This document shows positions 1 through 64,000 of a DNA stretch of 64,000 nt, in pieces. The stretch comes from a virus. The number at the start of each line of letters is the position of its first letter. The stretch's first letter is position 1. Both the position numbers and the translations under genes were made by a program. Under the pieces are notes generated by a model that searched no databases, was not told the DNA's origin, and saw only the letters and a program-made list of their open reading frames with translations. The stretch covers positions 1 to 64,000 of IMG/VR virus record IMGVR_UViG_3300045049_000234. One strand, 5' to 3'.

Positions 1-27
1 CGCGGTCGGTGGCCGCCTCGGTGTCCA

Positions 28-306
28 TCACCGCATCCACTTCGGCTTGCGGTTGCGGAACCGCAGGTCGTCCCAGTCGATCAGGTCCAGCTCGTTCATC
101 CGCTCCAGTTCGTCCACCGTCAGGCGCGCGGCCTTGTTGATGGTCCAACTGTCGGCGTCGTACCCGCGCTTCTGCGCGGCGCACCACAGCGCGTTCGAGT
201 CGATCCGGTTCACGAACCCCTTGGCGCGGGCGCCGCGCACGAACACGCGGGCCTCGCGGGCGATGTTCTCAGCCATCGCCGTTTTGGTCATCGTCGCGGC
301 GGCCAT
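28..306 (-). CDS. hypothetical phage protein
   Basis: ORF with strong RBS (AAGGAGGACCCG-ATG) downstream of promoter 340-368. Confidence 0.75.
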   Translation of the reverse strand: MAAATMTKTAMAENIAREARVFVRGARAKGFVNRIDSNALWCAAQKRGYDADSWTINKAARLTVDELERMNELDLIDWDDLRFRNRKPKWMR

Positions 307-339
307 CGGGTCCTCCTTGGTCGTTTCCTCCTACCCCCT

Positions 340-368
340 ATGATGCACCACGCGGGTAGCATAGTCAA
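340..368 (-). promoter_or_regulatory. sigma70-type promoter, TTGAC-nnn-GCTA family
   Basis: TTGACT-atgcta...-17 nt-CATCAT on the minus strand. Confidence 0.7.
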
Positions 369-403
369 GGGGTTCCACCAGGCAATCTATGACGGAAAAG
401 GAA

Positions 404-434
404 CCACCCCCCGGCACGGGGGTCCGGGGGGTGG
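404..434 (-). terminator. probable intrinsic terminator
   Basis: ccaccccccgg/ccggggggtgg hairpin followed by TTCCTTTT on the minus strand, downstream of 463-804. Confidence 0.6.
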
Positions 435-462
435 CGGCTGCGTCGCGTGACGCGGTCGCAGC

Positions 463-804
463 CTAGCGCACGGCGAACGCCAGCGCGTCGCGCACCATCT
501 GCGCCATCGCGCTGCCGGTGATCTCGCCGTGCTCGCGCACGTAGTGTTCGATCCCGCCGAGCAGGTAGAACAGCGCCGTACTGTCCTGCGCGTAGCGCTG
601 CGTGTAGGGGATGACACGGCCGCCGTACGCGTCCACAAGGTCCTTGATCGCCGACGCGGCGACTTCCGCCTCTGCGTCGATCATCTCCGCCGCCTCGTCC
701 ACCGTCACGTTGTACTGCGCGGCCAACACCTGCGTGCGGGCGCGGCGGGCACGATCGGACGCCGTCTCGATGCCGGTGATCCTGGCCGCAGTGGGAAATG
801 CCAT
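463..804 (-). CDS. hypothetical phage protein
   Basis: ORF with AGGAGG RBS and its own promoter at 849-877. Confidence 0.75.
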   Translation of the reverse strand: MAFPTAARITGIETASDRARRARTQVLAAQYNVTVDEAAEMIDAEAEVAASAIKDLVDAYGGRVIPYTQRYAQDSTALFYLLGGIEHYVREHGEITGSAMAQMVRDALAFAVR

Positions 805-848
805 GGTGGGTCCTCCTGGTCCGCCGGGTTCCTCATCCCGGTGCGCCT

Positions 849-877
849 ACGGTACCGTTACGGGATAGCGTCGTCAA
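849..877 (-). promoter_or_regulatory. sigma70-type promoter, TTGAC-nnn-GCTA family
   Basis: TTGACG-acgcta...-17 nt-TACCGT. Confidence 0.75.
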
Positions 878-977
878 GGCACGTGCGGGACTAGAATGAC
901 CGCACCGGCTTCCCCGCCACCTAGCAACGCCAAGGACCCGCCCCACTCCATGCCACCGGGGGCGGGTCCTGCCGCGT

Positions 978-1628
978 CTAGCGCGACCCGCGCGCCGCGT
1001 TGCGCGCGGTCGTCAGCTCGTGCATCGCGACCACCAGCTCATCCATCTCACCGGCCGACACTTTGCAGCTCCACGGACGGCTGTCCTTGTCCGGCGCCAC
1101 GTCCGTCGGGTCCATGATCGAGTCGCGCATCTCGGTGAGGTAGTCGATCAGGTCCGTGACCGCGCGCATGGCGGTGTCCTCCGCCAGCCAACACGCGGTG
1201 GCCAACCGGGACGCCTTCTGCGGGTCCAGGTGCTCGATGCCGCTGTGCACCATCGCCCGTTCCAGCGCCTCCACGGACGCCAGGCCGTACGCCTCGCCCA
1301 CATCCTTGATGATGTGCCGCCTCACCGGGTGATCGCCGGTGAGCAGGTCCATCACCGCGTCGATGGCGTCCGGGTTGCCGTCCACGCGCCACTGCGTGAT
1401 CTGGCCCAGCTCCAGGCCGTCCGGCTTGCAGCACATGCCCACTTCGCAGTCGTAGATGCGCACCGCGCCGCGCCGCGTCTGGACGAACCACTGCGCCATG
1501 GTCACGTTGCGCTCGGACTCCGGGACCACCCCGCCGCCGAACACTGCGGCGATCTGCCGGTAAGTGGCCGTGAGCGTCGCGTACTGCCCACGCCCCGGAT
1601 GGTCGATCCGGATCTCAGATTCCTGCAT
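978..1628 (-). CDS. hypothetical phage protein
   Basis: ORF with GC3-biased codons; start placed at MQESEIR so it follows the upstream gene. Confidence 0.65.
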   Translation of the reverse strand: MQESEIRIDHPGRGQYATLTATYRQIAAVFGGGVVPESERNVTMAQWFVQTRRGAVRIYDCEVGMCCKPDGLELGQITQWRVDGNPDAIDAVMDLLTGDHPVRRHIIKDVGEAYGLASVEALERAMVHSGIEHLDPQKASRLATACWLAEDTAMRAVTDLIDYLTEMRDSIMDPTDVAPDKDSRPWSCKVSAGEMDELVVAMHELTTARNAARGSR

Positions 1629-1636
1629 GCCGCCCC

Positions 1637-1846
1637 CTAGTCGAGTCCGCATATCTTGCGGATCTCGTCGGTGTCCTCGATGCTGATCCACTTGTCGCCG
1701 AACTTCACGTACTTCAGGCCACTGCGAATCTGGTGGCCGTGTTCCTCCTCGGCTTGGATGATCGCGGCCATGAGCTGATCGGTCTTGCTCACCTTCTTGC
1801 CGGAGCCGTAAGGCTTGGAGTTGTACTTACCGAACAACAGTCCCAT
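1637..1846 (-). CDS. small hypothetical protein
   Basis: MGLLFGKY..., GGAGG RBS. Confidence 0.6.
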   Translation of the reverse strand: MGLLFGKYNSKPYGSGKKVSKTDQLMAAIIQAEEEHGHQIRSGLKYVKFGDKWISIEDTDEIRKICGLD

Positions 1847-1880
1847 CACGCCTCCATTGCCGTGCGCCGTGTGACGCAAG

Positions 1881-1953
1881 TGCCCCCGGCGCGATTCGAA
1901 CGCGCACTCGGCGGTTCCTAAGACCGTTGCCTCTGCCGTTGGGCTACGGGGGC
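1881..1953 (-). tRNA. trnL: tRNA-Leu(UAG), short variable loop, CCA not encoded
   Basis: GCCCCCG/CGGGGGC acceptor, D arm, anticodon loop CUUAGGA, T arm GCGCG-UUCGAAU-CGCGC, discriminator A. Confidence 0.9.
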
Positions 1954-1975
1954 GGGGCGCGAAGCCCCGGTGACG

Positions 1976-2311
1976 TTACTTGCCGCTGGTGACGATGTTC
2001 GGGTCTACGTACACGCCGTTGTGGCAGTTCGGGTCCGCCGGGACGACGAACATCGCGATCCGGTTGTCGTCGCCGTGGTAGCCGGTCCACACGGACTCCG
2101 CGCCGACGCACTTGACGGCGACGTTCGAGAAGCCGTCCGGCATCGCAATCGTGATCGCGGGCTTGGTGTCGGCGCCGTTGTTCCCGGAGTCGAGGTACGG
2201 CTGGTTGGCCTTCGACGTGGACGAGCATCCGGACGCGGTTGCCGCGACGATGCCGACCACCAGCACCAGACCGGCCGCCATGCCGCCGAGCGCCTGCGTC
2301 TTGCTGTTCAA
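1976..2311 (-). CDS. putative lipoprotein/secreted protein
   Basis: hydrophobic signal peptide ending in ASGC (lipobox-like), GGAGG RBS. Confidence 0.7.
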   Translation of the reverse strand: MNSKTQALGGMAAGLVLVVGIVAATASGCSSTSKANQPYLDSGNNGADTKPAITIAMPDGFSNVAVKCVGAESVWTGYHGDDNRIAMFVVPADPNCHNGVYVDPNIVTSGK

Positions 2312-2444
2312 CGTCCCTCCATTGATAGTCGGGTACTGCCCTCCGGGCGACTAACCCCATCGGGGCCGCGTCCGCCGCCCGTATGCACGCGCTAGTCTGG
2401 CGCGCGGTTCACGGGACGACTTGAGCCCGCCTCGCGGTACTCCG

Positions 2445-2520
2445 CGCGCTAGGCAGGATTCGAACCTGCACGGGGGGCTACCCCAGGGCTGCCAGCGTCT
2501 ACCAGTTCCGCCACTAGCGC
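2445..2520 (-). ncRNA. tRNA-like element (Leu-type D arm) lacking a normal anticodon arm
   Basis: perfect GCGCUAG/CUAGCGC acceptor, GCG-GAACUGGUAGA-CGC D arm, GCAGG-UUCGAAU-CCUGC T arm, but no 5-bp/7-nt anticodon arm. Confidence 0.7.
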
Positions 2521-2600
2521 GATGTTCGGTTGTGTCGGCGCTACTCCACCCCGCCGTCCTCCGGGTCCTAACCGGCGAACACGCCGACCGGGCGGTCTCG

Positions 2601-2673
2601 TAGCCCTACCGGGACTCGAACCCGGTCCTCCGCCTTGAAAGGGCGGTGACGCTATCCCATGGTCGATAGGGCT
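2601..2673 (-). tRNA. trnE: tRNA-Glu(UUC)
   Basis: AGCCCUA/UAGGGCU acceptor, CCGCC-CUUUCAA-GGCGG anticodon arm, CCGGG-UUCGAGU-CCCGG T arm. Confidence 0.9.
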
Positions 2674-2787
2674 GTGCGGCCTTTGTTCCGACTAACGGTC
2701 AGGCGGCCAACCTGCCTCAGCGCCTTCGGGCTGTCCGGACAGCCCTAGCGGTCGTTCGCCCCGGCGCTAGGGGGGACTGAGGTGCAG

Positions 2788-2860
2788 TAGCCCGCACGGG
2801 ATTTGAACCCGTAGTCTCCGCCTTGAGGGGGCGGCGAGATCGCCGTTACTCCAGCGGGCC
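2788..2860 (-). tRNA. trnE: tRNA-Glu(CUC) with C33
   Basis: GGCCCGC/GCGGGCU acceptor, CCGCC-CCCUCAA-GGCGG anticodon arm, ACGGG-UUCAAAU-CCCGU T arm. Confidence 0.85.
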
Positions 2861-2886
2861 AGGCGGGGCCGAAGCCCCAGGTAATG

Positions 2887-3129
2887 CTAGGCGGTCTGAT
2901 TGACCGCCGTGTTCCAGTCGGCGCCAAGCGCCTCGCGCAGGTACCGCTGTGCCTCGTGCACGTGGTCCATGCCGACTTCCGGCCATCCACCCGTGCCAGT
3001 CGATACGCCGTCGTGCTCGCCGACGCCGCGAGCGTATGCACATCGCTTGCCGTCGTCGAAATAGACGAACCCGAACGGGACATCTTCGGTGCCACGGTTG
3101 TCGTGATGGGTTGCGGTGATCGCGGTCAA
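2887..3129 (-). CDS. hypothetical protein
   Basis: ORF with AGGAGG RBS. Confidence 0.6.
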   Translation of the reverse strand: MTAITATHHDNRGTEDVPFGFVYFDDGKRCAYARGVGEHDGVSTGTGGWPEVGMDHVHEAQRYLREALGADWNTAVNQTA

Positions 3130-3175
3130 TGCGCCTCCTGTGTTCGCGGTTGGGTTAGTGGTGCGGTTGTGGCGA

Positions 3176-3463
3176 TTACTTGGCGCGCGCCGCCTCCCAC
3201 TGCGCGCGGTAGATGGCGCGGAACTTCGAGCTGAAGCAGTTGGCGCACAACCGGGACGGCCGGATGCCCGCCGCGATCAGTGACGCCATGGTCTCCTCAC
3301 GGCCGCCGTCACCGAGTTCGGCGATCTCGTCCGTGATGAACTCGATGTGCGAACCGAAGTGGCACGTCGTCTGCTGGATCTCCTTGCCCATCGCCAGGTG
3401 GACCTTGCCGCCGGTCACCGTGGTACCGATCGTTTCGCGGTAGTCGGTGGTCGTGGTGGTCAT
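3176..3463 (-). CDS. hypothetical protein, possible Zn-binding (H, C, CxxC)
   Basis: MTTTTTDY... with AGGAGG RBS; promoter 3498-3526. Confidence 0.7.
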   Translation of the reverse strand: MTTTTTDYRETIGTTVTGGKVHLAMGKEIQQTTCHFGSHIEFITDEIAELGDGGREETMASLIAAGIRPSRLCANCFSSKFRAIYRAQWEAARAK

Positions 3464-3497
3464 CGCGTCCTCCTGCGGTTGGGGTTCCGTGGTTCCC

Positions 3498-3526
3498 ACA
3501 TTACACGGTCCGGGTAGTAGCGTCAA
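3498..3526 (-). promoter_or_regulatory. sigma70-type promoter, family variant
   Basis: TTGACG-ctacta...-17 nt-TAATGT. Confidence 0.7.
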
Positions 3527-3554
3527 GGGATTTGAGCAGGCCATAAAACACGAA

Positions 3555-3574
3555 ACCCCGGCCGAAGCCGGGGC
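3555..3574 (-). terminator. probable intrinsic terminator
   Basis: ccccggc-cgaa-gccgggg hairpin (UUCG loop on minus) followed by TTTCGTGTTTT. Confidence 0.7.
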
Positions 3575-3635
3575 ATGTCGTGCGCGTCGCAGGTGATCTC
3601 TGGTCCTATTCGAGGATGGGTCGATTGAAATCGGT

Positions 3636-3995
3636 TCAGCCGCAAGCGCACTCTTCTTGGAACGCTCCGCAGTAGTCGCAGCGGCCCGTGCGCTCCGCAT
3701 AAGAGGGGCAGTCACACGGGACGTGGCTGCCGATGATGTAGCGGACACAGTCGGTCGAGTGGCGGGTGTCCTGATTGAGCAGCCGGGCCAGCTCGAAGCT
3801 GTCGCGCCCGGCCCAGATGGTGACCCGACGGCCGGAGAACCCGGCCGCGTCGCGGATGTCCAGCTCGATCGCCATCAGCCGGTCGAACATCCACTCGCGG
3901 CCCGCCACGCGACCGGTGTGGACGTTGCCCAGGTAGTCCGTCGCGTTCACGAGCGCGTCAACGGCGGGGGCGTTGTCGGTGGTGAGGATCTGCAT
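3636..3995 (-). CDS. hypothetical Cys-rich protein
   Basis: MQILTTD..., GAGGAGG RBS, C-terminal Cys cluster. Confidence 0.7.
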   Translation of the reverse strand: MQILTTDNAPAVDALVNATDYLGNVHTGRVAGREWMFDRLMAIELDIRDAAGFSGRRVTIWAGRDSFELARLLNQDTRHSTDCVRYIIGSHVPCDCPSYAERTGRCDYCGAFQEECACG

Positions 3996-4031
3996 TTCGG
4001 GTTCCTCCTCGTGTTCCTGGTTGGTAGTACC

Positions 4032-4060
4032 ACCGTACACCCGTGGGATAGCGGCGTCAA
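4032..4060 (-). promoter_or_regulatory. sigma70-type promoter, TTGAC-nnn-GCTA family
   Basis: TTGACG-ccgcta...-17 nt-TACGGT. Confidence 0.75.
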
Positions 4061-4680
4061 GTCCTATGACCTGGAGAAGTCACGAGGTGACCGGGGGCGC
4101 CCCCGATCCGGTAGAAGTTGCGCACCTCGTCCACGATCTCGTGTTCGCTGACCGGGGTGAAGTCGCGCACGTCCACGCCCACGTTGATCATCTTCTCGCG
4201 GGTCTTCCACTTGTCGTGCACGTGGCCGCACAGCAACGGCAGTCCGTCGTCCGCTGGGCGCCAGTCCGCATACCGGTCCTCGGCCTGCGAATCCCCGTGA
4301 TACGGCAGGTGCGCCATCCGCACCACGATGCCGCCCGGCAACCGGTGGACGTTCACGATCCCCGACGCCACCACACCGGCGAACCCCGCCTCACGGTACA
4401 GGTCCACCGCCTTCCGGTAGCGCCGGTGCCGCTGCCAGCACGCGTCGTGGTTCCCGGCGACCAACGTCTTGCGGCCGTTCAGCCGCCGCACCGGCCACAA
4501 CACCTTGGGCGTCAACGAGAAGTCACCCAGCACCCATACGTCATCCGTGGGCGCCACGACGGCGTTCCACCGCTCGATCATCGCGCCGTTCATCTCGTCC
4601 ACGTCCCGGAACGGACGATCGCAGAGTGCGATGATGTTGGCGTGGCCGAAATGGTTGTCCGCCGTGTACCACGTCGTCAC
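4057..4680 (-). CDS. calcineurin-like metallophosphoesterase
   Basis: motifs ADNHFGH, LGDFS, GNHD, HLPY, CGHVH, NVGVD; GTG start overlaps the upstream stop. Confidence 0.9.
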   Translation of the reverse strand: MTTWYTADNHFGHANIIALCDRPFRDVDEMNGAMIERWNAVVAPTDDVWVLGDFSLTPKVLWPVRRLNGRKTLVAGNHDACWQRHRRYRKAVDLYREAGFAGVVASGIVNVHRLPGGIVVRMAHLPYHGDSQAEDRYADWRPADDGLPLLCGHVHDKWKTREKMINVGVDVRDFTPVSEHEIVDEVRNFYRIGGAPGHLVTSPGHRT

Positions 4681-5162
4681 AGCGCCGCCGGTTGGCTGTA
4701 GTCGATCTGGTACGTCCGGTCGAAGTGATACCCCGGGTCGCCGGGGAACTTGAAGTCCTGCGTCGAGTACTGCGCCTGCCACATCGGCGGCATCTGCGGC
4801 AGCCCCAGGACGGTCTTGATCCACCCGAAATTGTCCAGGTGCGATGCGTCCACCGGGCGCAGCCGGGGCAGGCACGGCGGTTCGAACACGCCCTCCACCA
4901 GCAGGTTGTCGGACGGCTTCATATGCTCGTCCTGGACCTTGCGCGCCAGCGCGTTCAGCGCGTTGTGCATGTCCTCGATCGGCAGCCCGCTGATCGCGAA
5001 CTCGAAGCCGCACACCGGCGTCAGGCCGATGGTGTAGGCGAACTGCGGATCACCGCCGCCCGGGTTCGCGCCCACGGCCTGAATCATGTGGCCGTTCTTG
5101 GCGATCATCTCCCGGCAGTTGGCGGTGTACCACTCGCGCCAGTCCTCGGGCAGGTCGTTCAT
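4677..5162 (-). CDS. DUF4262-like protein
   Basis: IAKNGHMIQAV...PQFAYTIGL...EFAISGL and C-terminal FPGDPGY pattern. Confidence 0.75.
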   Translation of the reverse strand: MNDLPEDWREWYTANCREMIAKNGHMIQAVGANPGGGDPQFAYTIGLTPVCGFEFAISGLPIEDMHNALNALARKVQDEHMKPSDNLLVEGVFEPPCLPRLRPVDASHLDNFGWIKTVLGLPQMPPMWQAQYSTQDFKFPGDPGYHFDRTYQIDYSQPAAL

Positions 5163-5172
5163 GTCTCTCCTA

Positions 5173-5583
5173 TCAGGGTGCGGTCAGAGTGGATTCGCGC
5201 TCGGGTCCTGCGGCCATGATCAGATCGAGCACCGCCTGCGGCATGCCGTCGCGCGGCGGTACGCGCTTGATCCAGGCGTTCATCGGGCGCATCTTGCGCT
5301 TGCGGCAGCAGTACAACTCGGCCAACCACATGTCGCCGTACTTGTCCGCCGCCTTCAAGTCGTCCAGGCATTGACGCAGCATCGGCAGGTCTTCGTAGTC
5401 AACGCCTTCGCAGTCGGCGCATCCCCATGCGAACGTATCGCTGCAATCGATCGACAACAGCAGCTTGTCGCCGTCCACGACCCATATCAGCGGACACGAT
5501 TCCCGCATCAGTTCCGCCTCGCGCAGAATCCGGAACACCTCCGTCACGTGTTCCAGGTGCGTGACCTTCCCGAAAAGGTCCAC
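5173..5583 (-). CDS. hypothetical protein
   Basis: GTG start after GGAGAGGAA; CSDTFAWGCADCE motif. Confidence 0.65.
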   Translation of the reverse strand: MDLFGKVTHLEHVTEVFRILREAELMRESCPLIWVVDGDKLLLSIDCSDTFAWGCADCEGVDYEDLPMLRQCLDDLKAADKYGDMWLAELYCCRKRKMRPMNAWIKRVPPRDGMPQAVLDLIMAAGPERESTLTAP

Positions 5584-5872
5584 GTGCGTTCCTCTCCAAT
5601 ATCTGCCATGCCGGATACAGGTCCGGCATGGACCGTGCGGTGTCCCGCGCCATGCGGAACATGTCAGAGTCCGGCGGTGTGCGCGCGGCGTCCCACGCCC
5701 CGCCGCCCACGTACATCCCGGACACGAACGCCGCCACGGCCGTTTCCCGTACCAATACGGCAACCGCCCACGCGGGATTCTGCGCGAAGTCGGGTTCATC
5801 CAGGAACGACTCCACGTCCCGGACGAACGCGTTCCACGCCGCCGACTGCTCCGGGGTCATCGGACGCGCCAT
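5399..5872 (-). CDS. hypothetical protein (3' end overlaps next gene)
   Basis: ORF coupled to the upstream stop at 5872; N-terminal part has coding-like composition. Confidence 0.55.
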   Translation of the reverse strand: MARPMTPEQSAAWNAFVRDVESFLDEPDFAQNPAWAVAVLVRETAVAAFVSGMYVGGGAWDAARTPPDSDMFRMARDTARSMPDLYPAWQILERNARGPFREGHAPGTRDGGVPDSARGGTDAGIVSADMGRGRRQAAVVDRLQRYVRMGMRRLRRR

Positions 5873-6057
5873 CAGTCGTCACACCACCGGCGTTTGGGCC
5901 ACCGGCCACGGCACGCCCGCTTGTTCGAGCACTCCCAGAACTCCCCGGCGCGCATGACCACCTCGCCGCTGTACTCCACGTCCCGGTCCGGCCACGGCAC
6001 GAACTGGCGCGTCCCCACACGCCCGCACTGGTGGCAGCGCTTCACCTCATCCGCCAT
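5872..6057 (-). CDS. small Zn-ribbon-like protein
   Basis: CHQC...CSNKRAC. Confidence 0.6.
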   Translation of the reverse strand: MADEVKRCHQCGRVGTRQFVPWPDRDVEYSGEVVMRAGEFWECSNKRACRGRWPKRRWCDD

Positions 6058-6448
6058 GGCGCCCGCCGGTCGGGTGGTCGCGCCCCAGCAACCGATCTTC
6101 CACGGTCCATCCGTTCACGGTCAGCGTCGGCGCGATCTCCCGCGCCCGCCGGATCGCATCGTCCAGCGTGAACCGGTGCGTGGACAGCCAGTCGTCCTCG
6201 CGCTCGGTCGAACGCATCTCCCAGTCCCACTCGCCATCGGTGTTCAGGCACTGGCCGAATCCGTCCGTCACCGCCCACAGATCGCGGCCCCGGTACGCCA
6301 CCATGACCTTGAAGTGGCGGCGTTCTTCGGCGTCCGCCGGGAAGCAGGACACTTCGAACGTGACCACATCCACGAACGGCGGTTCGCCGTAGCCGTTGGC
6401 GGACGCGGCGGCCACGCCGTCAGGCAGGGACAGGCTGAGATGATCCAT
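6047..6448 (-). CDS. hypothetical protein
   Basis: MDHLSL..., RBS GGAGAGGAACCC. Confidence 0.7.
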   Translation of the reverse strand: MDHLSLSLPDGVAAASANGYGEPPFVDVVTFEVSCFPADAEERRHFKVMVAYRGRDLWAVTDGFGQCLNTDGEWDWEMRSTEREDDWLSTHRFTLDDAIRRAREIAPTLTVNGWTVEDRLLGRDHPTGGRHGG

Positions 6449-6923
6449 TGTCGGGTTCCTCTCCGATATACACACGGGCGGCCTTCACGATGGCCGTCCA
6501 CAGCAGGTTGCCGATCCCACCGGCGTTGACGACCAACGTGGCGCCGGGGTCCACGCCGTGACGGCTGATGAACGGGACCTCGCGGGCGCCGTTCAGGTCC
6601 ATCTGCGACGCGCACTCGTCCCACGCGTCCGCCACCGCGATGGCGATCAGCGGATGCATGGACGTGATGTACGCGTCGTCGGCGTCCGTCGGCCAGTACT
6701 CGGCGTACGGGGTTCCTTCCTTCGGGGCCTTCAGGATCTGCGCGCTCACCCGCACCGGCGGGAACCCCTCGGCAAGCGGCGGCAGGTAACCGGCCACGCC
6801 GTGCAGTCGGTAGCACTGGTCGTCCTGGTCGGACCACCACGGCCCGTCCGTGGCCGCCTTCGCGCGGGTGCGCATCATGTCGGCCGCCCGACGGACGATG
6901 AAAGCGACGTTCTCACTCACCAC
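6420..6923 (-). CDS. hypothetical protein, Ead/Ea22-like N-terminal pattern
   Basis: AKAATDGPW...DDAYITSMHP pattern. Confidence 0.65.
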   Translation of the reverse strand: MVSENVAFIVRRAADMMRTRAKAATDGPWWSDQDDQCYRLHGVAGYLPPLAEGFPPVRVSAQILKAPKEGTPYAEYWPTDADDAYITSMHPLIAIAVADAWDECASQMDLNGAREVPFISRHGVDPGATLVVNAGGIGNLLWTAIVKAARVYIGEEPDNGSSQPVPA

Positions 6924-7326
6924 GACACCCCACTAACACAGCGGTCTCCATGAACATGCACTTGCGGCACGACCACACCCGGTGGCAGGCCCTGTTCGCG
7001 TGATCGTGCACCTCGTATCGCTCGATCACGCCGCCGCAGCGCGGGCACGCCCGCAGATGCGGGTGGCACGTGAAGTTGCACCTGTCGCTGACGCCGCTGG
7101 CCACGCAGTCGCCGTTGCACCCGTGGCGGCAGTCGGACGGATCGTTGGCCGCGTCGTCCTGAACCACGGTGTCCGCGTACCGGCGCAGCGTGCGATCGTC
7201 CACGCGCCGCCGCCACCGGGACGCGTGCTCCTGCCGTCCCCACCACCCCATCCGCCGCCAGTACCGTCCCGGCATGCGGTCCCACCGGCGCGGCGGAACC
7301 GGGTCGTTGTCATTCTTCGCGGTCAT
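6913..7326 (-). CDS. hypothetical Cys/His-rich protein
   Basis: tiles between neighbours; multiple CxxC. Confidence 0.55.
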   Translation of the reverse strand: MTAKNDNDPVPPRRWDRMPGRYWRRMGWWGRQEHASRWRRRVDDRTLRRYADTVVQDDAANDPSDCRHGCNGDCVASGVSDRCNFTCHPHLRACPRCGGVIERYEVHDHANRACHRVWSCRKCMFMETAVLVGCRGE

Positions 7327-7867
7327 GGCCGCCCCCGTGCTTGGGGCAATACCACCCGCCGTTGCGCGGCGTCCATCCGTCGCGGGTCATCGCGGCCATG
7401 GCGTTGCTGGTGATCAGACGGCTGCCGTCCACCCACTCCAGGATCTGAATGCATACGTGGTCGGCGCACATCAGCCGGTGCTCGTACTTGATCGCGATGT
7501 GATGGTCCGGCGGGTCGGCAGACGGCGGATCGGCCATGGCGCGCTTGGGCATCAGGTCCGGATGGTCGGACCGCCGGTCGTCCTTGCGGATGTCGATCCA
7601 GACTTCGTACTCACCGGACTCGGCGTTGAACTGGTAGACGGTCATGGACTCGCGGAACGTGCCGTCGTTGCCGTACCCGCGACCACGGCCAAGGTAGTCC
7701 TTGTTGAACCGCAGGTAATGGCACACGGCGTTCTGCACCTGGCCGATGTGCCGGTGCGTCTTGAACTCCGGCCGCCGCGACCGGATCATCGTGGCGAACG
7801 GCGGCGTGACAGGCGCCTTCACCGCGCTACTCTTCGTCGTCATCGTCATCCCATGCGCTGCGGACAC
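7310..7867 (-). CDS. hypothetical protein
   Basis: tiled ORF with C-terminal GW...YCPKH motif. Confidence 0.65.
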   Translation of the reverse strand: MSAAHGMTMTTKSSAVKAPVTPPFATMIRSRRPEFKTHRHIGQVQNAVCHYLRFNKDYLGRGRGYGNDGTFRESMTVYQFNAESGEYEVWIDIRKDDRRSDHPDLMPKRAMADPPSADPPDHHIAIKYEHRLMCADHVCIQILEWVDGSRLITSNAMAAMTRDGWTPRNGGWYCPKHGGGHDREE

Positions 7868-8225
7868 CGGGGCGGGTGTCGATGATCCCGCCCGCGCGAG
7901 ACGTGGTCTTGGCGTCCGCGATCCACGGCGGGCGTCCCTGCTCGTTCAAGGCCTTCCGGGGGTTGTTCGGGTTCAGCCCGTGCGTGTACGACCACGGGCA
8001 TCCCTCGCCACGGCAGTAGTACTCGATGGCGCTGTCGCACGGCATGCAGGACATCCACTGCTGCGTCCCGTCGGCGCGCGTGCGCGGCCACGTATGACAC
8101 GTCAGGTCCCACACGATATCCGCGCCGCCGCACAGCGGGCACGTCACCGGGACGTCCGGCCACACCGGTTCGGGACGCGGCGCGGCGGCGGGACGCCTGC
8201 GCGCCCGGCGGAATGCGCCGCTCAT
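7827..8225 (-). CDS. hypothetical Zn-binding protein
   Basis: MSGAFRR..., CPLC, CMPC, CRGEGC; acidic tail. Confidence 0.6.
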   Translation of the reverse strand: MSGAFRRARRRPAAAPRPEPVWPDVPVTCPLCGGADIVWDLTCHTWPRTRADGTQQWMSCMPCDSAIEYYCRGEGCPWSYTHGLNPNNPRKALNEQGRPPWIADAKTTSRAGGIIDTRPGVRSAWDDDDDEE

Positions 8226-8244
8226 TTGCGTTCCATGGGATCGA

Positions 8245-9330
8245 TCACAGCAGTCCATTCCGATACAGCGTCTGCCACGCGGTTTCACGGATGACGGGGT
8301 CCGGGTCGCGCAGCCTACGGCGCAGGTCGTCGGCACCGGCGGCGGTGAGTCCGGACGGGGCGAGCCGTTCCCCCTCCGCTCGCGCCACCGCCTGCGCCGC
8401 TGCGCTGCGCCGCTCGCAGTGCGAGCACCCTGGCCTGTACGTGATGTACCCCGTGTGGTCGTGCCGCGCCGGACACTGCTTCGCGTGGTCGGCCAGCAAC
8501 GCCTCGGCATGCGAACGGCTGCTCGACTCGGCGTACGCGGGACACTTCTTGCACGACCACCGGTAGGGATTGCGCTGGCCCGGCACGTAGTAGACGCCGT
8601 CGGTGGATGCATGCGGCGCCTTGGTCGTCTTGCGAGCCTTCGACGGGATGGGCATCGCCGCGAGAATCCGATCGGTGAGGAACTGGGCCGGGTTCTCCAT
8701 CCACGCCGGTCCGGCGTCCTGTTGCGCGCACGTGATGCACGGGCACTTATCCGGCGGCGGGTACGGGTCCTTCTGTCCGCTGACTTTCTCGCGCAGGCAT
8801 GCCGCGCACTTGTCGGCGTACCCGGCGTGGTGATGGCCCCGGTGGTGCAGATCCTCAAGCGTGCCGCAATAGAAGCTGACGTACGGCATGACCTCGGCGC
8901 ACTCCTGGTGCGCGAACACCGGCCCGTACGCGGTCACACGCGCATGAGGCGTGTCGGTGAGCTGAAGGAATTTGTCCCGCTGCACCAGGTCAACCAGGTC
9001 GTGCATGCCGCACACGGGGCACTGACCGGCCACGGGATCGGGCGCGGACATCGTGTGGACCTGCTCCTGCCACCGGCGTTCCGCCTCGGCCTTCGCCTCG
9101 GCCGCCGCCTTGATCGCGGCGACTTCCGCGCGATCGAGTGCGCGGCGCCGTGAACGCATGACGGTTGCGCCGACCTGCGCACCGCTGATCGTGGCCACGA
9201 GGCCGAATTCGAGGGGCGCGGGCGGGTGGAGCACGCCGGTTCCGTCCAGGATGCCGTTCGTGATCGCCGTCAGGGATATTCCGCCCTGCACCCACAGCCA
9301 CGTCCGCGCGGGGACGTCGCGCAGGCTCAT
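8245..9330 (-). CDS. membrane-anchored multi-Zn-finger protein
   Basis: two N-terminal hydrophobic segments and several CxxC/H clusters. Confidence 0.65.
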   Translation of the reverse strand: MSLRDVPARTWLWVQGGISLTAITNGILDGTGVLHPPAPLEFGLVATISGAQVGATVMRSRRRALDRAEVAAIKAAAEAKAEAERRWQEQVHTMSAPDPVAGQCPVCGMHDLVDLVQRDKFLQLTDTPHARVTAYGPVFAHQECAEVMPYVSFYCGTLEDLHHRGHHHAGYADKCAACLREKVSGQKDPYPPPDKCPCITCAQQDAGPAWMENPAQFLTDRILAAMPIPSKARKTTKAPHASTDGVYYVPGQRNPYRWSCKKCPAYAESSSRSHAEALLADHAKQCPARHDHTGYITYRPGCSHCERRSAAAQAVARAEGERLAPSGLTAAGADDLRRRLRDPDPVIRETAWQTLYRNGLL

Positions 9331-9464
9331 CGGCGCCGTCCGCGCGCGGTGTTCTTTGCGTGCGAAGGATCAGCATGTACGCTGGTCGCGTCGGGGTCAG
9401 TCATCGTAGGGGTGGTCTGCATCCTCGGGGTTCCTCCATCGGCGGCGGGTGCGCCGTGGGCACT

Positions 9465-9493
9465 AGGTTACGCGTCCCGCATAGCGTAGTCAA
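9465..9493 (-). promoter_or_regulatory. sigma70-type promoter at the head of the left-arm operon
   Basis: TTGACT-acgcta...-17 nt-TAACCT at the strand switch point. Confidence 0.75.
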
Positions 9494-9518
9494 TGGGAAT
9501 GGATGGGTGGACACGGTC

Positions 9519-9725
9519 GTGGAAATCCCTCTGCGCCGCAAATACACCACGCGCAAGGTGGTCAAGCAGGTATCTGCGAAGAACGGCGGCAACACGGCGT
9601 CGCTCAACCGCCAGCGCGCCAAGCATCTGCCTTCCATGAAGCCCAAGACAGCGCCACCCCCGGTCGCGCCCCCCATGCTCGTCATGGACGGGGGCACCGG
9701 CAAGCACCGGTGGTCGCGTGGCTGA
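9519..9725 (+). CDS. small basic hypothetical protein
   Basis: Lys/Arg-rich ORF whose stop overlaps the next start; start uncertain. Confidence 0.45.
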   Translation: MEIPLRRKYTTRKVVKQVSAKNGGNTASLNRQRAKHLPSMKPKTAPPPVAPPMLVMDGGTGKHRWSRG

Positions 9726-10215
9726 CCTGAACGACCTGCGCCGGTGGGCGGTGGCCTCGTACCGGCTGCGCGCCATCGACGCCGCCGAACGCCGCCGCAT
9801 CAGGGACCTAGCGGGGGTCACCCGCGCCACACTGGCGGAACTGCTCGGCGTGTCGTGGGACCGCGTGCGCGCGTACGAGAGCGGGGATCGCACCAGCAAC
9901 CCCACCGGCGAGGACGCCGCGCGCTACCTGGACGCACTGGACGCGATGTCGGCCCCCTACGCCACGGCGATGGACCCGGAACAGCGCGCGGATATCCGGG
10001 CGCGGTTCGACCAGTACCAGAAGGACTATCCGGTGGAAGTGTGCGAGCACTGCCGGGGCATCCACCCCCGCGCGTGCCCGCGCGTCAAACGCGTCGTCTA
10101 CGACGACCACCGCCGGGTGACCGAGGTCGAATACTGGCCGGACGAGGCGTGGTCGAAAGACCACGTGATATTCCCGGACGGCCCCGAGATGATGGACGGC
10201 GATGGCGAGGATTAA
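9718..10215 (+). CDS. XRE-family HTH protein with C-terminal Cys/His motif
   Basis: RRIRDLAGVTRATLAELLGVSWDRVRAYESG HTH; CEHCRGIH..AC. Confidence 0.8.
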   Translation: MADLNDLRRWAVASYRLRAIDAAERRRIRDLAGVTRATLAELLGVSWDRVRAYESGDRTSNPTGEDAARYLDALDAMSAPYATAMDPEQRADIRARFDQYQKDYPVEVCEHCRGIHPRACPRVKRVVYDDHRRVTEVEYWPDEAWSKDHVIFPDGPEMMDGDGED

Positions 10216-10435
10216 CGGCCACGGCCCGCAGGCGTACGTGGAGTCGGACACACGGCCGCCGCGCCTGCCGTACGTACTGCTGTGCCACACGTCCGGCGCG
10301 CGGTGCGGCCGTGTGTGGACCGTCAACAAGCTCAGCGAGTGGCGCCCCGCCGTCGAATCGCGCATCGCGCACGAGAAGGTGTGCACCGTACATCCGTTGC
10401 CGATCCTCGCACTGCCGGGGGACATGATCACGTAG
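10202..10435 (+). CDS. hypothetical protein
   Basis: tiled ORF with Cys/His residues. Confidence 0.55.
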   Translation: MARINGHGPQAYVESDTRPPRLPYVLLCHTSGARCGRVWTVNKLSEWRPAVESRIAHEKVCTVHPLPILALPGDMIT

Positions 10436-10442
10436 GGGGTCT

Positions 10443-13400
10443 ATGCCGCTGCCTGGAGACCTCAACACGATCACGGTCACCGCGACCTATCCGGACGGCA
10501 GCGGCAACCCCCTGTTCGGGTACGTCACGTTCACCCCGTCCACCGACCTGACCGACTCCACGGGCCACGTGATCGTGCGCGCCGCGCCGGTCCAGGCGAC
10601 CCTCGTACGCGGTTCCATCAGCATCCTGCTCGCGTGCACCGACAACAGCACTCTGAGCCCGTCGGGCTGGTACTGGATCGTCACGGAAGTGGTCGGCAAC
10701 TCCACGGGCAACCTGGCCACCCGGACGTACAACGTCCTGCTGCCCCATTCGCTCGGCACCACGGTTGACCTCGCGTCCCTGGCGCCGGTGACTCCGGGGC
10801 CGCCGGTGTCCACGCTGTACGGCGTGCTGGCGTCCGGGAACACGAACAACTGGCTGTCCAGCCAGATCTTCAACGGCGCCATCCAGATCCCCACCGGCGC
10901 CGCCAGCGGCGACGTGCTGACATCCGACGCCAGCGGCAACGCCACGTGGCAGCCCGCCACCGGCGGCATCCAGCCGCCTGCGGGAGACATCGGCGGCACG
11001 CTGACGGCGCCCACCGTGCGGTCCACCCACCTGACATCCCCGCTGCCGATCGCACAGGGCGGCACGAGCGGCGGCACGCAGCAGGCCGCGATCACCGCGC
11101 TGACGGGCGCGCAGACCGCCGGGACGTATCTGCGCAGCGACGGCACGAACGCGGCGATGTCCGCCATCCAGGCGGGCGACGTGCCCACCTTGAACCAGTC
11201 CACCACGGGCACTGCCAGCAACGTCACGGGCACCGTGGCCATCAACCACGGCGGCACCGGGCAGACGACGCAGCAGGCGGCGATCACTGCACTTACCGGT
11301 ACTCAGACGTCCGGTCGCTACCTGCGCAGCGACGGGACCAACGCGTCGCTATCCGCCATCCAAGCCGCTGACGTTCCGACACTGAACCAGTCCACGACCG
11401 GGACCGCCGCAGGGCTGAGCGCCACGCTTGCCATCGGCTCCGGCGGCACCGGGCAGACCACGGCCGCAGCCGCGTACAACGCGCTGTCGCCGATGACCAC
11501 GACCGGGGACATCGAGTACGAGTCCGGCGCGAACACCGCTGCACGGCTGCCCGGCAACACCAGCGCGACCAAGAACTTCCTGACGCAGACCGGCACCGGC
11601 TCCGCATCGGCGGCGCCCGCGTGGGGCACGATCGCCGCAGGCGACCTGCCGACGGCCAGTACGAGCGCGTTCGGCGCGGTGGAGTTCGAAAGCGCAGTCG
11701 GGAACCTTCAGCCGCAGGGCACTGCCGCACTGGGCGCCAACAACCGCGTCCCGGACTCGGGGCACGTCCATCCGTACCCGGCGTGGGTGTTCAGCGTACT
11801 GGCGGCCGGTGCCAAGGGCGATGGGAAGATCAGTAACACCGGCGCCACCAACGGAACCGCGACGGTGACCATCGGCGAGTCGGTACTCACCCAGGCGGAT
11901 GTCGGCAAAGCCGTCATGGTGAAGAACGCCCTGAACAACAACAACACCACCGGGCAGACCACCAGCGTCGGCACCATCACGACGGTGAACAGCGCGACGA
12001 GCTTCACTGCTACGTGGAACACCACCCCCACGCAGACGGCGACCGGGTTGCAAGTGCTGTGGGCGACGGACGACACCAGCGCCATCCAGACGGCCATCAC
12101 CAATGCCAACACCTACGCGCAGAACCACGGTGGTTACGCAGAGGTCTACTTCCCGCCGGGCGCCGGGTTGTACTACGGCGTTGCGGGCACACTGAAGAAC
12201 ACCGACGGCACCAACGCCGTGTACAACTCGCAGTTGACCATCCCGGTCAACGCCGAGAGGAACAACGGCGTCACGCTGGTGTTCCGTGGCCCCGAAGACG
12301 CCGGGCAGACGCGGTATTGGAACAGCGACTACCCGATTTGGAACGGCGGCATCCAATCATTCGGATGCTTCACCACGTCCGGGAACCAAACGACGTCGAT
12401 CAACAACGGCGGCAATCCCTCGGTGATCGGCGGCCCCACGGGCAAGTTCAACTACGGCGTATTGCAAGGCGCTAACACCACGCCCACGTACAGCAACACC
12501 TGCGTGGTGTTCCAGGATTTCACGATCCTGACCACGCATGTAAACGCCGGGTGGACGTACAGCGCGGCGAACATGTTCGGTGTCGCGCGGTTCCACGCAA
12601 AGAACTTCACATACGGCACCAACGGTACTGTGCAGTTTTACCTGTACAGCCCGAACCTCGGCGACTTCACCAACGTCCCGCTACTGGCCGGTGGCCTGTC
12701 CATCGGCATCCTGATGCCGTCCAACGGCAACAACGCGTCCAACTACTTGCAGAACGTGGTGTGCAACGGCGGGTACACGTTTGCTTTGTTCGCCACCGAG
12801 CACACCGTGGGCAACGGGTGCACGTTGCTGTACTGCTGGTCGGGCTTTTGTCCGGTGGGCAGCTACGGCGACTCGGCCGGTTCCGGTACCGTGTCCGCGC
12901 TGCACGCGATGTACTTTGATCAGCTCTGCGTCGAATCGTGCACATATCACGTGAACATCATCGGCGCGGGGGCGAGCGCGGTAGGTCCCATCGTTCACGC
13001 GGTGCTGGATACGGAGGGTACCGTCCAATTCCGCGACGCGGTGGGCGGCACGCTGGCGAACACGGGTGCCGGTCTGGCCGCCGCACTGGGCACCATCCGG
13101 TTGGCCGGATCGTCCACGTCGATCACCATCCAGACCGGTACCGGCGCGGGCGGCCTGGGTACCGGCCTGGTGATCATCAAGGAACAAGTGTTGCCAGGCG
13201 TGCCGAGTTCCGGCATCCCGACGCTGGTGGACGGAACGGCCGTATCCAACACGCTGTGGCGCCCGGCGACGGTGTACCTGTCAGGGGGCACGAACGTCAC
13301 GAACGTCGCCGTATCCCGGCTCGCTGGCGGCGTGAATACGGTAGCAACGACGAACGTCATTACTCAGACCGCTGCGCCGATCCCGGCTAATACGCCGATC

Positions 13401-13478
13401 CGCCTTGGTCCGGGCCAGTGGATCAAGGTGACGACGAGCGCCGGGACACTGCCCACCGCCGTGTGGGTACTCGACTAG
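10443..13478 (+). CDS. tailspike/fibre-like virion protein with internal repeats and a probable beta-helix domain
   Basis: T/G/N/S-rich; repeated GGTGQTT..AAITALTG..YLRSDGTNA..LNQSTTGTA; GAKGDG...DDTSAIQTAI..A...VYFPPG pectate-lyase-3-like start. Confidence 0.8.
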   Translation: MPLPGDLNTITVTATYPDGSGNPLFGYVTFTPSTDLTDSTGHVIVRAAPVQATLVRGSISILLACTDNSTLSPSGWYWIVTEVVGNSTGNLATRTYNVLLPHSLGTTVDLASLAPVTPGPPVSTLYGVLASGNTNNWLSSQIFNGAIQIPTGAASGDVLTSDASGNATWQPATGGIQPPAGDIGGTLTAPTVRSTHLTSPLPIAQGGTSGGTQQAAITALTGAQTAGTYLRSDGTNAAMSAIQAGDVPTLNQSTTGTASNVTGTVAINHGGTGQTTQQAAITALTGTQTSGRYLRSDGTNASLSAIQAADVPTLNQSTTGTAAGLSATLAIGSGGTGQTTAAAAYNALSPMTTTGDIEYESGANTAARLPGNTSATKNFLTQTGTGSASAAPAWGTIAAGDLPTASTSAFGAVEFESAVGNLQPQGTAALGANNRVPDSGHVHPYPAWVFSVLAAGAKGDGKISNTGATNGTATVTIGESVLTQADVGKAVMVKNALNNNNTTGQTTSVGTITTVNSATSFTATWNTTPTQTATGLQVLWATDDTSAIQTAITNANTYAQNHGGYAEVYFPPGAGLYYGVAGTLKNTDGTNAVYNSQLTIPVNAERNNGVTLVFRGPEDAGQTRYWNSDYPIWNGGIQSFGCFTTSGNQTTSINNGGNPSVIGGPTGKFNYGVLQGANTTPTYSNTCVVFQDFTILTTHVNAGWTYSAANMFGVARFHAKNFTYGTNGTVQFYLYSPNLGDFTNVPLLAGGLSIGILMPSNGNNASNYLQNVVCNGGYTFALFATEHTVGNGCTLLYCWSGFCPVGSYGDSAGSGTVSALHAMYFDQLCVESCTYHVNIIGAGASAVGPIVHAVLDTEGTVQFRDAVGGTLANTGAGLAAALGTIRLAGSSTSITIQTGTGAGGLGTGLVIIKEQVLPGVPSSGIPTLVDGTAVSNTLWRPATVYLSGGTNVTNVAVSRLAGGVNTVATTNVITQTAAPIPANTPIRLGPGQWIKVTTSAGTLPTAVWVLD

Positions 13479-13492
13479 AACAAGGGGGTGTC

Positions 13493-16400
13493 GTGGTCGC
13501 CAACGCCCGCAATGTCGCACGCGCACTACGACCCGTCACCAAGGCTGGTCCGGGCGGCGCGCGCCAGGGCGCCGTGCCGCAGATGGGCCAGCCGTATGTC
13601 GGCAGTGTTTCACCGTTCGCGATGGAATCGCAGCCGGGTGGTTCGTGGGCGAACGCATACGGCGGTTTCCTGCCCCGTCCGCCGGATGCGTTCACACAGG
13701 GCGCGTTCGGCCCGTTCCAGCCTATTTACCCGGTCCCGGTGGACGCGCCGCCGTCGGAGGACGCGCAGCGCGCCGAGCCGCGCCGGTGGCAGTACGAGGT
13801 CGGATATAACCTGCCTGTCGGCCAGCCCGGCAGCGAGGGGCTCAAGCTGGCCGACTTCGGCACGCTCAAAACGCTGGCCGACTTGTACTCGGTGGCGCGT
13901 GCGTGCATCCAACTGCGCAAGGCGGAGGTGCGCGGCCTGGAGTGGGACATCACGCCCACCAAGGAAGCGTCCAAGGCAATGCGCGGCGACAAGGCCGCCA
14001 TGAAGGACTTCGGTTCCCGTCGCGGCGAGGCCGTCAAGTTCTTCAACAAGCCGGACCCGGACTACTTCACCTGGAATACGTGGCTTGACGCGCTGCTGGA
14101 ACAGATCTTCGTGTTCGACGCGCTCGCGCTGCTCATTCAGCCCAAGTGGTCGCGCGGCACCGGCAAGGGACTGCTGGGCAGCGACCTGGATTCGCTCCAG
14201 CTCATCAGCGGCCCGACCATCCGCCCGCTGCTGGACATGCGCGGCGGCAAGCCGCGTCCCCCGGCCCCCGCCTATCAGCAGTACCTGTACGGCGTGCCGC
14301 GCAGCGACCTGATGACGGTGGTCACGGGACGCGACCTGGAGGAGTCCGGGCTCACCGGTTCACAGTGGACACAGTTCCGTGGCGACCAGCTCCTGTACAT
14401 CCCGATGGAACCGCGCCGCGAAACGCCGTACGGGTTCCCGCCCATCGAGCGCGCCTTGATCCCGGTCATGGCGGGGTTGCAGAAGCAGGCTTATCAACTC
14501 GACTTCTTCCGCGAGGGCACCGTCCCGGCGGTGTACATCAGCCCCGGCGGCGCGAACAGCAACCTGACGCCGAACCAGATCCGCGAACTCCAGGACGCAC
14601 TGAACGCCATCGCGGGCGACCCGGCGTACAAGCACAAGATCCTGGTCCTCCCGGCTGACAGCAAGGTGATGCCGCAGAAGCCGATCGAGATCGCCGACCA
14701 GTTCGACGAGATCGTGATGAACCAGGTGTGCATGGCGTTTGATATTCAGCCGATGGAGCTGGGCATCATGCCGAAGGTGTCCACCACCGCGTCCACCGGC
14801 GCGGCGAATCAAATGGCCAAGGCCACCGCCAACATGCACGAGCGCAAGGCCACCAAGCCGCTGTTGAAGTTCCTGGCGGACATCTTCGACTACATCCTTC
14901 AGGACGTGTGCGGGCAGGAGGACATGCAGTTCACGTTCGAGGGATTGGAAGAGGACGAGGACGAGGAGACGCTGACCACGCTGCTCGCCTCGCAGATCAA
15001 CGTCGGCCTGCGGTCGGTGGACGAGGGCCGCGAGGCGCTGGGCCTCCAGCCGTGGAGCCTGCCGGAGACGTCCGATCCGCTATGGGGCACCCCGACGGGC
15101 GCCGTCCCGCTCGGTCAGATCGGCCAGCAGGGCGAACCCGCGCCGGGTCAGCAGCCGAACGCGAACAACCCGGCGACCAACGCCCCCGGTGCGCAGCAGG
15201 GGCAGGCCAAGCCGGGCAACGCCGGGCAGAGTCCCGGCCACGACGCGGCGGAGGCGTCCACGCAGTCCAAACCGTCCGCCCCGGCGGGATCGGGTGCGGC
15301 CAGCTCATCCAAGCCCGCGTCCGGCGGATCGTCGTCGCAACCCGCGAAGAAAGGGACCGCCGCGCAGATCGCCAAGGCGGCGTCCCATCAGTCGCGGCGT
15401 GACGAGCACGTGGCGGCGGCGACGGGCGCGCTGGCGGATCGGCTGCGCGAGGTCGCGACCTCGTTCGAGCGCGGCGAGGTGACGGCGCCCCACGCGCTAG
15501 ACACGGCCGTGGCGGCGCTGGCCGCCGGGTATCGCCGGGTGATGACGGACGCGGCGCGCCACGCCCGCAGCGACCACCCGGTGACCGCCGTCAAGGACGA
15601 GGGCGACGACGCGTACGAGTATGTGGACCCGTCGGTGGAATCCGCCGCGACACAGCGCGCGGAAGGACAGCGGACCTACCTCATGGGTTTGCTGATGACG
15701 CTCGCGTCCGGCAAGTCGGTGGACGATCTCTCGTCGCGGCTCGACCTGTACACCCGCAGCCTGAACACGGCGTACAACGTCGCGTACGGGCAGACGGTGC
15801 AGGCGGACCACCCGCACTACGAAGTCATCTGGCATCTGGGCGTCGCGGAACACTGCAAGCTGTGCATCGACCGCGACGGCAAGGTGTTCACGTTCGACTC
15901 GTTGCCGGGATGGCCCGGCGACGGCGGGTTCGGCGGCATGGGCGCGGTGTGCCTGGGCGGCCCCAACTGCCACTGTTCGTTGGAGTACCGGCAGCCGGGG
16001 GCCGAATCGCTGTACGGGCACAACACGCAGCGCCCGGACTCGGTGGGCTACTACCGACAGCAGCTCGACGACATCACGGCGGCGCGCGAACAGGCGGCGG
16101 CGGCGCGTGAGGACTTCCTGGGTTCGATCCCGGCGGCCCCCGCGATGCGCGCGTCCACCCGCGACCAGATCCGCCGCGAGCTGGCGGACCTCCAGAACCG
16201 GCAGATCCGCCAGTCCGGAGGTTATCCGGGCGTGTCGGTGGAACCGTTGGACATCGCCGCCGCTGACGTGGCCGCGCTGGTGCCGGACTGGGCCAAGTCG
16301 CGGTCCGCACAGGCGGAACTGGAAGCGCTCGGTCGGCACCTGCGTAAGGGCCGGTTGATCTCGACGTGGGAGCCGCGCAACATCCCGAACGTGGTGTTGG

Positions 16401-17836
16401 CCCGGATCGCCGAGCACATGGCGCGGGGCCTGGACCCGGATACGGCCATCCGCGTGGTGAAGGCCACGCGGCGGGTGAACGCCAACGGCGAGGAATACTG
16501 GGAGTCCGACGAACCGCCGGAGCCGAACCCCGCCGGGGGCGGCGCGCCGTCGTCGCCGGGCGGCGTCGCCGGTGGATTCGACGGCTCATCGCCGGGGGGT
16601 GAACCCCCGCGATGGGACGCCAGCAGCGTCGCGCCGTACATGGACTCATGGCCGCAGGGCGGTCACGGCACGGCGCAGGCGCCGGTGACCGGGATCGGCG
16701 GCGGCACCCGTGGGCGTTCGCCGAACGGCGTGGGGAAGGGTGCTGCCGATCTCGCGGACCCTAACCCGGTCGAAGCCGAGCACGTGATGAACCAAATGCG
16801 CCGCAACTACCCGGAGAAGTCAATTGGGTGGATGAAGGACGCACGATGGATCGGACCCGTGGCGATCCCGCTGGACCGCATCGACTTCGACGACCAGGAC
16901 AAGTGGGCCGCGAACCACGAGAAGGCGCGCGTCAAGCACTTCGCGAAGCAGATCAAGAAGGGCGACGCGCACCTGCATCCGGCGGTGGCGGTGCAGGAGC
17001 CGGGCGACGACAAGATCAAGATCATCGACGGGCATCACCGCACGCTGGCATACAAGAAGCTGGGCATGCCGGTGAAAGCGTACGTCGGGTTCGTGGACAG
17101 CGACGGCGGTCCGTGGGACAAGACGCACGTGTTCCAGTTCCACCAGGGCCAGGACCCGCAGAACAAGGCCGCGACATTGTCCAAGGAGTCGGTCAACTAT
17201 CGGCAGGGGACTGACGCGGTGCACCGGTGCCGCAATTGCTCCATGTTCGTCGTGTCCGGTGACGATGACAGCGGGGAATGCACGCTGGTCAAGGGTGTCA
17301 TCGCGTCCGACGCGGTGTGCGATCGATGGGACGCGAAGGTGGACAAGGCAGCACGCGGATACGACATCAACCCCCGGTCCGGGATGATCTCGCTGGACAT
17401 CGAACCGGGCATCGTTCCGCAGCATCCCGGCGGCGTCACCGATCACCACATCACGGTGGTGTACCTCGGTCGCGACCTGACCGACGAGCAGTGGAACACG
17501 GCGTTGGAACGGGCGATGGACGCGGCGGCGAAGGTCGCCGGGCCGATCGTCGGCATGGTCGCCGGTGTGGATTCGTTCACCCCGTCGTCCGGCAGCGACT
17601 GGAAGATCCCCGTGTTCGCCCCGGTCACCATCCCCGCCGCGCACGCCCTGCGTGACGCACTGGCGGACCTGTCGGCCAGCGAACACAAGGACTGGCATCC
17701 GCATGTCACCCTCGCCTACCTGGACGAGGGCGATCCGATGCCGGATGCGGTGCCCGCCACGCCGGTGACGTTTACCCACCTGTCGGTGCACCTGGGCGAC
17801 CACGTGGAGCGCATCCCGTTCGGGACGCGCACGTGA
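13493..17836 (+). CDS. portal protein fused to MuF-like, ParB-like, 4-Cys and 2H-phosphoesterase domains
   Basis: portal motifs (YGFPPIE, FFREGTVP, IVMNQVCMAFDIQP, SVDEGREALGL); HCKLC...GGPNCHCSLEY (MuF); IIDGHHR (ParB); C-terminal HITV...HVTL (2H); position before protease and capsid. Confidence 0.85.
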   Translation: MVANARNVARALRPVTKAGPGGARQGAVPQMGQPYVGSVSPFAMESQPGGSWANAYGGFLPRPPDAFTQGAFGPFQPIYPVPVDAPPSEDAQRAEPRRWQYEVGYNLPVGQPGSEGLKLADFGTLKTLADLYSVARACIQLRKAEVRGLEWDITPTKEASKAMRGDKAAMKDFGSRRGEAVKFFNKPDPDYFTWNTWLDALLEQIFVFDALALLIQPKWSRGTGKGLLGSDLDSLQLISGPTIRPLLDMRGGKPRPPAPAYQQYLYGVPRSDLMTVVTGRDLEESGLTGSQWTQFRGDQLLYIPMEPRRETPYGFPPIERALIPVMAGLQKQAYQLDFFREGTVPAVYISPGGANSNLTPNQIRELQDALNAIAGDPAYKHKILVLPADSKVMPQKPIEIADQFDEIVMNQVCMAFDIQPMELGIMPKVSTTASTGAANQMAKATANMHERKATKPLLKFLADIFDYILQDVCGQEDMQFTFEGLEEDEDEETLTTLLASQINVGLRSVDEGREALGLQPWSLPETSDPLWGTPTGAVPLGQIGQQGEPAPGQQPNANNPATNAPGAQQGQAKPGNAGQSPGHDAAEASTQSKPSAPAGSGAASSSKPASGGSSSQPAKKGTAAQIAKAASHQSRRDEHVAAATGALADRLREVATSFERGEVTAPHALDTAVAALAAGYRRVMTDAARHARSDHPVTAVKDEGDDAYEYVDPSVESAATQRAEGQRTYLMGLLMTLASGKSVDDLSSRLDLYTRSLNTAYNVAYGQTVQADHPHYEVIWHLGVAEHCKLCIDRDGKVFTFDSLPGWPGDGGFGGMGAVCLGGPNCHCSLEYRQPGAESLYGHNTQRPDSVGYYRQQLDDITAAREQAAAAREDFLGSIPAAPAMRASTRDQIRRELADLQNRQIRQSGGYPGVSVEPLDIAAADVAALVPDWAKSRSAQAELEALGRHLRKGRLISTWEPRNIPNVVLARIAEHMARGLDPDTAIRVVKATRRVNANGEEYWESDEPPEPNPAGGGAPSSPGGVAGGFDGSSPGGEPPRWDASSVAPYMDSWPQGGHGTAQAPVTGIGGGTRGRSPNGVGKGAADLADPNPVEAEHVMNQMRRNYPEKSIGWMKDARWIGPVAIPLDRIDFDDQDKWAANHEKARVKHFAKQIKKGDAHLHPAVAVQEPGDDKIKIIDGHHRTLAYKKLGMPVKAYVGFVDSDGGPWDKTHVFQFHQGQDPQNKAATLSKESVNYRQGTDAVHRCRNCSMFVVSGDDDSGECTLVKGVIASDAVCDRWDAKVDKAARGYDINPRSGMISLDIEPGIVPQHPGGVTDHHITVVYLGRDLTDEQWNTALERAMDAAAKVAGPIVGMVAGVDSFTPSSGSDWKIPVFAPVTIPAAHALRDALADLSASEHKDWHPHVTLAYLDEGDPMPDAVPATPVTFTHLSVHLGDHVERIPFGTRT

Positions 17837-18066
17837 GCGCCGCCGATGTCGGCCAGATGCGATCCGCACTCGCGCACCCGCACCTCGCCCAGATCGCGCG
17901 GACATTGAACAGCCTGCGCGATCTGGGCGTCCCGGTGACGTTGCGCCACGGGGTGCTGATGACCGACTGCGGATACGTCATCCCGGACGATGACGGCCAC
18001 TGGTCCACGCGGATGAAGATCTACGACCCGCACATGCAACCCGTCGGCGATCCCGACGACGACTGA
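17833..18066 (+). CDS. hypothetical protein
   Basis: GTGA overlap with the portal stop. Confidence 0.6.
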   Translation: MSAADVGQMRSALAHPHLAQIARTLNSLRDLGVPVTLRHGVLMTDCGYVIPDDDGHWSTRMKIYDPHMQPVGDPDDD

Positions 18067-18087
18067 TACGGATACCGATGGGGCTAT

Positions 18088-20718
18088 ATGGCTGCGACGC
18101 TCACCAGTAACAGCGACCTGACGTTCATCTCCTTCCCGATCGAGAAGATGGAGACCACCCCGGACGGCGACGTCATGGTCTGGGGCAAGGCCACGGACGG
18201 GTCGGTGGACAGCGACGAACAGATCGTTGACACCTCGTTCTCTTCCAAGGCCATCGCGGACTGGCTCTCCACGGGCGCGAACGTCCGCGTTCAGCACAAC
18301 GCGCAGCGCGATCCCGCCGGGGTCGGCGTGGAGGCGCAGACCGACGGCGAGGGCGCTACGTGGGTCAAGTCGCTGGTGGTCGAGCCCGTCGCCAAGCGCC
18401 TGGTGGAAAAAGGCGTCCTTCGCGCCTACTCCGTGGGCATCGCCCGACCGAAGATCGTGCGCGACGGCGTGGCGCGCGGCGGCCGGATCGTGGACGGCCA
18501 GATCGTTGAGATCAGCCTGGTGGACCGCCCGGCGAACAAGTCCTGCGGTATCCAGCTCGTGAAGTCCGCCGACGACGGTACGCCGGAGTGGGTCGGCAAG
18601 GTGTTCGGCTCGGACATCCTCGCCAAGGCGGAGACGGTGAACGTGGACGTCCCGGCGAACGCGTCCATCACCTTCTCCCCGGACGACCTGCGCAAGCTGC
18701 TTGAGCACCGCAAGGTGGCCGAGGAGCGCACGGCGGCCAAGCGGGACATGGACCCGGACGTGGGCGGCGGCGTGGACCGCGACAAGATCCCGGCATCCGA
18801 CTTCGCCGGTGCGGACCGCTCGTTCCCGATCGTCACGCCGAAGGACGTGCACGACGCGGCGCTGAGCCTGGGCCGCGCGAAGGGCCAGGACACCGACAAG
18901 ATCAAGAACCGCATCATCGCCATCGCCCGCCGCAAGGGGGACGCGTTCGTAGCCCAGTTGCCTGACGCGTGGAAGGACGACGGCGGGGAGTCGGCGAAGA
19001 TCGCCAAGGCGAAGAAAAAGGGCAAGAAGGGCAAGCCGTTCCCCGGCGCCGCACCGTCCTTCGATGGCACCGACTCCGATCACGACGGCGTGGACGCCGA
19101 CGCGCCCGGCAGCGAGGAAGACGACGACACCCGCAAGCCGCCGAAGGTCAAGCCCGGCAGTGCGAAGAAGGGAGGCGCAAAGGTGGACGCCACTGAGGAA
19201 CCCGAGGTCGAGAAGGGCGCCAAGGACTGCCCGAAGTGCGGCAAGGGTTTCCACGCCGACAGCAAGCTGCGCAACTGCGACAGTTGCGGCGCCGACCTGC
19301 CGCATGCACAGAAGGCCGCCAGCCCGGACACCGAAACGGACGACGGCGACGATGACGAGGCGACCGACAGCGGCAAGCCCATGCCGGTTGACAAGGCGGG
19401 CAAGCCCACCCCGGGCGACGGGGTGACCGGTCCCGGCGCCGCTGGAGTCGATCCGGTTCCGGCGCACCGCGAGCCGGACGGCGAGGCCGTGGAATCGCTG
19501 GAGGGCGACGCCGGTCTGCCGACCACCCCGGACCGGTCCGTGAAGTCCGCCGACGCCGAGGTCATGGCCGCGATGCGCCTGAAGGCGCTTGGCGTTCCCA
19601 TGGACATGGGCGCCCTGCACGACATGCTGTGCGCCGGATACCACCCGTCGGACGTCGCCACCGCCTACCCGAGCCACAGCATCGCGGGCCTGGACGTGGG
19701 CGCGTGGCAGGCCAAGGCGCTGGACGCCGCGACCGGCGCGCCGATCGAACAGGCGCTGGAAGCGTCCGCGATGTGGCAGCACGCGGTCACGCTCAAGGGC
19801 ACCGACCCGCAGGAGATGGCGGAGATCCAGTGGGAGGCGCACAAGGCGTTCCGGGACGCCAACCCCGGTCCCGCCACGTTCCCCAAGCCCACCGAGCTGT
19901 CCCCGCGTTCGTTCAACCGCCCGTACCTGTCGGCCGGACACGCCGCCGCGTCGCCGGGGCAGGACGGCCCCAACACGGCCACGGTGCCGTCCGGGCAGAC
20001 CACGGCCAACAGCTTCCACCGCCCGTACCTGGACGCGGGACACGCTGCCGACTCGCCGAGCAACAAGGGCGACGCCGTGGCGGCCCCAGTGCCCACGGGC
20101 GAACCGAACCGGGTCTACTACCGCAACGCACAGCGGGAGAACGCCAAGCAGGCGATGCAGGCGATGCACGACCACATCGCCGCCACGTTCCCGGACCTGT
20201 GCCCGATGGGCGGCCCCGGTGTGGGCGGCGAGGCGCCGATCGGGCAGCGCCCGGTGCCGGTGCCGGACGCGTCCAAGGCCGCGACCGTGGAGGGTACCCC
20301 CGTGAATGAGACCACTGACGGCGTTGTCGCCAAGGCCGTCACCCCGGACCTGATCAAGTCCGCCGTTGCCGAGGCGGTCGCTCCCCTCATGGTACGGCTG
20401 GACGAGATCAAGCAGGAGCTTGACGCGGAGCGCAAGCGTACGAAGGCGCTCCAGAAGGCGGTTGACTCTCTCGGGAGCCAGCCGGACCCGAACGTCGGTG
20501 CGTTCAAGGGCGCCGCGCTCGGTAATCCTTTGCTCGCCAAGGCGGCCGGTGCCCCGGTGGGGCAGCAGCCGACCATGACTGAGATCGCGGAGCGTACTCA
20601 GTCGGCGATGCTGGCAGCGCTTCAGGAACAGGCGCGCCACGACCCCGACCCGGCGCAGCGGGAGGCTGCCTGGGCTCGCATCTATCAGATGACTGGCCTG
20701 ACCGCCGTCGCGCGGTAA
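18088..20718 (+). CDS. prohead protease fused to scaffold-like region
   Basis: VWGKAT..SVDSDEQIV, VRVQH, YSVGI, EISLVDRPAN protease motifs; Zn ribbon CPKC..CDSC; C-terminal coiled coil. Confidence 0.85.
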   Translation: MAATLTSNSDLTFISFPIEKMETTPDGDVMVWGKATDGSVDSDEQIVDTSFSSKAIADWLSTGANVRVQHNAQRDPAGVGVEAQTDGEGATWVKSLVVEPVAKRLVEKGVLRAYSVGIARPKIVRDGVARGGRIVDGQIVEISLVDRPANKSCGIQLVKSADDGTPEWVGKVFGSDILAKAETVNVDVPANASITFSPDDLRKLLEHRKVAEERTAAKRDMDPDVGGGVDRDKIPASDFAGADRSFPIVTPKDVHDAALSLGRAKGQDTDKIKNRIIAIARRKGDAFVAQLPDAWKDDGGESAKIAKAKKKGKKGKPFPGAAPSFDGTDSDHDGVDADAPGSEEDDDTRKPPKVKPGSAKKGGAKVDATEEPEVEKGAKDCPKCGKGFHADSKLRNCDSCGADLPHAQKAASPDTETDDGDDDEATDSGKPMPVDKAGKPTPGDGVTGPGAAGVDPVPAHREPDGEAVESLEGDAGLPTTPDRSVKSADAEVMAAMRLKALGVPMDMGALHDMLCAGYHPSDVATAYPSHSIAGLDVGAWQAKALDAATGAPIEQALEASAMWQHAVTLKGTDPQEMAEIQWEAHKAFRDANPGPATFPKPTELSPRSFNRPYLSAGHAAASPGQDGPNTATVPSGQTTANSFHRPYLDAGHAADSPSNKGDAVAAPVPTGEPNRVYYRNAQRENAKQAMQAMHDHIAATFPDLCPMGGPGVGGEAPIGQRPVPVPDASKAATVEGTPVNETTDGVVAKAVTPDLIKSAVAEAVAPLMVRLDEIKQELDAERKRTKALQKAVDSLGSQPDPNVGAFKGAALGNPLLAKAAGAPVGQQPTMTEIAERTQSAMLAALQEQARHDPDPAQREAAWARIYQMTGLTAVAR

Positions 20719-20749
20719 AGCCTCCACACACGTTTGGAAAGGGATCTCT

Positions 20750-22579
20750 ATGGCTGACTTGCTCACCATGGAGCCGCCTGCCCCCGCCACGGGGCAGGTG
20801 AGCACGGAAGCTGCTTCGCAGGCTTCCCGTTACGCGCGCTCGGGCGACATGCTCAAGGCGCGTATGCCGTTCATGGTCAAGGGTGCCGGTTACGTCGGCG
20901 AGGGGAACATGCCCCTCCAGGACAACGCGGTCATCACCACCAAGGCGCAGCAGGCTGCGCTGGAACTGCGCTCCGAGACCTATCGGGGCTACCGCAACCG
21001 CGCAGAGGTCGTCAAGGGTCTTAACCCGGACTTCCTCAACCAGTTCGGTTACCTCAAGACGGCGCTGACGATGCCGTCGATCGGCGAGCAGCTTCAGCAG
21101 GTGCTCGGCGGGGTGCAGGGCGCTGACCTGACCCGTTCGTTCACGGCGGGCAACCTGGGTATTGGTTCGGTCTACGGCCTGGTGCCGTTCGACCTGCTGG
21201 CGCCCAGCCGCCTGATCTACCCGGTTTACACCGTATTCCGCAACAAGTTCCCCCGGCCCGCCGGTCAGGGCACTGCGCGGCAGGAGAAGGTGTTCACCGG
21301 TATCTCGGGTTCGCAGACCGGCGGCCAGCCGGTCGTGGACATCGCGATCTCGGAAATGGTGCAGACCGGCGGCACGTTCTCGAACTGGCCGCTGAACCTG
21401 CCGCCGTCGGGCGCGCAGACCGAGGTCAACCTGAACGTTCCCTACAAGTTCTTCGGCATGACCGAGCAGCTTTCGTGGCTCGCTCAGTTCGCCGGTCAGG
21501 GCTTCGAGGACGTCAGCGCGCTGGCGAACCTGATCCTCCTCCAGCAGATGATGCTCGGCGAGGAGTACCAGATGATCGCCGGGTCTTCCACGACCCTGGC
21601 GGTTCCCGCCGCGCCGACCGTGGCCGTGCGCACCCCGGGCTCCAACGAGACCGCGATCAGCGGCAGCGCGACCACCCACTTCACGGTGTTCGTGACCGCG
21701 ACCAACTACTACGGTGAGACCACGGTGTCGGCGGCGTCCACCGACCTGACCAACACCGTCGTGGGCAACGTCGTGGACGTGACCATCGCCCCGGTTCCCG
21801 GCGCGCTGCTCTACAACATCTACATCTCCACCAACGCCTCCCCGGCGAACGCGAACGAGTTCCTGTACGCGTCGTCGATCGGCGGTCGCCGGTTCACCCT
21901 CCAGGGCGCGTACCCGACGGCGGGCACCACGCCGCCCACCTCGGACACCAAGACCGGCAACGCCAACCGCATGGAGGGCCTGATCCCGACGCTGACGGGC
22001 AAGTCGGCGTCGTCCGGCGTGTACCCGGCGGGATGGCAGGGCGGATACATCAACCAGTCGGTCGGCACCCACCTGTCGTACAACGCGATTTACACCGCGC
22101 TGGACAGCCTGTGGGAGTCCAACTCGATCACCCCCGGCGCGTTCAAGGCCGACCCGGCGGAGATCGTCGGCGACGGCGGCGACATCATGCGCCTGTCGAA
22201 CGACGTGATCGCGCAGGGCGCTGCCACCAACTACCGGCTGTTCCTGGAGCAGGGCGACGTGCCCGGCGTGCGCGTCGGCGCGGCCGTCTCCGAGTTCCAG
22301 AACCCGATCACCCGCTCGGTGCTCAAGCTGGTCGTGCACCCGTGGCTGACGCAGGGCACTGCCCTGTTCATGACCTACAACCTCCCGCAGACGTACACCA
22401 ACGTGTCGTCCGCCTGGGAGATGACCATGGTCCAGGACTATGTCAGCATCGCGTGGCCCGTGATCGACGCCACGTTCCGCTACAGCCTGTTCATGTACGG
22501 CGCTTTGGTCGGCCACGCGCCGTTCTACAGCGGCATCCTCCAGGGCCTCCAGGTCTCGGACACCACGCCGTTCAGCTAA
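20750..22579 (+). CDS. major capsid protein with an inserted Ig/FN3-like segment
   Basis: position after protease/scaffold, highly biased codons, LVVHPWL motif, inserted VFVTATNYYGET...YNIY segment. Confidence 0.8.
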   Translation: MADLLTMEPPAPATGQVSTEAASQASRYARSGDMLKARMPFMVKGAGYVGEGNMPLQDNAVITTKAQQAALELRSETYRGYRNRAEVVKGLNPDFLNQFGYLKTALTMPSIGEQLQQVLGGVQGADLTRSFTAGNLGIGSVYGLVPFDLLAPSRLIYPVYTVFRNKFPRPAGQGTARQEKVFTGISGSQTGGQPVVDIAISEMVQTGGTFSNWPLNLPPSGAQTEVNLNVPYKFFGMTEQLSWLAQFAGQGFEDVSALANLILLQQMMLGEEYQMIAGSSTTLAVPAAPTVAVRTPGSNETAISGSATTHFTVFVTATNYYGETTVSAASTDLTNTVVGNVVDVTIAPVPGALLYNIYISTNASPANANEFLYASSIGGRRFTLQGAYPTAGTTPPTSDTKTGNANRMEGLIPTLTGKSASSGVYPAGWQGGYINQSVGTHLSYNAIYTALDSLWESNSITPGAFKADPAEIVGDGGDIMRLSNDVIAQGAATNYRLFLEQGDVPGVRVGAAVSEFQNPITRSVLKLVVHPWLTQGTALFMTYNLPQTYTNVSSAWEMTMVQDYVSIAWPVIDATFRYSLFMYGALVGHAPFYSGILQGLQVSDTTPFS

Positions 22580-22591
22580 TCAGCCTGCGCA

Positions 22592-22622
22592 CCCCAGCCG
22601 CCTACGACCCGGCTGGGGTGCG
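22592..22622 (+). terminator. hairpin after capsid gene
   Basis: (gca)ccccagccg...cggctggggtgc inverted repeat followed by TCCTCTT. Confidence 0.5.
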
Positions 22623-22647
22623 TCCTCTTACATAAGGAGCAGGCCAG

Positions 22648-23025
22648 ATGGCCATCTTCAACGGAACGTCGCCGTCGTATCAGCAGACGCCGAACAACGC
22701 GTCGGCGAGCGTGGGCACCTCCGCCACGCAGATCTACAACACCACTTCGTTCACCGCCGTGGGCGGCACCGTCTACAGCTTCCCGGCCGGTGCGGTCCTT
22801 CGGGACCTGACGATCGTCAACACCGGAGCGGTTACCTGTTTCATCGGCACTTCCTCGGTGACCGCGTCCACGGGTATTCCGCTGCTGGCAGGTGAACAGC
22901 TTACTATCCAGGGGTCTCACAAGCAGGCCGAATCGGGCAACGCGTCGTGGAACCTGTACGCCATCACGGCCTCCGGCACCACGCAGGTGGAATGCTCCCT
23001 GGCCACGCAGGTTGCGGTGGCCTAA
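22648..23025 (+). CDS. small virion protein, paralog 1
   Basis: AAGGAG RBS; IVNTG..CFIG..SVT...GIPL motif. Confidence 0.75.
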   Translation: MAIFNGTSPSYQQTPNNASASVGTSATQIYNTTSFTAVGGTVYSFPAGAVLRDLTIVNTGAVTCFIGTSSVTASTGIPLLAGEQLTIQGSHKQAESGNASWNLYAITASGTTQVECSLATQVAVA

Positions 23026-23384
23026 TGACCAAGTCGCAGGCGGCAACCAGTGTGCCCAGCGGCGTCGCCCGTCCCGCCGTGGTCAACAACACGGCGGGCG
23101 GGGTGCTCAACACGCTTGCGGGCAGCATCGAAACCGATCCGACGTCCGACTACGCGACCACCGTGCAGATGCAGGTGGCGCCCCGCGCGGACATGCCCGG
23201 TCCCTGGTACATCGTCAACCTCGGTCCCAACACCCTGTACTACGGGCCGTCCGGGGTGACCAGCGGCAACGGCACATCGGTGGCCGCTGGCGCGAAGTCG
23301 GCCGCCATCGCGCCCACGAACGGGTTCTCCACGTTCGTGGTGACCGCGTCCGGCGCATCCACGTTCCAGATCGTCAACCACTGA
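23025..23384 (+). CDS. small virion protein, paralog 2
   Basis: TAATG coupling; IVNLG...LYYG..GVT...G motif. Confidence 0.75.
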   Translation: MTKSQAATSVPSGVARPAVVNNTAGGVLNTLAGSIETDPTSDYATTVQMQVAPRADMPGPWYIVNLGPNTLYYGPSGVTSGNGTSVAAGAKSAAIAPTNGFSTFVVTASGASTFQIVNH

Positions 23385-23401
23385 TCCGAGGAGGGACCAC
23401 G

Positions 23402-23884
23402 ATGACTGCGCTGACCACCTCGGTTTCCGGCGCCCCGGTCCTGGTGTACAACCCGGCGCCGTCCGGCACTCCGAACGCGAGTATCAGCAACACCGGCGGC
23501 TCGGTGGCGTACATCGGCCAGGCGGGCGTAACGGTCGCCAGCGGGCTGCCGCTGTACCCGAACCAGCAGATCATCCTGCCGTACGCACCGACCAAGATCT
23601 ACGCCGTGTCGCCGGTGACGGCGACGGCGACGGCGACCACCACCACGGCGGCGGCCAACTCCGCCGCCACCACGCTGGCGATCACGTCCGGCACCGGCAC
23701 CGCGAACGGCCAGCAGATCCAGGTCGGCTCGGGTTCGAACGCCGAGATCGTCACCATCGTGTCCGGCGGCGGCACCACCACGCTGACCGTGACGGCGCTG
23801 AACTACGATCACCGGTCCGGCGCAGCGGTGACCGTCATGACCGCGTCGGCCACCAGCGTCTACGTGGTGCCCGGGACGGTCTAA
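23402..23884 (+). CDS. small virion protein, paralog 3, with inserted beta domain
   Basis: GAGGAGG RBS; ISNTG..AYIG..GVT...GLPL motif. Confidence 0.75.
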   Translation: MTALTTSVSGAPVLVYNPAPSGTPNASISNTGGSVAYIGQAGVTVASGLPLYPNQQIILPYAPTKIYAVSPVTATATATTTTAAANSAATTLAITSGTGTANGQQIQVGSGSNAEIVTIVSGGGTTTLTVTALNYDHRSGAAVTVMTASATSVYVVPGTV

Positions 23885-24193
23885 ATGGCCATCAACGGCG
23901 GGACGCTCAGCACGACCAGCTCCCCGGCGCTCAGCAACTCCTCAGCGGTCACGCTGTGCACGGTGCCCCCCGGCGTGGGCGCGGTTGTCATCTCCAACAA
24001 CTGCGGTCAGACCGTGTATGTCACGGCAGGCAAGACCGCGACCACCACGAACGGGTTCGCCATCCCGAACGGCGCGCCGCCGGTGACGATCCCGCTGTTC
24101 ACGGGTTCGGCCGGTACGACGTTCAGCGTGATCGCCGCCGCCGCGCCGACGGCCAGCGCTCCAGTGAGCTGGCTTATCTCCACTGCGGAATAG
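23885..24193 (+). CDS. small virion protein, paralog 4
   Basis: ISNNCG..VYV.....T...GFAI motif. Confidence 0.75.
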   Translation: MAINGGTLSTTSSPALSNSSAVTLCTVPPGVGAVVISNNCGQTVYVTAGKTATTTNGFAIPNGAPPVTIPLFTGSAGTTFSVIAAAAPTASAPVSWLISTAE

Positions 24194-24201
24194 GAGGCGC
24201 G

Positions 24202-24480
24202 ATGGGCGTCAAGGTGAACCTTCCTCCGGGCTGCTCCGGCTTCGACTGCAAGGACGGCACGAAGTACACGGCATCGAAGCCGGGCGGCACGGTGGAAGTC
24301 GAGGACCGGCACGCGCGGGCGATCAACACCGGACAGTACGGCGAGAAGGGGTTCATCTCCGCGACCGGCGCGCTCTCGTTCGGTACCAAGCGCGGCATGC
24401 ACTGCGAGCCGTGCGGGCGCGTGTGGAACGCGTGGAACACGCAGTGTCCGCGCTGCGGCGCATCCACGACCGAGCAGTAA
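24202..24480 (+). CDS. small Zn-ribbon protein
   Basis: AGGAGG RBS; CEPC...CPRC. Confidence 0.7.
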   Translation: MGVKVNLPPGCSGFDCKDGTKYTASKPGGTVEVEDRHARAINTGQYGEKGFISATGALSFGTKRGMHCEPCGRVWNAWNTQCPRCGASTTEQ

Positions 24481-24508
24481 CGATCCACTAGTCAATCAGG
24501 AGACGCAC

Positions 24509-25168
24509 ATGACTGTCTTCTCGCGGTCCGACGTGGCCGCGATCAGCATTTCCCCTGCGCATGGCGGGTGCGGACAGACGCATTCCCGACCGGCACCCGG
24601 GGGGAATCCCGTTCCCGTGTGGCAGCTCACCTGCCACAAGTGCGAGGACTTCCTGCGGTCCGATCCGCTGTGGGGCGTCACCGCCGGGTCGATCCCGGAG
24701 ACCCCGGACGAGACGCAGAACCGCGAGGCCGCCGAAGGCCGCACGCAGCGGGAACAGCTCACGAACAACGTGGACGCGCTGACCCGGATCGGCGACGCGC
24801 TCACGATGCTCGCGCACGACCGCAGCGACAGCTCGCAGGTTATCGCGATGCTCACCGCCGTGTTGGCGCAGAACGGCGTCACGCTGCCCGCCGGGGCCGC
24901 GCAGGCGCCCGCCGACACCGCACCGGCCACCGAACCCCGCGACACCGCACCGGACGCGCCCACGGACGCGCAGGTGGCCGAATTGGCGGACGCGCTCAAC
25001 ACGATGGGCGACGCCCCCGCGTCCCCCGGCAACACCGCACCGCCGAACCTGGACGCCATGAACATGAACGAACTGAACGCGTACGCCAAGTCCGTAGGGC
25101 TGCCCGGACGCCGTTCCCGCGCGGAGCAGATCGCAGCCATCCGCCAGCACTGGGACGAGGACCGGTAG
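24509..25168 (+). CDS. hypothetical protein with C-terminal Rho-N/HeH-like helix pair
   Basis: LDAMNMNELNAYAKSVGL..RRSRAEQIAAI. Confidence 0.7.
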   Translation: MTVFSRSDVAAISISPAHGGCGQTHSRPAPGGNPVPVWQLTCHKCEDFLRSDPLWGVTAGSIPETPDETQNREAAEGRTQREQLTNNVDALTRIGDALTMLAHDRSDSSQVIAMLTAVLAQNGVTLPAGAAQAPADTAPATEPRDTAPDAPTDAQVAELADALNTMGDAPASPGNTAPPNLDAMNMNELNAYAKSVGLPGRRSRAEQIAAIRQHWDEDR

Positions 25169-25192
25169 GAACGACCCGACGGGGGTGATGCC

Positions 25193-25354
25193 GTGCGCCG
25201 CCGCACCTCGTGCCGCTGGTGCCCCGGCAACGGGCGGCATCCCCCCGTCGGCTACTGCCAGGACTGCGGCAACCAGTTCTGCGCCAAGCACGGCGAATGG
25301 CATGTGGACCGATGGCTGTGCTCCCGATGCATGCGCCTAATCACCAGGGGGTGA
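25193..25354 (+). CDS. 53-aa B-box-like zinc finger, not in the ORF track
   Basis: VRRRTSCRWC...YCQDCGNQFCAKH...LCSRC; GGGGGTG RBS; fills the gap exactly. Confidence 0.7.
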   Translation: MRRRTSCRWCPGNGRHPPVGYCQDCGNQFCAKHGEWHVDRWLCSRCMRLITRG

Positions 25355-25355
25355 T

Positions 25356-26288
25356 ATGCCTACTCCGTACATCACCCCGTCGATGCTGACGAACGCGCCC
25401 ACGGGTATCGCGTGGTCGATCATTCCGTTCCCGAAGGCCACCACGCAGCAGCAGTTCGAGGAGCAGTTCAATATCTGCTGGCGCGCCACCGGCATCGTGG
25501 ACAACTACTGCAACCAGGTGCTGCGCGCCACGGCGGACACCGAGTACTACAACGGCCCCGACTACCGGGTCACGATCCAGCACACCGGGAACGCGCGCAT
25601 CGTGCTGCAACGATGGCCCGTGCTTCAGGTGCTGGCGGTCTCGGTCTCGCCGAACGCGGCGTTCCCGAGGCAGTGGACCATCCTGCCGTCCGGGTACGCC
25701 GACATCGAACACCCGATCATCGGCGTGTACGGGTCCACCACCCCATCGGCGGCCGGTGACGGCGGCCAGGCCATCCTCATCGCACCCGGGTTCATCAACA
25801 GGGCGCTGGGGCGCAACGGCTACCGGATCGCGATCTCCTACCTCAACGGGTGGGCGCACACCTCCACCACGTCCGCGTCCGTCGCGGGCGCCACCACGCT
25901 CCAGGTGGACGACGTGACCGCGTTCACGGGGGCGTCCGCGTTCGTGTACGACGGCGGGTACACCGAAGTCGTGTCGATTACCTCGGTTGCCGCCACCGCG
26001 CCGCTGGTGCTGCCGATCAGCGGCGCCACGGTGGCGGCCGGTCCGGGCACGCTGACGCTCAGTACGCCGATCGCCAACGCGCACCCGGCGGGCGTCGTGG
26101 TCTCCGCGCTGCCGCAGGATGTGATCTGGGCTGCGGTGCTGGCTGCGGCCACGCAGGCGCTCGAATCCGGCATCGACGCCATCACCATCCAGAACATCCC
26201 CGGTTCGCAGACGGTCGGCGGCCACGGTATCCAGGAGCTGACCGCCGAGTACGAAGTGATCTTGGACCCGTACCGCCGCACCGTATAA
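25356..26288 (+). CDS. head-tail adaptor/connector protein
   Basis: YITPSML...RATGIVDNYC and C-terminal ILDPYRR typical of gp6/gp15-like adaptors; synteny. Confidence 0.75.
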   Translation: MPTPYITPSMLTNAPTGIAWSIIPFPKATTQQQFEEQFNICWRATGIVDNYCNQVLRATADTEYYNGPDYRVTIQHTGNARIVLQRWPVLQVLAVSVSPNAAFPRQWTILPSGYADIEHPIIGVYGSTTPSAAGDGGQAILIAPGFINRALGRNGYRIAISYLNGWAHTSTTSASVAGATTLQVDDVTAFTGASAFVYDGGYTEVVSITSVAATAPLVLPISGATVAAGPGTLTLSTPIANAHPAGVVVSALPQDVIWAAVLAAATQALESGIDAITIQNIPGSQTVGGHGIQELTAEYEVILDPYRRTV

Positions 26289-26296
26289 GGACGCAT

Positions 26297-26446
26297 ATGC
26301 GCCGCCGACACACGCGCGCCTCAACGAAGAACAACCGCCGCGCCAACACCCGCAGCTCCCGCACTCACCGCGTCGTACACGGGGACGTGCACGTGGGCAC
26401 CCGCAAGGTTCACAGCCGTACCGTCAACGCGCCGAAGGTCTGGTAA
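26297..26446 (+). CDS. 49-aa Arg/His-rich peptide
   Basis: AAGGA RBS, fills the intergenic gap. Confidence 0.5.
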   Translation: MRRRHTRASTKNNRRANTRSSRTHRVVHGDVHVGTRKVHSRTVNAPKVW

Positions 26447-26456
26447 CACGGGAGGG

Positions 26457-26987
26457 GTGGTTCCGATTCCCCTCTACAGCGTGCAGTCCTACGTCAAGGG
26501 TCTGCTGGACGGACTGGTGATCGCCGACGCCGTCCCGGCGCTCAAGGCGTACATCACGCCGCCCGTGGTGGACAGCCTGGACGGCCCCCGCGCGCACGTG
26601 TGGGGCGGCCGGATGCGCGGTCGGCGCCAGACGATGCCGCGTGGCCAGGCGTACAAGCGCCTGGACTGGATGATCGACGTCTACCTGGTGTACGAGATGA
26701 ACCCGGATCAGCCCGCCACCACGATCGACATGGACTTTCCACTGATCATCGACACCGTGATGAACAAGACGTGGACAACCACCATGCCGACGTTCATCGA
26801 CCCCAACGGCGTCCCGGTCACCGTGGCGCAGGCACAGGCGAACCCGTCGGTGACCTACTCGGAGATCCTGGCCATCGGCGAAGACTTCGAGCTGGAATAC
26901 GAACCGGAACGCAACCCCGCCACGCTGCGGATGCTCTACTACACCGCGCGCCTCGGTCTGGACGTCTACGAGGCGGTGCAGGGGTGA
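26457..26987 (+). CDS. putative tail terminator/head-tail joining protein
   Basis: synteny; GGAGG RBS. Confidence 0.6.
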   Translation: MVPIPLYSVQSYVKGLLDGLVIADAVPALKAYITPPVVDSLDGPRAHVWGGRMRGRRQTMPRGQAYKRLDWMIDVYLVYEMNPDQPATTIDMDFPLIIDTVMNKTWTTTMPTFIDPNGVPVTVAQAQANPSVTYSEILAIGEDFELEYEPERNPATLRMLYYTARLGLDVYEAVQG

Positions 26988-27466
26988 GCGTCAACATCAC
27001 CGTGGAGGGCCACGGCCCCGACCATCCGTTCGTGTGGACGGCGGCAGCGGTCAAGTGGGCGGACACCGTCGGCCCGATCGCCCGTGCCGCGCTGAAGGTG
27101 ATGGCGCCGGTGGGCAAGGGGCCGCGCGCCGGTCGCCTGCGCACGTCGATCCGCTACGAACGGCGCACCACGGCGGGCAGCGGCGTCACGGCGACGTTCA
27201 CCGCCTACACGCCGTACGCGCGGTACGTCATCGACGGCACCAAGCCCCACATCATCCGCCCGGTGGCCGCCCGCTACCTGCACTTCCAGCAAAACGGCAG
27301 GGATCGGTTCGTCGGACCGCGCGGCAGCAGCGCGCGGTCCGCCTACGTGATGCATCCGGGCACGAGGGCGAACAAGTTCAACGAGCGCGCGTTCGAGGCG
27401 ATAGGCCCCGAGATCCGCCGGATATACCAGGTCATCATGTCCGAGGCCATGGGAGGCACACCGTGA
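26984..27466 (+). CDS. HK97 gp10-like tail completion protein
   Basis: APV..GRLRTSI...YARYVIDGT.PH.I.P...HPGT motifs. Confidence 0.8.
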   Translation: MSVNITVEGHGPDHPFVWTAAAVKWADTVGPIARAALKVMAPVGKGPRAGRLRTSIRYERRTTAGSGVTATFTAYTPYARYVIDGTKPHIIRPVAARYLHFQQNGRDRFVGPRGSSARSAYVMHPGTRANKFNERAFEAIGPEIRRIYQVIMSEAMGGTP

Positions 27467-27678
27467 ATCTGCGGTACACCGGGGCACTCCCGGTCACGTT
27501 CGTCGAATCCGTCGGCGAGGTCGAGCCGGGCGGGGAGTTCTTCGTCCCGGACGAGGACGCGCCCCGCTACCTGGCGCGCGCCGACGTCGAACAGGTGCGC
27601 GACGCCCCGGCGCGCAAGCCCAAGACCGCCAAGGCGGTGGCCGACGAGCCGTCCGCTGACACCACCACCGCCAACTAA
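27463..27678 (+). CDS. small hypothetical protein
   Basis: GTGA coupling, GGAGG RBS. Confidence 0.65.
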   Translation: MNLRYTGALPVTFVESVGEVEPGGEFFVPDEDAPRYLARADVEQVRDAPARKPKTAKAVADEPSADTTTAN

Positions 27679-27686
27679 GGGGGTCT

Positions 27687-29123
27687 ATGCCTTTCCCCAC
27701 GTTCGTCGAGAAGTACGGTTCTCTCTCCGCCACCGGGCTGGCCAAGGAAACTACCTTCGGTACGCCGATCACCCCGAGCACCTTCCTGCCCATGGCGTCG
27801 AACACCATGGAGGAAGACCCGGGATGGTTCTCCCCGCACCTGATGCAGGGCGCGCGCGACTACCAGATCTACAACCTGTACGGCGAGGCGAAGTACCAAG
27901 GCGCGATTACCGGCCCGATCTTCCCGTCCAACGCCATCCAGTTGCTCTCCGCGTCGATCGGCGCCGACGCCGCCGTGGGCGCGGGCGTGGCGGGCACTAT
28001 CGCCACCCCGACGAACACCACGCTCAACGGCTCCACCACGGCGGGCGCGACCTCCTTCACCGTGACGTCCGCGACCGGTTTCGCCACCGGCCAGGAGGTC
28101 GTCATCGACGTCGGCGGCCTCCAGGAGATTCGGAAGATCTCCAACGTGGTGAGCACCACGATCACCGTGGCGGACGCGCTGACGTTCGCGCACAGCACGG
28201 GTGTGACCGTGTCCACGGGTACCACGACCACCCTGAACGGCGCGCTGACCGCCCCCACCACAACCGTGGTGGTCACCTCCGCCGTCGGTATCACCACCAA
28301 CAGCTTCATCCAGATCGACGTCAACAGCGTGGCGGGCTCCACCACCTCCGAGGTGCGCAAGGTCACCAACATCGTGAGCAACACGCTCACGATCGACCAG
28401 GCGATCAGCTACAACCACGGCAACGGCGCACAGGTCATCCTCGTCACCACGCCGTACACGCACACCTTCAGCCAGGCCAACACGCTGCCGTCGCTGACGG
28501 TGGAGAAGAACATCGGCGGTTTCCAGTCGCTCCAGTTCGCCGGGTGCCGTATCGGCAAGTGGGATCTGAAGGCGCCGGTCGGCAACACGGCGGTGGAGAT
28601 GACCGCAGACCTCTCCGGCCAGTCCGTCGCGGTGCTCAACAGCCCGACGGCCGTCACGGTCGTCAACGAGCTGCCGTACGTGTTCGCGGAAGCGTCGCTG
28701 AACATCTACGGGTCGGCGCGCACCGAGGCCAGCAACGTCGCCATCACGATCGACAACGGCTTGAAGGAGACCTACACCTACTCCGGGCAGCACGGCCCCT
28801 CGTTCATCACGCCGCTGACGGTGCACGCGTCGGGCACGCTCGACATGGTGTTCGACTCGCTCAACGACGCGACGTACGGCGACTTCAACCGTATGGCCAA
28901 CGGCACGCTGGGCGCGCTGTCCTTCTCGCTGGTACACCCGACCAACGGCGGCACGATCACCGTCAACCTTCCGCAGATCGCACTGAGCAAGTTCGCGAAC
29001 GATCTGAAGATGGAGGACGTGGTGATGTCCTCGCTCTCGTACGAGGCCACCCGCATGCTGACCGGCTCCAGCCAGTACACGGTTCAGGCGACCGTGGTCA
29101 ACTCCGCTTACCTCCCCTACTGA
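27687..29123 (+). CDS. major tail tube protein with two inserted beta domains
   Basis: GLAKETTFGT start, YTHTF, PSLTVEK; precedes chaperone and tape measure. Confidence 0.85.
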   Translation: MPFPTFVEKYGSLSATGLAKETTFGTPITPSTFLPMASNTMEEDPGWFSPHLMQGARDYQIYNLYGEAKYQGAITGPIFPSNAIQLLSASIGADAAVGAGVAGTIATPTNTTLNGSTTAGATSFTVTSATGFATGQEVVIDVGGLQEIRKISNVVSTTITVADALTFAHSTGVTVSTGTTTTLNGALTAPTTTVVVTSAVGITTNSFIQIDVNSVAGSTTSEVRKVTNIVSNTLTIDQAISYNHGNGAQVILVTTPYTHTFSQANTLPSLTVEKNIGGFQSLQFAGCRIGKWDLKAPVGNTAVEMTADLSGQSVAVLNSPTAVTVVNELPYVFAEASLNIYGSARTEASNVAITIDNGLKETYTYSGQHGPSFITPLTVHASGTLDMVFDSLNDATYGDFNRMANGTLGALSFSLVHPTNGGTITVNLPQIALSKFANDLKMEDVVMSSLSYEATRMLTGSSQYTVQATVVNSAYLPY

Positions 29124-29132
29124 TACTCCGGG

Positions 29133-29624
29133 ATGCCGCTGATGGGCTTTCTCTCGCATTACTCCGGCGCGCAGCGCATCGAACTGGGCGACGGCTACTG
29201 GGTGGACGTGAAGAAGTGCCTTACCGTCGCGGAGAAGCAGCGCGCCGAATCCGCGCTCACCTCCAATCCGGTGGTGGACATGAACGGCAACGGCACCGCG
29301 AAGGTGGACATGCCGGGGTTCCACAACGAGATGATGTGCGCTTCGATCGTCGCGTGGAACCTGGATGACGATGACGGCACCGTGTGGCCGCTCGCACCGG
29401 ACCGCACTAAGCGGGCGAACATCGCGCGGCTGCCCGCTCCGGTGTTCGACGTCATCTGGCGTGTCATCAACGAGCTGAACGGCCCGCAGCCCAAGGACGA
29501 ACGGGTGCGATTTCCTGTCAACGGCGTCGGCGGCGATCCGGATGGGGACGGCGGGACCGCCGTCGTTGGGGACGTTCAGCCTGGAGCAGCAGCTCTGGCA
29601 GAGACTGGGCCTGCATCTGAGTGA
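29133..29624 (+). CDS. tail assembly chaperone (G)
   Basis: synteny; SIVAWNL.DDDG..WPL...NIARLP motif. Confidence 0.8.
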   Translation: MPLMGFLSHYSGAQRIELGDGYWVDVKKCLTVAEKQRAESALTSNPVVDMNGNGTAKVDMPGFHNEMMCASIVAWNLDDDDGTVWPLAPDRTKRANIARLPAPVFDVIWRVINELNGPQPKDERVRFPVNGVGGDPDGDGGTAVVGDVQPGAAALAETGPASE

Positions 29625-29751
29625 CCTTGAGGACCGGCCGTGGCGCGAGGTGCAGGAGTACATCACCTACATCGAGCTGATATGCCGGGAAGAGGAAGCC
29701 AGACGGGCGCGGGCGTCGAGGGGAGGCGGTGGCAATGGCGGTCGGCGCTGA
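29512..29751 (+). CDS. tail assembly chaperone T segment, probably reached by +1 frameshift
   Basis: open +1 frame from TTTC at 29511-29514 to 29751, overlapping the tape-measure start. Confidence 0.65.
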   Translation, partial: FLSTASAAIRMGTAGPPSLGTFSLEQQLWQRLGLHLSDLEDRPWREVQEYITYIELICREEEARRARASRGGGGNGGRR

Positions 29752-32700
29752 GGCGTTCACCGTGCTGGCGATCTTGGAGGCGCGCGACCGCGCGTCCGAG
29801 GTGTGGGATCGCATGTCCACGTCGGTGAACAAGTTCTCCGAGACGATGGGCAAGGCTGCCGAAACGACCAAGGTTGCCGGTGAGTCCATTGACGAAAGCC
29901 TGCTGAAGACCGCCTCGGGTACCGACGCACTGGACCTGGCCACCGCCCGCGTGGAGGCGGCGCAGACTAAGGCGGCGATGGCGACGGATGGGCTGGCCAA
30001 CGCCGAGCGCAAGCTGATGGACGCGCAGCGCGAAGCCGCGTCTGCGGCGGACGACGACGTGGCGGCCACACAGCGGCTGGTGGTGGCCTCCGAGGAGTAC
30101 TCGAAGGCACAGAAGACGGCCGCCGACGCCACCAAGGGTCTGCGGGACGCCGAGGCTGGCCAGAAGGCCGTACAGGACGCCCTGGCCGCCTCGCAGGACA
30201 CCGTCACCGGCAAGACCGCGAAGTCGTCCGGGATGCTGGGCGCGATGGCGGGGACGCTGGGCAAAGTCGGTATCGGCATGGGGATCGCCGGTGGCCTCAT
30301 GGTGAAGGCCGCCGGTGACTTCCAGTCCTCCACCGAGCACCTGGTCACGGACGCGGGCGAGTCGCAGTCCCAGATCGAGAAGATCCGCTCCGGCATGCTC
30401 CAGATCGGCGCGGCCACCGGCACCACATCCGCCGAGATCAGCGCCGGTATGTACCACATCGAGTCCAGCCTGCCGCAGGTGGGCAACGCCTCCGATCGCG
30501 CCGCCAAGGCGCTGGAATACCTCCAGGTTGCCGCGCAGGGCGCGAAGGTGGGCAACGCGTCGTTGGACACCGTCTCGAAGGCCCTGGTCGGCACCATGGA
30601 TGCCTATGCGTCCAAGGGCTACACCGCCACGCAGATGATGAACGCCCTGATCTCCACCGTGTCCGCCGGTGACATGAAGATGGAAGACCTCGCCGGAGGC
30701 CTGGGCAACGTCGCCCCGCTGGCGGCTTCGGCCGGTTTGAGCTTCAGCCAGGTGGGCGGCGCCATCGCGGTGATGACGGCGCAGAACATGTCCGCCGACC
30801 AGGCGATGCAGGATCTGGCCAACTCCATCCGCTCGTTGCAGAACCCGAACAACGTCGCTATTCAGGAGATGGCGCAGCTCGGGATCAACGCGAACGACGT
30901 CTCGTCGAACCTGGGCAAGCGCGGGCTGACGGGCACGCTCGACATGTTCACGGAGGCGCTGGCCAAGCACACGCACGGCGGCCAGGTGTTCATCGACACG
31001 CTGAAGAACTCCGAGATCGCGTCGCAGAACCTGAAGACCGCGATGGGCCAGTTGCCCCCCGGGATGCAGAGCATGGCCAAGGGGCTGCTGGACGGCAGCG
31101 TGACGGCGCAGCAGTGGACCAAGGCGATCAAGGACATGCCGGTCAGTCAGCAGAACCTTGGCCACCAGTTCCTGCTGATGGCCAAGCAAGCTGACTCGTT
31201 CAACCAGCTCCTGAAGTCGGGCAAGCCCGAGGCGCAGAGCTTCAACGCCGCATTGGCGCAGATGATGGGCGGCGCGACGGGCCTGAACACGGCGCTGATG
31301 CTCACCGGGCCGAACATGGCGACGTACCAGGCGAACGTCGATAAGATCGGCGAGGCGCTGAACAGCAAGGCCAAGGACGTGGACAACTGGTCCGCGATCC
31401 AAGGCACCTTCAATCAGAAGATGTCCGTCGCGAAGGTCTCGATCGAGAACACCGGTATCGCGATCGGCACGGCGATGCTTCCGGCTGTGACGGCCATGGT
31501 GGACGCCATCATGAAGGTGGTCAAGCCGATCGCGGAGTGGGCCGAAGGCCACCAGCACCTCGCCGGTATCATCTTCGGCTCGGTCGGCGGGTTCATGCTC
31601 CTGGTCGGCGCCATCAACCTGGGCGTCAAGGCGTTCAAGTCGATCGAGAGCGCCGTCAAGGCGGTCAACACCGTGTTCATGACGCTCGGAAAGTGGCTGG
31701 GTATCGTCAAGGATCAGCAGGCGGCTGCGGCTGCGGCGACCAGCGCGGAGGCGGCGGCGGAGGACGCGCAGGCCGCTTCCACCGACGCCGCCACCGTGTC
31801 CACCGAGGCGAACACGGCAGCGACGGACGCGAACAATGCCAGCATGCTCGCGTCCACGGTGATGCTCGGCCGCGCAGCGGCAGGCTTCGTCGCTATGAAG
31901 GTGGCACAGATCGCGCAGACTGTGGCGTCACGGGCGGCGACGGCGGCGCAGTGGCTGCTGAACGCGGCGATGGACGCCATGCCGATCTTCTTGATTATCT
32001 CGGCCATCGCGGCGCTGGTGGCGGGTTTCATCTACCTGTGGAATCACAGCAAGGCGTTTCGAGACTTCTGGATCGATCTGTGGCATGGCATCAAGGACGC
32101 AGCCGAGGCCGTGTGGCACTTCCTGGATCAGGCGTTCCACGACATCGTTCAGTGGACGAAAGATGCCTGGCATGGGGTGCAGGACGCCACGGAGGCTGTG
32201 TGGCGATTCCTCAAGCGCGCCTTCAATGACATTGTTCAGGCGTTGAGGGACGCCTGGCGTGCAGTTCAGGACGCAACCGAAGCCACGTGGAACTTCATCA
32301 AGCGGATATTCGACGACATCGTGCACGCGATCGAGGCCGCCTGGCATGCAGTCCAGAACGCGACGCGCACCGTTTGGGGATGGATCAAGGACCTCATACA
32401 AGGCCAGGTAAACGCGGTCCGAAGCATCCTTGATTGGTTCGGATCACTGCCGGGCAAGTTCTATGACTGGTTCCAGCGTGCTAGAAACGCGATCATCGAC
32501 CGGGTGCAGGACGCGCTCAACTGGCTCGGGGGGCTGGGCGGACGCATCCTGGGCGCCATCGGCGATCTGGGCAACCTGTTGTACAACATCGGCGCGTCGA
32601 TCCTCAACGGCCTGTGGAGCGGCATGAAGGACGCGTGGAACAGCATGACCAGTTGGATTGGCAGCATCGGCAATTGGATCTCGAACCTGAAGGGTCCGAT

Positions 32701-33007
32701 CGAGGTTGACGCCGTGCTGCTCACCCCGCACGGCCACGAGATCATGCAGGGCCTGATGAAGGGCATGAAGGCCGAGATGCCAGCGCTCGAAGCCCAGCTC
32801 GGCGGCATCACGGCCACGATCAAGGGCGGCGTCGCCGGACCGTCGCTCGCTCCCGCCGTGGGCGGCGGGGGAGGCGGTGGCGTGTACATCGACCTGCGCG
32901 GCAGCCAGGTGATGTCCGATCGCGACATGGACAACCTGATCAACAAGCTGGGCCGCGCATTGGCGGTCCGGGTCGGACCGCAGGGCGGCCTGCGCGTGGC
33001 GATGTAG
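29735..33007 (+). CDS. tape measure protein
   Basis: ~1090 aa Ala-rich helical protein, TP901-type core, Trp-periodic C-terminal repeats. Confidence 0.93.
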   Translation: MAVGAEAFTVLAILEARDRASEVWDRMSTSVNKFSETMGKAAETTKVAGESIDESLLKTASGTDALDLATARVEAAQTKAAMATDGLANAERKLMDAQREAASAADDDVAATQRLVVASEEYSKAQKTAADATKGLRDAEAGQKAVQDALAASQDTVTGKTAKSSGMLGAMAGTLGKVGIGMGIAGGLMVKAAGDFQSSTEHLVTDAGESQSQIEKIRSGMLQIGAATGTTSAEISAGMYHIESSLPQVGNASDRAAKALEYLQVAAQGAKVGNASLDTVSKALVGTMDAYASKGYTATQMMNALISTVSAGDMKMEDLAGGLGNVAPLAASAGLSFSQVGGAIAVMTAQNMSADQAMQDLANSIRSLQNPNNVAIQEMAQLGINANDVSSNLGKRGLTGTLDMFTEALAKHTHGGQVFIDTLKNSEIASQNLKTAMGQLPPGMQSMAKGLLDGSVTAQQWTKAIKDMPVSQQNLGHQFLLMAKQADSFNQLLKSGKPEAQSFNAALAQMMGGATGLNTALMLTGPNMATYQANVDKIGEALNSKAKDVDNWSAIQGTFNQKMSVAKVSIENTGIAIGTAMLPAVTAMVDAIMKVVKPIAEWAEGHQHLAGIIFGSVGGFMLLVGAINLGVKAFKSIESAVKAVNTVFMTLGKWLGIVKDQQAAAAAATSAEAAAEDAQAASTDAATVSTEANTAATDANNASMLASTVMLGRAAAGFVAMKVAQIAQTVASRAATAAQWLLNAAMDAMPIFLIISAIAALVAGFIYLWNHSKAFRDFWIDLWHGIKDAAEAVWHFLDQAFHDIVQWTKDAWHGVQDATEAVWRFLKRAFNDIVQALRDAWRAVQDATEATWNFIKRIFDDIVHAIEAAWHAVQNATRTVWGWIKDLIQGQVNAVRSILDWFGSLPGKFYDWFQRARNAIIDRVQDALNWLGGLGGRILGAIGDLGNLLYNIGASILNGLWSGMKDAWNSMTSWIGSIGNWISNLKGPIEVDAVLLTPHGHEIMQGLMKGMKAEMPALEAQLGGITATIKGGVAGPSLAPAVGGGGGGGVYIDLRGSQVMSDRDMDNLINKLGRALAVRVGPQGGLRVAM

Positions 33008-33018
33008 AAGGGTGCGAC

Positions 33019-34413
33019 ATGCCTACACCGGCCGCCAGCATCAGCGTCACGGTCACACCGCCCGGCGGGTCGCCGACCAACTACACCAACAACCTCGCGT
33101 ACAGCGGCGCATATCAGCAGTTCAGCATCACGCAGAACTTCGGACGCCAGGGGGATACCGCCACCATCCCCCTGGTGGACGACTGGCAGGGGCGCACGAC
33201 GCCGCACTTCTACATCCCGGTGCTCTCACAGGTCTCCGTGGTGGACAACAACAGCGGAGTGAACCTGTTCTCCGGCGTGGTGAACAACCCGACGCTGACG
33301 GTGGACGGCCCGAACCGCAACGAATGGACGTTGCAGTGCACTGACTACACGTTCTACGCGGACAACGCCATCGTGCAGGGCGTATTCAACGGCCTGTCGG
33401 TGGACCAGATCGCCATCGCGCTGACACAGCAGGCGAACTGCGGCATCACCGCCGCGTCCACGCTGCACGGCGGGTTCGTCGCGCCAGCACCCGTGTTGAC
33501 GCAGGTCAACTTCAACTGGGTGAAGCTGTCCGACGCGTGGCGCAAGCTGGCGCAGCTCGCCAGCTCGTCCACGCCATACGGCTGGTACGTGGACCAGAAC
33601 AGGGCGCTGCACTTCTTCGACTCCACCACCGCCATCAGCTCCGGTGTGACGCTGACGACGAACCCGACCGGCACGGCGGGTTCCACGACGCAGGCACACA
33701 TCGCCCTGGACGGGTCGATGGGGTACAACTTCGACGGCACCACGATCCGGAACCGGATCATCGTGCAGGGCGCGAACCAGACGGTGATCACCAGCCTGAC
33801 GGGGCGGCCCACGGACACGTGGCGGGCCGACGGGGTTCAGAACTCTTGGCCGCTGCGCTACACCGTCACCGGATCGCCGGTCCTGACGGTCAACGGGACG
33901 GCCACCAGCGTGACCGTGGTCAACGCGGGCGGCAGCGCGCCGTCGTCCGGATGGTCCATCCAGCAGAACGCAATCGGGCAGTGGTTCCTGATCGACACCG
34001 CCACCCCGGCGGCGGGCACCTCGATCAAGATCTGGTACAACTACCAGATTCCCATCGTGGCGCAGGCCAACGACACCACCTCGCAGGCGACGTACACCGG
34101 GCCGAACGGCGGGGTGTACACGGAGTACATCCAGGACACGTCCCTGATCACCACATCCATGGCGGTGTCCCGCGCGCAGCGCGAGCGCACGGAGTACGCG
34201 TTCGCCGCCGAACGGCTCACGGTGAACACGACAGAGGACTTCCTCGGGTGGATTCGCGCCGGGGAGACGTTCCAGTTCGTCAGCTCCCTGGTCAACGACT
34301 CGCAGAACAGCAACACGTGGTCGATCAACGACACGTTCCTGTGCATCTCGAATCAGGTCACGTTCGGCAGCGGCGGTTACCGCACGATGAGCCTGAGCGG
34401 CGTGCGCATCTAA
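33019..34413 (+). CDS. minor tail/baseplate hub protein
   Basis: follows tape measure; WYVDQNRALHF, IRNRIIVQG. Confidence 0.75.
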   Translation: MPTPAASISVTVTPPGGSPTNYTNNLAYSGAYQQFSITQNFGRQGDTATIPLVDDWQGRTTPHFYIPVLSQVSVVDNNSGVNLFSGVVNNPTLTVDGPNRNEWTLQCTDYTFYADNAIVQGVFNGLSVDQIAIALTQQANCGITAASTLHGGFVAPAPVLTQVNFNWVKLSDAWRKLAQLASSSTPYGWYVDQNRALHFFDSTTAISSGVTLTTNPTGTAGSTTQAHIALDGSMGYNFDGTTIRNRIIVQGANQTVITSLTGRPTDTWRADGVQNSWPLRYTVTGSPVLTVNGTATSVTVVNAGGSAPSSGWSIQQNAIGQWFLIDTATPAAGTSIKIWYNYQIPIVAQANDTTSQATYTGPNGGVYTEYIQDTSLITTSMAVSRAQRERTEYAFAAERLTVNTTEDFLGWIRAGETFQFVSSLVNDSQNSNTWSINDTFLCISNQVTFGSGGYRTMSLSGVRI

Positions 34414-34423
34414 GGGGGTCACC

Positions 34424-34648
34424 TTGCCCGGCGTCCTGCGTCCCTACACACTGGTGGACGTCCTATCCACCATCAACAGCCAGAACGGCCAGGGGTCGAT
34501 GGGCAACCCGACCACGCTGACGGTGCCGCTCAGCAGCATCGCCGAGGCGGACGAGACGGTGGTCAGCGCCGACAGCGCGTTCGTCTCCACGCAGACGGGC
34601 GCCGCGTTGTGGGATCAGGGGGTGTGGAGTGCGGGTACGTGGAGTTGA
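34424..34648 (+). CDS. small tail protein
   Basis: AAGGGGG RBS, TTG start, WDQGVWSAGTW terminus. Confidence 0.65.
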   Translation: MPGVLRPYTLVDVLSTINSQNGQGSMGNPTTLTVPLSSIAEADETVVSADSAFVSTQTGAALWDQGVWSAGTWS

Positions 34649-35156
34649 TCACGTCGCGTTCCGGGGGCGCCTGAAGCTCAGCGTCCTTGACGCGGCGGGC
34701 CGCGTGGTGGACGAGCGCGAAGGCGACAATGTGGTGTGCACCACCGGCTATACGGCCATCGCCGCCGCGCTGGCGTGGTCGGGTATCCAGGACCAGGCGG
34801 CGAACCTGGGCATCACCACACCCACGTACCTGACGCCGCTGTACGGCGCGGTCGGCTCCGGTGCGGGGGCCGTCGCGAAGGCGGATACGCAGCTCCAGAC
34901 GGAGTTGGGGCGCGTCGTGGTGTCCGGTACCGGGGCCACGCCCGCGTCCGCGAGCATCGCGGCGCAGACCACATGGCTGTTCTACTTCCCGAACCCACCG
35001 TCCACGTGGACGGTGGCCGAGGCGGGCGTCTTCGCAAACGCGTCGGCGACGGCGAACTCCGGATCGATGATCGACCACTGGTCGTTCTCGCCGTCGGTGC
35101 CCGTGCCGACCACGAACACGCTCGTGCTTGAGGTAAGCCTGCTGTTCGGCCCGTAG
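34629..35156 (+). CDS. minor tail protein
   Basis: NVVCTTG...AVGSG...DTQL.TELGR...EAGVF pattern of tail-fibre/baseplate proteins; start uncertain. Confidence 0.75.
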   Translation: MRVRGVDHVAFRGRLKLSVLDAAGRVVDEREGDNVVCTTGYTAIAAALAWSGIQDQAANLGITTPTYLTPLYGAVGSGAGAVAKADTQLQTELGRVVVSGTGATPASASIAAQTTWLFYFPNPPSTWTVAEAGVFANASATANSGSMIDHWSFSPSVPVPTTNTLVLEVSLLFGP

Positions 35157-35164
35157 GAGGGGAC

Positions 35165-35905
35165 ATGGCCGGTCCCTCGTGGCTGGCGGCAACCGCCGGG
35201 CAGCCCGCCTATGCCGGGCAGCTCAATCAGTTCCTGGCGAGCCATGGGGCTACATGGCTGTACGCGGGTACCCAACAGGCCGCGCAAACCACCGGTAACG
35301 CCGTCTATTCTGCGAGCAACGGGCAGTACATCGCGCAGTCGTTCACCACCGGCGTGTCGCAGACCGCTGTCGGCCAGGTGTGGCTCCAGGTCAGCGCGGT
35401 CGGCGGCTCCCCCGTTACGCAGGCCATACCGCCGCTCACCCTGGCGCTGTACGCAAGCTCCGGGGGCGCCCCCACCGGTGCAGCGCTGGGCAGCGTCGCC
35501 GTGAACGAGACATACGTGTACAACGCCCCCTTCTGGGTGCAGTTCCCGCTCGCGGTGAGCGGGCTGACGCCGAGCACGGTCTATCAACTGGTTACCTTCC
35601 CCGCCGGTGCATCCGCGAACTACTACGCTTGGCAGCACTCGAACCAGGTCATCGGCGGTTCCCTGAGCGCGGACGGCGTCACCTGGACGACACAGGCATT
35701 CGGCTTCATGTACCAGGTCTTCGATCAGAGCGCGGGCGGCAACCTGCTGTACATCACCGAGGACGGCGGTGCGCGCTGGACCAGCCTCACCTATGACGCG
35801 TTCAACCGGGTGAGCACCATCACGGAGTACACCACTGGCGCGACCGCACTGACTTCGGTGCGCACCTTCGCCTACAGCAACGGCAGCTTAACGGGGGTGA
35901 GTTGA
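35165..35905 (+). CDS. minor tail protein, paralog A
   Basis: shares NQFLASH, YIAQSFT, EDGGARWTSL with 37493-38218. Confidence 0.75.
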   Translation: MAGPSWLAATAGQPAYAGQLNQFLASHGATWLYAGTQQAAQTTGNAVYSASNGQYIAQSFTTGVSQTAVGQVWLQVSAVGGSPVTQAIPPLTLALYASSGGAPTGAALGSVAVNETYVYNAPFWVQFPLAVSGLTPSTVYQLVTFPAGASANYYAWQHSNQVIGGSLSADGVTWTTQAFGFMYQVFDQSAGGNLLYITEDGGARWTSLTYDAFNRVSTITEYTTGATALTSVRTFAYSNGSLTGVS

Positions 35906-35906
35906 A

Positions 35907-37493
35907 GTGCCCTACCTGGCCTCTTCCGTGTCGGTGATGGACTACGGGGCCGACCCCACCGGGGTAGCGGACTCCACCAGCGCGTTCAACAGCGCGCTGG
36001 CCGCCGTGAACACGGCTGGTGGCGGTGTGGTATACGCCCCGGCGGGAACCTTCAAGATCAGCCCTTCGGGTAGCCCTGCGGTGGGAATCAGCTTCATGGG
36101 GGGCGGCGCGGCCGGATACCAAGGTGTGCGCCTGGTGGGCGCCGGGAACGATGCGACGTTCCTTTCCCGTAACGGCAACGGCACGTTGGTGCAGTTCTCC
36201 GGGCCGTCCACTTCGCCGGGCACCGGCTCGACCCACACGCGGTATTGCTCGCTGGAGTCGATCGCGATCAACGGCAACAACGGGACGGGCGCTGCCATCC
36301 AGTGCTACTACGTGGACAACATCCTGCTGCGCGATGTGTTCGTGAACAACAACGGCGACATTGTGCTGGATTCGACGGAGTTCTGGGACAGCCGCATCCT
36401 GTCGTGCGTGTTCGGCGGCTCCGGCAGCACCACGCCGAGCGCCGCCGCGCCCAATGTCTACCTGCGCAATTCTTCGGCTGCCAGCGGGTTCGGCAACTCG
36501 ACCGGAACCACCAACAACATCGTGGTTGACAACTGCCGTTTCGAGGCTTTCCTTACCGGCGCGCTGTGGGTCGCTCAGGGGACCGGCAGCAGCTCCGGCC
36601 CGAACACGATCTTCGTCAAGAACTGCAAGATGGAGACCAGCACGGTCAACGGCGGCTCCCACCTGTCTGTGGACGCCAACACCCGCGCCGCGTTCGTGGA
36701 CGGCTTGTACATCTACTCCGGCGGCTTCCAGGGGGGATTCTCCACGGCGCAGGACACGATCACCTGGTCCGGGCAGGACAGCGCGTTGACCAACGTACTG
36801 ATCTCCACCGGTTCCCCCGTAACGGTCGCCAACGGCGTCACCGTCAACTCCACGGTCTCGGGGCAGAACGCGGTGCTGCGCAACGTCTACGGCACCTACA
36901 CCAGCGCGCCAACCGGCAAGCACGTGAACATCGGAACGTCCACCGGCAGCTTCGTGATCGACAACTGCCATTTCAACGGAACCGACCCGAGCATCCTGAA
37001 CCAGATCACCGAGTGGATCGCGTCGGCCTCCTCCGTGAACGTGTACGGTTCCTCCGTGGCCGGGGACACCGTCCACCGGTTCACCTCCAACGCCAAGGGC
37101 GACTTCACCTGGAGCAGCGGCACGGCCACAGCGGACGTGGTGATGTCGCGCACCGCCGCCGGGGTGATGTCATTCACCTCCGGCATCCTTGACCCGCAGG
37201 CGGGCACCAAGACCGCAGCAGCGGCGGCGGCGCTCACCCCGACGTTCGCGAACGGGACGGCCGCCCAGCTCACCGACCTCACGCGCGACTACATGGTCTA
37301 TTTCACGGTGGGCACGGCGGGCACCGCCATGACCATTGCGATCGGCCCGACATCCACACCGGCGAACACGATCGTTTCATCTTCGACCGCCACCTCCGGC
37401 GAGGTGTACTCATTCAGGCTGCCCGCCGGTTGGTTCGTAAAGTGGTCGGCGACAACGGCGACGCTGGCTAACCAGATCGCGATCGGCTGCTGA
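35907..37493 (+). CDS. tailspike, pectate-lyase-like beta-helix
   Basis: SVMDYGADPTGVADSTSAFNSAL...GGVVYAPAGTF. Confidence 0.85.
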   Translation: MPYLASSVSVMDYGADPTGVADSTSAFNSALAAVNTAGGGVVYAPAGTFKISPSGSPAVGISFMGGGAAGYQGVRLVGAGNDATFLSRNGNGTLVQFSGPSTSPGTGSTHTRYCSLESIAINGNNGTGAAIQCYYVDNILLRDVFVNNNGDIVLDSTEFWDSRILSCVFGGSGSTTPSAAAPNVYLRNSSAASGFGNSTGTTNNIVVDNCRFEAFLTGALWVAQGTGSSSGPNTIFVKNCKMETSTVNGGSHLSVDANTRAAFVDGLYIYSGGFQGGFSTAQDTITWSGQDSALTNVLISTGSPVTVANGVTVNSTVSGQNAVLRNVYGTYTSAPTGKHVNIGTSTGSFVIDNCHFNGTDPSILNQITEWIASASSVNVYGSSVAGDTVHRFTSNAKGDFTWSSGTATADVVMSRTAAGVMSFTSGILDPQAGTKTAAAAAALTPTFANGTAAQLTDLTRDYMVYFTVGTAGTAMTIAIGPTSTPANTIVSSSTATSGEVYSFRLPAGWFVKWSATTATLANQIAIGC

Positions 37494-38218
37494 TGGCGAC
37501 CCCCTCCTGGATCGCCGCCACCCCGGGATTCGCACCGTTGGCGAGCGAAGTGAACCAGCTCTTGGCAACGCACGCTTTCAACTGCGTGTATACCGGCACG
37601 CTGCTGGGCTCGTCCACGACGCTGTCCGGCTCCGCCACAAACACGAACGGCCTGTACATCGCGCAGTCGTTCACGCCGGGCGCGCAGACTGCGCAACGGT
37701 GGATTTTCACCCTTGCCGTGACCGGTACCCCGACGGCGCTGACGTTGTCGATTCAAACCGACAACGCCGGGGCGCCGTCGGGTACCGCGCTGTCCACCAC
37801 TGTGATTCCGGCGCTGTTCGTGCCCGGCGCGGCGGGGCAGGTGAGCGTGCCGACGGCGCCTGTCACGTTCGCCGCCGCGACGCAGTACTGGGCTGTGTTC
37901 AACGCCGTCGGCGACGTCAGCAACTTCTACTCGGTCAGCCGCACCACGGCCGCGTCCGGGGTGTCCACGTCGCCGAACGGCACAGCGTGGACAGGGCAGG
38001 CGTACGGGATGTACTACCAGCGGTTCGACAACAGCGTGACCGGTTCATTGCTGCACACGTACGAGGACTCCGGGGCGCGGTGGACGTCGCTGGCGTGGAA
38101 CGCGACCAACACCCCGTCCACGGTGCAGGAGTACACCGTCGCGCAGGGTGCCAACCAGTCGTTCGCGTCATCGCGTGCATTCTCATACACCAACGGCCTG
38201 ATTTCATCGATTGCATAG
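37493..38218 (+). CDS. minor tail protein, paralog B
   Basis: NQLLATH, YIAQSFT, EDSGARWTSL. Confidence 0.75.
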   Translation: MATPSWIAATPGFAPLASEVNQLLATHAFNCVYTGTLLGSSTTLSGSATNTNGLYIAQSFTPGAQTAQRWIFTLAVTGTPTALTLSIQTDNAGAPSGTALSTTVIPALFVPGAAGQVSVPTAPVTFAAATQYWAVFNAVGDVSNFYSVSRTTAASGVSTSPNGTAWTGQAYGMYYQRFDNSVTGSLLHTYEDSGARWTSLAWNATNTPSTVQEYTVAQGANQSFASSRAFSYTNGLISSIA

Positions 38219-38227
38219 GGGGTCGCC

Positions 38228-40564
38228 GTGGCCAACACGCCCGCATGGTCCGCACCACGGTCCGGGCTGCTCGGCGACACGGGCGCCGTGAACGCCTCGG
38301 CGCAGGTCAATCAGCTCCTGGGCACGCATGCGAGTAGTGAGATCTACTACGGCAACATGATCCTTCAGCCGGACGGCACCGGCGGCGCGATCAGCGGGCG
38401 GCTGCTCAACGCCTACGACATCGATCAACCGTTCACGATGTCGGGCACGAGTATCGGCCGCGTTGCCATCCCGCTGATGGTCTCCGGGACCGGCAGCGAC
38501 ATGATCGTATCGCTGTGCTCGGACAGCGGCGGCGCGCCGGGCAGCGTCATCACGCAGACCCGCGTCCCGGCGACATGGATCAACCAGCTCAGCGCAGTCA
38601 CTTCCGCCTCGGTGGTGCAGAGCGCTGTCAACGGCGCGTTCGCGGCCCAGATCGCCCCGAACTACACCGGCAGCCCCTTGGCCACGGCGCAGTTCAACAA
38701 GTTCTACATGGCCAGCGTGGTGACGACCAACTGGCCGTATCCGACGTCGAAGAACCTGGGTCCGGGCACCGGCCCCACCTCCTGCTACTACGGTGACTAC
38801 TTCATCCAGATGGGCGGGTACGTCAGCTCCACCTTCCTGGACAACGTGTTCACCATCGGATTCGACACGACGGGGCACATCCTGAGCACCGTCCCGCAGC
38901 CGTCGCTGCCGCAGGCCACGGACGGCACCGCCGGGTGTGTCGTGTCCGTGGACGCATCCGGTAACGCCACGGTCGTGTTCGCGGGGGGCGCCACCGCTTC
39001 CGGCACGCTAACGAACGCGGTGTACACTGCGTCATTCGACCCGACGACCGGCAACATCGGCGCATGGTCTACACAGCAGAACCTGCCGGGCACCAACCAG
39101 TACTTCGGCATGGCGGCCTACAACGGTTACGTCTACACGGTCGGCGGGGCGAACGGTACCATCAACAACACCACCGTCCTCTACGCGCAGGTGCAGAACG
39201 GCCAGATCACGACCTGGACCGCGACCACGCCGCTGCCGGTGGGCCAGGGATTCAACTACGTGGCGGCGTGCGCTGGATATCTGTTCGTGTTCGGCGGGTC
39301 CATTCTGTCCAACATCAACACCTGCTACTACGCGGCCATCAACGCAGACGGCACGCTCGGCGGATGGAGGATCGGACCGACACTGCCGGTCAGTCCTGCG
39401 CTGTTCAACGGCAACCCGGCGATTGTGGCGGGCACGTACGGCATCATCGGCAACGGCAGCGGCACCCTGTTCACGCTCGGCGTCACGGCCAACGGGCCGG
39501 ACCTGGCGTGGCAGGAACAGAACTTCTCGATAGGCGGCAACTTCTTCGCCGGGGTGAACGTCCAGCCGGGCGTGTGGCGGTACTACGGACTGTATGCGAG
39601 CTTCTACAGCACGATGTTGGTATCGCTGTACGCGACCATCTCCGTTCCACTGCCCGCGAGCGGCCTGACCAACGGCGCCACGTACCACGTGCTGATCCAG
39701 TCGCCGTCCAAGGACCTGAACAACGGACTTGCCCTGGCGTTCGACCAGGGCACCGTGTTCCCCGGCAATCCCAAGTACAGCTACCGCGTCAAGGGCAGCC
39801 CGACGTGGACGAGCAGCGTCGGCGGCAGCATCCCCCTCGCCGTCTACGACAACTCGAACAATTCCACGTCGTCCAGCGGCGCCATCGGGAACAACCACGT
39901 GTTGCACACGTGGGAAGACAACGGCGCCCGCATCTCCACGCTGGTGCATTCCACGACGCCCGACAGCCGACTGCTCGGCGTGCTGGACGCCACGTCGCAG
40001 CCGGGGCCGGTGCTCAACTCCAACCCCACGTTCACCGCCGGTACGGCGCCGTGGGGCGGCAACAACGGAACGCTGGCGCAGTCCAGCGCGTTCACGCACG
40101 GCAACCTGCCGTTCAGCGCGAGGTTCACCCCGAACGGCACCAGCAGCCAGGGGTATATCGAGTCGGAACTGATCAGCATCGCGTTGCAGCAGCAGTACAC
40201 GGCGGCGTGCTGGTTCTACTCGCCGACCGGGTACAGCAACTGCGAGATCCTGATCAACTGGTACAACGCGTCGGGGTCCTCCGGCGGGTTCATCTCCTCC
40301 ACCACCGGCGCGACGACCAGCGTGGCGGCCGGGACGTGGACGGCGCTGACCGTCACCGGCTACCCGCCGACCACCGCCGTGTACGGCACCGTGGGCGTGT
40401 ACGAACGCGGCACGCCGCCCGCGTCGGCGGTGTTCTACGCCTCCGCCGTGACGCTCCAGAACACGCAGGGACCGCAGGTCTCGTCCGTTGCGCAGATCGA
40501 TTACAGCGGCGGTTTCAACTCCGGCAATTCGTGGCCGCCCACCGGCGTCACCGTGCTGGCATAG
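38228..40564 (+). CDS. minor tail protein, paralog C, with Kelch-like propeller and CBM-like inserts
   Basis: NQLLGTH, EDNGARISTL; repeated YxxGG...Y.A..W...LP; LNSNPTF...W carbohydrate-binding-like segment. Confidence 0.75.
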   Translation: MANTPAWSAPRSGLLGDTGAVNASAQVNQLLGTHASSEIYYGNMILQPDGTGGAISGRLLNAYDIDQPFTMSGTSIGRVAIPLMVSGTGSDMIVSLCSDSGGAPGSVITQTRVPATWINQLSAVTSASVVQSAVNGAFAAQIAPNYTGSPLATAQFNKFYMASVVTTNWPYPTSKNLGPGTGPTSCYYGDYFIQMGGYVSSTFLDNVFTIGFDTTGHILSTVPQPSLPQATDGTAGCVVSVDASGNATVVFAGGATASGTLTNAVYTASFDPTTGNIGAWSTQQNLPGTNQYFGMAAYNGYVYTVGGANGTINNTTVLYAQVQNGQITTWTATTPLPVGQGFNYVAACAGYLFVFGGSILSNINTCYYAAINADGTLGGWRIGPTLPVSPALFNGNPAIVAGTYGIIGNGSGTLFTLGVTANGPDLAWQEQNFSIGGNFFAGVNVQPGVWRYYGLYASFYSTMLVSLYATISVPLPASGLTNGATYHVLIQSPSKDLNNGLALAFDQGTVFPGNPKYSYRVKGSPTWTSSVGGSIPLAVYDNSNNSTSSSGAIGNNHVLHTWEDNGARISTLVHSTTPDSRLLGVLDATSQPGPVLNSNPTFTAGTAPWGGNNGTLAQSSAFTHGNLPFSARFTPNGTSSQGYIESELISIALQQQYTAACWFYSPTGYSNCEILINWYNASGSSGGFISSTTGATTSVAAGTWTALTVTGYPPTTAVYGTVGVYERGTPPASAVFYASAVTLQNTQGPQVSSVAQIDYSGGFNSGNSWPPTGVTVLA

Positions 40565-40573
40565 GGGGTCATC

Positions 40574-41062
40574 GTGGCATCGACGTTCGAGTCTCTGCTA
40601 CTGGCGCAGACCAGCTTCTCCATGAACCGGCCCATCGCCGTGATGATGCAGGTCACCACGACGACATCGCTCACCAGCGGCACATGGACGTCGATCGGGA
40701 TGGACTCGTCCACGATCGACAACTACAACGGGCACAGCAACAGCACGAACAACTCCCGGTACACGGTGCAGGTGGCGGGCAAGTATGTGGTTTCCGGCAC
40801 GGTGGCGTTCGCGACCAACGCGACCGGCGACCGTGGCGCGAAGATCACCAAGAACGGCGCGGTGGTGCAGGGGCCGTACGCGCTGACCTCATCGGCGAGC
40901 ACCACCCACGGCATCTCGGTAGCTACGGCAGGGTTCATCATTGCCTGCAACGTCGGGGACTACCTGGAGTTGCAGGGATACCAGAACAGCGGCGGCGCCC
41001 TCGCCACTCAGATATCCACCGATCAGGACAGCTTCTTCTCCGTCTATTGGATCTCCAGCTAG
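40574..41062 (+). CDS. tail fibre tip-like protein (C1q/TNF-like)
   Basis: SRYTVQVAGKY.VSG...GDYLELQGYQNSG. Confidence 0.7.
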   Translation: MASTFESLLLAQTSFSMNRPIAVMMQVTTTTSLTSGTWTSIGMDSSTIDNYNGHSNSTNNSRYTVQVAGKYVVSGTVAFATNATGDRGAKITKNGAVVQGPYALTSSASTTHGISVATAGFIIACNVGDYLELQGYQNSGGALATQISTDQDSFFSVYWISS

Positions 41063-41070
41063 GAGGCATC

Positions 41071-41484
41071 GTGACCGCCGCGCACGACCAGGCGGAGAGT
41101 CATCACTACCTGATGCACTTCCCGGAGCATCCTCCGCGCGAGGGCGACCCGCATTACAAGGACTTCGAAGCCTACCGGCGCCGCACGAAGGACACCGCGC
41201 GGTGTCAGTTCGCCGTGGAGACGGGCGACGAATCCGAGTGCCACGGCGGGTTGGAGCTGCACCATACGCACGTCGAGTTCTCGCTCCAGAACGGCGTCGA
41301 ACTCTCACGGCTGGAGCACGTCTATCCGGGGATATCCAACCCCGACGAGGTTGGCGCGTGGGTCGAAAGCGCCGACAATCTGACGTGGTACTGCGCGTTC
41401 CATCATCGGGGCCACGGCGGGGTGCACACGGCCGCCGCAGCCGACTTCGAGGCGTCCAAGTGGGTCAAGGGGCTCATCTCCTAG
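41071..41484 (+). CDS. HNH-like His/Cys protein
   Basis: AGGAGG RBS; LELHH...NL...CAFHHRGHGGVH. Confidence 0.7.
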   Translation: MTAAHDQAESHHYLMHFPEHPPREGDPHYKDFEAYRRRTKDTARCQFAVETGDESECHGGLELHHTHVEFSLQNGVELSRLEHVYPGISNPDEVGAWVESADNLTWYCAFHHRGHGGVHTAAAADFEASKWVKGLIS

Positions 41485-41539
41485 AAACGGACCCGCGATG
41501 ACGGCGACCGGGCATGCTGCGATAGGAAGGCCGACAAAG

Positions 41540-41845
41540 ATGGCTGACGACCCGACGATCGTCTTCAGCGTCAAAGAGCTGATCAGCCGTCTCGACGGCA
41601 AGCTGGACATGATGATGAAGGTGCTCACCGACAAGGCGGACCGCGCGGACGTCAACGCGCTGGACCGCCGGGTGGGCGCCGTGGAGGTGCAGGTCAACGA
41701 CCTGGTGATACAGCGCAAGAGCGAAGCGAAGGCGGAAGAGGACGGTACGGCGCGCGGCCGGTTTCTGATCACCGCGCTCATGACCGTCATCGGCCTGCTG
41801 ATCGCGCTGGCCGCCGTCGTCGTCACCATCCTGGTAAAGGGGTGA
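41540..41845 (+). CDS. membrane protein (coiled coil plus C-terminal TM), lysis cassette
   Basis: hydrophobic C-terminus; position before the endolysin. Confidence 0.7.
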   Translation: MADDPTIVFSVKELISRLDGKLDMMMKVLTDKADRADVNALDRRVGAVEVQVNDLVIQRKSEAKAEEDGTARGRFLITALMTVIGLLIALAAVVVTILVKG

Positions 41846-42327
41846 GCGTCATGGCGCCGCACACCCGCCATCCGTGGCGCGACCACCGCCGCGCCCACGG
41901 ACCGGTCCGCGTGGCCGACCAGCACCCCACCGCCACGGCCGTACAGCGGTTCAACGCCCGGTTGGCCGTCGCCGTCACGCGCGTAGTCGGCTCGATGTGG
42001 TGCGCCTACGCCTTCGCCGCGTTCGACTGCATCTCGCTGCCAACCGCGATCCGCACCGGGACGGCGGCGATCGTCTCATGGATCGCGCAGACGTTCCTCC
42101 AGCTCGTCCTGCTCTCCATCATCATGGTCGGCCAGGACGTCCAGGCGAAGGCCGCCGACGCACGCGCGGAGCACACGTTCAACGACGTGGAATGCATGCT
42201 CGCAACCATGGATCAACTCGCATCGCGCCTAGGCCATCAGGATGAGCTGCTAGACGTCATCCTGCGGGCCGTCCAGGATCATGCGCCATGTGACGCCTGT
42301 AGCGATCATGCTGATAGTGGCTCGTGA
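41842..42327 (+). CDS. DUF1003-like two-TM membrane protein, candidate holin
   Basis: VGSMWCAYAF...QTFLQLVLLSIIMVGQ. Confidence 0.7.
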   Translation: MSVMAPHTRHPWRDHRRAHGPVRVADQHPTATAVQRFNARLAVAVTRVVGSMWCAYAFAAFDCISLPTAIRTGTAAIVSWIAQTFLQLVLLSIIMVGQDVQAKAADARAEHTFNDVECMLATMDQLASRLGHQDELLDVILRAVQDHAPCDACSDHADSGS

Positions 42328-42849
42328 TACGCCGAACTCACGAGCCAATGCCGCCTGACTTCCCCTCACGGTAGTTATCCGGGACCGGATGTCCTGGACC
42401 TGTTCGGCGCTGAGCCGCGAAGAAAAGCGCAGCTTGCTATCGCGATCCACATTGTTGTCGGTCTTTGTTCCGACGAACAGGTGCGCAACGTTGCAACACG
42501 GCGGGTTGTCGCATCGGTGAAGTACGCACATCCCGCGCGGGATCGGGCCGTGTTCGAGTTCGTAGGCGACGCGGTGTGTTGACATTGTCCTGTTGTTGAT
42601 GGTGATCAATCCATGGCCCGAATTACGCCGCGCGCCGGTCCATTCCATGCACCCACCTGGCGTGTGTTCTAGACCCCCGATCAGAACGCGCCTAAGTACT
42701 TCACCGTCCCGGTTCGACCTGCGCGCAGCCCCGGCACACAATGTGGAGCAGTATCGACCATCTCCGCGCGCTAGTCGGGACGGCGGCACGTATCGCTCGA
42801 ACCGGGACGCGCACATAGCGCAGTCCCGGAGTACATTCGGCTTCGGCAC
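42250..42849 (-). mobile_element. HNH homing endonuclease inserted antisense in the lysis cassette
   Basis: CMEWTG...HRVAY....GPIP..MCVLHRCDNPPCCNVAHLFVGT..DN; C-terminal HTH; visibly lower GC. Confidence 0.85.
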
Positions 42850-42897
42850 ATCTCATGTTAACCGATGCCACGGGTACTACATCACCGTGAGGATGCC

Positions 42898-43926
42898 ATG
42901 ACTGTATTCGTCGCCGACATCGCCAGCTACCAACACGGCCTGAACGTGGCCAGCCTGCGCCCCGACTGCGTGGGCGTCCAGATCAAGTGCACCGAGGGCG
43001 CCTCGTACGTGAACCCGGACTACGCCGGATGGCTGGCTCAGGCGAAGGCCGCCGGGCTGCTCACGGTGGCGTACCACTACGTCAACGGGGACGACCCGAC
43101 GGCGCAGGCGGCGAACCTGGCGGCGCACATCGGCGACAAGTCACTGCCGGTGATGCTGGACACCGAGAAGGGTTCCGGCAACCTGCCGCACGTCTTGGAC
43201 GTCTGCGACGCGATGGATGCGGCCGGTCTGCGCCCGAAGCTGATCTACCTGCCGCAGTTCTACTGGTCGCAGATCGGTTCGCCGGACCTGCGCGCCCCGC
43301 TGGCGTCGCGCGGCCTGATGCTGGTCTCGGCGCACTATCCGAGCACCGCGCCGGGATCGCCCGCCGGTCTGTACCCCGGCGACTCCTCGCCGCTGTGGAA
43401 CGGCTACGGCGGCGCCGTGGTGTCCATGCTCCAGTTCACCGACGCCGCCGTGGAAGGCGGGCAGCAGGTGGACATGAACGCATACCGGGGCACCGCCGCC
43501 GCGCTGGCCGCCGCGCTGGGCGCACCGGTTCAGGACGCCCCGCCGCCCGCCTACTCGTGGCCGCAGCAGCGCGAGTGGTCGGCCGGTCCATGGGCGGGGA
43601 TCTTGCAGCGCGCCCTGATGCTGGCCGGACTGAACCCCGGCGCCGTTGACACGATGTTCGGCCCGTCCACCCTCGCGGCCGTCCTGGCGTTCCAGCGCGC
43701 CCACGGGCTCGCCGTGGACGGCGTCGTAGGCAAATACACGTGGGCGGCCCTCGCGTCGCGTGTGGAGGCCGTACAGCGCGCCCTGAACCGCCACGGCGCG
43801 CACCTGGCCGTGGACGGCGAAGCGGGATCGCTCACCGCCGCCGCCGTCACCGACTTCCAGCGCGCGAACCACCTGGCGGTTGACGGGATCTGTGGACCGT
43901 TGACGAGCCACGCGCTCGGAATCTAG
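42898..43926 (+). CDS. endolysin, GH25 muramidase with peptidoglycan-binding domains
   Basis: DIASYQ, KCTEG, AYHY, MLDTE, LQFT, DMN; repeated FQ..HGL.VDG..G..T. Confidence 0.92.
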   Translation: MTVFVADIASYQHGLNVASLRPDCVGVQIKCTEGASYVNPDYAGWLAQAKAAGLLTVAYHYVNGDDPTAQAANLAAHIGDKSLPVMLDTEKGSGNLPHVLDVCDAMDAAGLRPKLIYLPQFYWSQIGSPDLRAPLASRGLMLVSAHYPSTAPGSPAGLYPGDSSPLWNGYGGAVVSMLQFTDAAVEGGQQVDMNAYRGTAAALAAALGAPVQDAPPPAYSWPQQREWSAGPWAGILQRALMLAGLNPGAVDTMFGPSTLAAVLAFQRAHGLAVDGVVGKYTWAALASRVEAVQRALNRHGAHLAVDGEAGSLTAAAVTDFQRANHLAVDGICGPLTSHALGI

Positions 43927-43970
43927 ATGTAGACTTCCCTGCGGGTTGAGGGCACGAGACGGACTCCGTG

Positions 43971-44018
43971 ACACCGCACCCCCGGTAGCCTTTCGGCCGC
44001 CGGGGGTGCGGTGTTTTT
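43971..44018 (+). terminator. intrinsic terminator at the convergence of late and right-arm transcription
   Basis: acaccgcacccccgg...ccgggggtgcggtgt followed by TTTT. Confidence 0.85.
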
Positions 44019-44024
44019 CGCGTT

Positions 44025-44615
44025 TCAGGCCGCGACCACTTCCACGTTGTCGGCGCTGGTGAACACGCGCTGGCCGTCGATCATCAGGCCGACGCGGTAC
44101 TTGGTCAGCCACTGCGTGCTGTTGTACTTGTCCTCGCCGAACCACACGACGACGGCCACGGTCCCCTTGGGGATCTTGCGGCCCTTGGTCACCTTCACCG
44201 TCTTGCCCTCGCGCGGGGTGGCCGCCTCCGCCGCGTCCCGCGCCGCCTGGCGCTCCACCGCCCGGTCATGCTCCCACGCCTTGAACTTGGCCAGCGTCTC
44301 CTCGTCGGCGTCCACGGCGGCGTTGTTGAAGTACGACCACCCGCGCGTGCTGGCGTACTCGACCTCGCGCGGCCCGCCCTTCGCGTCGTCCCACACCACC
44401 GCGTAAAAGTCGCTGTCGTGGTAGTGGTTGTGTTCGCCCAGGCGCAGCACGCGGCCGGTATAGGTGAACTCCACGACGTCGTCACCGTGCCACGTGCCGG
44501 TGGTGGTGGAACCGTCCAGGTACTTGCGCTCGGCGGCGTCCAGTTCGCGGTACTGCGGGTTGCCGGGGTTGCCGGGGTTGATGTTCTCGCGGTGGATGAG
44601 CATCTTGATCGCCAT
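44025..44615 (-). CDS. hypothetical protein with C-terminal SH3/KOW-like region
   Basis: GAGGAGGACCCG-ATG; GKTVKVTKGRKIPKGT..VV.W. Confidence 0.75.
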   Translation of the reverse strand: MAIKMLIHRENINPGNPGNPQYRELDAAERKYLDGSTTTGTWHGDDVVEFTYTGRVLRLGEHNHYHDSDFYAVVWDDAKGGPREVEYASTRGWSYFNNAAVDADEETLAKFKAWEHDRAVERQAARDAAEAATPREGKTVKVTKGRKIPKGTVAVVVWFGEDKYNSTQWLTKYRVGLMIDGQRVFTSADNVEVVAA

Positions 44616-44658
44616 CGGGTCCTCCTCGATCGGTGCGGGTTCCTCTCCCGCAACCCCT

Positions 44659-44687
44659 ACGGTACGCCGACGCGATAGCGTAGTCAA
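44659..44687 (-). promoter_or_regulatory. sigma70-type promoter, TTGAC-nnn-GCTA family
   Basis: TTGACT-acgcta...-17 nt-TACCGT. Confidence 0.8.
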
Positions 44688-44743
44688 GGGACATGCCGGA
44701 ACCCGCCACCGGCGTTCCGGCAGCGGGTTCCGCGTGATCATCC

Positions 44744-45547
44744 CTACGCGCGGCCGTCCACACTCCAGTGGATCTCGTCCACCAACTCACCGGCGCGCGG
44801 CCCGTCGGCGATTCTCACCACCGTCGCGAAGTGGATGAACTCCCGGTCGTCCGTCTGCGCCGCACATCCAGCCGACATCAGCACGCGGTGCAGTTCGTAC
44901 TCCCCGCGCAGGTGGATGTACGTGACGGCGCGCTCGTCCACGTCGGCGCCGTAGTGCTCCTGTTCGAATCTGTACGCCATCTCGCGCCTGGTGTAGGTCC
45001 GTACGCCGTCCGCGCTAGCCTCCACGTATCCGGTAACGCGGTCCTGTGGCTCATCCAGGTCGGGCTGCGCCTGCGTCCATGCGAGCGCGTTCACGCGGTC
45101 CGCCTCAATGCCGCAGTAGTCCGTGGCGTCGGCCGCGTGGTAGGCGAAGATCGAGGTCTGCGTGTCGTTGCGCGCCGCCGGAAGTAGCGTGTCCACGTAG
45201 GTCGTGCGGGCGGTGGGCGGGGCGCCCGGCACGAACAGGTCGTACGTGTGCGCCAGTGGGCACAGTGCGCGGTCCCGTCCGGACAGCGTGCCGTGGAACA
45301 CCATCCCCTCGTCCGTGATCCACACCTCCGTGGCGAGCCCGCCGCTGGGCGCGTCGTGCGCGATGTCGGCCAGGCCGTACTGGATCGCGGTCGCGAGCGC
45401 GTCATCCACGCCGCTCAGTTGCGAGCGCATGGTGTGGCACACTGCGGATGCCAGCATGCGGGGCGCCGTGCGTCCGTCGTTCACCATGCGGTGCGGCAGC
45501 TTGTCCAGGACGTCCGCGACGGTGGCGCGGCGTTTCACGTCGGTCAT
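44744..45547 (-). CDS. hypothetical protein
   Basis: AAGGAGG RBS; promoter 45586-45614. Confidence 0.75.
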   Translation of the reverse strand: MTDVKRRATVADVLDKLPHRMVNDGRTAPRMLASAVCHTMRSQLSGVDDALATAIQYGLADIAHDAPSGGLATEVWITDEGMVFHGTLSGRDRALCPLAHTYDLFVPGAPPTARTTYVDTLLPAARNDTQTSIFAYHAADATDYCGIEADRVNALAWTQAQPDLDEPQDRVTGYVEASADGVRTYTRREMAYRFEQEHYGADVDERAVTYIHLRGEYELHRVLMSAGCAAQTDDREFIHFATVVRIADGPRAGELVDEIHWSVDGRA

Positions 45548-45585
45548 GATTCCTCCTTCGGCGGGTTCCTCTCCCGCGTGTCCCC

Positions 45586-45614
45586 AAAGTACTACGTGTT
45601 GTTAGCGGAGTCAA
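45586..45614 (-). promoter_or_regulatory. sigma70-type promoter, TTGAC-nnn-GCTA family
   Basis: TTGACT-ccgcta...-17 nt-TACTTT. Confidence 0.75.
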
Positions 45615-45876
45615 TAGAAACGCCCCGCTCCGGCATCCACCGTGCGGGGCGTTCGCGTGTCGCCGGATACCAATCCAGGGTCCACTCGTCCATGCCGCCG
45701 ATGGCGGCGGCCATGGCGGCAGCGGCGGCGTCGTGACGGCCGATGTCGGGAATCGCGTCGGACAGCGACTGCGACGCGTCGTCGAGTGCGCGCACCGACA
45801 CGGCGTCCATCGGCGTGCAGTCGCCCGAGACGGCGCCGAGCGATTCGAATACGTAGTCGGGTCCGGCGTTAAGCAT
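45592..45876 (-). CDS. hypothetical protein
   Basis: GGAGG RBS before MLNAGPDY. Confidence 0.55.
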   Translation of the reverse strand: MLNAGPDYVFESLGAVSGDCTPMDAVSVRALDDASQSLSDAIPDIGRHDAAAAAMAAAIGGMDEWTLDWYPATRERPARWMPERGVSIDSANNT

Positions 45877-45998
45877 CAATTCCTCCATGGATACGGGTCG
45901 AAGCCCCCCGCGCCGGGGATGTGCGCGGGGGGCAGATCGTGCGGTCAGGCGTAGTGCTTCACACACACCGGGCCGATTCCCCGTCCGCCCATGGACAC

Positions 45999-46027
45999 AA
46001 CATACACCCGTCGGATAGCGTCGTCAA
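45999..46027 (-). promoter_or_regulatory. sigma70-type promoter, TTGAC-nnn-GCTA family
   Basis: TTGACG-acgcta...-17 nt-TATGTT. Confidence 0.75.
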
Positions 46028-46197
46028 GGCATATGACCTGGAACAGGCCCCGGCGTCCACGTCGCCGTGTTGTACGGCGTCGCCACCGGCCCGTAGTGCG
46101 GCATCACCGGCATGGACGTTGGGCGCAGCGCCCACGCGATGCCGAGGGCCGCGCCCATCAAGAGCGCGGCCGTAAGGGCGTTGTACAGGATGCGCAT
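46024..46197 (-). CDS. small membrane protein
   Basis: TGATG coupling; single TM helix. Confidence 0.55.
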   Translation of the reverse strand: MRILYNALTAALLMGAALGIAWALRPTSMPVMPHYGPVATPYNTATWTPGPVPGHMP

Positions 46198-46817
46198 CAC
46201 GGCCCCGGCCACGGCAAGATCGTTATGTGCGAAGTGCGCCCGTCCTCGGGTGCGAGGCGGTACCCGGCGGCGGTCAGTTGGTCGCGCATCTCCGCCACCG
46301 CGTCGCGCGCCTGCGCGGGGGTCCATTCGTCCACCCATATGCGCACGGCGACGTGTGCCAGCACCCCGCGCCCGATCTGCACCACGCGGATGCCGCTGCG
46401 CATCGCGCCGGACTGGTTGGAGATGATCCACCACCCCGCCTTGCGCAGCATGCGCGAGACGGACGCGGCGTTGGGCGGCTTGGGCGGCGCGCACAGCGTC
46501 CCGCCGGGGAACTGCATCACCAGGTAATCGATGATCTCGGCGCGCGTGGCGCCCTCGAAGGGGTTCAGCATGCCGTCGGTGCCGTAGAGCTTCCATCCGG
46601 ACCACGTGTCGCCGTCCGCCTGCGTGGACTTGATCGCGTACGCCGGGACCTGGAATCCGCAGTTCTTGGCGACGGAGTCCAAGTTCACCGTGTCGGGGGT
46701 GTCGTTCATGTTGTCGATCGCCACGGCGGTGATCGAACGCGCCTTCTCCACGATCCACAAGTTCGGGTAGAAGGTGTGGCCGACCACGCGCCGCGCGGTG
46801 CGGTACTGGTCTCGCAT
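46197..46817 (-). CDS. hypothetical protein
   Basis: GAGGAGGACCCA-ATG; promoter 46863-46891. Confidence 0.75.
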   Translation of the reverse strand: MRDQYRTARRVVGHTFYPNLWIVEKARSITAVAIDNMNDTPDTVNLDSVAKNCGFQVPAYAIKSTQADGDTWSGWKLYGTDGMLNPFEGATRAEIIDYLVMQFPGGTLCAPPKPPNAASVSRMLRKAGWWIISNQSGAMRSGIRVVQIGRGVLAHVAVRIWVDEWTPAQARDAVAEMRDQLTAAGYRLAPEDGRTSHITILPWPGP

Positions 46818-46862
46818 TGGGTCCTCCTCGGTCGGCCCGGTTCCTCCGCCGGGCGCGTCCCT

Positions 46863-46891
46863 AATGTAGCGTCGCCGGTTAGCAGAGTCAA
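46863..46891 (-). promoter_or_regulatory. sigma70-type promoter, TTGAC-nnn-GCTA family
   Basis: TTGACT-ctgcta...-17 nt-TACATT. Confidence 0.75.
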
Positions 46892-47073
46892 GGGCCAAGG
46901 AACACGAGCTGCGACGGCGGGTAGAACCGGTGGTCGTTCGGGAAGTCATCCCACGATACGCGGAATGATCCGTCGCGTTCCTCAACGACAGTGCCCGGCG
47001 ACGGGCAGTCCACAAGGGCCACCCTGTCGCCGGGCACGAACGCCGGGCCGGACCTACGCCGCCGGGCTGTCAT
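46888..47073 (-). CDS. small SH3-fold-like protein downstream of TROVE gene
   Basis: FVPGDRV.L.....GTVVE....RVSWD....F.PSQL. Confidence 0.6.
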   Translation of the reverse strand: MTARRRRSGPAFVPGDRVALVDCPSPGTVVEERDGSFRVSWDDFPNDHRFYPPSQLVFLGP

Positions 47074-48772
47074 CCTGCTCCCACGGCCAGCGGTCGCCGC
47101 GACCAGCCGCCGCCCACGCGAACATCTTGAACACCGCGTCCGAGAAACCGCCGACCTCGAACCGGTTCGGCTGCTTGGTGTCGATCGACGCCTTGGAGTA
47201 GCCCGTGGTGTCGATCCCGAACAGCGGCACCGACGCCGGGACCGCGTCGGACACCGACGTGGCGCGCGGCGCGACCAGCCCGGACCGGCGCACGCCGTAC
47301 CCGCCGCTGTAGTACCCGCCGTACGCGAACGCCTGGCCGTCGGTGACCACGATTACCCGGTCGTGGCCCTTGAACGTGGCCTCGATGGCGCCGATGGTCT
47401 GCGTGCCGTGGCCCACCTCGCCGATGCGCTTGGTGAACCGGTCGATCTCGCGCAGCATGCTGCCGCCCAGCGCGATGTCGTGCTGGAACACGCCGTCCGC
47501 GTAGCCGTACAGGCTCACTTTGCCGCCGGTGCGGTACGCCAGCGCCACGCCGATCAGCGCGCCGATGTCCACGTGCCGGATCTGCGACTTGCCAGACACC
47601 GGGGACTGCATGGAGCTGGAGGTGTCCACCAGCACCAGCGTGCGCCCGTCCAGGAGCGGGATGTTCGCCGTGGCCGCTGCCAGCGCCTGCTCCAGCGCGT
47701 GACCCCACCGCAGCGACGGTGCGGCCTTGTACGCCGACAGGAACCGGTACGGGAACTGCCGAGAGCGCGCCACTTCCGCCGGGTCGGCGATCTTCGCCGC
47801 CACCTGCGCCGCGACCTTGTCAGAGACCTTCGCCTCGTCGAAGTTGCGCAGGTTGCGGATCAGCGCCATGTAGCCCATCGACGGGATGATCGCCTCCCAC
47901 GCGGCGCGGTCCATCGGACCCTGAAGCCAACCGGCCAGGATCTCCCACGTGATGCCCGCGTCGTTCAGACGCTGCGCCCCGCCGTCGGCCAGCAGGACCG
48001 CACGGCGCTCCGCCACCGGCAGCGCCATCAGATCGCGGTTCGCGCGCAGGATGCGCAGCGACTCGGGAACGTCCAGCTCCGGCTCGTGCGGCTTGGACAC
48101 CACGTAGTCGAACAGGTCGTGCTGCCACGGCGCCTTGATGGTCTGCGCGGAGTCGTCGCGGTCGCCCGAGTGCGTCAGGTCCAGCACGCGGCGCCACGAG
48201 AAGCCGGGGTGCGCCACGTCGCCGTACTTGATGAAATTGCGCTCGTTGCCCATGCGGATCATGGCGTCGGCGATACCGCGCTTGAGCGGCTTGGGCAACG
48301 CCATCCCGTAGCGCGACGTCCAGTACGCCAAAAGCTCGCCGGGCTCGTCCGGGCGCTGGAGCGCGTCGCGCACGACGCTGCGCGCGGAGATGGTCGGCAG
48401 CGGGTACTGCGTGCCGGTGCGGCCGGTGCCCATCTCGTCGCGGCGCGCGTGGACGTACTCCGCCGCCGCGACGACCGACGCCGAGCGCATCAGGCCCTCG
48501 CTGCGAAGCCACTTGATGAACCGCGCGGTCCAGTCGGGGTGCTGGACGGCGCACTGACGCACCAGGTTGCGGAACCGGACGTCGCGGTCGCCCGCCTTCT
48601 CGTAGAACGTGTCCTCGCCGACCATGTTCGTCACGGCCAGCAGGAACAGATCGGACTGCGGGGTGCGGGTCCACGCGGCGCCGCCCTCGTGGGTGGTGGT
48701 GCGCTCGTCGGTGGTCCGGATGACGCCCGGCGCAGTGGTCTGCTTGCCGAGCTGCTTGGTGAACTTCGCCAC
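47054..48772 (-). CDS. rsr: Ro60/Rsr TROVE-domain RNA-binding protein with C-terminal vWA
   Basis: THEGGAAW, LFLLAV.NMVGEDTFYE, RPDEPGELLAYW, YMALIRNLRNF, SRQFPYRFLSAY, vWA DTSSSM and VTDGQ. Confidence 0.93.
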   Translation of the reverse strand: MAKFTKQLGKQTTAPGVIRTTDERTTTHEGGAAWTRTPQSDLFLLAVTNMVGEDTFYEKAGDRDVRFRNLVRQCAVQHPDWTARFIKWLRSEGLMRSASVVAAAEYVHARRDEMGTGRTGTQYPLPTISARSVVRDALQRPDEPGELLAYWTSRYGMALPKPLKRGIADAMIRMGNERNFIKYGDVAHPGFSWRRVLDLTHSGDRDDSAQTIKAPWQHDLFDYVVSKPHEPELDVPESLRILRANRDLMALPVAERRAVLLADGGAQRLNDAGITWEILAGWLQGPMDRAAWEAIIPSMGYMALIRNLRNFDEAKVSDKVAAQVAAKIADPAEVARSRQFPYRFLSAYKAAPSLRWGHALEQALAAATANIPLLDGRTLVLVDTSSSMQSPVSGKSQIRHVDIGALIGVALAYRTGGKVSLYGYADGVFQHDIALGGSMLREIDRFTKRIGEVGHGTQTIGAIEATFKGHDRVIVVTDGQAFAYGGYYSGGYGVRRSGLVAPRATSVSDAVPASVPLFGIDTTGYSKASIDTKQPNRFEVGGFSDAVFKMFAWAAAGRGDRWPWEQDDSPAA

Positions 48773-48821
48773 GGTCGGGTTCCTCTCTACGTGCGTGTGC
48801 TGTGCGGGAGGAACCGGCAGG

Positions 48822-48961
48822 GGTGACCCGAGATTGAAGCGACGGCGGCTGTTTTGACTGATGCTCTACCAAGTGAGCTACCGAGGGTAAAGCCCCCCGG
48901 ATTGGGATCGAACCAATAACCTTCAGTTCCGAAGTATCCGCCATCAGGGCACCGGGTCACC
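48822..48961 (-). ncRNA. Y RNA-like unit 1 (YrlA type: T arm, closed acceptor stem, D arm)
   Basis: terminal stem GGUGACCCG/CGGGUCACC; AUUGG-UUCGAUC-CCAAU; CCGGGGG/CCCUCGG; GCUC/GAGC D arm. Confidence 0.85.
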
Positions 48962-48971
48962 GGTGCTGGAC

Positions 48972-49098
48972 CTCCCGAGGTTGGGGTGTGCGGGACTAAG
49001 TTGCCTTAGACCATCTCGGCCACACGCGGCGGACCGCGTGACAGGATTCGAACCTGCGTTCGTTTGCACGAAGTAAGTTCCGCACGGGGCACCGGGAG
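48972..49098 (-). ncRNA. Y RNA-like unit 2 (Cys-like tRNA domain)
   Basis: shared scaffold; UUCG-UGCAAA-CGAA hairpin, GCAGG-UUCGAAU-CCUGU, CACGCGG/CCGCGUG, GCC/GGC D arm. Confidence 0.85.
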
Positions 49099-49133
49099 AT
49101 GCCTTTACTGTCAGTGTTCAGTTGTCAATGGGG

Positions 49134-49279
49134 TCGCGCCCGAGGTTGAGTCGGTGATCGTTGTTCTCTGTTGTGCTGCCGTTACACCACACGCCCCAGG
49201 TGGGGGGCGCGCCGGATTCGAACCGGACCTCCGGTTCCCTAGACCGGTGAAGTAACGATCTCCTTGGCACCGGGCGCGA
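49134..49279 (-). ncRNA. Y RNA-like unit 3 (Pro-AGG anticodon arm)
   Basis: CCGGU-CUAGGGA-ACCGG, T arm, closed acceptor GCGCCCC/GGGGCGU, D arm. Confidence 0.85.
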
Positions 49280-49288
49280 TGTCTGTGG

Positions 49289-49435
49289 GCCGTGTCCGAG
49301 ATTGAGGTCGGACGATCGTGACGTTAGGTGCTCTGGGCCACTGAGCCACAGGGGACACAGTCCCCCGCCGGGATTCGAACCCGGGTCACCCGCTTAAGAG
49401 GCGAAGTAACGATCATCCTGGGCACCGGACACGGC
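49289..49435 (-). ncRNA. Y RNA-like unit 4 (Lys-CUU anticodon arm)
   Basis: UUCGC-CUCUUAA-GCGGG, CCGGG-UUCGAAU-CCCGG, CGGGGGA/UCCCCUG, GCUC/GAGC. Confidence 0.85.
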
Positions 49436-49445
49436 ATCCGTTTAG

Positions 49446-49592
49446 TCCACCCCGAGGTTGAATCAGAGACCGGTATTCTTAAAGAAGGACTCGAACCTTC
49501 ACCTCCGGCTTTTCAAAGCCAGCGTGCTGCCAATTACACCACTCGGCCATGAGTGGCCGAGGAAGTATCGGTATCAATGGCACCGGGATGGA
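49446..49592 (-). ncRNA. Y RNA-like unit 5 (acceptor-D-anticodon-T order, 8-nt UGA loop)
   Basis: CUCGGCC/GGCCGAG, GUG/CAC D arm, CUGGC-UUUGAAAA-GCCGG, GAAGG-UUCGAGU-CCUUC. Confidence 0.85.
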
Positions 49593-49600
49593 TGCCTGGC

Positions 49601-49712
49601 CCCTCCCGAGATTGAGGTGGCCGACGGAGAACGGGACTTGAACCCGCAGCGTTTCCTTGGAAGGGAAATTTCGAACCATTCGAAGTAACCGTAGACCTGG
49701 GCACCGGGAGGG
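49601..49712 (-). ncRNA. Y RNA-like unit 6 (D-anticodon-T in native order, Gly-UCC)
   Basis: UUCG-AAUGGUU-CGAA, UUUCC-CUUCCAA-GGAAA, GCGGG-UUCAAGU-CCCGU. Confidence 0.85.
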
Positions 49713-49721
49713 AATTCTATG

Positions 49722-49800
49722 GTGTCCCCGAGATTGAAAGCGGCGGCCGGTGTGTTTCCATTTGGAGTGAAGTAACCGATTGCCTGGGCACCGGGGACAC
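49722..49800 (-). ncRNA. Y RNA-like unit 7 (minimal, Trp-CCA loop only)
   Basis: GUGUCCCCG/CGGGGACAC stem; UUCA-CUCCAAA-UGGA. Confidence 0.8.
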
Positions 49801-49806
49801 GTACGC

Positions 49807-49929
49807 GGCATTCCCGAGGTTCACGGTGGATCGACGACGGGGGTTCTCCGTCCCCACGCTCCGCGTGAGGGTTCCCCCTATGGTGCACTGGTGGAGGAAG
49901 TATCGCCGGTCCGAGGCACCGGGAATGCC
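49807..49929 (-). ncRNA. Y RNA-like unit 8 (non-tRNA three-hairpin cargo)
   Basis: GGCAUUCCCG/CGGGAAUGCC stem with shared CCGGUGCC, UACUUC and AACCUCGG motifs; no T or D motif. Confidence 0.75.
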
Positions 49930-49953
49930 CACTGTTCAGTTATCAAGAAGCGC

Positions 49954-50033
49954 GTCCCCGAGATTAAGGGCGACGTCCGGAACGGGATTCAAATTTACAG
50001 TTTGAAGTAGCCGGTCGTCTGGGCACCGGGGAC
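49954..50033 (-). ncRNA. Y RNA-like unit 9 (minimal, Tyr-GUA loop only)
   Basis: GUCCCCG/CGGGGAC stem; UUCAAA-CUGUAAA-UUUGAA. Confidence 0.8.
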
Positions 50034-50081
50034 AAAGTCGGTGCGTTTCGGCGGGGGTTGGGTTCCCGTTTCAACACGCAT

Positions 50082-50112
50082 AGCGTAGCACATGCGTTAG
50101 ACGGTCACGCAA
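50082..50112 (-). promoter_or_regulatory. candidate promoter of the Y RNA-rsr operon
   Basis: extended -10 TGcTACGCT; -35 ambiguous (TTGCGT/GTGACC). Confidence 0.45.
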
Positions 50113-50118
50113 CACCAT

Positions 50119-50637
50119 TTAGCCGCGCGCCGCGATGTCGGCGAACATGCGCACGCTGTCCACGATGTCGTCCGTCAGCCCCGTCGCCGGGTCCGCCGTG
50201 ATCAGCAGCGTGGGCGCGGTGTGCGCCGTGCGCCGGTTGCCGCGCGTGAGCATGCCCATGGTGAACCCGTCGTCGATCCACGCGAACGGCCGGATGCCCG
50301 CGTACTGCAACACGTGATCCCACTTCCATTCGGCGGTCACGTCGTACTCGGAGAACCGGCGATTCATCGGCGCCACCGGCATCGGGTCCAGCCCGATCAG
50401 CGGCGCCAGGTGGGTGTTCGCGCGGTCGTTCCACGTGGTCGCCCACACGTGTTCCACGATGTCGTCCAGCGACCGCACGCGCTTGACGTCGCCGGGGTCC
50501 AGCACGAGCGGCACCGGGCGCGGCATGCCGGGCAGGTCGATCGTGTGGCGCAGCCACTCGCCGCCGGTCACGTTCTGGAGCGGGTAGCGGTTGAACACCC
50601 CGTCCACATCCCAGAACAGCAGCGGCTTGCCGGTCAC
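50119..50637 (-). CDS. HAD-family phosphatase, RNA-repair (Swiss Army knife) type
   Basis: PLLFWDVDGVFN, WATTW, WKW, PFAWIDD, DPATGLT. Confidence 0.85.
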   Translation of the reverse strand: MTGKPLLFWDVDGVFNRYPLQNVTGGEWLRHTIDLPGMPRPVPLVLDPGDVKRVRSLDDIVEHVWATTWNDRANTHLAPLIGLDPMPVAPMNRRFSEYDVTAEWKWDHVLQYAGIRPFAWIDDGFTMGMLTRGNRRTAHTAPTLLITADPATGLTDDIVDSVRMFADIAARG

Positions 50638-51683
50638 CGCGCCTCGGCCGGGATGATCAGCAGCTTGTCGCCGTCGTACATCTTGCGGTTCACAGACGTG
50701 GACTGCACGAAGATCGTGTACTCCGGGTTGATGTCCGGGCTCACCCGCGTGTCGATGTCCGGCAGCCCCAGGATGTCCCGCGCGCCGTCGCCGACGTACA
50801 CGACGCCGGTCTTCTTCTCGTGGACGGCGATGCGCTTGGTGCGCTGGATCGTGACACGGCGCTTGAGTTCGTAGAAGGCCGCGCCGATCCGGTAGTCCAT
50901 GCGCAACTGATCCACAACCCAGTCACGGATCTCCGCGTCCTCGGTCACCGTGGTCAGCGTGTAGGCGCTGCCAGGCAGCGGGGTGAGCGTGGAACGTACG
51001 GTGTCCCGGTTGACGGCGTCGATGCCGGTGGAGAAGATCGCCCGGCTGCCGCGCACGCCCTGCGCCCGGTTCGCCATGAACCGGTCGGTGGCGGCGCGGA
51101 TCGTGTTGCCGACCTCCCGCACACCGTGCGCGGACGTGGTGTCCCACACGGCGATGTTGTCGGCGGCGAACCCGAACCGCTTGGCCTCGAACACGCCCAT
51201 CTGGTTCGGCACCATCACGGCCACCGTCCAGTTGTCCGGCAGTGCGCGCAGCCGCGCGGACAGGTGCGCGGAGGTGTGGATGCGGCTGCGGTTCTCCTCG
51301 CCGTCGGTGATCACGTAGACCAGGAACGCATGGTCGCCGTAGATCTCCGGCGTCTTGGCCAGATCATCCAGCGCCGTCATGGTCGCGTCGATCAGCGCCG
51401 TGTTGCGCTCGGCGCGGTAGTGCTCCGCGATCGAAGGCAGGCGCAGCACGTCCCGATCGTAGAACACGCATTCGGCGGCCTGTTTGACGCCGGGCACGGC
51501 CTCGTTGAACACGTAGACCGTCGCCCGCGTCTCCTGGTCCATCACAGTGGACCGTTCGGCCAGGTGGGACACCATGCCATCCGTGACGGCCACCACGTCG
51601 CGGGCGAACCGGGACATGGACAGCGAGCCGTCCAGCACGATGGCGATGTGGTTGATGTAGCCCTGTGTGGGGTGTTTGTTCAT
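50634..51683 (-). CDS. vWA-domain protein
   Basis: IVLDGSLSM MIDAS, TALIDA, VITDGEEN.S. Confidence 0.88.
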   Translation of the reverse strand: MNKHPTQGYINHIAIVLDGSLSMSRFARDVVAVTDGMVSHLAERSTVMDQETRATVYVFNEAVPGVKQAAECVFYDRDVLRLPSIAEHYRAERNTALIDATMTALDDLAKTPEIYGDHAFLVYVITDGEENRSRIHTSAHLSARLRALPDNWTVAVMVPNQMGVFEAKRFGFAADNIAVWDTTSAHGVREVGNTIRAATDRFMANRAQGVRGSRAIFSTGIDAVNRDTVRSTLTPLPGSAYTLTTVTEDAEIRDWVVDQLRMDYRIGAAFYELKRRVTIQRTKRIAVHEKKTGVVYVGDGARDILGLPDIDTRVSPDINPEYTIFVQSTSVNRKMYDGDKLLIIPAEAR

Positions 51684-51693
51684 GGGTTCCTTT

Positions 51694-52050
51694 TCAGCTC
51701 AGATCGACCACGGTAGGCAGGGGATCGGGACCGGTGTACCGCTGGCACGGGCACCGCACGTCGGGGAGCGGCACGATTTCGACCTGGTACTGCACATAGC
51801 CGTAGGAGTCTTTGACCACCCTGCCGTCGTCATTGCGGATGGCGGTCTTCTGCTTCTCATGCCGGGATGCCACGTGCTGACACACGCCGCTGTCGGCGGC
51901 GTGGAACGCGTACAGGTGACCACACTGGCACACGGGTCCGACAGGGGCGGCCGGTGGCGGCACGGACGCCCTGCGGGGGCGGCGCAACAGCCATCCGGCG
52001 ATCACGCCGCCCGCCGCGTACGACAGGTCGATGCCGTGGATGATGATCAC
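51694..52050 (-). CDS. membrane-anchored Cys/His protein
   Basis: N-terminal TM; CQCGH..FH...C...CPCQRY. Confidence 0.65.
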   Translation of the reverse strand: MIIIHGIDLSYAAGGVIAGWLLRRPRRASVPPPAAPVGPVCQCGHLYAFHAADSGVCQHVASRHEKQKTAIRNDDGRVVKDSYGYVQYQVEIVPLPDVRCPCQRYTGPDPLPTVVDLS

Positions 52051-52913
52051 GGGATATCCGCCTCATGGCCGCGCATCGCGCGCCACCGATCCCGCGATCC
52101 CGCGATACCCATGACGTCGCCACGGAGCATGTGCAGGAACTCGTATTCGGCTTCCGTGAGTGCGTCCAGGTCCCACCCGTCGTCCTTCGCTTCCTCGGAC
52201 GTCTGCGGGTGCGGCGGCCTGCCGATCTTCGGAACGTGCTGCCACATGTCGGACCATCCGCTATCGACGTCGCGTGACCCTTCGCGTGCGACGTCGATAG
52301 CCTTCAGCGCGCCGTTGCGATCCCACAACGCCCACGCGTACGGGATGCGCGGCATGGGCTTCACTACGCCATCCCGCATGGCCCGCCACGTGTCGCGGTT
52401 GACGACGTGGCTTGGCCTGATGGACAGCGCGGGCAGTGACGCCTTGTGCAGGTGGTAGCGCAGGAACTCCGCCTCGTGTGCGTTGACGGACTCCATCAGC
52501 CCCTTGTGGACCGCGTGATCGCAGTCCGGAACGCGAAGCTCGATGCGGTGTTCGGGTGCCAGCGCGTTCCACGCGTCATCAACCTTGCGGCCGTGCGCCA
52601 CCGCAAGCAGCGTCCCATCGGGGCGCCACACCGCCCACGCGGTCGTCTGGAATCCCTGGAACTTGAACTCGGGACTCTTCGTGTGGCGGTCTTCCCACTC
52701 GAACGCGACGATGACGTCCTCGCCGTCGCCGCCGATCGTGATCATGTTGTCGGGGGCGTCCTTGCCGTCCCGGATGCGTCCGAGCGCGACCAATTCCTGA
52801 TGTGCGGCGCGGACCGCCTTCATCACCTCGGCCCACGGGGCACCGTCCCCGCGATCGGGGACGGTGTATTCCGCGCGATGGGTGGTGACCTCCCGACGGG
52901 AGTAGGTGGCCAC
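52047..52913 (-). CDS. hypothetical protein
   Basis: GTG start coupled to the upstream TAG. Confidence 0.65.
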   Translation of the reverse strand: MATYSRREVTTHRAEYTVPDRGDGAPWAEVMKAVRAAHQELVALGRIRDGKDAPDNMITIGGDGEDVIVAFEWEDRHTKSPEFKFQGFQTTAWAVWRPDGTLLAVAHGRKVDDAWNALAPEHRIELRVPDCDHAVHKGLMESVNAHEAEFLRYHLHKASLPALSIRPSHVVNRDTWRAMRDGVVKPMPRIPYAWALWDRNGALKAIDVAREGSRDVDSGWSDMWQHVPKIGRPPHPQTSEEAKDDGWDLDALTEAEYEFLHMLRGDVMGIAGSRDRWRAMRGHEADIP

Positions 52914-53125
52914 TAATCGACCACCTTGAAACCGGCGGCGACCAGGAACGTCAGGTGTGCGCCCAGCGCCTCCTCGAAGTCGCCTTCGGGCGTCTGCTCG
53001 CGGTACAGCGACACCTGGCCGTCGATGACCTTCTTCGTGACGATCGTGCCGTTCTGCGCGACGACGATCATGGCCTGCGGGTCGCCGGGACCGACGGCCG
53101 TGGGGTTCTCCAATTCGATGATCAC
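52913..53125 (-). CDS. small hypothetical protein
   Basis: GGAGGAACCC-GTG; promoter 53166-53194. Confidence 0.7.
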   Translation of the reverse strand: MIIELENPTAVGPGDPQAMIVVAQNGTIVTKKVIDGQVSLYREQTPEGDFEEALGAHLTFLVAAGFKVVD

Positions 53126-53165
53126 GGGTTCCTCCCTCCGCGCGGGTCCTCACCCGCGCGTCCCT

Positions 53166-53194
53166 AAACTACACCCGTGCGTTAGCGCCGTCAA
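53166..53194 (-). promoter_or_regulatory. sigma70-type promoter, TTGAC-nnn-GCTA family
   Basis: TTGACG-gcgcta...-17 nt-TAGTTT. Confidence 0.75.
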
Positions 53195-53540
53195 TAGGGT
53201 AGATCTCCACGGACAGCCGCAACGGCTTCGCCGGAGAACCGATCACCATAGACACCTCGACCAGGTGTGACGCGTCGTCGTCAACGAGGACACCCGCCAT
53301 CACGATCCCGTCGATATACGCCTTGAGCGTGGGGTAGAGGTTGTGAGGGTCGCGCCGCCGCCGGTCCGGCGGATGCACCACGCCCACGACCCGTATACGG
53401 TCCATACGCGGCACACGGGCGGCACGCGCGACCCGGAATGCATCCGCCTTCAGATCGCGCGTCCTACGCGCCCGTACGGCCCAATGCAGCCGCTCGTTCG
53501 CGTTGATCAGATCTCCCGGCGGAATGTCCAACACCCACAT
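53169..53540 (-). CDS. rusA: RusA-like Holliday junction resolvase
   Basis: PDRRRRDPHNLYPTLKAYIDGIVMAGVLVDD. Confidence 0.85.
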   Translation of the reverse strand: MWVLDIPPGDLINANERLHWAVRARRTRDLKADAFRVARAARVPRMDRIRVVGVVHPPDRRRRDPHNLYPTLKAYIDGIVMAGVLVDDDASHLVEVSMVIGSPAKPLRLSVEIYPIDGANARV

Positions 53541-53551
53541 GCAACGACGCT

Positions 53552-53580
53552 AACGCCCCCGGCACTCGTCCGGGGGCGTT
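53552..53580 (-). terminator. probable terminator hairpin
   Basis: aacgcccccgg/ccgggggcgtt inverted repeat after 53594-54013. Confidence 0.6.
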
Positions 53581-53593
53581 GCGCGGTGCGGGA

Positions 53594-54013
53594 CTACCGG
53601 GCCGGAACCGTCTCGATCACGGTGTACGAGCCGTCCGGCAGCGCGGTGCCGATGTCGCCGCGCACGGAGTACGCCAACATGTGCTCCTCCATGTACTTGT
53701 CCGCCGGAACCATGATCGCGATGGCCGTCTCGCCCTTGGTGAACCGGATGCCGCCCTTGGTGCGGATCTGGCGGCGCACGCGGACCAGGTGGACCTCACC
53801 GGCGTGCGTGTCGGCGTACTGCGGGTACCCCATGACCACGGACCGGAAGTGGTCCACGAAGTCGGCGGCGGCGCGGGTGTTGCCCTGCTGGATGGCGGCG
53901 TAGTAGGGGAGCATCGGCGCGAACACGGCGCCCGCCTCGTTGGACAGGACGGCGGCGCGGTACGCGTCCTGCATGGCCACCTGCGCGGGGGTGAAAGTCA
54001 GCGGAGTGTTCAT
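53594..54013 (-). CDS. hypothetical protein
   Basis: GGAAGGAACCCCG-ATG; own promoter and terminator. Confidence 0.75.
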   Translation of the reverse strand: MNTPLTFTPAQVAMQDAYRAAVLSNEAGAVFAPMLPYYAAIQQGNTRAAADFVDHFRSVVMGYPQYADTHAGEVHLVRVRRQIRTKGGIRFTKGETAIAIMVPADKYMEEHMLAYSVRGDIGTALPDGSYTVIETVPAR

Positions 54014-54060
54014 CGGGGTTCCTTCCGTCCGGGGCGGTTCCTCGTCCGCCCAGCACCTTC

Positions 54061-54089
54061 AAAGTACCGCCATTGGTTAGCGTTGTCAA
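54061..54089 (-). promoter_or_regulatory. sigma70-type promoter, TTGAC-nnn-GCTA family
   Basis: TTGACA-acgcta...-17 nt-TACTTT. Confidence 0.8.
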
Positions 54090-54107
54090 GTCGAATGAAC
54101 TGGAAAG

Positions 54108-54143
54108 ACGCACGCCCCCGGCGGGGAACCCGGGGGCGTGCGT
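54108..54143 (-). terminator. probable intrinsic terminator
   Basis: acgcacgcccccgg/ccgggggcgtgcgt followed by CTTT on minus. Confidence 0.65.
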
Positions 54144-54156
54144 TGCGGTGCGGCGG

Positions 54157-54480
54157 TCAGGCGTTGGCGTACGGGCTGTCGTCGTAGACCATGTAGGCGG
54201 TCAGCCCCGCCTCGTACTGCGCCTTCTCGGCGGCATCCCTGTCCGGGAACGCGACCTTGTCCAGCGGGTGACGCTCGGTCCGGTAAGGCGACTCGCTGAT
54301 CACCTTGAACGCGCCGCTGACCGCGCCGGGCTCGGCGTCGTTGGTGCTGATGCTCACGTACCAGTCGCCGTTTCGGACCGTGGCGGGGCCGACGGGGTAC
54401 GCCGGGAAGTGGCCGAACGGCACGTCCTCGATGGTGTAGAGGGTGTAGGGCTTCCATCCGTCGGTGATGCGGGTGGCCAT
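54157..54480 (-). CDS. hypothetical protein
   Basis: MATRITDGWK..., GGAAGG RBS, own promoter and terminator. Confidence 0.75.
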   Translation of the reverse strand: MATRITDGWKPYTLYTIEDVPFGHFPAYPVGPATVRNGDWYVSISTNDAEPGAVSGAFKVISESPYRTERHPLDKVAFPDRDAAEKAQYEAGLTAYMVYDDSPYANA

Positions 54481-54531
54481 GGGGGTTCCTTCCGGTCGCG
54501 GTCCGGGTTCCTCTCCCGAACCGACATGTCC

Positions 54532-54561
54532 ATAATACGTCCGACGCGTTAGCGTAGTCAA
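54532..54561 (-). promoter_or_regulatory. sigma70-type promoter, TTGAC-nnn-GCTA family
   Basis: TTGACT-acgcta...-18 nt-TATTAT. Confidence 0.8.
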
Positions 54562-54583
54562 GGGAAATGTACTGCGGAAAGAC

Positions 54584-54614
54584 GAACGCCCCGGCGCATC
54601 GGCCGGGGCGGTTC
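54584..54614 (-). terminator. probable intrinsic terminator
   Basis: cgccccggc/gccggggcg hairpin followed by TTCGTCTTT on minus. Confidence 0.65.
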
Positions 54615-54626
54615 GACGGGGACGGA

Positions 54627-54995
54627 TCACCATCCCATAGCGCGCTCCTCGTCGGCGGTCGGGTAGTGGTCCGGACCCCAGCACAGATCCGCCGACAGGC
54701 CGTGGTCGCACGTGGGGAACAGCAGGTGGTACAGCGCGTCCCACTGGTCCGGGACCGGGGAGTCCTCCAGCACGGACCAGACGTACCCACCACCGAACAC
54801 GCCCTCGGCGGTCAGCGCCTCGTTCACTTCCGCGTGCCGCCGGACGAACGCGACCGCGTCGCACTCGCGGTAGAACGTGACGATGTAGCTGCGACGCTGG
54901 TCGCAGATGTGCATCTCCAGCTTGAACGGTTCGGCGACGGGTGCGCCGGTGGCAACGGTCGGGAAGATGATCACGGGGTCCTCCTGCGTCGGCAT
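54627..54995 (-). CDS. hypothetical protein
   Basis: CDHGLSADLCWGPDHY motif; promoter 55026-55055. Confidence 0.7.
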   Translation of the reverse strand: MPTQEDPVIIFPTVATGAPVAEPFKLEMHICDQRRSYIVTFYRECDAVAFVRRHAEVNEALTAEGVFGGGYVWSVLEDSPVPDQWDALYHLLFPTCDHGLSADLCWGPDHYPTADEERAMGW

Positions 54996-55023
54996 CGGGG
55001 TTCCTCTCCCCGGTGCGCTACGC

Positions 55024-55710
55024 CTAGACTACGGCGTCCACGTTAGCGTTGTCAAGGGGATCGGCCTGCGAAGTCATCCGCATTCGCCTGCCCAGTTCGA
55101 TCCATGCGTGCCGTGGCCACATCGTGCGGCACCCACGGCACTGGATCTTCTGCGCGTACGGGTCCGCCCACAGCGACGTCCCGCACACCATCCCGTCGTC
55201 CGCCGTCTGCGGGCACATCCCGATCATCCGTGACTCGCCGGGACCGTTGACCTGAACGCGGCACGCCGCCGCCCACTCCCGGATGTTCGCCGCGAACGCG
55301 TCCGCCTCGGCGTGCTCATCCGCCGCCCACGTCCAGTTGTTGCGCAGGAACGTCACCGCGCCGACCACCGACTGCTGCACCGTCCCCCGGAACGGTCGCG
55401 CCGTCCATCCGAGCACCATGCGCCAGTCCGATTCCCAGTAGTGCAGGACGCTGACGATGCCGCCGTGCGCCCGCAGGCTCAGCGGCTCCAGCCGAACCGG
55501 CACCGGCGATCCCACGCGCCCCCCGCCGGACACGCGGGCGTCGGTGCGCATCCCCCACGACGGTTCCAGCATCTCCCCCAACGCCTCGTACAGCGCCGGT
55601 ATCGCCGTCAGGTCGGCGTCCACGTGCGCGATGCACAGGCCGCACACGCGGCGGGTGGACGATCGGCGGCAGATCATGCACTGGACGGACACGGGCTGGT
55701 CAGTGAGCAC
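55024..55710 (-). CDS. Zn-binding hypothetical protein of an actinophage family
   Basis: CMIC..CGLC; GMCP...CGTSL...CRGC..W. Confidence 0.7.
   Translation of the reverse strand: MLTDQPVSVQCMICRRSSTRRVCGLCIAHVDADLTAIPALYEALGEMLEPSWGMRTDARVSGGGRVGSPVPVRLEPLSLRAHGGIVSVLHYWESDWRMVLGWTARPFRGTVQQSVVGAVTFLRNNWTWAADEHAEADAFAANIREWAAACRVQVNGPGESRMIGMCPQTADDGMVCGTSLWADPYAQKIQCRGCRTMWPRHAWIELGRRMRMTSQADPLDNANVDAVV
55026..55055 (-). promoter_or_regulatory. sigma70-type promoter, TTGAC-nnn-GCTA family
   Basis: TTGACA-acgcta...-18 nt-TAGTCT. Confidence 0.75.
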
Positions 55711-55744
55711 GGCGCCCCCTCATGGTGTTTTTTATGAGGGTAGC

Positions 55745-56879
55745 GCCGTGCATCCATGCCTTGCGCAACGATGCCGAGGCCAGCGCCGCCATGCCGGGCT
55801 CGGCCGTGCCGTGCCACGTCGTGCGGGCAACCACCGACTAGCCGGTGACCACCCGCACGACACGGAACCATGCGTTGCCAAGCCGCGCGCTGCGCTGCCG
55901 AGCCGTTACCTAGCCGGGCCAAGTACCGCCATGCGAAGCCGGACCATGCCGGGCACTGCGTAGCGCCGCCTCGCGTGCGCGCCGGGGCCTCGAACCCCGG
56001 TGACATCCGGTCGCGCGCCATCCATGCCGTGCCGAGACAGGCCGCGCGTTGCACTGCCTAGCCCGGCCGTCCACCGTCCGTGCCTTGCCGTACCTCGCCA
56101 TGCGCCGCCACGCCGGACTGAGCCCAGTTCTGCCGAGCATGGGAACCTTGCCGCGCCTCGCATTGCCAAGCCGAGCGATGCCCGGTCTGGCCACGCGTCG
56201 CCCCGCCGCGACCCCACGGCGGGGTTGTCCTTGCGTTGCCGAGCCACGCCACGCCTAACCAGGCCACGCCGCGCACAGCCGCGCCCCGACCCCAGAGCGC
56301 GGGTATCCGTGCCTTGCCCCGCGTAGTCATGCGTCACCTTGCCACACGGTGCGGCGCCAAGCCATGCATTGCCCGGCCGGGTCGTGCCGTGCGCAGCTAT
56401 GCCGAGCGCAGCGCAGCCCAGGGACGGCACGCGGTGGTCCCGCGTACCAACCTTGGGTTGCGCCCTCGCCGCTCGGCCATACCCCGCCTAGCATGGCCGA
56501 GCGGCGCCGTGCGGCGTCCATGCCTTGCCTGGCGTTGCCACGCCAGTGCCGCGCTCAGCCGAGCGATGCCGGGGCCAGCCCTGCCATCGCCTCTGCCCAG
56601 CCAAGACAGCGACACACCGGTGATGTGCCACCGCCCCGGCTGGGTCCGTGCCTCGCCGCGCGGAGCCAAACCGGGCCAAACGTTGCCGGGTCGTGCCCCA
56701 CCATGCCGCGACCCCACGACATGACGTCCATGCCTAGCCACGCCAGACCTCGCACAGCATCGCCTAGCGTCGCCAGGTCCTTGCCAAGCCGGGTCGCGCC
56801 GCGCTACGTCCAGCGTTGCCGTGCGCTGCCGCGCCGGGCGTTGCGTTGCCACGCCATCGCATCGCGAAGCCAGGCCACG
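55745..56879 (-). repeat. non-coding GGY-NN pentamer array with interspersed hairpins (candidate guide-RNA array)
   Basis: 5-nt periodicity (plus strand gccgt-gccat-gcctt-gccac-gccaa...) in ~11 tracts; no credible ORF. Confidence 0.8.
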
Positions 56880-57446
56880 TTACGCCGCCGCATCCTCGTC
56901 CGGTGCGATGCCCATGGCGCGCATCCGGCGTTCGATGTCAGCGAGACGGCGATCCGTCGCCTCGCTGTGGTTGCGCGTCTCCGTGCGCAGGTCGTCCAGC
57001 GTCTTCTGCATCCGGGCCGTCTTGGACGCCTGCCGCCGGTTGATCTCCATCTGATAGGCGAACGCGGTGGCGACGGTTTCGAACGCGGCGCGCACCGCCG
57101 GGCTTTCGCCGGACAGATCGACGTTGACCGCCTTCGAGTAGGCGCGCTGAAGCTGCCGACCCGCCTTGCGGCCGTGGCGCCGCGCCAGCCCGAGCTGTGC
57201 GACGGCGTCCACGACGACATAGCCGACGCCGCGTACGGCGTCCACGGCGCGCTTCTCGTCCTCCTCGAACCGCCGCGCGGCGTCCCGGAACGCGACCCGC
57301 AGCGTCTGCCGGTCGCGCACAGGGTCCAGCTCCAGCGCTTCGGCCATCTCCTCGAACGTGATCAGATCGCCGATGGCCTTGGTCCGCAGGAGGCCGTACA
57401 TCACCTTCCAACGGGCGGTGTCGCCGATGGGGGCGAACGGGCTCAT
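56880..57446 (-). CDS. winged-helix plus coiled-coil protein, partner of the RAMP-like gene
   Basis: ITFEEMAEAL...AVRGVGY wing; coupled (ATGA) to 57443-58027. Confidence 0.75.
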   Translation of the reverse strand: MSPFAPIGDTARWKVMYGLLRTKAIGDLITFEEMAEALELDPVRDRQTLRVAFRDAARRFEEDEKRAVDAVRGVGYVVVDAVAQLGLARRHGRKAGRQLQRAYSKAVNVDLSGESPAVRAAFETVATAFAYQMEINRRQASKTARMQKTLDDLRTETRNHSEATDRRLADIERRMRAMGIAPDEDAAA

Positions 57447-58027
57447 GCGTTGTCCGGGATGACGGTGACGCTGCCCGCGAACCGGCCGTACCGGGGGCGC
57501 CAGTTGCCCAGGCCGATCAGGCTCCCGGCGATGTCAACGATCTGTTCGAAGTCGCCGAGGTCGATGATCTGCGTGTCCACGTAGATGATCGCGGAGGTGG
57601 CCCAGTCATGGAAGATCGGCCGCGTGCGGATCACGCGGGCGTTGTTGACCTTCACGGACGCCTGGTGCCGGAACGACTCGTCGGCCCACAACGCCTCCGG
57701 GTCGCGCGGACCCTTGTAGACCAGCGGATTGACGTTGGACAGGACGATGACGCCCGTCTGCACCTTGGGTCCGAGCTTGCGCTTGCGCGCGGCGTCCAGC
57801 AGCGCGCGATAGATGTTGTCGCCCGGCATGTACGGACCCTGCTCCGAGTCGTGGTACAGGCCGCCCAGGAACTCGGCGTGTGCCATTTCCGCGTAGTCGT
57901 CGTCGGTCTTGGACCGCTTGGCGCTGATCTTCTTGATGGACTTCGCGATCGGGTCCAGCGGATTGGACAGCCGCGCGTTGTGTACCAGCAACGGGCACGT
58001 GCCCGTAACATCCAACTTGATATCCAT
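57443..58027 (-). CDS. stand-alone RAMP/Cas7-like protein
   Basis: IKLDVTGTCPLLVH (first strand), PYMPGDNIYRALLDAA (PxIPGSSxKG-like), IGLGNWRPRYGRF (Gly-rich loop). Confidence 0.75.
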   Translation of the reverse strand: MDIKLDVTGTCPLLVHNARLSNPLDPIAKSIKKISAKRSKTDDDYAEMAHAEFLGGLYHDSEQGPYMPGDNIYRALLDAARKRKLGPKVQTGVIVLSNVNPLVYKGPRDPEALWADESFRHQASVKVNNARVIRTRPIFHDWATSAIIYVDTQIIDLGDFEQIVDIAGSLIGLGNWRPRYGRFAGSVTVIPDNA

Positions 58028-58045
58028 GGGTTCCTCTCGATGATG

Positions 58046-58155
58046 ACCGTGCCTCGCGTTGCCAAACCATGCCGGGCGGTGCCGCGCCTGGCATCGCCGT
58101 GCCTCGCGTTGCATTGCGCCGCGACGCCAAACGCAACCGTTGCCACGCCACGCGC
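58046..58155 (-). repeat. GGY-NN pentamer tract in the 5' leader of the RAMP-like gene
   Basis: ~22 in-phase pentamers (plus: gcctc gcgtt gccaa accat gccgg gcggt gccgc gcctg...). Confidence 0.8.
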
Positions 58156-58276
58156 TGATGTTGACCACACTATCACCGGTCATGCCATAAATACAAATCC
58201 GCAACACGCTGACCTGCGGATATCCCAAGTCTTGCCGTGCGGCGCCTGACGCTGCCGCGCATAGCCAAGCGATGCG

Positions 58277-59131
58277 TTACTCTGCGTCGGTGTCGGGTTC
58301 CTCGACGTCTTCGACCACATCGCCGTCCACGATGTCGGCGGCGTCCGTCACTTCGGTGGCGTCGGTGCGCGGGTTGACGTCCAACCGCACGCCGCCGTCC
58401 ACGGCCAGTCCGCGCACGTACTGCGTGGACCGGGGCGCCGTCTTGAGTACATCGATAAGCGTTGTTTTCAACGCCATGGCATCAAAGTGATCACGCCACG
58501 GGCCGACGATCTCGCCATTCTTGCGGGCCATCGCGAACTTGTCGCGGTGTTCCTCGCAGTCCTCGCGTGTCCACGCGGAGAACAGCGGCCGGGGACCGCC
58601 CACCAGATGAACCACCGAGTAGTAATCGGTCACCGGTCCGCGAGCGGCGCGGGGCGCCCGCGACGGGATGTGCTCGATACGGCTGTCCGTTCCGTACCTA
58701 ACGTCGAAGAAATCACTTTCGTAACGCTTGTGCGCCTCGATCGACACCACGCGGTCCGACCGGTACGCCAGGTTGATCAATCCCGGATAGCCGATGATCA
58801 AGGTGGCTTCCATGCGCCCCTTGTTGCGCATCGGCAGCAGCCACGCCTCGCCCAGCACCGCCGGGCGCAGACCGAGCTGTGCGCACGTCATCAGGCCGCC
58901 CAGCACGGACATCGGGTCGCACTCCGCCAGGCGCGGCGTCTTGCGCAGGACCGTCATGGCGTCGCGGGCAAGCTGGACGGCGTCGTGGCCGCGCGGCATG
59001 GCCCGCTCGAAATCCGGGATCATCTTCCTGATCTCGTCGGCCAGGGACCGCCGCCCCTCGTCCGGCGTGCGCGGGGTGTTCGGCGCCAGTTCGCCGCGCT
59101 GCGTGCGCATCCGGTTCGCCAGGTCGTTCAT
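58277..59131 (-). CDS. recT: RecT-family recombinase
   Basis: LAECDPMSVLGGLMTCAQLGL.P, IIGYPGLINLAYRS, W.DHFDAMALKT. Confidence 0.93.
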   Translation of the reverse strand: MNDLANRMRTQRGELAPNTPRTPDEGRRSLADEIRKMIPDFERAMPRGHDAVQLARDAMTVLRKTPRLAECDPMSVLGGLMTCAQLGLRPAVLGEAWLLPMRNKGRMEATLIIGYPGLINLAYRSDRVVSIEAHKRYESDFFDVRYGTDSRIEHIPSRAPRAARGPVTDYYSVVHLVGGPRPLFSAWTREDCEEHRDKFAMARKNGEIVGPWRDHFDAMALKTTLIDVLKTAPRSTQYVRGLAVDGGVRLDVNPRTDATEVTDAADIVDGDVVEDVEEPDTDAE

Positions 59132-59517
59132 GCGGACTCCTCCTCATCCGGCCAGACGATGTGCGCCTGGACCTTGATCGCCTTGCCGTCGCGGATGACC
59201 ACCCGCCAGATGTCTTCGTTGTCCTCGCCGAAGCAGTTGAACCGACCGGTGAACGTGTGATCGGGGAACGCGTCGATGGCGTCCTGTACGGCGCCGGTCA
59301 GGTCGATCTCCCGGTACTCGTCCTGATAGGTGACCTCCAGCCGCGTCGCGTAGCGGCGGGTCAGGATTCCCTGATCCGTTTCGGTGTCCTCTTCGCGGAC
59401 CGCCAGGCTGACCTCCGAGTCCCCGTTGACGAACTCAGAGTCTTTCATTTCGCCCCATTCGATCGGCGGATCGATCTCGATCGAGTCGGGCGGCCATACG
59501 CGGGTGTGATAGCCCAT
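59128..59517 (-). CDS. hypothetical actinophage protein
   Basis: MGYHTRV...I.IDPPI.W.E...CFGEDNEDIWRV. Confidence 0.75.
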   Translation of the reverse strand: MGYHTRVWPPDSIEIDPPIEWGEMKDSEFVNGDSEVSLAVREEDTETDQGILTRRYATRLEVTYQDEYREIDLTGAVQDAIDAFPDHTFTGRFNCFGEDNEDIWRVVIRDGKAIKVQAHIVWPDEEESA

Positions 59518-59524
59518 GGGTTCC

Positions 59525-60529
59525 TCACGTCATGGTTGGGTTGAACCGGCGTGACCGGTAGGCGGTGTAGATGTCGGGGTGTTCCTTGGCGAACCGGTCC
59601 TTGTCGAACTCCACGACGGTGCGCGTGTAGGCGTCGTACAGGCCCGGCTTGTCCTCGCGCAGAGCGTTGACGTTCATCGGGCCGGTGTTGCGCCATGTGA
59701 CCACCGGTTTGTCGTCCACGAGCCCCGCATGCGCGGAGCCGAGCGCGGCGCACACGCGCGCCTGCGCGGCGTCCTGCGCCGCCTTCAGCGCTTTGATCTG
59801 TTCGCCCAGCGACCGGTATTCGGCCAGGTCGTACAGCGCGTCGCGGTCCAACACCACGGCCTCGTCAAGGTCCGCCATCGGATGCAGGCGCTTGATCAGC
59901 TCCGGGTCGGCGGCGTGCATCCCGAACTCCGGCGGCACCTGCGGCAGGACGTGCTGATGCCAGAACTCGTCCTCGATCGCGGTCAGGTCGCTGATCAGCG
60001 ACTCGTCGCGGTCCACCCGCCGCACCACCAGTTCCACGCCGACCAGCGCGGCAATCCACACGTGGGTGCGGCCGGTGACCTTCAGCCCGTGCTGGCCCTG
60101 TACCGCCGCGCGGTCCGTCACCGCGCCGTCGGCCCACTCCGAGGCCATGCGGAAGCTCGTGGTCTTCATCTCCAGCAGCCCGCCGTCCTCGGTCAGGCCG
60201 TCGGGCGTGTAGAGCTGCCAGGGGTTCTCACGCGACTGGAGCAGCCCGCACGTGGTCACGCGTACGCCGGTCACTTCGGTGAACCACTCGCGGATCATCG
60301 GCTCGGCGCGGTGGCCGAACGCCATCGCCGGAGTGTAAGGCATCTCCGGAAGCCGCGACGTCTTGTCCAGGTAGACCTTGAGGCGGGATGAGAACGGGTC
60401 CAGACCGGCCACACCGGGCGCGTCCGATCCGCCGATCCCCTGCTGCCGTGCGCGCAGCCACATGTCCCGTGGGGCGCCGTGGGGCAGCAGCTCCTCACAC
60501 TCGTCCGTGGAGTTCACACCGGGGGTCAT
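59525..60529 (-). CDS. YqaJ/RecE-like exonuclease
   Basis: WLRARQQGIGGSDA, GHRAEP, TPDG, LEMKT, Q.QH.L.VTG, FW. Confidence 0.93.
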   Translation of the reverse strand: MTPGVNSTDECEELLPHGAPRDMWLRARQQGIGGSDAPGVAGLDPFSSRLKVYLDKTSRLPEMPYTPAMAFGHRAEPMIREWFTEVTGVRVTTCGLLQSRENPWQLYTPDGLTEDGGLLEMKTTSFRMASEWADGAVTDRAAVQGQHGLKVTGRTHVWIAALVGVELVVRRVDRDESLISDLTAIEDEFWHQHVLPQVPPEFGMHAADPELIKRLHPMADLDEAVVLDRDALYDLAEYRSLGEQIKALKAAQDAAQARVCAALGSAHAGLVDDKPVVTWRNTGPMNVNALREDKPGLYDAYTRTVVEFDKDRFAKEHPDIYTAYRSRRFNPTMT

Positions 60530-60559
60530 GGCACTATCCTCCCCGTCGGCACCGACACC

Positions 60560-60949
60560 TCACCGCCGGTTGGCGCCGTCCGCAAGGAACGAGTCGGCCA
60601 GCTTCCACACGCCGCACGGCCATGCCACCGGCGCCCCGTCCATCGAACACGCCTGGCACAGCACCGCCGACGGGTAGCCGTTGGCCATCTGCGCGGCGGA
60701 CGGCATCGGCAGGTGGGTCTGGCGCTGCTTGTCCATCAGCGTCCGGATGCGCGCGATCTCGCCCAAGCACATCAGTCCCGCTTTGATGGCGTCGTCCGTC
60801 TTGCGCCCGAAGTCCGCCACGACGGAGTCCGGCACGTCGCGATCACCGGGGTAGCGGGTGCCGATGGTCAGATAGTCCAGGGTGAATCCCATCAGCGCCT
60901 TGGACGCGAACGCGAGGTCGAAGGGCGGCATCGTGGGGGTTTCGGTCAC
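60560..60949 (-). CDS. hypothetical protein
   Basis: AGGAGG RBS; CQAC...WPC motif. Confidence 0.7.
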   Translation of the reverse strand: MTETPTMPPFDLAFASKALMGFTLDYLTIGTRYPGDRDVPDSVVADFGRKTDDAIKAGLMCLGEIARIRTLMDKQRQTHLPMPSAAQMANGYPSAVLCQACSMDGAPVAWPCGVWKLADSFLADGANRR

Positions 60950-60975
60950 GTGATCCTCCTGGGGTGAGGTTCACT

Positions 60976-61004
60976 ATCGTACGCCACCGGATTAGCATGG
61001 TCAA
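60976..61004 (-). promoter_or_regulatory. sigma70-type promoter for the recombination operon
   Basis: TTGACC-atgcta...-17 nt-TACGAT. Confidence 0.75.
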
Positions 61005-61060
61005 CACGACGGCGCCGGAAGGACGGTGTACGTCCTTCCGGCGCCGTCGTGCCCGGCTGC

Positions 61061-62545
61061 CTACCGGTTGCGCCGCCGGTTTGCCGAGCCCAACGGGTTG
61101 AACGGGACGGGGATGTCCTCGTCCTCGCGCCAGTGGAGCTGTCCGACGCTCTTCCCCGACAGGAACGCGTTCCACGCCTTGACGTAGAGGGCGTACTGCC
61201 CCAGCGTGGTCATGCCGCCTCGGGAGTTGGCCCGCTTCCCGGCGGCGGCGGCGTTGCCCAGTACCCGGATGAGCTTGAGTGCGGGGGAATTCGCCGACAG
61301 GTTCGCGCCGGTGATGAGCTGCTGATGCCAGATCCCGTGCGGGCCGCCGGGGTGCTCGCGGTGCGTCATGAACAACGCCGCGTACGCGGCCGTGCGGGTC
61401 ATGTGCACGTGGTGCATCAGCTCGCTTGTCTGGGTGGTGTAGTAGCCCAGGTCGAAGTACGGCCCCTCCTCCCACGGCTCACCGTCGTCGCCGGGGATGC
61501 GCAGCGCGTCTACGATCTCTTCCTTGCTGTACGCGGTGTGCTCCACCTCGTAACGGCCCAGCGGATTTCCGTTGGCGTCCCGGCGGTCCAGGTTCAGGCA
61601 CAGCGTGACGGCGGCGGCCAGCGCGGTCCGCGTCGGCTTGATCTCCTTGCGTTCGCCCTTGTCCGTGGTGACGTACCAGTGGAGGTCCGCCATCGCGATC
61701 GAGTCACCGGCGGTGCGCGTCTTGCCGTCGTCCATCGCGAAGAACGCCGCCGGGTCCATCCCGTACGTGGCGTAGATAGTCAGATTGAACCCCGCCTTGA
61801 TGGCGGCGAGGAACCGCTGGCGGCCGTCCAACACGCATCCGTGCCAGTCGATCGCAACGCCCTGATGCGTAACGCGCCACTGTCCCCGCCGCATGCGGCC
61901 TTCGTACTTCTCGACGGTGGAGCGCTGCGGCGGGCGCGTGTTGCACACGCTGACATCCAGCAGCTCCGCCATCTGGGCCGGGGTGAAGGTGACCAGGCGC
62001 GGCGGCTGGAGCACCGGGTAGCGCTTGTTGCCGACCCCCGGCTGCTGCGTCAGCGCAGCGGTGACCGCGTCGTTGACCGCCTGCTGATCGAGTTCGTCTT
62101 TGCTCATCACGGGTGCGCCGTTCATGTTTCGACGTTCGGGGGACTCCAGTGTGGCCTTGAGCGCCGCCACCGATGCCGGGATCGACACCTGCTCGGCGGC
62201 GCGCCTCTCCGCCTCGGCCAGGAGCTTGTCGTTCCTGTTGCGGTCCGCCAGCAGCGCCACCTTGCGCGGGTCGGGCTTGTCGTCCACCGGGCGCTCGTCC
62301 TTCCTCGGGGTCCTGCGCTGGACGCGGAAGTCAACGCCCGTGGTTCTGCGCAGATCCGCGATGGCGTTGTTCAAGCTGCGCGCGGACGAGGGTGTGGCGG
62401 AGAACACGCCGTACATCCGCTCGCCGCCGTCCTCTTCATCCCGTGTGACCTTCCAGTGGCCGCTGCCGTTGAGTTCACACGTGAACCCGGCGGCGCGGAT
62501 GCGGTCCACCAGGTCGAGCGTGTCCTGCGTACTGCCTTTGGTCAT
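61061..62545 (-). CDS. ParB/Srx-like protein with N-terminal HicA-like domain
   Basis: NTRP...VEKY...M..GQW..THQGVAID..G.VLDGRQRFLA, MDDGKTRT; N-terminal GSGHWKV...FSATPS...NN.IADLRR. Confidence 0.75.
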   Translation of the reverse strand: MTKGSTQDTLDLVDRIRAAGFTCELNGSGHWKVTRDEEDGGERMYGVFSATPSSARSLNNAIADLRRTTGVDFRVQRRTPRKDERPVDDKPDPRKVALLADRNRNDKLLAEAERRAAEQVSIPASVAALKATLESPERRNMNGAPVMSKDELDQQAVNDAVTAALTQQPGVGNKRYPVLQPPRLVTFTPAQMAELLDVSVCNTRPPQRSTVEKYEGRMRRGQWRVTHQGVAIDWHGCVLDGRQRFLAAIKAGFNLTIYATYGMDPAAFFAMDDGKTRTAGDSIAMADLHWYVTTDKGERKEIKPTRTALAAAVTLCLNLDRRDANGNPLGRYEVEHTAYSKEEIVDALRIPGDDGEPWEEGPYFDLGYYTTQTSELMHHVHMTRTAAYAALFMTHREHPGGPHGIWHQQLITGANLSANSPALKLIRVLGNAAAAGKRANSRGGMTTLGQYALYVKAWNAFLSGKSVGQLHWREDEDIPVPFNPLGSANRRRNR

Positions 62546-62637
62546 GGGTCCTCCACGGTGTTGCCGGTTCCGGGCGCCGCCGCCGGTAGGATCGGGCGGC
62601 GTTCCCGGACGGTCGGTTCCTCGCGACCGCATCCACT

Positions 62638-62666
62638 ACCGTACGCGTATGGGTTAGCGTAGTCAA
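62638..62666 (-). promoter_or_regulatory. sigma70-type promoter, leftward half of a divergent pair
   Basis: TTGACT-acgcta...-17 nt-TACGGT. Confidence 0.8.
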
Positions 62667-62679
62667 GCGTCAATGTGTG

Positions 62680-62708
62680 TTGACCCTACTATGTCCGGGA
62701 CGTACCCT
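62680..62708 (+). promoter_or_regulatory. sigma70-type promoter, rightward half of a divergent pair
   Basis: TTGACC-ctacta...-17 nt-TACCCT. Confidence 0.7.
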
Positions 62709-62743
62709 AGTGATGATCCCGACCACGTACGGAAAGGGGACAC

Positions 62744-63274
62744 ATGACCGCGCGTGAGAACCGCCTGCCCCACCGGGGTGTTCTCGCCGGTGGCCGCGAA
62801 CTGGCCGCATACGCCGAGGTCACCCCGGAGCGGGCTCGCCAGCTCACCCTCAAGAAGTGGTGGACGCTGGAACCGCTCGACTTCATCGGCGGCCGGTTCG
62901 TCTACAGCTACCCGGCGGCCGTCCGGCTGCTGAACGACCACGGCTACCCGCGCCGCCTGCATCCGGATTTCCCGCCGCCGGTGCGCGCCCGCCGGGGCCA
63001 CGCCGCGCAGGAGAACCCGCCCAAGCGCGAACACCGGGGGGTGCTGGCCGGTATCGGCGAGATCGCCCGCACCGCGTGCGTTCCCACATCCCGCGCCACC
63101 AAGATGACGCAGGAGAAGTGGTGGACCGCGCAGCCCCTGGACCATCTGGCCGGAGGCACCGTGTATTCATATCCTGACGTTGCGAAGCTCCTGGAAGACC
63201 AGGGCTACCCGCGCCGGTACAAGACGATCGGCGCCCGGATCGAGGCGCAGAACAAGGTCACTCGCGCAGGATGA
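62744..63274 (+). CDS. tandem-duplicated AlpA/Xis-like winged-HTH regulator
   Basis: two copies of HRGVLAG..E.A....V...RA...T..KWWT..PLD...GG..VYSYP....LL.D.GYPRR. Confidence 0.75.
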   Translation: MTARENRLPHRGVLAGGRELAAYAEVTPERARQLTLKKWWTLEPLDFIGGRFVYSYPAAVRLLNDHGYPRRLHPDFPPPVRARRGHAAQENPPKREHRGVLAGIGEIARTACVPTSRATKMTQEKWWTAQPLDHLAGGTVYSYPDVAKLLEDQGYPRRYKTIGARIEAQNKVTRAG

Positions 63275-63725
63275 GCGAATAGCGCCCGTCGTCGGTCAGC
63301 AGGACCGGCCCCGCCATGGCGCGAACGTACACCGGCGTGCGGGCCGGTTCCTCATGCGCGCCCAGCAGCCATCCCCGCGCGTACGCCTCGCGCCGGTTCG
63401 ACTCGATCCACCCGTGACATCCGGTGGTCCCGCTGCCGCACACGTACATCAGATTGCTGGCCCGGTTGACCGCCGGATCGGTGGTCCCGCCCGCCCGGCG
63501 CGGCTTACGGTGGTGCAGCGACACCGCACCGGCGCCCAACGGCGCCCCGCACCGTTCGCACCGCCCGCCGCACCGTTCCCACACCATTTCGCGTACGTCC
63601 CGGCTCGGTCCGGTGTAGCGGCGCGGCTTGGCGCCGTCGGCGCGGTGCGCGCCCTTGGACTTCAGCGGGGTGCGGCGGACAAGTCCTCTGCGTCGCGGGT
63701 CTCCGCCCGCCGTTCCCGGTTCCAC
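63258..63725 (-). CDS. HNH endonuclease
   Basis: VWERCGGRCERC, LHHRKPR, NL..VCGSGTTGCHG.IE; start uncertain. Confidence 0.8.
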   Translation of the reverse strand: MEPGTAGGDPRRRGLVRRTPLKSKGAHRADGAKPRRYTGPSRDVREMVWERCGGRCERCGAPLGAGAVSLHHRKPRRAGGTTDPAVNRASNLMYVCGSGTTGCHGWIESNRREAYARGWLLGAHEEPARTPVYVRAMAGPVLLTDDGRYSLILRE

Positions 63726-63925
63726 ATCCGACCCCCCGCCACGCCGATGAACTTGCGGTCCCGCCGCGCCCAGTCTAGACACTGGCGCGAGACGGGACAC
63801 CCGTGGCAGTAGCCCATCGCCGCGACGCGGTCCGCCTCGTTCTCCCCGTCGAACAGCCACGGGTCGGCGCCCCGGCACGCGGCGTCGGCGCGCCAGGGCT
63901 CCCGTCCCATCGCGATCGTGATCAC
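63662..63925 (-). CDS. whiB: WhiB-family transcription factor
   Basis: W...AACRG.DP.LF...CHGCPVSRQCL.WA...GVAGG. Confidence 0.9.
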   Translation of the reverse strand: MITIAMGREPWRADAACRGADPWLFDGENEADRVAAMGYCHGCPVSRQCLDWARRDRKFIGVAGGRMWNRERRAETRDAEDLSAAPR

Positions 63926-64000
63926 GCGTCCGCCGCCGTGCGCGCCTTGCGGATCTGCGCGCGGGCGCGGGCGATGTGCACACGCACCTGATCCGGCCGT

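Follow-up and report, generated by a model that had tools for sequence, protein, structure and literature searches.

The vipr operon of a high-GC phage

Every feature of the locus described here (vipr, a vap1-like gene, the pentamer arrays and their linkers) lies on the minus strand of a 64,000-nucleotide stretch of viral DNA, hereafter the window. The IMG/VR source record from which it was taken is 111,179 bp long and 68% GC, has direct terminal repeats and carries a completeness estimate of 100%. The two genes are neighbored by a RecT gene and a YqaJ-like exonuclease gene. ARAGORN places tRNA genes only at 1880-2860; the 111-kb phage also carries tRNA-like Y-RNA modules. The Viprs nearest by identity (50-59%) are distributed among Streptomyces, Streptosporangiales, Mycobacterium and Gordonia, and the host of this phage is probably an actinomycete.

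The first gene, vipr (57443..58027, minus strand), was assigned by homology and by structural modeling as encoding a RAMP (Cas7-like) protein of 194 aa. An earlier note, made from the sequence alone, had read three RAMP hallmarks in this interval; the ORF is real and contains all of them, namely PLLVH, PYMPGDNIYRAL and GLGNWRPRYGRF, the last being the G-loop. The best PDB match by phmmer was 36pp_D, the ‘SUSP1 Vipr protein’ (E 1.1e-36), which aligned residues 4-186 with residues 5-188 of the solved structure, and the product matched phrog_4652 at E 1.4e-57. Identity to the SUSP family is 37%, and a tblastn search matched 130 phage records, including SUSP2 and the Felixounavirus group. Pfam returned no match for either protein of the operon. 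The AlphaFold model (pLDDT 84, pTM 0.80) found Csm3 and type VII Cas7 as its top Foldseek matches (probability 0.99-1.0, TM 0.4-0.5), the outcome anticipated when that comparison was proposed, and thus shares with Cas7, Csm3 and Cmr4 an RRM/RAMP fold with G-loop and thumb. The SUSP1 residues that hold the GGY triplet and the skipped target base are H17, K33, R138, D177, W178 and R179 (10.64898/2026.04.26.720927). Five of these six are kept in the window protein, as H16, K32, R136, W176 and R177, and the position of D177 is taken by N175. This homology identifies the product of vipr as a minimal Cas7-like RAMP of the Vipr family.

Between vipr and the long array lies a second gene (56880..57446, minus strand) that overlaps vipr by a 4-nt ATGA. 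By homology and modeling its 188-aa product has an N-terminal winged helix followed by a long coiled coil; the model (pLDDT 81) gave weak winged-helix matches to GntR, MarR and OmpR. The protein was assigned to phrog_5926 and is related to the product of the gene downstream of vipr in SUSP2 (27% identity, E 2e-6), to MakoManhole gp77, annotated as ‘DNA binding protein’ (31%, E 3e-15), and to prophiBWHA-1 gp42 (E 8e-12). The partner gene is kept in SUSP2, MakoManhole, prophiBWHA-1 and a further related locus, L027. Judged by sequence similarity and the predicted fold, the second gene is that of a vap1-like winged-helix accessory protein. The earlier note had overlooked it and described a stand-alone RAMP gene. 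As the vap1-like gene sits between the RAMP gene and the 1.1-kb array, and overlaps the former, the RAMP is not strictly stand-alone. The remainder of that description holds: the operon consists of vipr and the vap1-like gene only, with Cas5, Cas6 and a large subunit absent from it, and a search of 55600-64000 for tandem or direct repeats found no CRISPR repeat-spacer array.

Pentamer arrays and the junctions between guides

Focusing on the non-coding DNA around the operon, we found that period-5 autocorrelation lies at 0.39-0.52 in 55701-56900 and 58001-58200, whereas it averages 0.27 (sd 0.045) over the window. No other such region occurs in the 64 kb, a borderline signal at 63501-63700 excepted, and the multi-tract GGY array is the only one in the whole 111-kb genome. 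The period-3 signal in the array region falls below the window mean and therefore indicates that the region is non-coding. Tandem Repeats Finder did not detect the array. A Viterbi parse resolved 197 GGY-NN units in about 17 tracts, 15 of them downstream of the genes and two to three upstream; a VIPR calls for at least 4 tandem YNNGG (GGY-NN) units with variable NN in the intergenic DNA beside vipr, on its strand. With windows picked on positions 2-3 only, position 1 was G at a frequency of 0.65 and C at 0.23; position 2 was G at 0.87; position 3 was C at 0.81 or T at 0.11, that is, Y at 0.92; and the NN pair was close to uniform. Perfect GGY was present in only about half of the units.

The downstream array (55756..56876, minus strand) comprises 15 in-phase tracts, which the Viterbi parse divides into about 13 guide units of 9-22 pentamers. 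Nine of these end in GGC-A-(Y/A) followed by GGA(Y). Upstream of vipr, a tract of 3 + 19 GGY-NN units with a 1-nt slip at 58139 (58044..58154, minus strand; Viterbi parse, period-5 signal) stops 16 nt short of the vipr ATG. A linker of 77 nt that is AT-richer (58155-58231) separates it from a distal tract of 11 weaker units, mostly CGC or NGC (58232..58286, minus strand; Viterbi parse), the first units of which overlap the end of the RecT gene. These data bear out the 5-nt periodicity flanking the RAMP gene and the coding-strand unit, GGY and often NGC, that had been proposed for it. The proposed extents, about 110 nt upstream and 1.1 kb downstream, also agree with our parse (1.12 kb downstream), except that the RAMP gene and the long array are not contiguous and the distal tract is an addition. 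Adjacent coding-strand pentamer arrays, which the earlier note had expected homologues to possess, were present at all 158 related loci, which came from viral, metagenome and genome collections. The downstream array is the largest among these 158 Vipr loci, covering 1119 nt where the median locus covers 195. From the sequence pattern, the flanking non-coding DNA would encode about 15 vrRNAs, all on the same strand and each of 9-22 GGY-NN pentamers.

The linkers between guides are heterogeneous, ranging from 6 to 50 nt, with a GGAY start as their sole common feature, and some junctions measure only 1-11 nt. Three short hairpins of the type GGAY...UGGGGUCGS, delimited by the Viterbi parse and by folding, lie at 56708..56729, 56286..56308 and 56208..56230. 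Larger hairpin linkers of 45 nt (56603..56647, MFE -22.6 kcal/mol) and 50 nt (56419..56468, MFE -26.0 kcal/mol) are also present, all on the minus strand. A long hairpin closes the array (55703..55754, minus strand, MFE -32.6 kcal/mol). It is possibly a terminator, although it has no U-tract on the minus strand; its only Rfam match is to a miRNA at chance level, and a promoter and terminator scan found no sigma-70-like promoter or canonical terminator on that strand. None of the Rfam families describes the linkers; the one sub-threshold match in the window is to mascRNA, and eight related loci gave none. Among the window linkers we saw neither the invariable pseudoknot 3’ tail of about 40 nt of the SUSP1 type nor a counterpart of the SUSP2 tails (GGGUAG...); one linker similar in size to the SUSP1 tail is tRNA-like.

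A probable type II-like VIPR and the search for its targets

Taken together, these features lead us to read the locus, with a probability of about 0.9, as a type II-like VIPR (Viral Interference Programmable Repeat) belonging to a complete 111-kb high-GC phage that probably infects actinomycetes. VIPR itself is already described in 2026 preprints, and experimental work so far covers two proteobacterial systems (10.64898/2026.04.26.720920, 10.64898/2026.04.26.720927). The earlier note had pointed to a likeness to VIPR, and rightly so: the window protein is a full-length homologue of the solved SUSP1 Vipr with five of its six RNA-contact residues kept. Its inferred scheme of a Cas7-like polymer that holds a constant triplet and shows a dinucleotide, giving a gapped guide against rival phages, likewise coincides with the published mechanism (10.64898/2026.04.26.720920, 10.64898/2026.04.26.720927). 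By that precedent, transcription, processing, RNP formation and silencing at the window locus would resemble those of a 37%-identical homologue. Transcription of the array would probably yield a single long precursor, from which the guides are then excised; between them stand very short junctions, small hairpins and, at one place, a tRNA-like minihelix, and most guides would end with GGC-A-Y and then GGA-Y, putting a purine in the pyrimidine slot. As extrapolated from SUSP1 biochemistry and cryo-EM, each pentamer would be bound by one Vipr protomer, which would flip out and hold the GGY triplet and present the NN pair. The resulting filament would read double-stranded DNA by NN-skip-NN and block transcription of the target, most likely in phages, prophages or satellites that compete within the same host.

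The locus shares with the type II VIPRs of SUSP1 and a Pseudomonas fulva prophage a homologous Vipr, a vap1-like gene directly downstream of it and carriage by a phage. It also shares coding-strand GGY-NN guides, placed once upstream and as an array downstream as in the SUSP1 layout of a single upstream vrRNA and a downstream array, and the lack of self-targets that characterizes other VIPRs (10.64898/2026.04.26.720920, 10.64898/2026.04.26.720927). It differs from them in having about 15 guides rather than 4, in its NGC-NN consensus that tolerates C at position 1 and the Asn that replaces the G1-reading Asp177, in lacking both the SUSP-type pseudoknot tail and a promoter-like spacer between guides, in its direct GGAY junctions, small hairpins and tRNA-like minihelix, and in its high-GC actinophage setting. 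Other described architectures have staggered or overlapping arrays, or arrays interspersed with hammerhead ribozymes (10.64898/2026.04.26.720920, 10.64898/2026.04.26.720927). Like the staggered arrays, that of the window would have head-to-tail guides that need cutting from a precursor, some across junctions of 1-11 nt; unlike the hammerhead arrays, its tRNA-like spacer would need host enzymes instead of self-cleavage. By analogy with Cas7, Csm3 and Cmr4, the protein would polymerize along the guide at a fixed step with bases flipped out regularly. Class 1 CRISPR systems, in contrast, have CRISPR repeats, Cas5, Cas6, Cas10, a large subunit or adaptation genes, all missing from this locus, and differ from the 5-nt step with three bases hidden and two shown, in which constant parts recur in every unit and not only at the ends.

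We searched for targets with exact seeds or in small samples, against a published rule of a 1-nt skip with at least 80% of NN positions matched, and among the sequences covered there was no natural target. Within the phage’s own 111-kb genome no guide outperformed shuffled guides at skips of 0-3. Seven exact seeds of 18 bases (9 units) gave 0-3 matches each in IMG/VR, all at chance level on extension; nearly all of these fell in contigs of 36-45% GC, and one in a contig of 67% GC. One 14-unit guide, allowed up to 3 mismatches, matched nothing in 406 genomes (401 actinomycete and 5 host-candidate). A search of 1 Mb of VIPR neighborhoods returned a lone marginal match (16/18) in the vap gene of L027, which we rejected because the skipped base was codon position 1 and the statistic was borderline.

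These results bear on an alternative in which the guides regulate genes of the phage itself or of its host, for temporal control or host takeover, instead of acting on competing elements. The searches run yielded no competitor target, fifteen guides are many for one rival, and satellites are reported to direct vrRNAs against decoy sites in the host (10.64898/2026.10.15.759431). Yet the phage’s own 111 kb holds no guide match above shuffled controls under any skip rule, and the natural targets published for type II systems are satellites and prophages (10.64898/2026.04.26.720920, 10.64898/2026.04.26.720927). We consider such regulation unlikely, although it is the best surviving of the alternatives. 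GC content is about 45% in the NN pairs and 68% in the genome as a whole, and the log-likelihood of the pairs was highest under codon positions 1-2 (-549), compared with -627 for positions 2-3, -655 for positions 3-1 and -588 for bulk dinucleotides; since a uniform distribution fits equally well, the argument from codon position is weak.

tRNA-like minihelices and the G-loop residue

Three aspects of the locus go beyond what the text of the VIPR papers says: the largest sampled array, the tRNA-like linker and the pairing of Asn with a relaxed G1. In this locus the VIPR family appears in a high-GC phage of large size, with a set of 15 guides, and comparison with about 160 relatives provides two leads, that tRNA-like handles may mature guide precursors and that a G-loop residue may set the repeat consensus. 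We propose tentatively, at slightly less than even odds, that in actinobacterial VIPRs the arrays are punctuated by minihelices (acceptor stem, T arm with a UUCGA loop, discriminator A) that recruit host RNase P, RNase Z or the CCA-adding enzyme to cut and cap guides, and that an Asp-to-Asn change co-evolved with relaxation of G1 to C or Y. If so, the minihelices would do in nature what tRNA spacers do in engineered tRNA-guide-RNA arrays, as a third solution alongside the known pseudoknot tails and hammerhead spacers, and the Asp/Asn switch would offer a simple rule for re-tuning the repeat that a Vipr accepts. The two leads matter for efforts to engineer a compact programmable DNA binder from VIPR, as well as for the annotation of actinophage genes now called ‘hypothetical’, for example in Gordonia phage MakoManhole and a Mycobacterium abscessus prophage.

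The clearest tRNA-like linker occupies 55976..56019 (minus strand) and scored 30.3 bits (E 2.5e-6) against our covariance model R2, which was built without the window copy; the minihelix model was seeded with seven equal-length copies. It consists of an acceptor stem (GCGCGC), a short connector, a T-arm (CCGGGG-UUCGAGG-CCCCGG) and a discriminator A, and the same two helices appear in the MFE fold. The next tract begins at the very next base, with CGCGA. Rfam mascRNA-menRNA matches the element weakly, at 18.9 bits. A degenerate second linker at 55820..55858 (minus strand; R2 16.2 bits, E 0.009) has an acceptor-like stem and a GUGGUC connector but no T-loop consensus, with an inner 29-nt hairpin of -12.3 kcal/mol. 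At about 42 nt the minihelix is an acceptor stem and T arm only, without D and anticodon arms; consistent with this, ARAGORN called no full cloverleaf at the linker, and Rfam found no tRNA there or in eight related loci. Of 100 related loci, 37 contain the minihelix, 71 times in total at E<=0.01; every copy is on the vipr strand and between pentamer tracts, and an array may have as many as five. Where a tract follows a copy, it usually begins on the adjacent base, with CGC. Covariation supports both stems: 95.7% of cells are paired, and double-change cells number 170 against 52 in shuffles.

A tRNA-shaped element between RNAs offers RNase P and RNase Z sites and so releases its neighbors, as in MALAT1 mascRNA, the tRNA punctuation of mitochondrial transcripts and engineered polycistronic tRNA-guide-RNA arrays. 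The window array is like these in its putative tRNA-shaped element between guides and its weak mascRNA-menRNA match, and unlike them in that the element is the top half of a tRNA, of about 42 nt. We think the minihelix is probably a structured 3’ tail and a handle for host RNase P and/or RNase Z; it may instead be kept on the guide as a 3’ cap. There is one clean tRNA-like element in the window, most junctions being of other kinds, so guide processing cannot rest on it alone. The text of the three VIPR papers mentions neither tRNA nor RNase.

Integration into tRNA genes is common among phages, which then carry the T-arm and the 3’ part of the acceptor, and this phage has real tRNA genes as well as its Y-RNA modules, so the linkers might be leftovers of tRNA genes or attachment sites and not functional parts of the array. 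An attachment-site remnant, however, would be single-copy and would lack both a 5’ strand and covariation, whereas these elements form closed minihelices that supply the 5’ acceptor strand themselves, occur up to five per array between tracts and on the vipr strand in 72 of 72 cases (the 71 and the window copy), show compensatory changes in both stems and, at the linker, are not called as tRNA by ARAGORN. An origin as leftovers is thus very improbable, and we continue to regard the minihelices as parts of the array.

The second lead concerns N175. In SUSP1, the G-loop residue D177 hydrogen-bonds G1, and its alanine mutant abolishes silencing (10.64898/2026.04.26.720927). Asn occupies this position in 4 of 150 Viprs, with three separate origins on the tree. 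Relaxed G1 is also found in three loci with Asp (L007, L015 and L067), so Asn is not the sole route to relaxation. The least credible of the alternatives is that the tracts are decaying or inert simple sequence and vipr a relic without RNA-guided activity, for while many units are degenerate, with about half of them perfect GGY, G1 is relaxed and the D177 essential to SUSP1 silencing is replaced, both ORFs are intact, the other RNA-contact residues are all kept, G2 (87%) and Y3 (92%) are held over about 200 units with NN free, the tract ends share a motif, and the appearance of Asn with the same repeat change in three lineages is a signature of co-adaptation and not of decay. Returning to the type II-like VIPR, the substitution of Asn for Asp in the G-loop probably explains the tolerance of C at repeat position 1: among 76 loci ordered from the lowest G1 frequency upward, the four with Asn take places 1, 4, 5 and 6 (Mann-Whitney p 7e-4).

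Identity and layout of the locus

The window locus adds an unusually large member to the VIPR family of RNA-guided silencing systems described in 2026 (bioRxiv 10.64898/2026.04.26.720920), for which 21 cryo-EM structures (bioRxiv 10.64898/2026.04.26.720927) and an account of VIPR in phage-satellite competition (bioRxiv 10.64898/2026.10.15.759431) have also appeared. Its hallmarks are Vipr, a minimal RAMP usually accompanied by one vap accessory gene, and guide RNAs (vrRNAs) of 9-16 YNNGG repeats, in which the protein holds GGY, leaving NN to pair with DNA by a 1-nt skip rule (10.64898/2026.04.26.720920). The 194-aa window protein matched PDB 36pp_D, the Vipr protein of Escherichia phage SUSP1 (E 1.1e-36, residues 4-186), and phrog_4652 (1.4e-57), and the closest structural neighbours of its AlphaFold model (pLDDT 84, pTM 0.80) were Csm3, type VII Cas7 and Cmr4. 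SUSP1 contact residues including H17, K33, R138, W178 and R179 (10.64898/2026.04.26.720927) align to window H16, K32, R136, W176 and R177, and SUSP1 D177 aligns to N175. The earlier note had tentatively named VIPR and proposed a gapped guide code; the name was right, and the proposed mechanism is the published one, with GGY held and NN read. It had also counted homologues without adjacent arrays as a refutation, which the comparison did not bear out. Relatives came from 59 IMG/VR, 26 metagenome and 68 cellular-genome loci plus 4 GenBank phages, and all 158 loci with a recognisable Vipr carry GGY arrays beside vipr on the coding strand.

The full virus record (111,179 bp, 67.6% GC) has direct terminal repeats and an estimated completeness of 100%. 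The locus lies on the minus strand, bordered by the 3' end of a RecT gene (58277-59131, minus; Pfam RecT E 3e-38). Reading along that strand, a distal, weak tract of 11 pentamers (58286-58232) is followed by a 77-nt AT-richer linker, an upstream tract of 22 units (58154-58044), vipr (58027-57443), a 188-aa gene joined to it by an ATGA overlap (57446-56880), a 1.12-kb downstream array (56876-55756), a long closing hairpin (55754-55703) and the start of the following gene at 55710. The distal tract overlaps the RecT stop region with its first units, and RecT forms, with a YqaJ-like exonuclease, a recombination module (58277-60529, minus) immediately upstream of the locus.

Period-5 autocorrelation reached 0.39-0.52 at the locus versus 0.27 +/- 0.045 window-wide, and the period-3 signal in the pentamer region was under the window average. 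To avoid circularity, unit composition was taken from windows picked by positions 2-3 alone; position 1 was G 0.65 and C 0.23, position 2 was G 0.87, position 3 was C 0.81 and T 0.11, and both N positions were nearly uniform. These signals bear out a RAMP gene with GGY-NN arrays on both sides, as first described, except that the 188-aa gene separates it from the long array and that the distal tract had been missed. A whole-genome scan found no second multi-tract GGY array. Period-5 autocorrelation was also slightly elevated (0.39-0.40) at 63501-63700, a stretch with neither a GGY array nor a tandem repeat, where the signal may be chance.

The 188-aa protein is homologous to the product of the gene 3' of vipr in SUSP2, as well as to Gordonia phage MakoManhole gp77 ('DNA binding protein') and to proteins of the Mycobacterium abscessus prophage prophiBWHA-1 and an IMG/VR locus (L027). 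Its model, a winged helix (weak GntR, MarR and OmpR matches) followed by a long coiled coil, fits type II vap genes, whose products are described as predicted DNA binders, and the name vap1 given to the SUSP1 gene (10.64898/2026.04.26.720920). Three features place the locus closest to type II: its Vipr homology, this vap1-like partner and a layout with a single guide upstream and an array downstream. It lacks the tail of the SUSP systems. Beyond family membership, the locus contributes two computational leads, a clade-wide tRNA-like linker and a co-variation between an Asp/Asn residue and repeat position 1.

Guide units and tRNA-like linkers

At 1119 nt detected, the downstream array was the largest among the 158 loci (median 195, runner-up 811). 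It divides, all on the minus strand, into guide units d1 (56876-56781; 4+15 pentamers with a 1-nt slip), followed by GGACCU; d2 (56774-56730; 9), by a 22-nt hairpin; d3 (56707-56648; 12), by a 45-nt hairpin; d4 (56602-56520; 2+8+5 with small interruptions), by GGACGC; d5 (56513-56469; 9), by a 50-nt hairpin; d6 (56418-56309; 22) and d7 (56285-56231; 11), each by a 23-nt hairpin; d8 (56207-56143; 13), by CCA (3 nt); d9 (56139-56080; 12), by GGACGGUGGAC (11 nt); d10 (56068-56024; 9), by a tRNA-like linker; d11 (55975-55906; 14), by a 1-nt slip (C); d12 (55904-55855; 10), by a degenerate tRNA-like linker; and d13 (55825-55756; 14), by the terminal hairpin. The linkers at 56208-56230, 56286-56308 and 56708-56729 (minus) share the form GGAY-N9-10-(S)UGGGGUCGS, a small hairpin of 22-23 nt. 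Nine window units end in GGC-A-(Y/A) then GGA-(Y), much as SUSP2 guides end in GGUAU then GGG or GGA. Purines are sterically excluded from the Vipr Y pocket (10.64898/2026.04.26.720927), and a GG-purine at the unit end would mark the stop of filament growth. A consensus scan of the minus strand found no sigma-70-type promoter. As there is no space for promoters between guides, the simplest reading is a predicted single precursor and its subsequent processing.

The 48-nt linker after d10 (56023-55976, minus) reads, in order, GGAU, GGCGCGC, a 13-nt connector, CGGGG-UUCGAGG-CCCCG, GCGCGC and a final A. This makes a T arm with an acceptor stem stacked on it, followed by a discriminator. The following guide begins at the very next base (CGCGA). 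ARAGORN called no tRNA here, and the sole Rfam match, to the tRNA-like mascRNA-menRNA, was sub-threshold (18.9 bits). Near-identical designs in MakoManhole and in another VIPR locus (L065) led us to build covariance models. R1, from seven 42-nt copies, gave 37 matches across 97 loci at E<=0.02. These 37, with the window sequence left out, served to build R2, which gave 71 matches at E<=0.01, spread over 37 of 100 loci, and scored the d10 linker at 30.3 bits (E 2.5e-6) and the degenerate copy (55820-55858, minus) at 16.2 bits. Every one of the 71 matches, like the window copy, sits inside an array and on the vipr strand; SUSP2, Medea1 and the proteobacterial loci had none.

In a 50-match alignment, which is model-fitted and so biased toward the structure, 95.7% of pairing cells could pair versus 61% after shuffling and 39-54% when partners were slid, double-change cells numbered 170 versus 52 after shuffling, and 11 of 12 pairs covaried. 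T-arm covariation also appeared in an independent RNAalifold run. A clean tract began within 15 nt downstream of 36 of the 72 elements, at offset 0 in 19 of these 36 and with CGC as first unit in 18; the discriminator was A in 51 of 72.

Acceptor/T-arm minihelices serve as substrates for RNase P, RNase Z and the CCA-adding enzyme alike. The tRNA-like elements would set guide ends, act as a ~40-nt structured 3' tail, or both; in SUSP1 that tail is a pseudoknot, whereas we propose the tRNA-like element in its role. Only one or two of ~14 window junctions are tRNA-like, so processing, or tolerance, must extend to the remaining junction types. Neither tRNA nor RNase appears in this context in the text of the three VIPR papers, and no paper in the literature searched pairs vrRNA with tRNA-like elements. 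Elsewhere in the window, four phage tRNA genes cluster at 1880-2860, for one of which (2444-2520, minus) ARAGORN gave a four-base, unassigned anticodon (ctgg), and our first minihelix model matched weakly at 49361-49401 (minus; 21.2 bits), unrelated to the VIPR locus.

The D177 position and repeat position 1

SUSP1 D177 hydrogen-bonds G1, the G at repeat position 1, and replacing D177 with alanine abolishes silencing (10.64898/2026.04.26.720927). Across 150 aligned Viprs, 142 have D at this position, 4 have N, 3 have E and 1 has T. Asp-type loci had a mean G1 frequency of 0.84 in a 76-locus comparison, in which the Asn types ranked among the lowest: the window sixth (G1 0.65, C1 0.23), L065 fifth (0.59, 0.28) and L079 fourth (0.56, 0.36), all with no other change, and L080 first (0.00, 0.72), where the H17 equivalent is replaced too (Mann-Whitney p 7e-4, ignoring phylogeny). 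FastTree placed the window and L065 as sisters and L079 and L080 each amid Asp-type neighbours, giving about three independent origins. Some Asp-type loci are relaxed as well (L015 0.52, L067 0.65, L007 0.70), so the link is non-exclusive. These sequence comparisons are suggestive of Asn at this position going with relaxed G1. The alternative consensus 'YNNNG' in the discovery paper (10.64898/2026.04.26.720920) is the same relaxation; we found no statement in the VIPR literature tying it to the D177-position residue. The most extreme co-variation case, L080, is a metagenome contig (ERZ1292625...6095) with its array beside vipr at 3501-4031; both G1-contact equivalents, of H17 and D177, are N, and its repeats are YGY-NN, with T1 0.22.

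Targets, host and related phages

Under any skip rule, no guide matched the phage's own genome above shuffled guides, a self-target control likewise negative for other VIPRs (10.64898/2026.04.26.720920). The sole excess match in 1 Mb of related loci (16/18, in the L027 vap gene) was rejected as a target, with its skipped base at codon position 1 and marginal statistics. Seven 9-unit seeds (18 specified bases) gave 0-3 matches each in IMG/VR, the chance expectation; nearly all fell in 36-45% GC contigs, one lay in a contig of 67% GC, and extending them gave agreement at chance level. One 14-unit guide, allowing <=3 mismatches, matched nothing in 5 host-candidate and 401 actinomycete genomes. 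NN pairs average 45% GC versus 68% for the genome; they fit codon positions 1-2 far above other registers or bulk DNA, and no better than a uniform model.

The closest cellular Vipr copies are in Streptantibioticus, Streptomyces, Planomonospora, Streptosporangium, Mycobacterium and Gordonia, and the host is probably an actinomycete. MakoManhole (PQ184807.1; gp78/gp77) and Mycobacterium phage prophiBWHA-1 (OQ417975.1; gp43/gp42) carry unannotated VIPR loci, their genes labelled hypothetical or 'DNA binding protein' and their arrays containing tRNA-like linkers; as cultured or typed actinophages, they would be handy experimental models.
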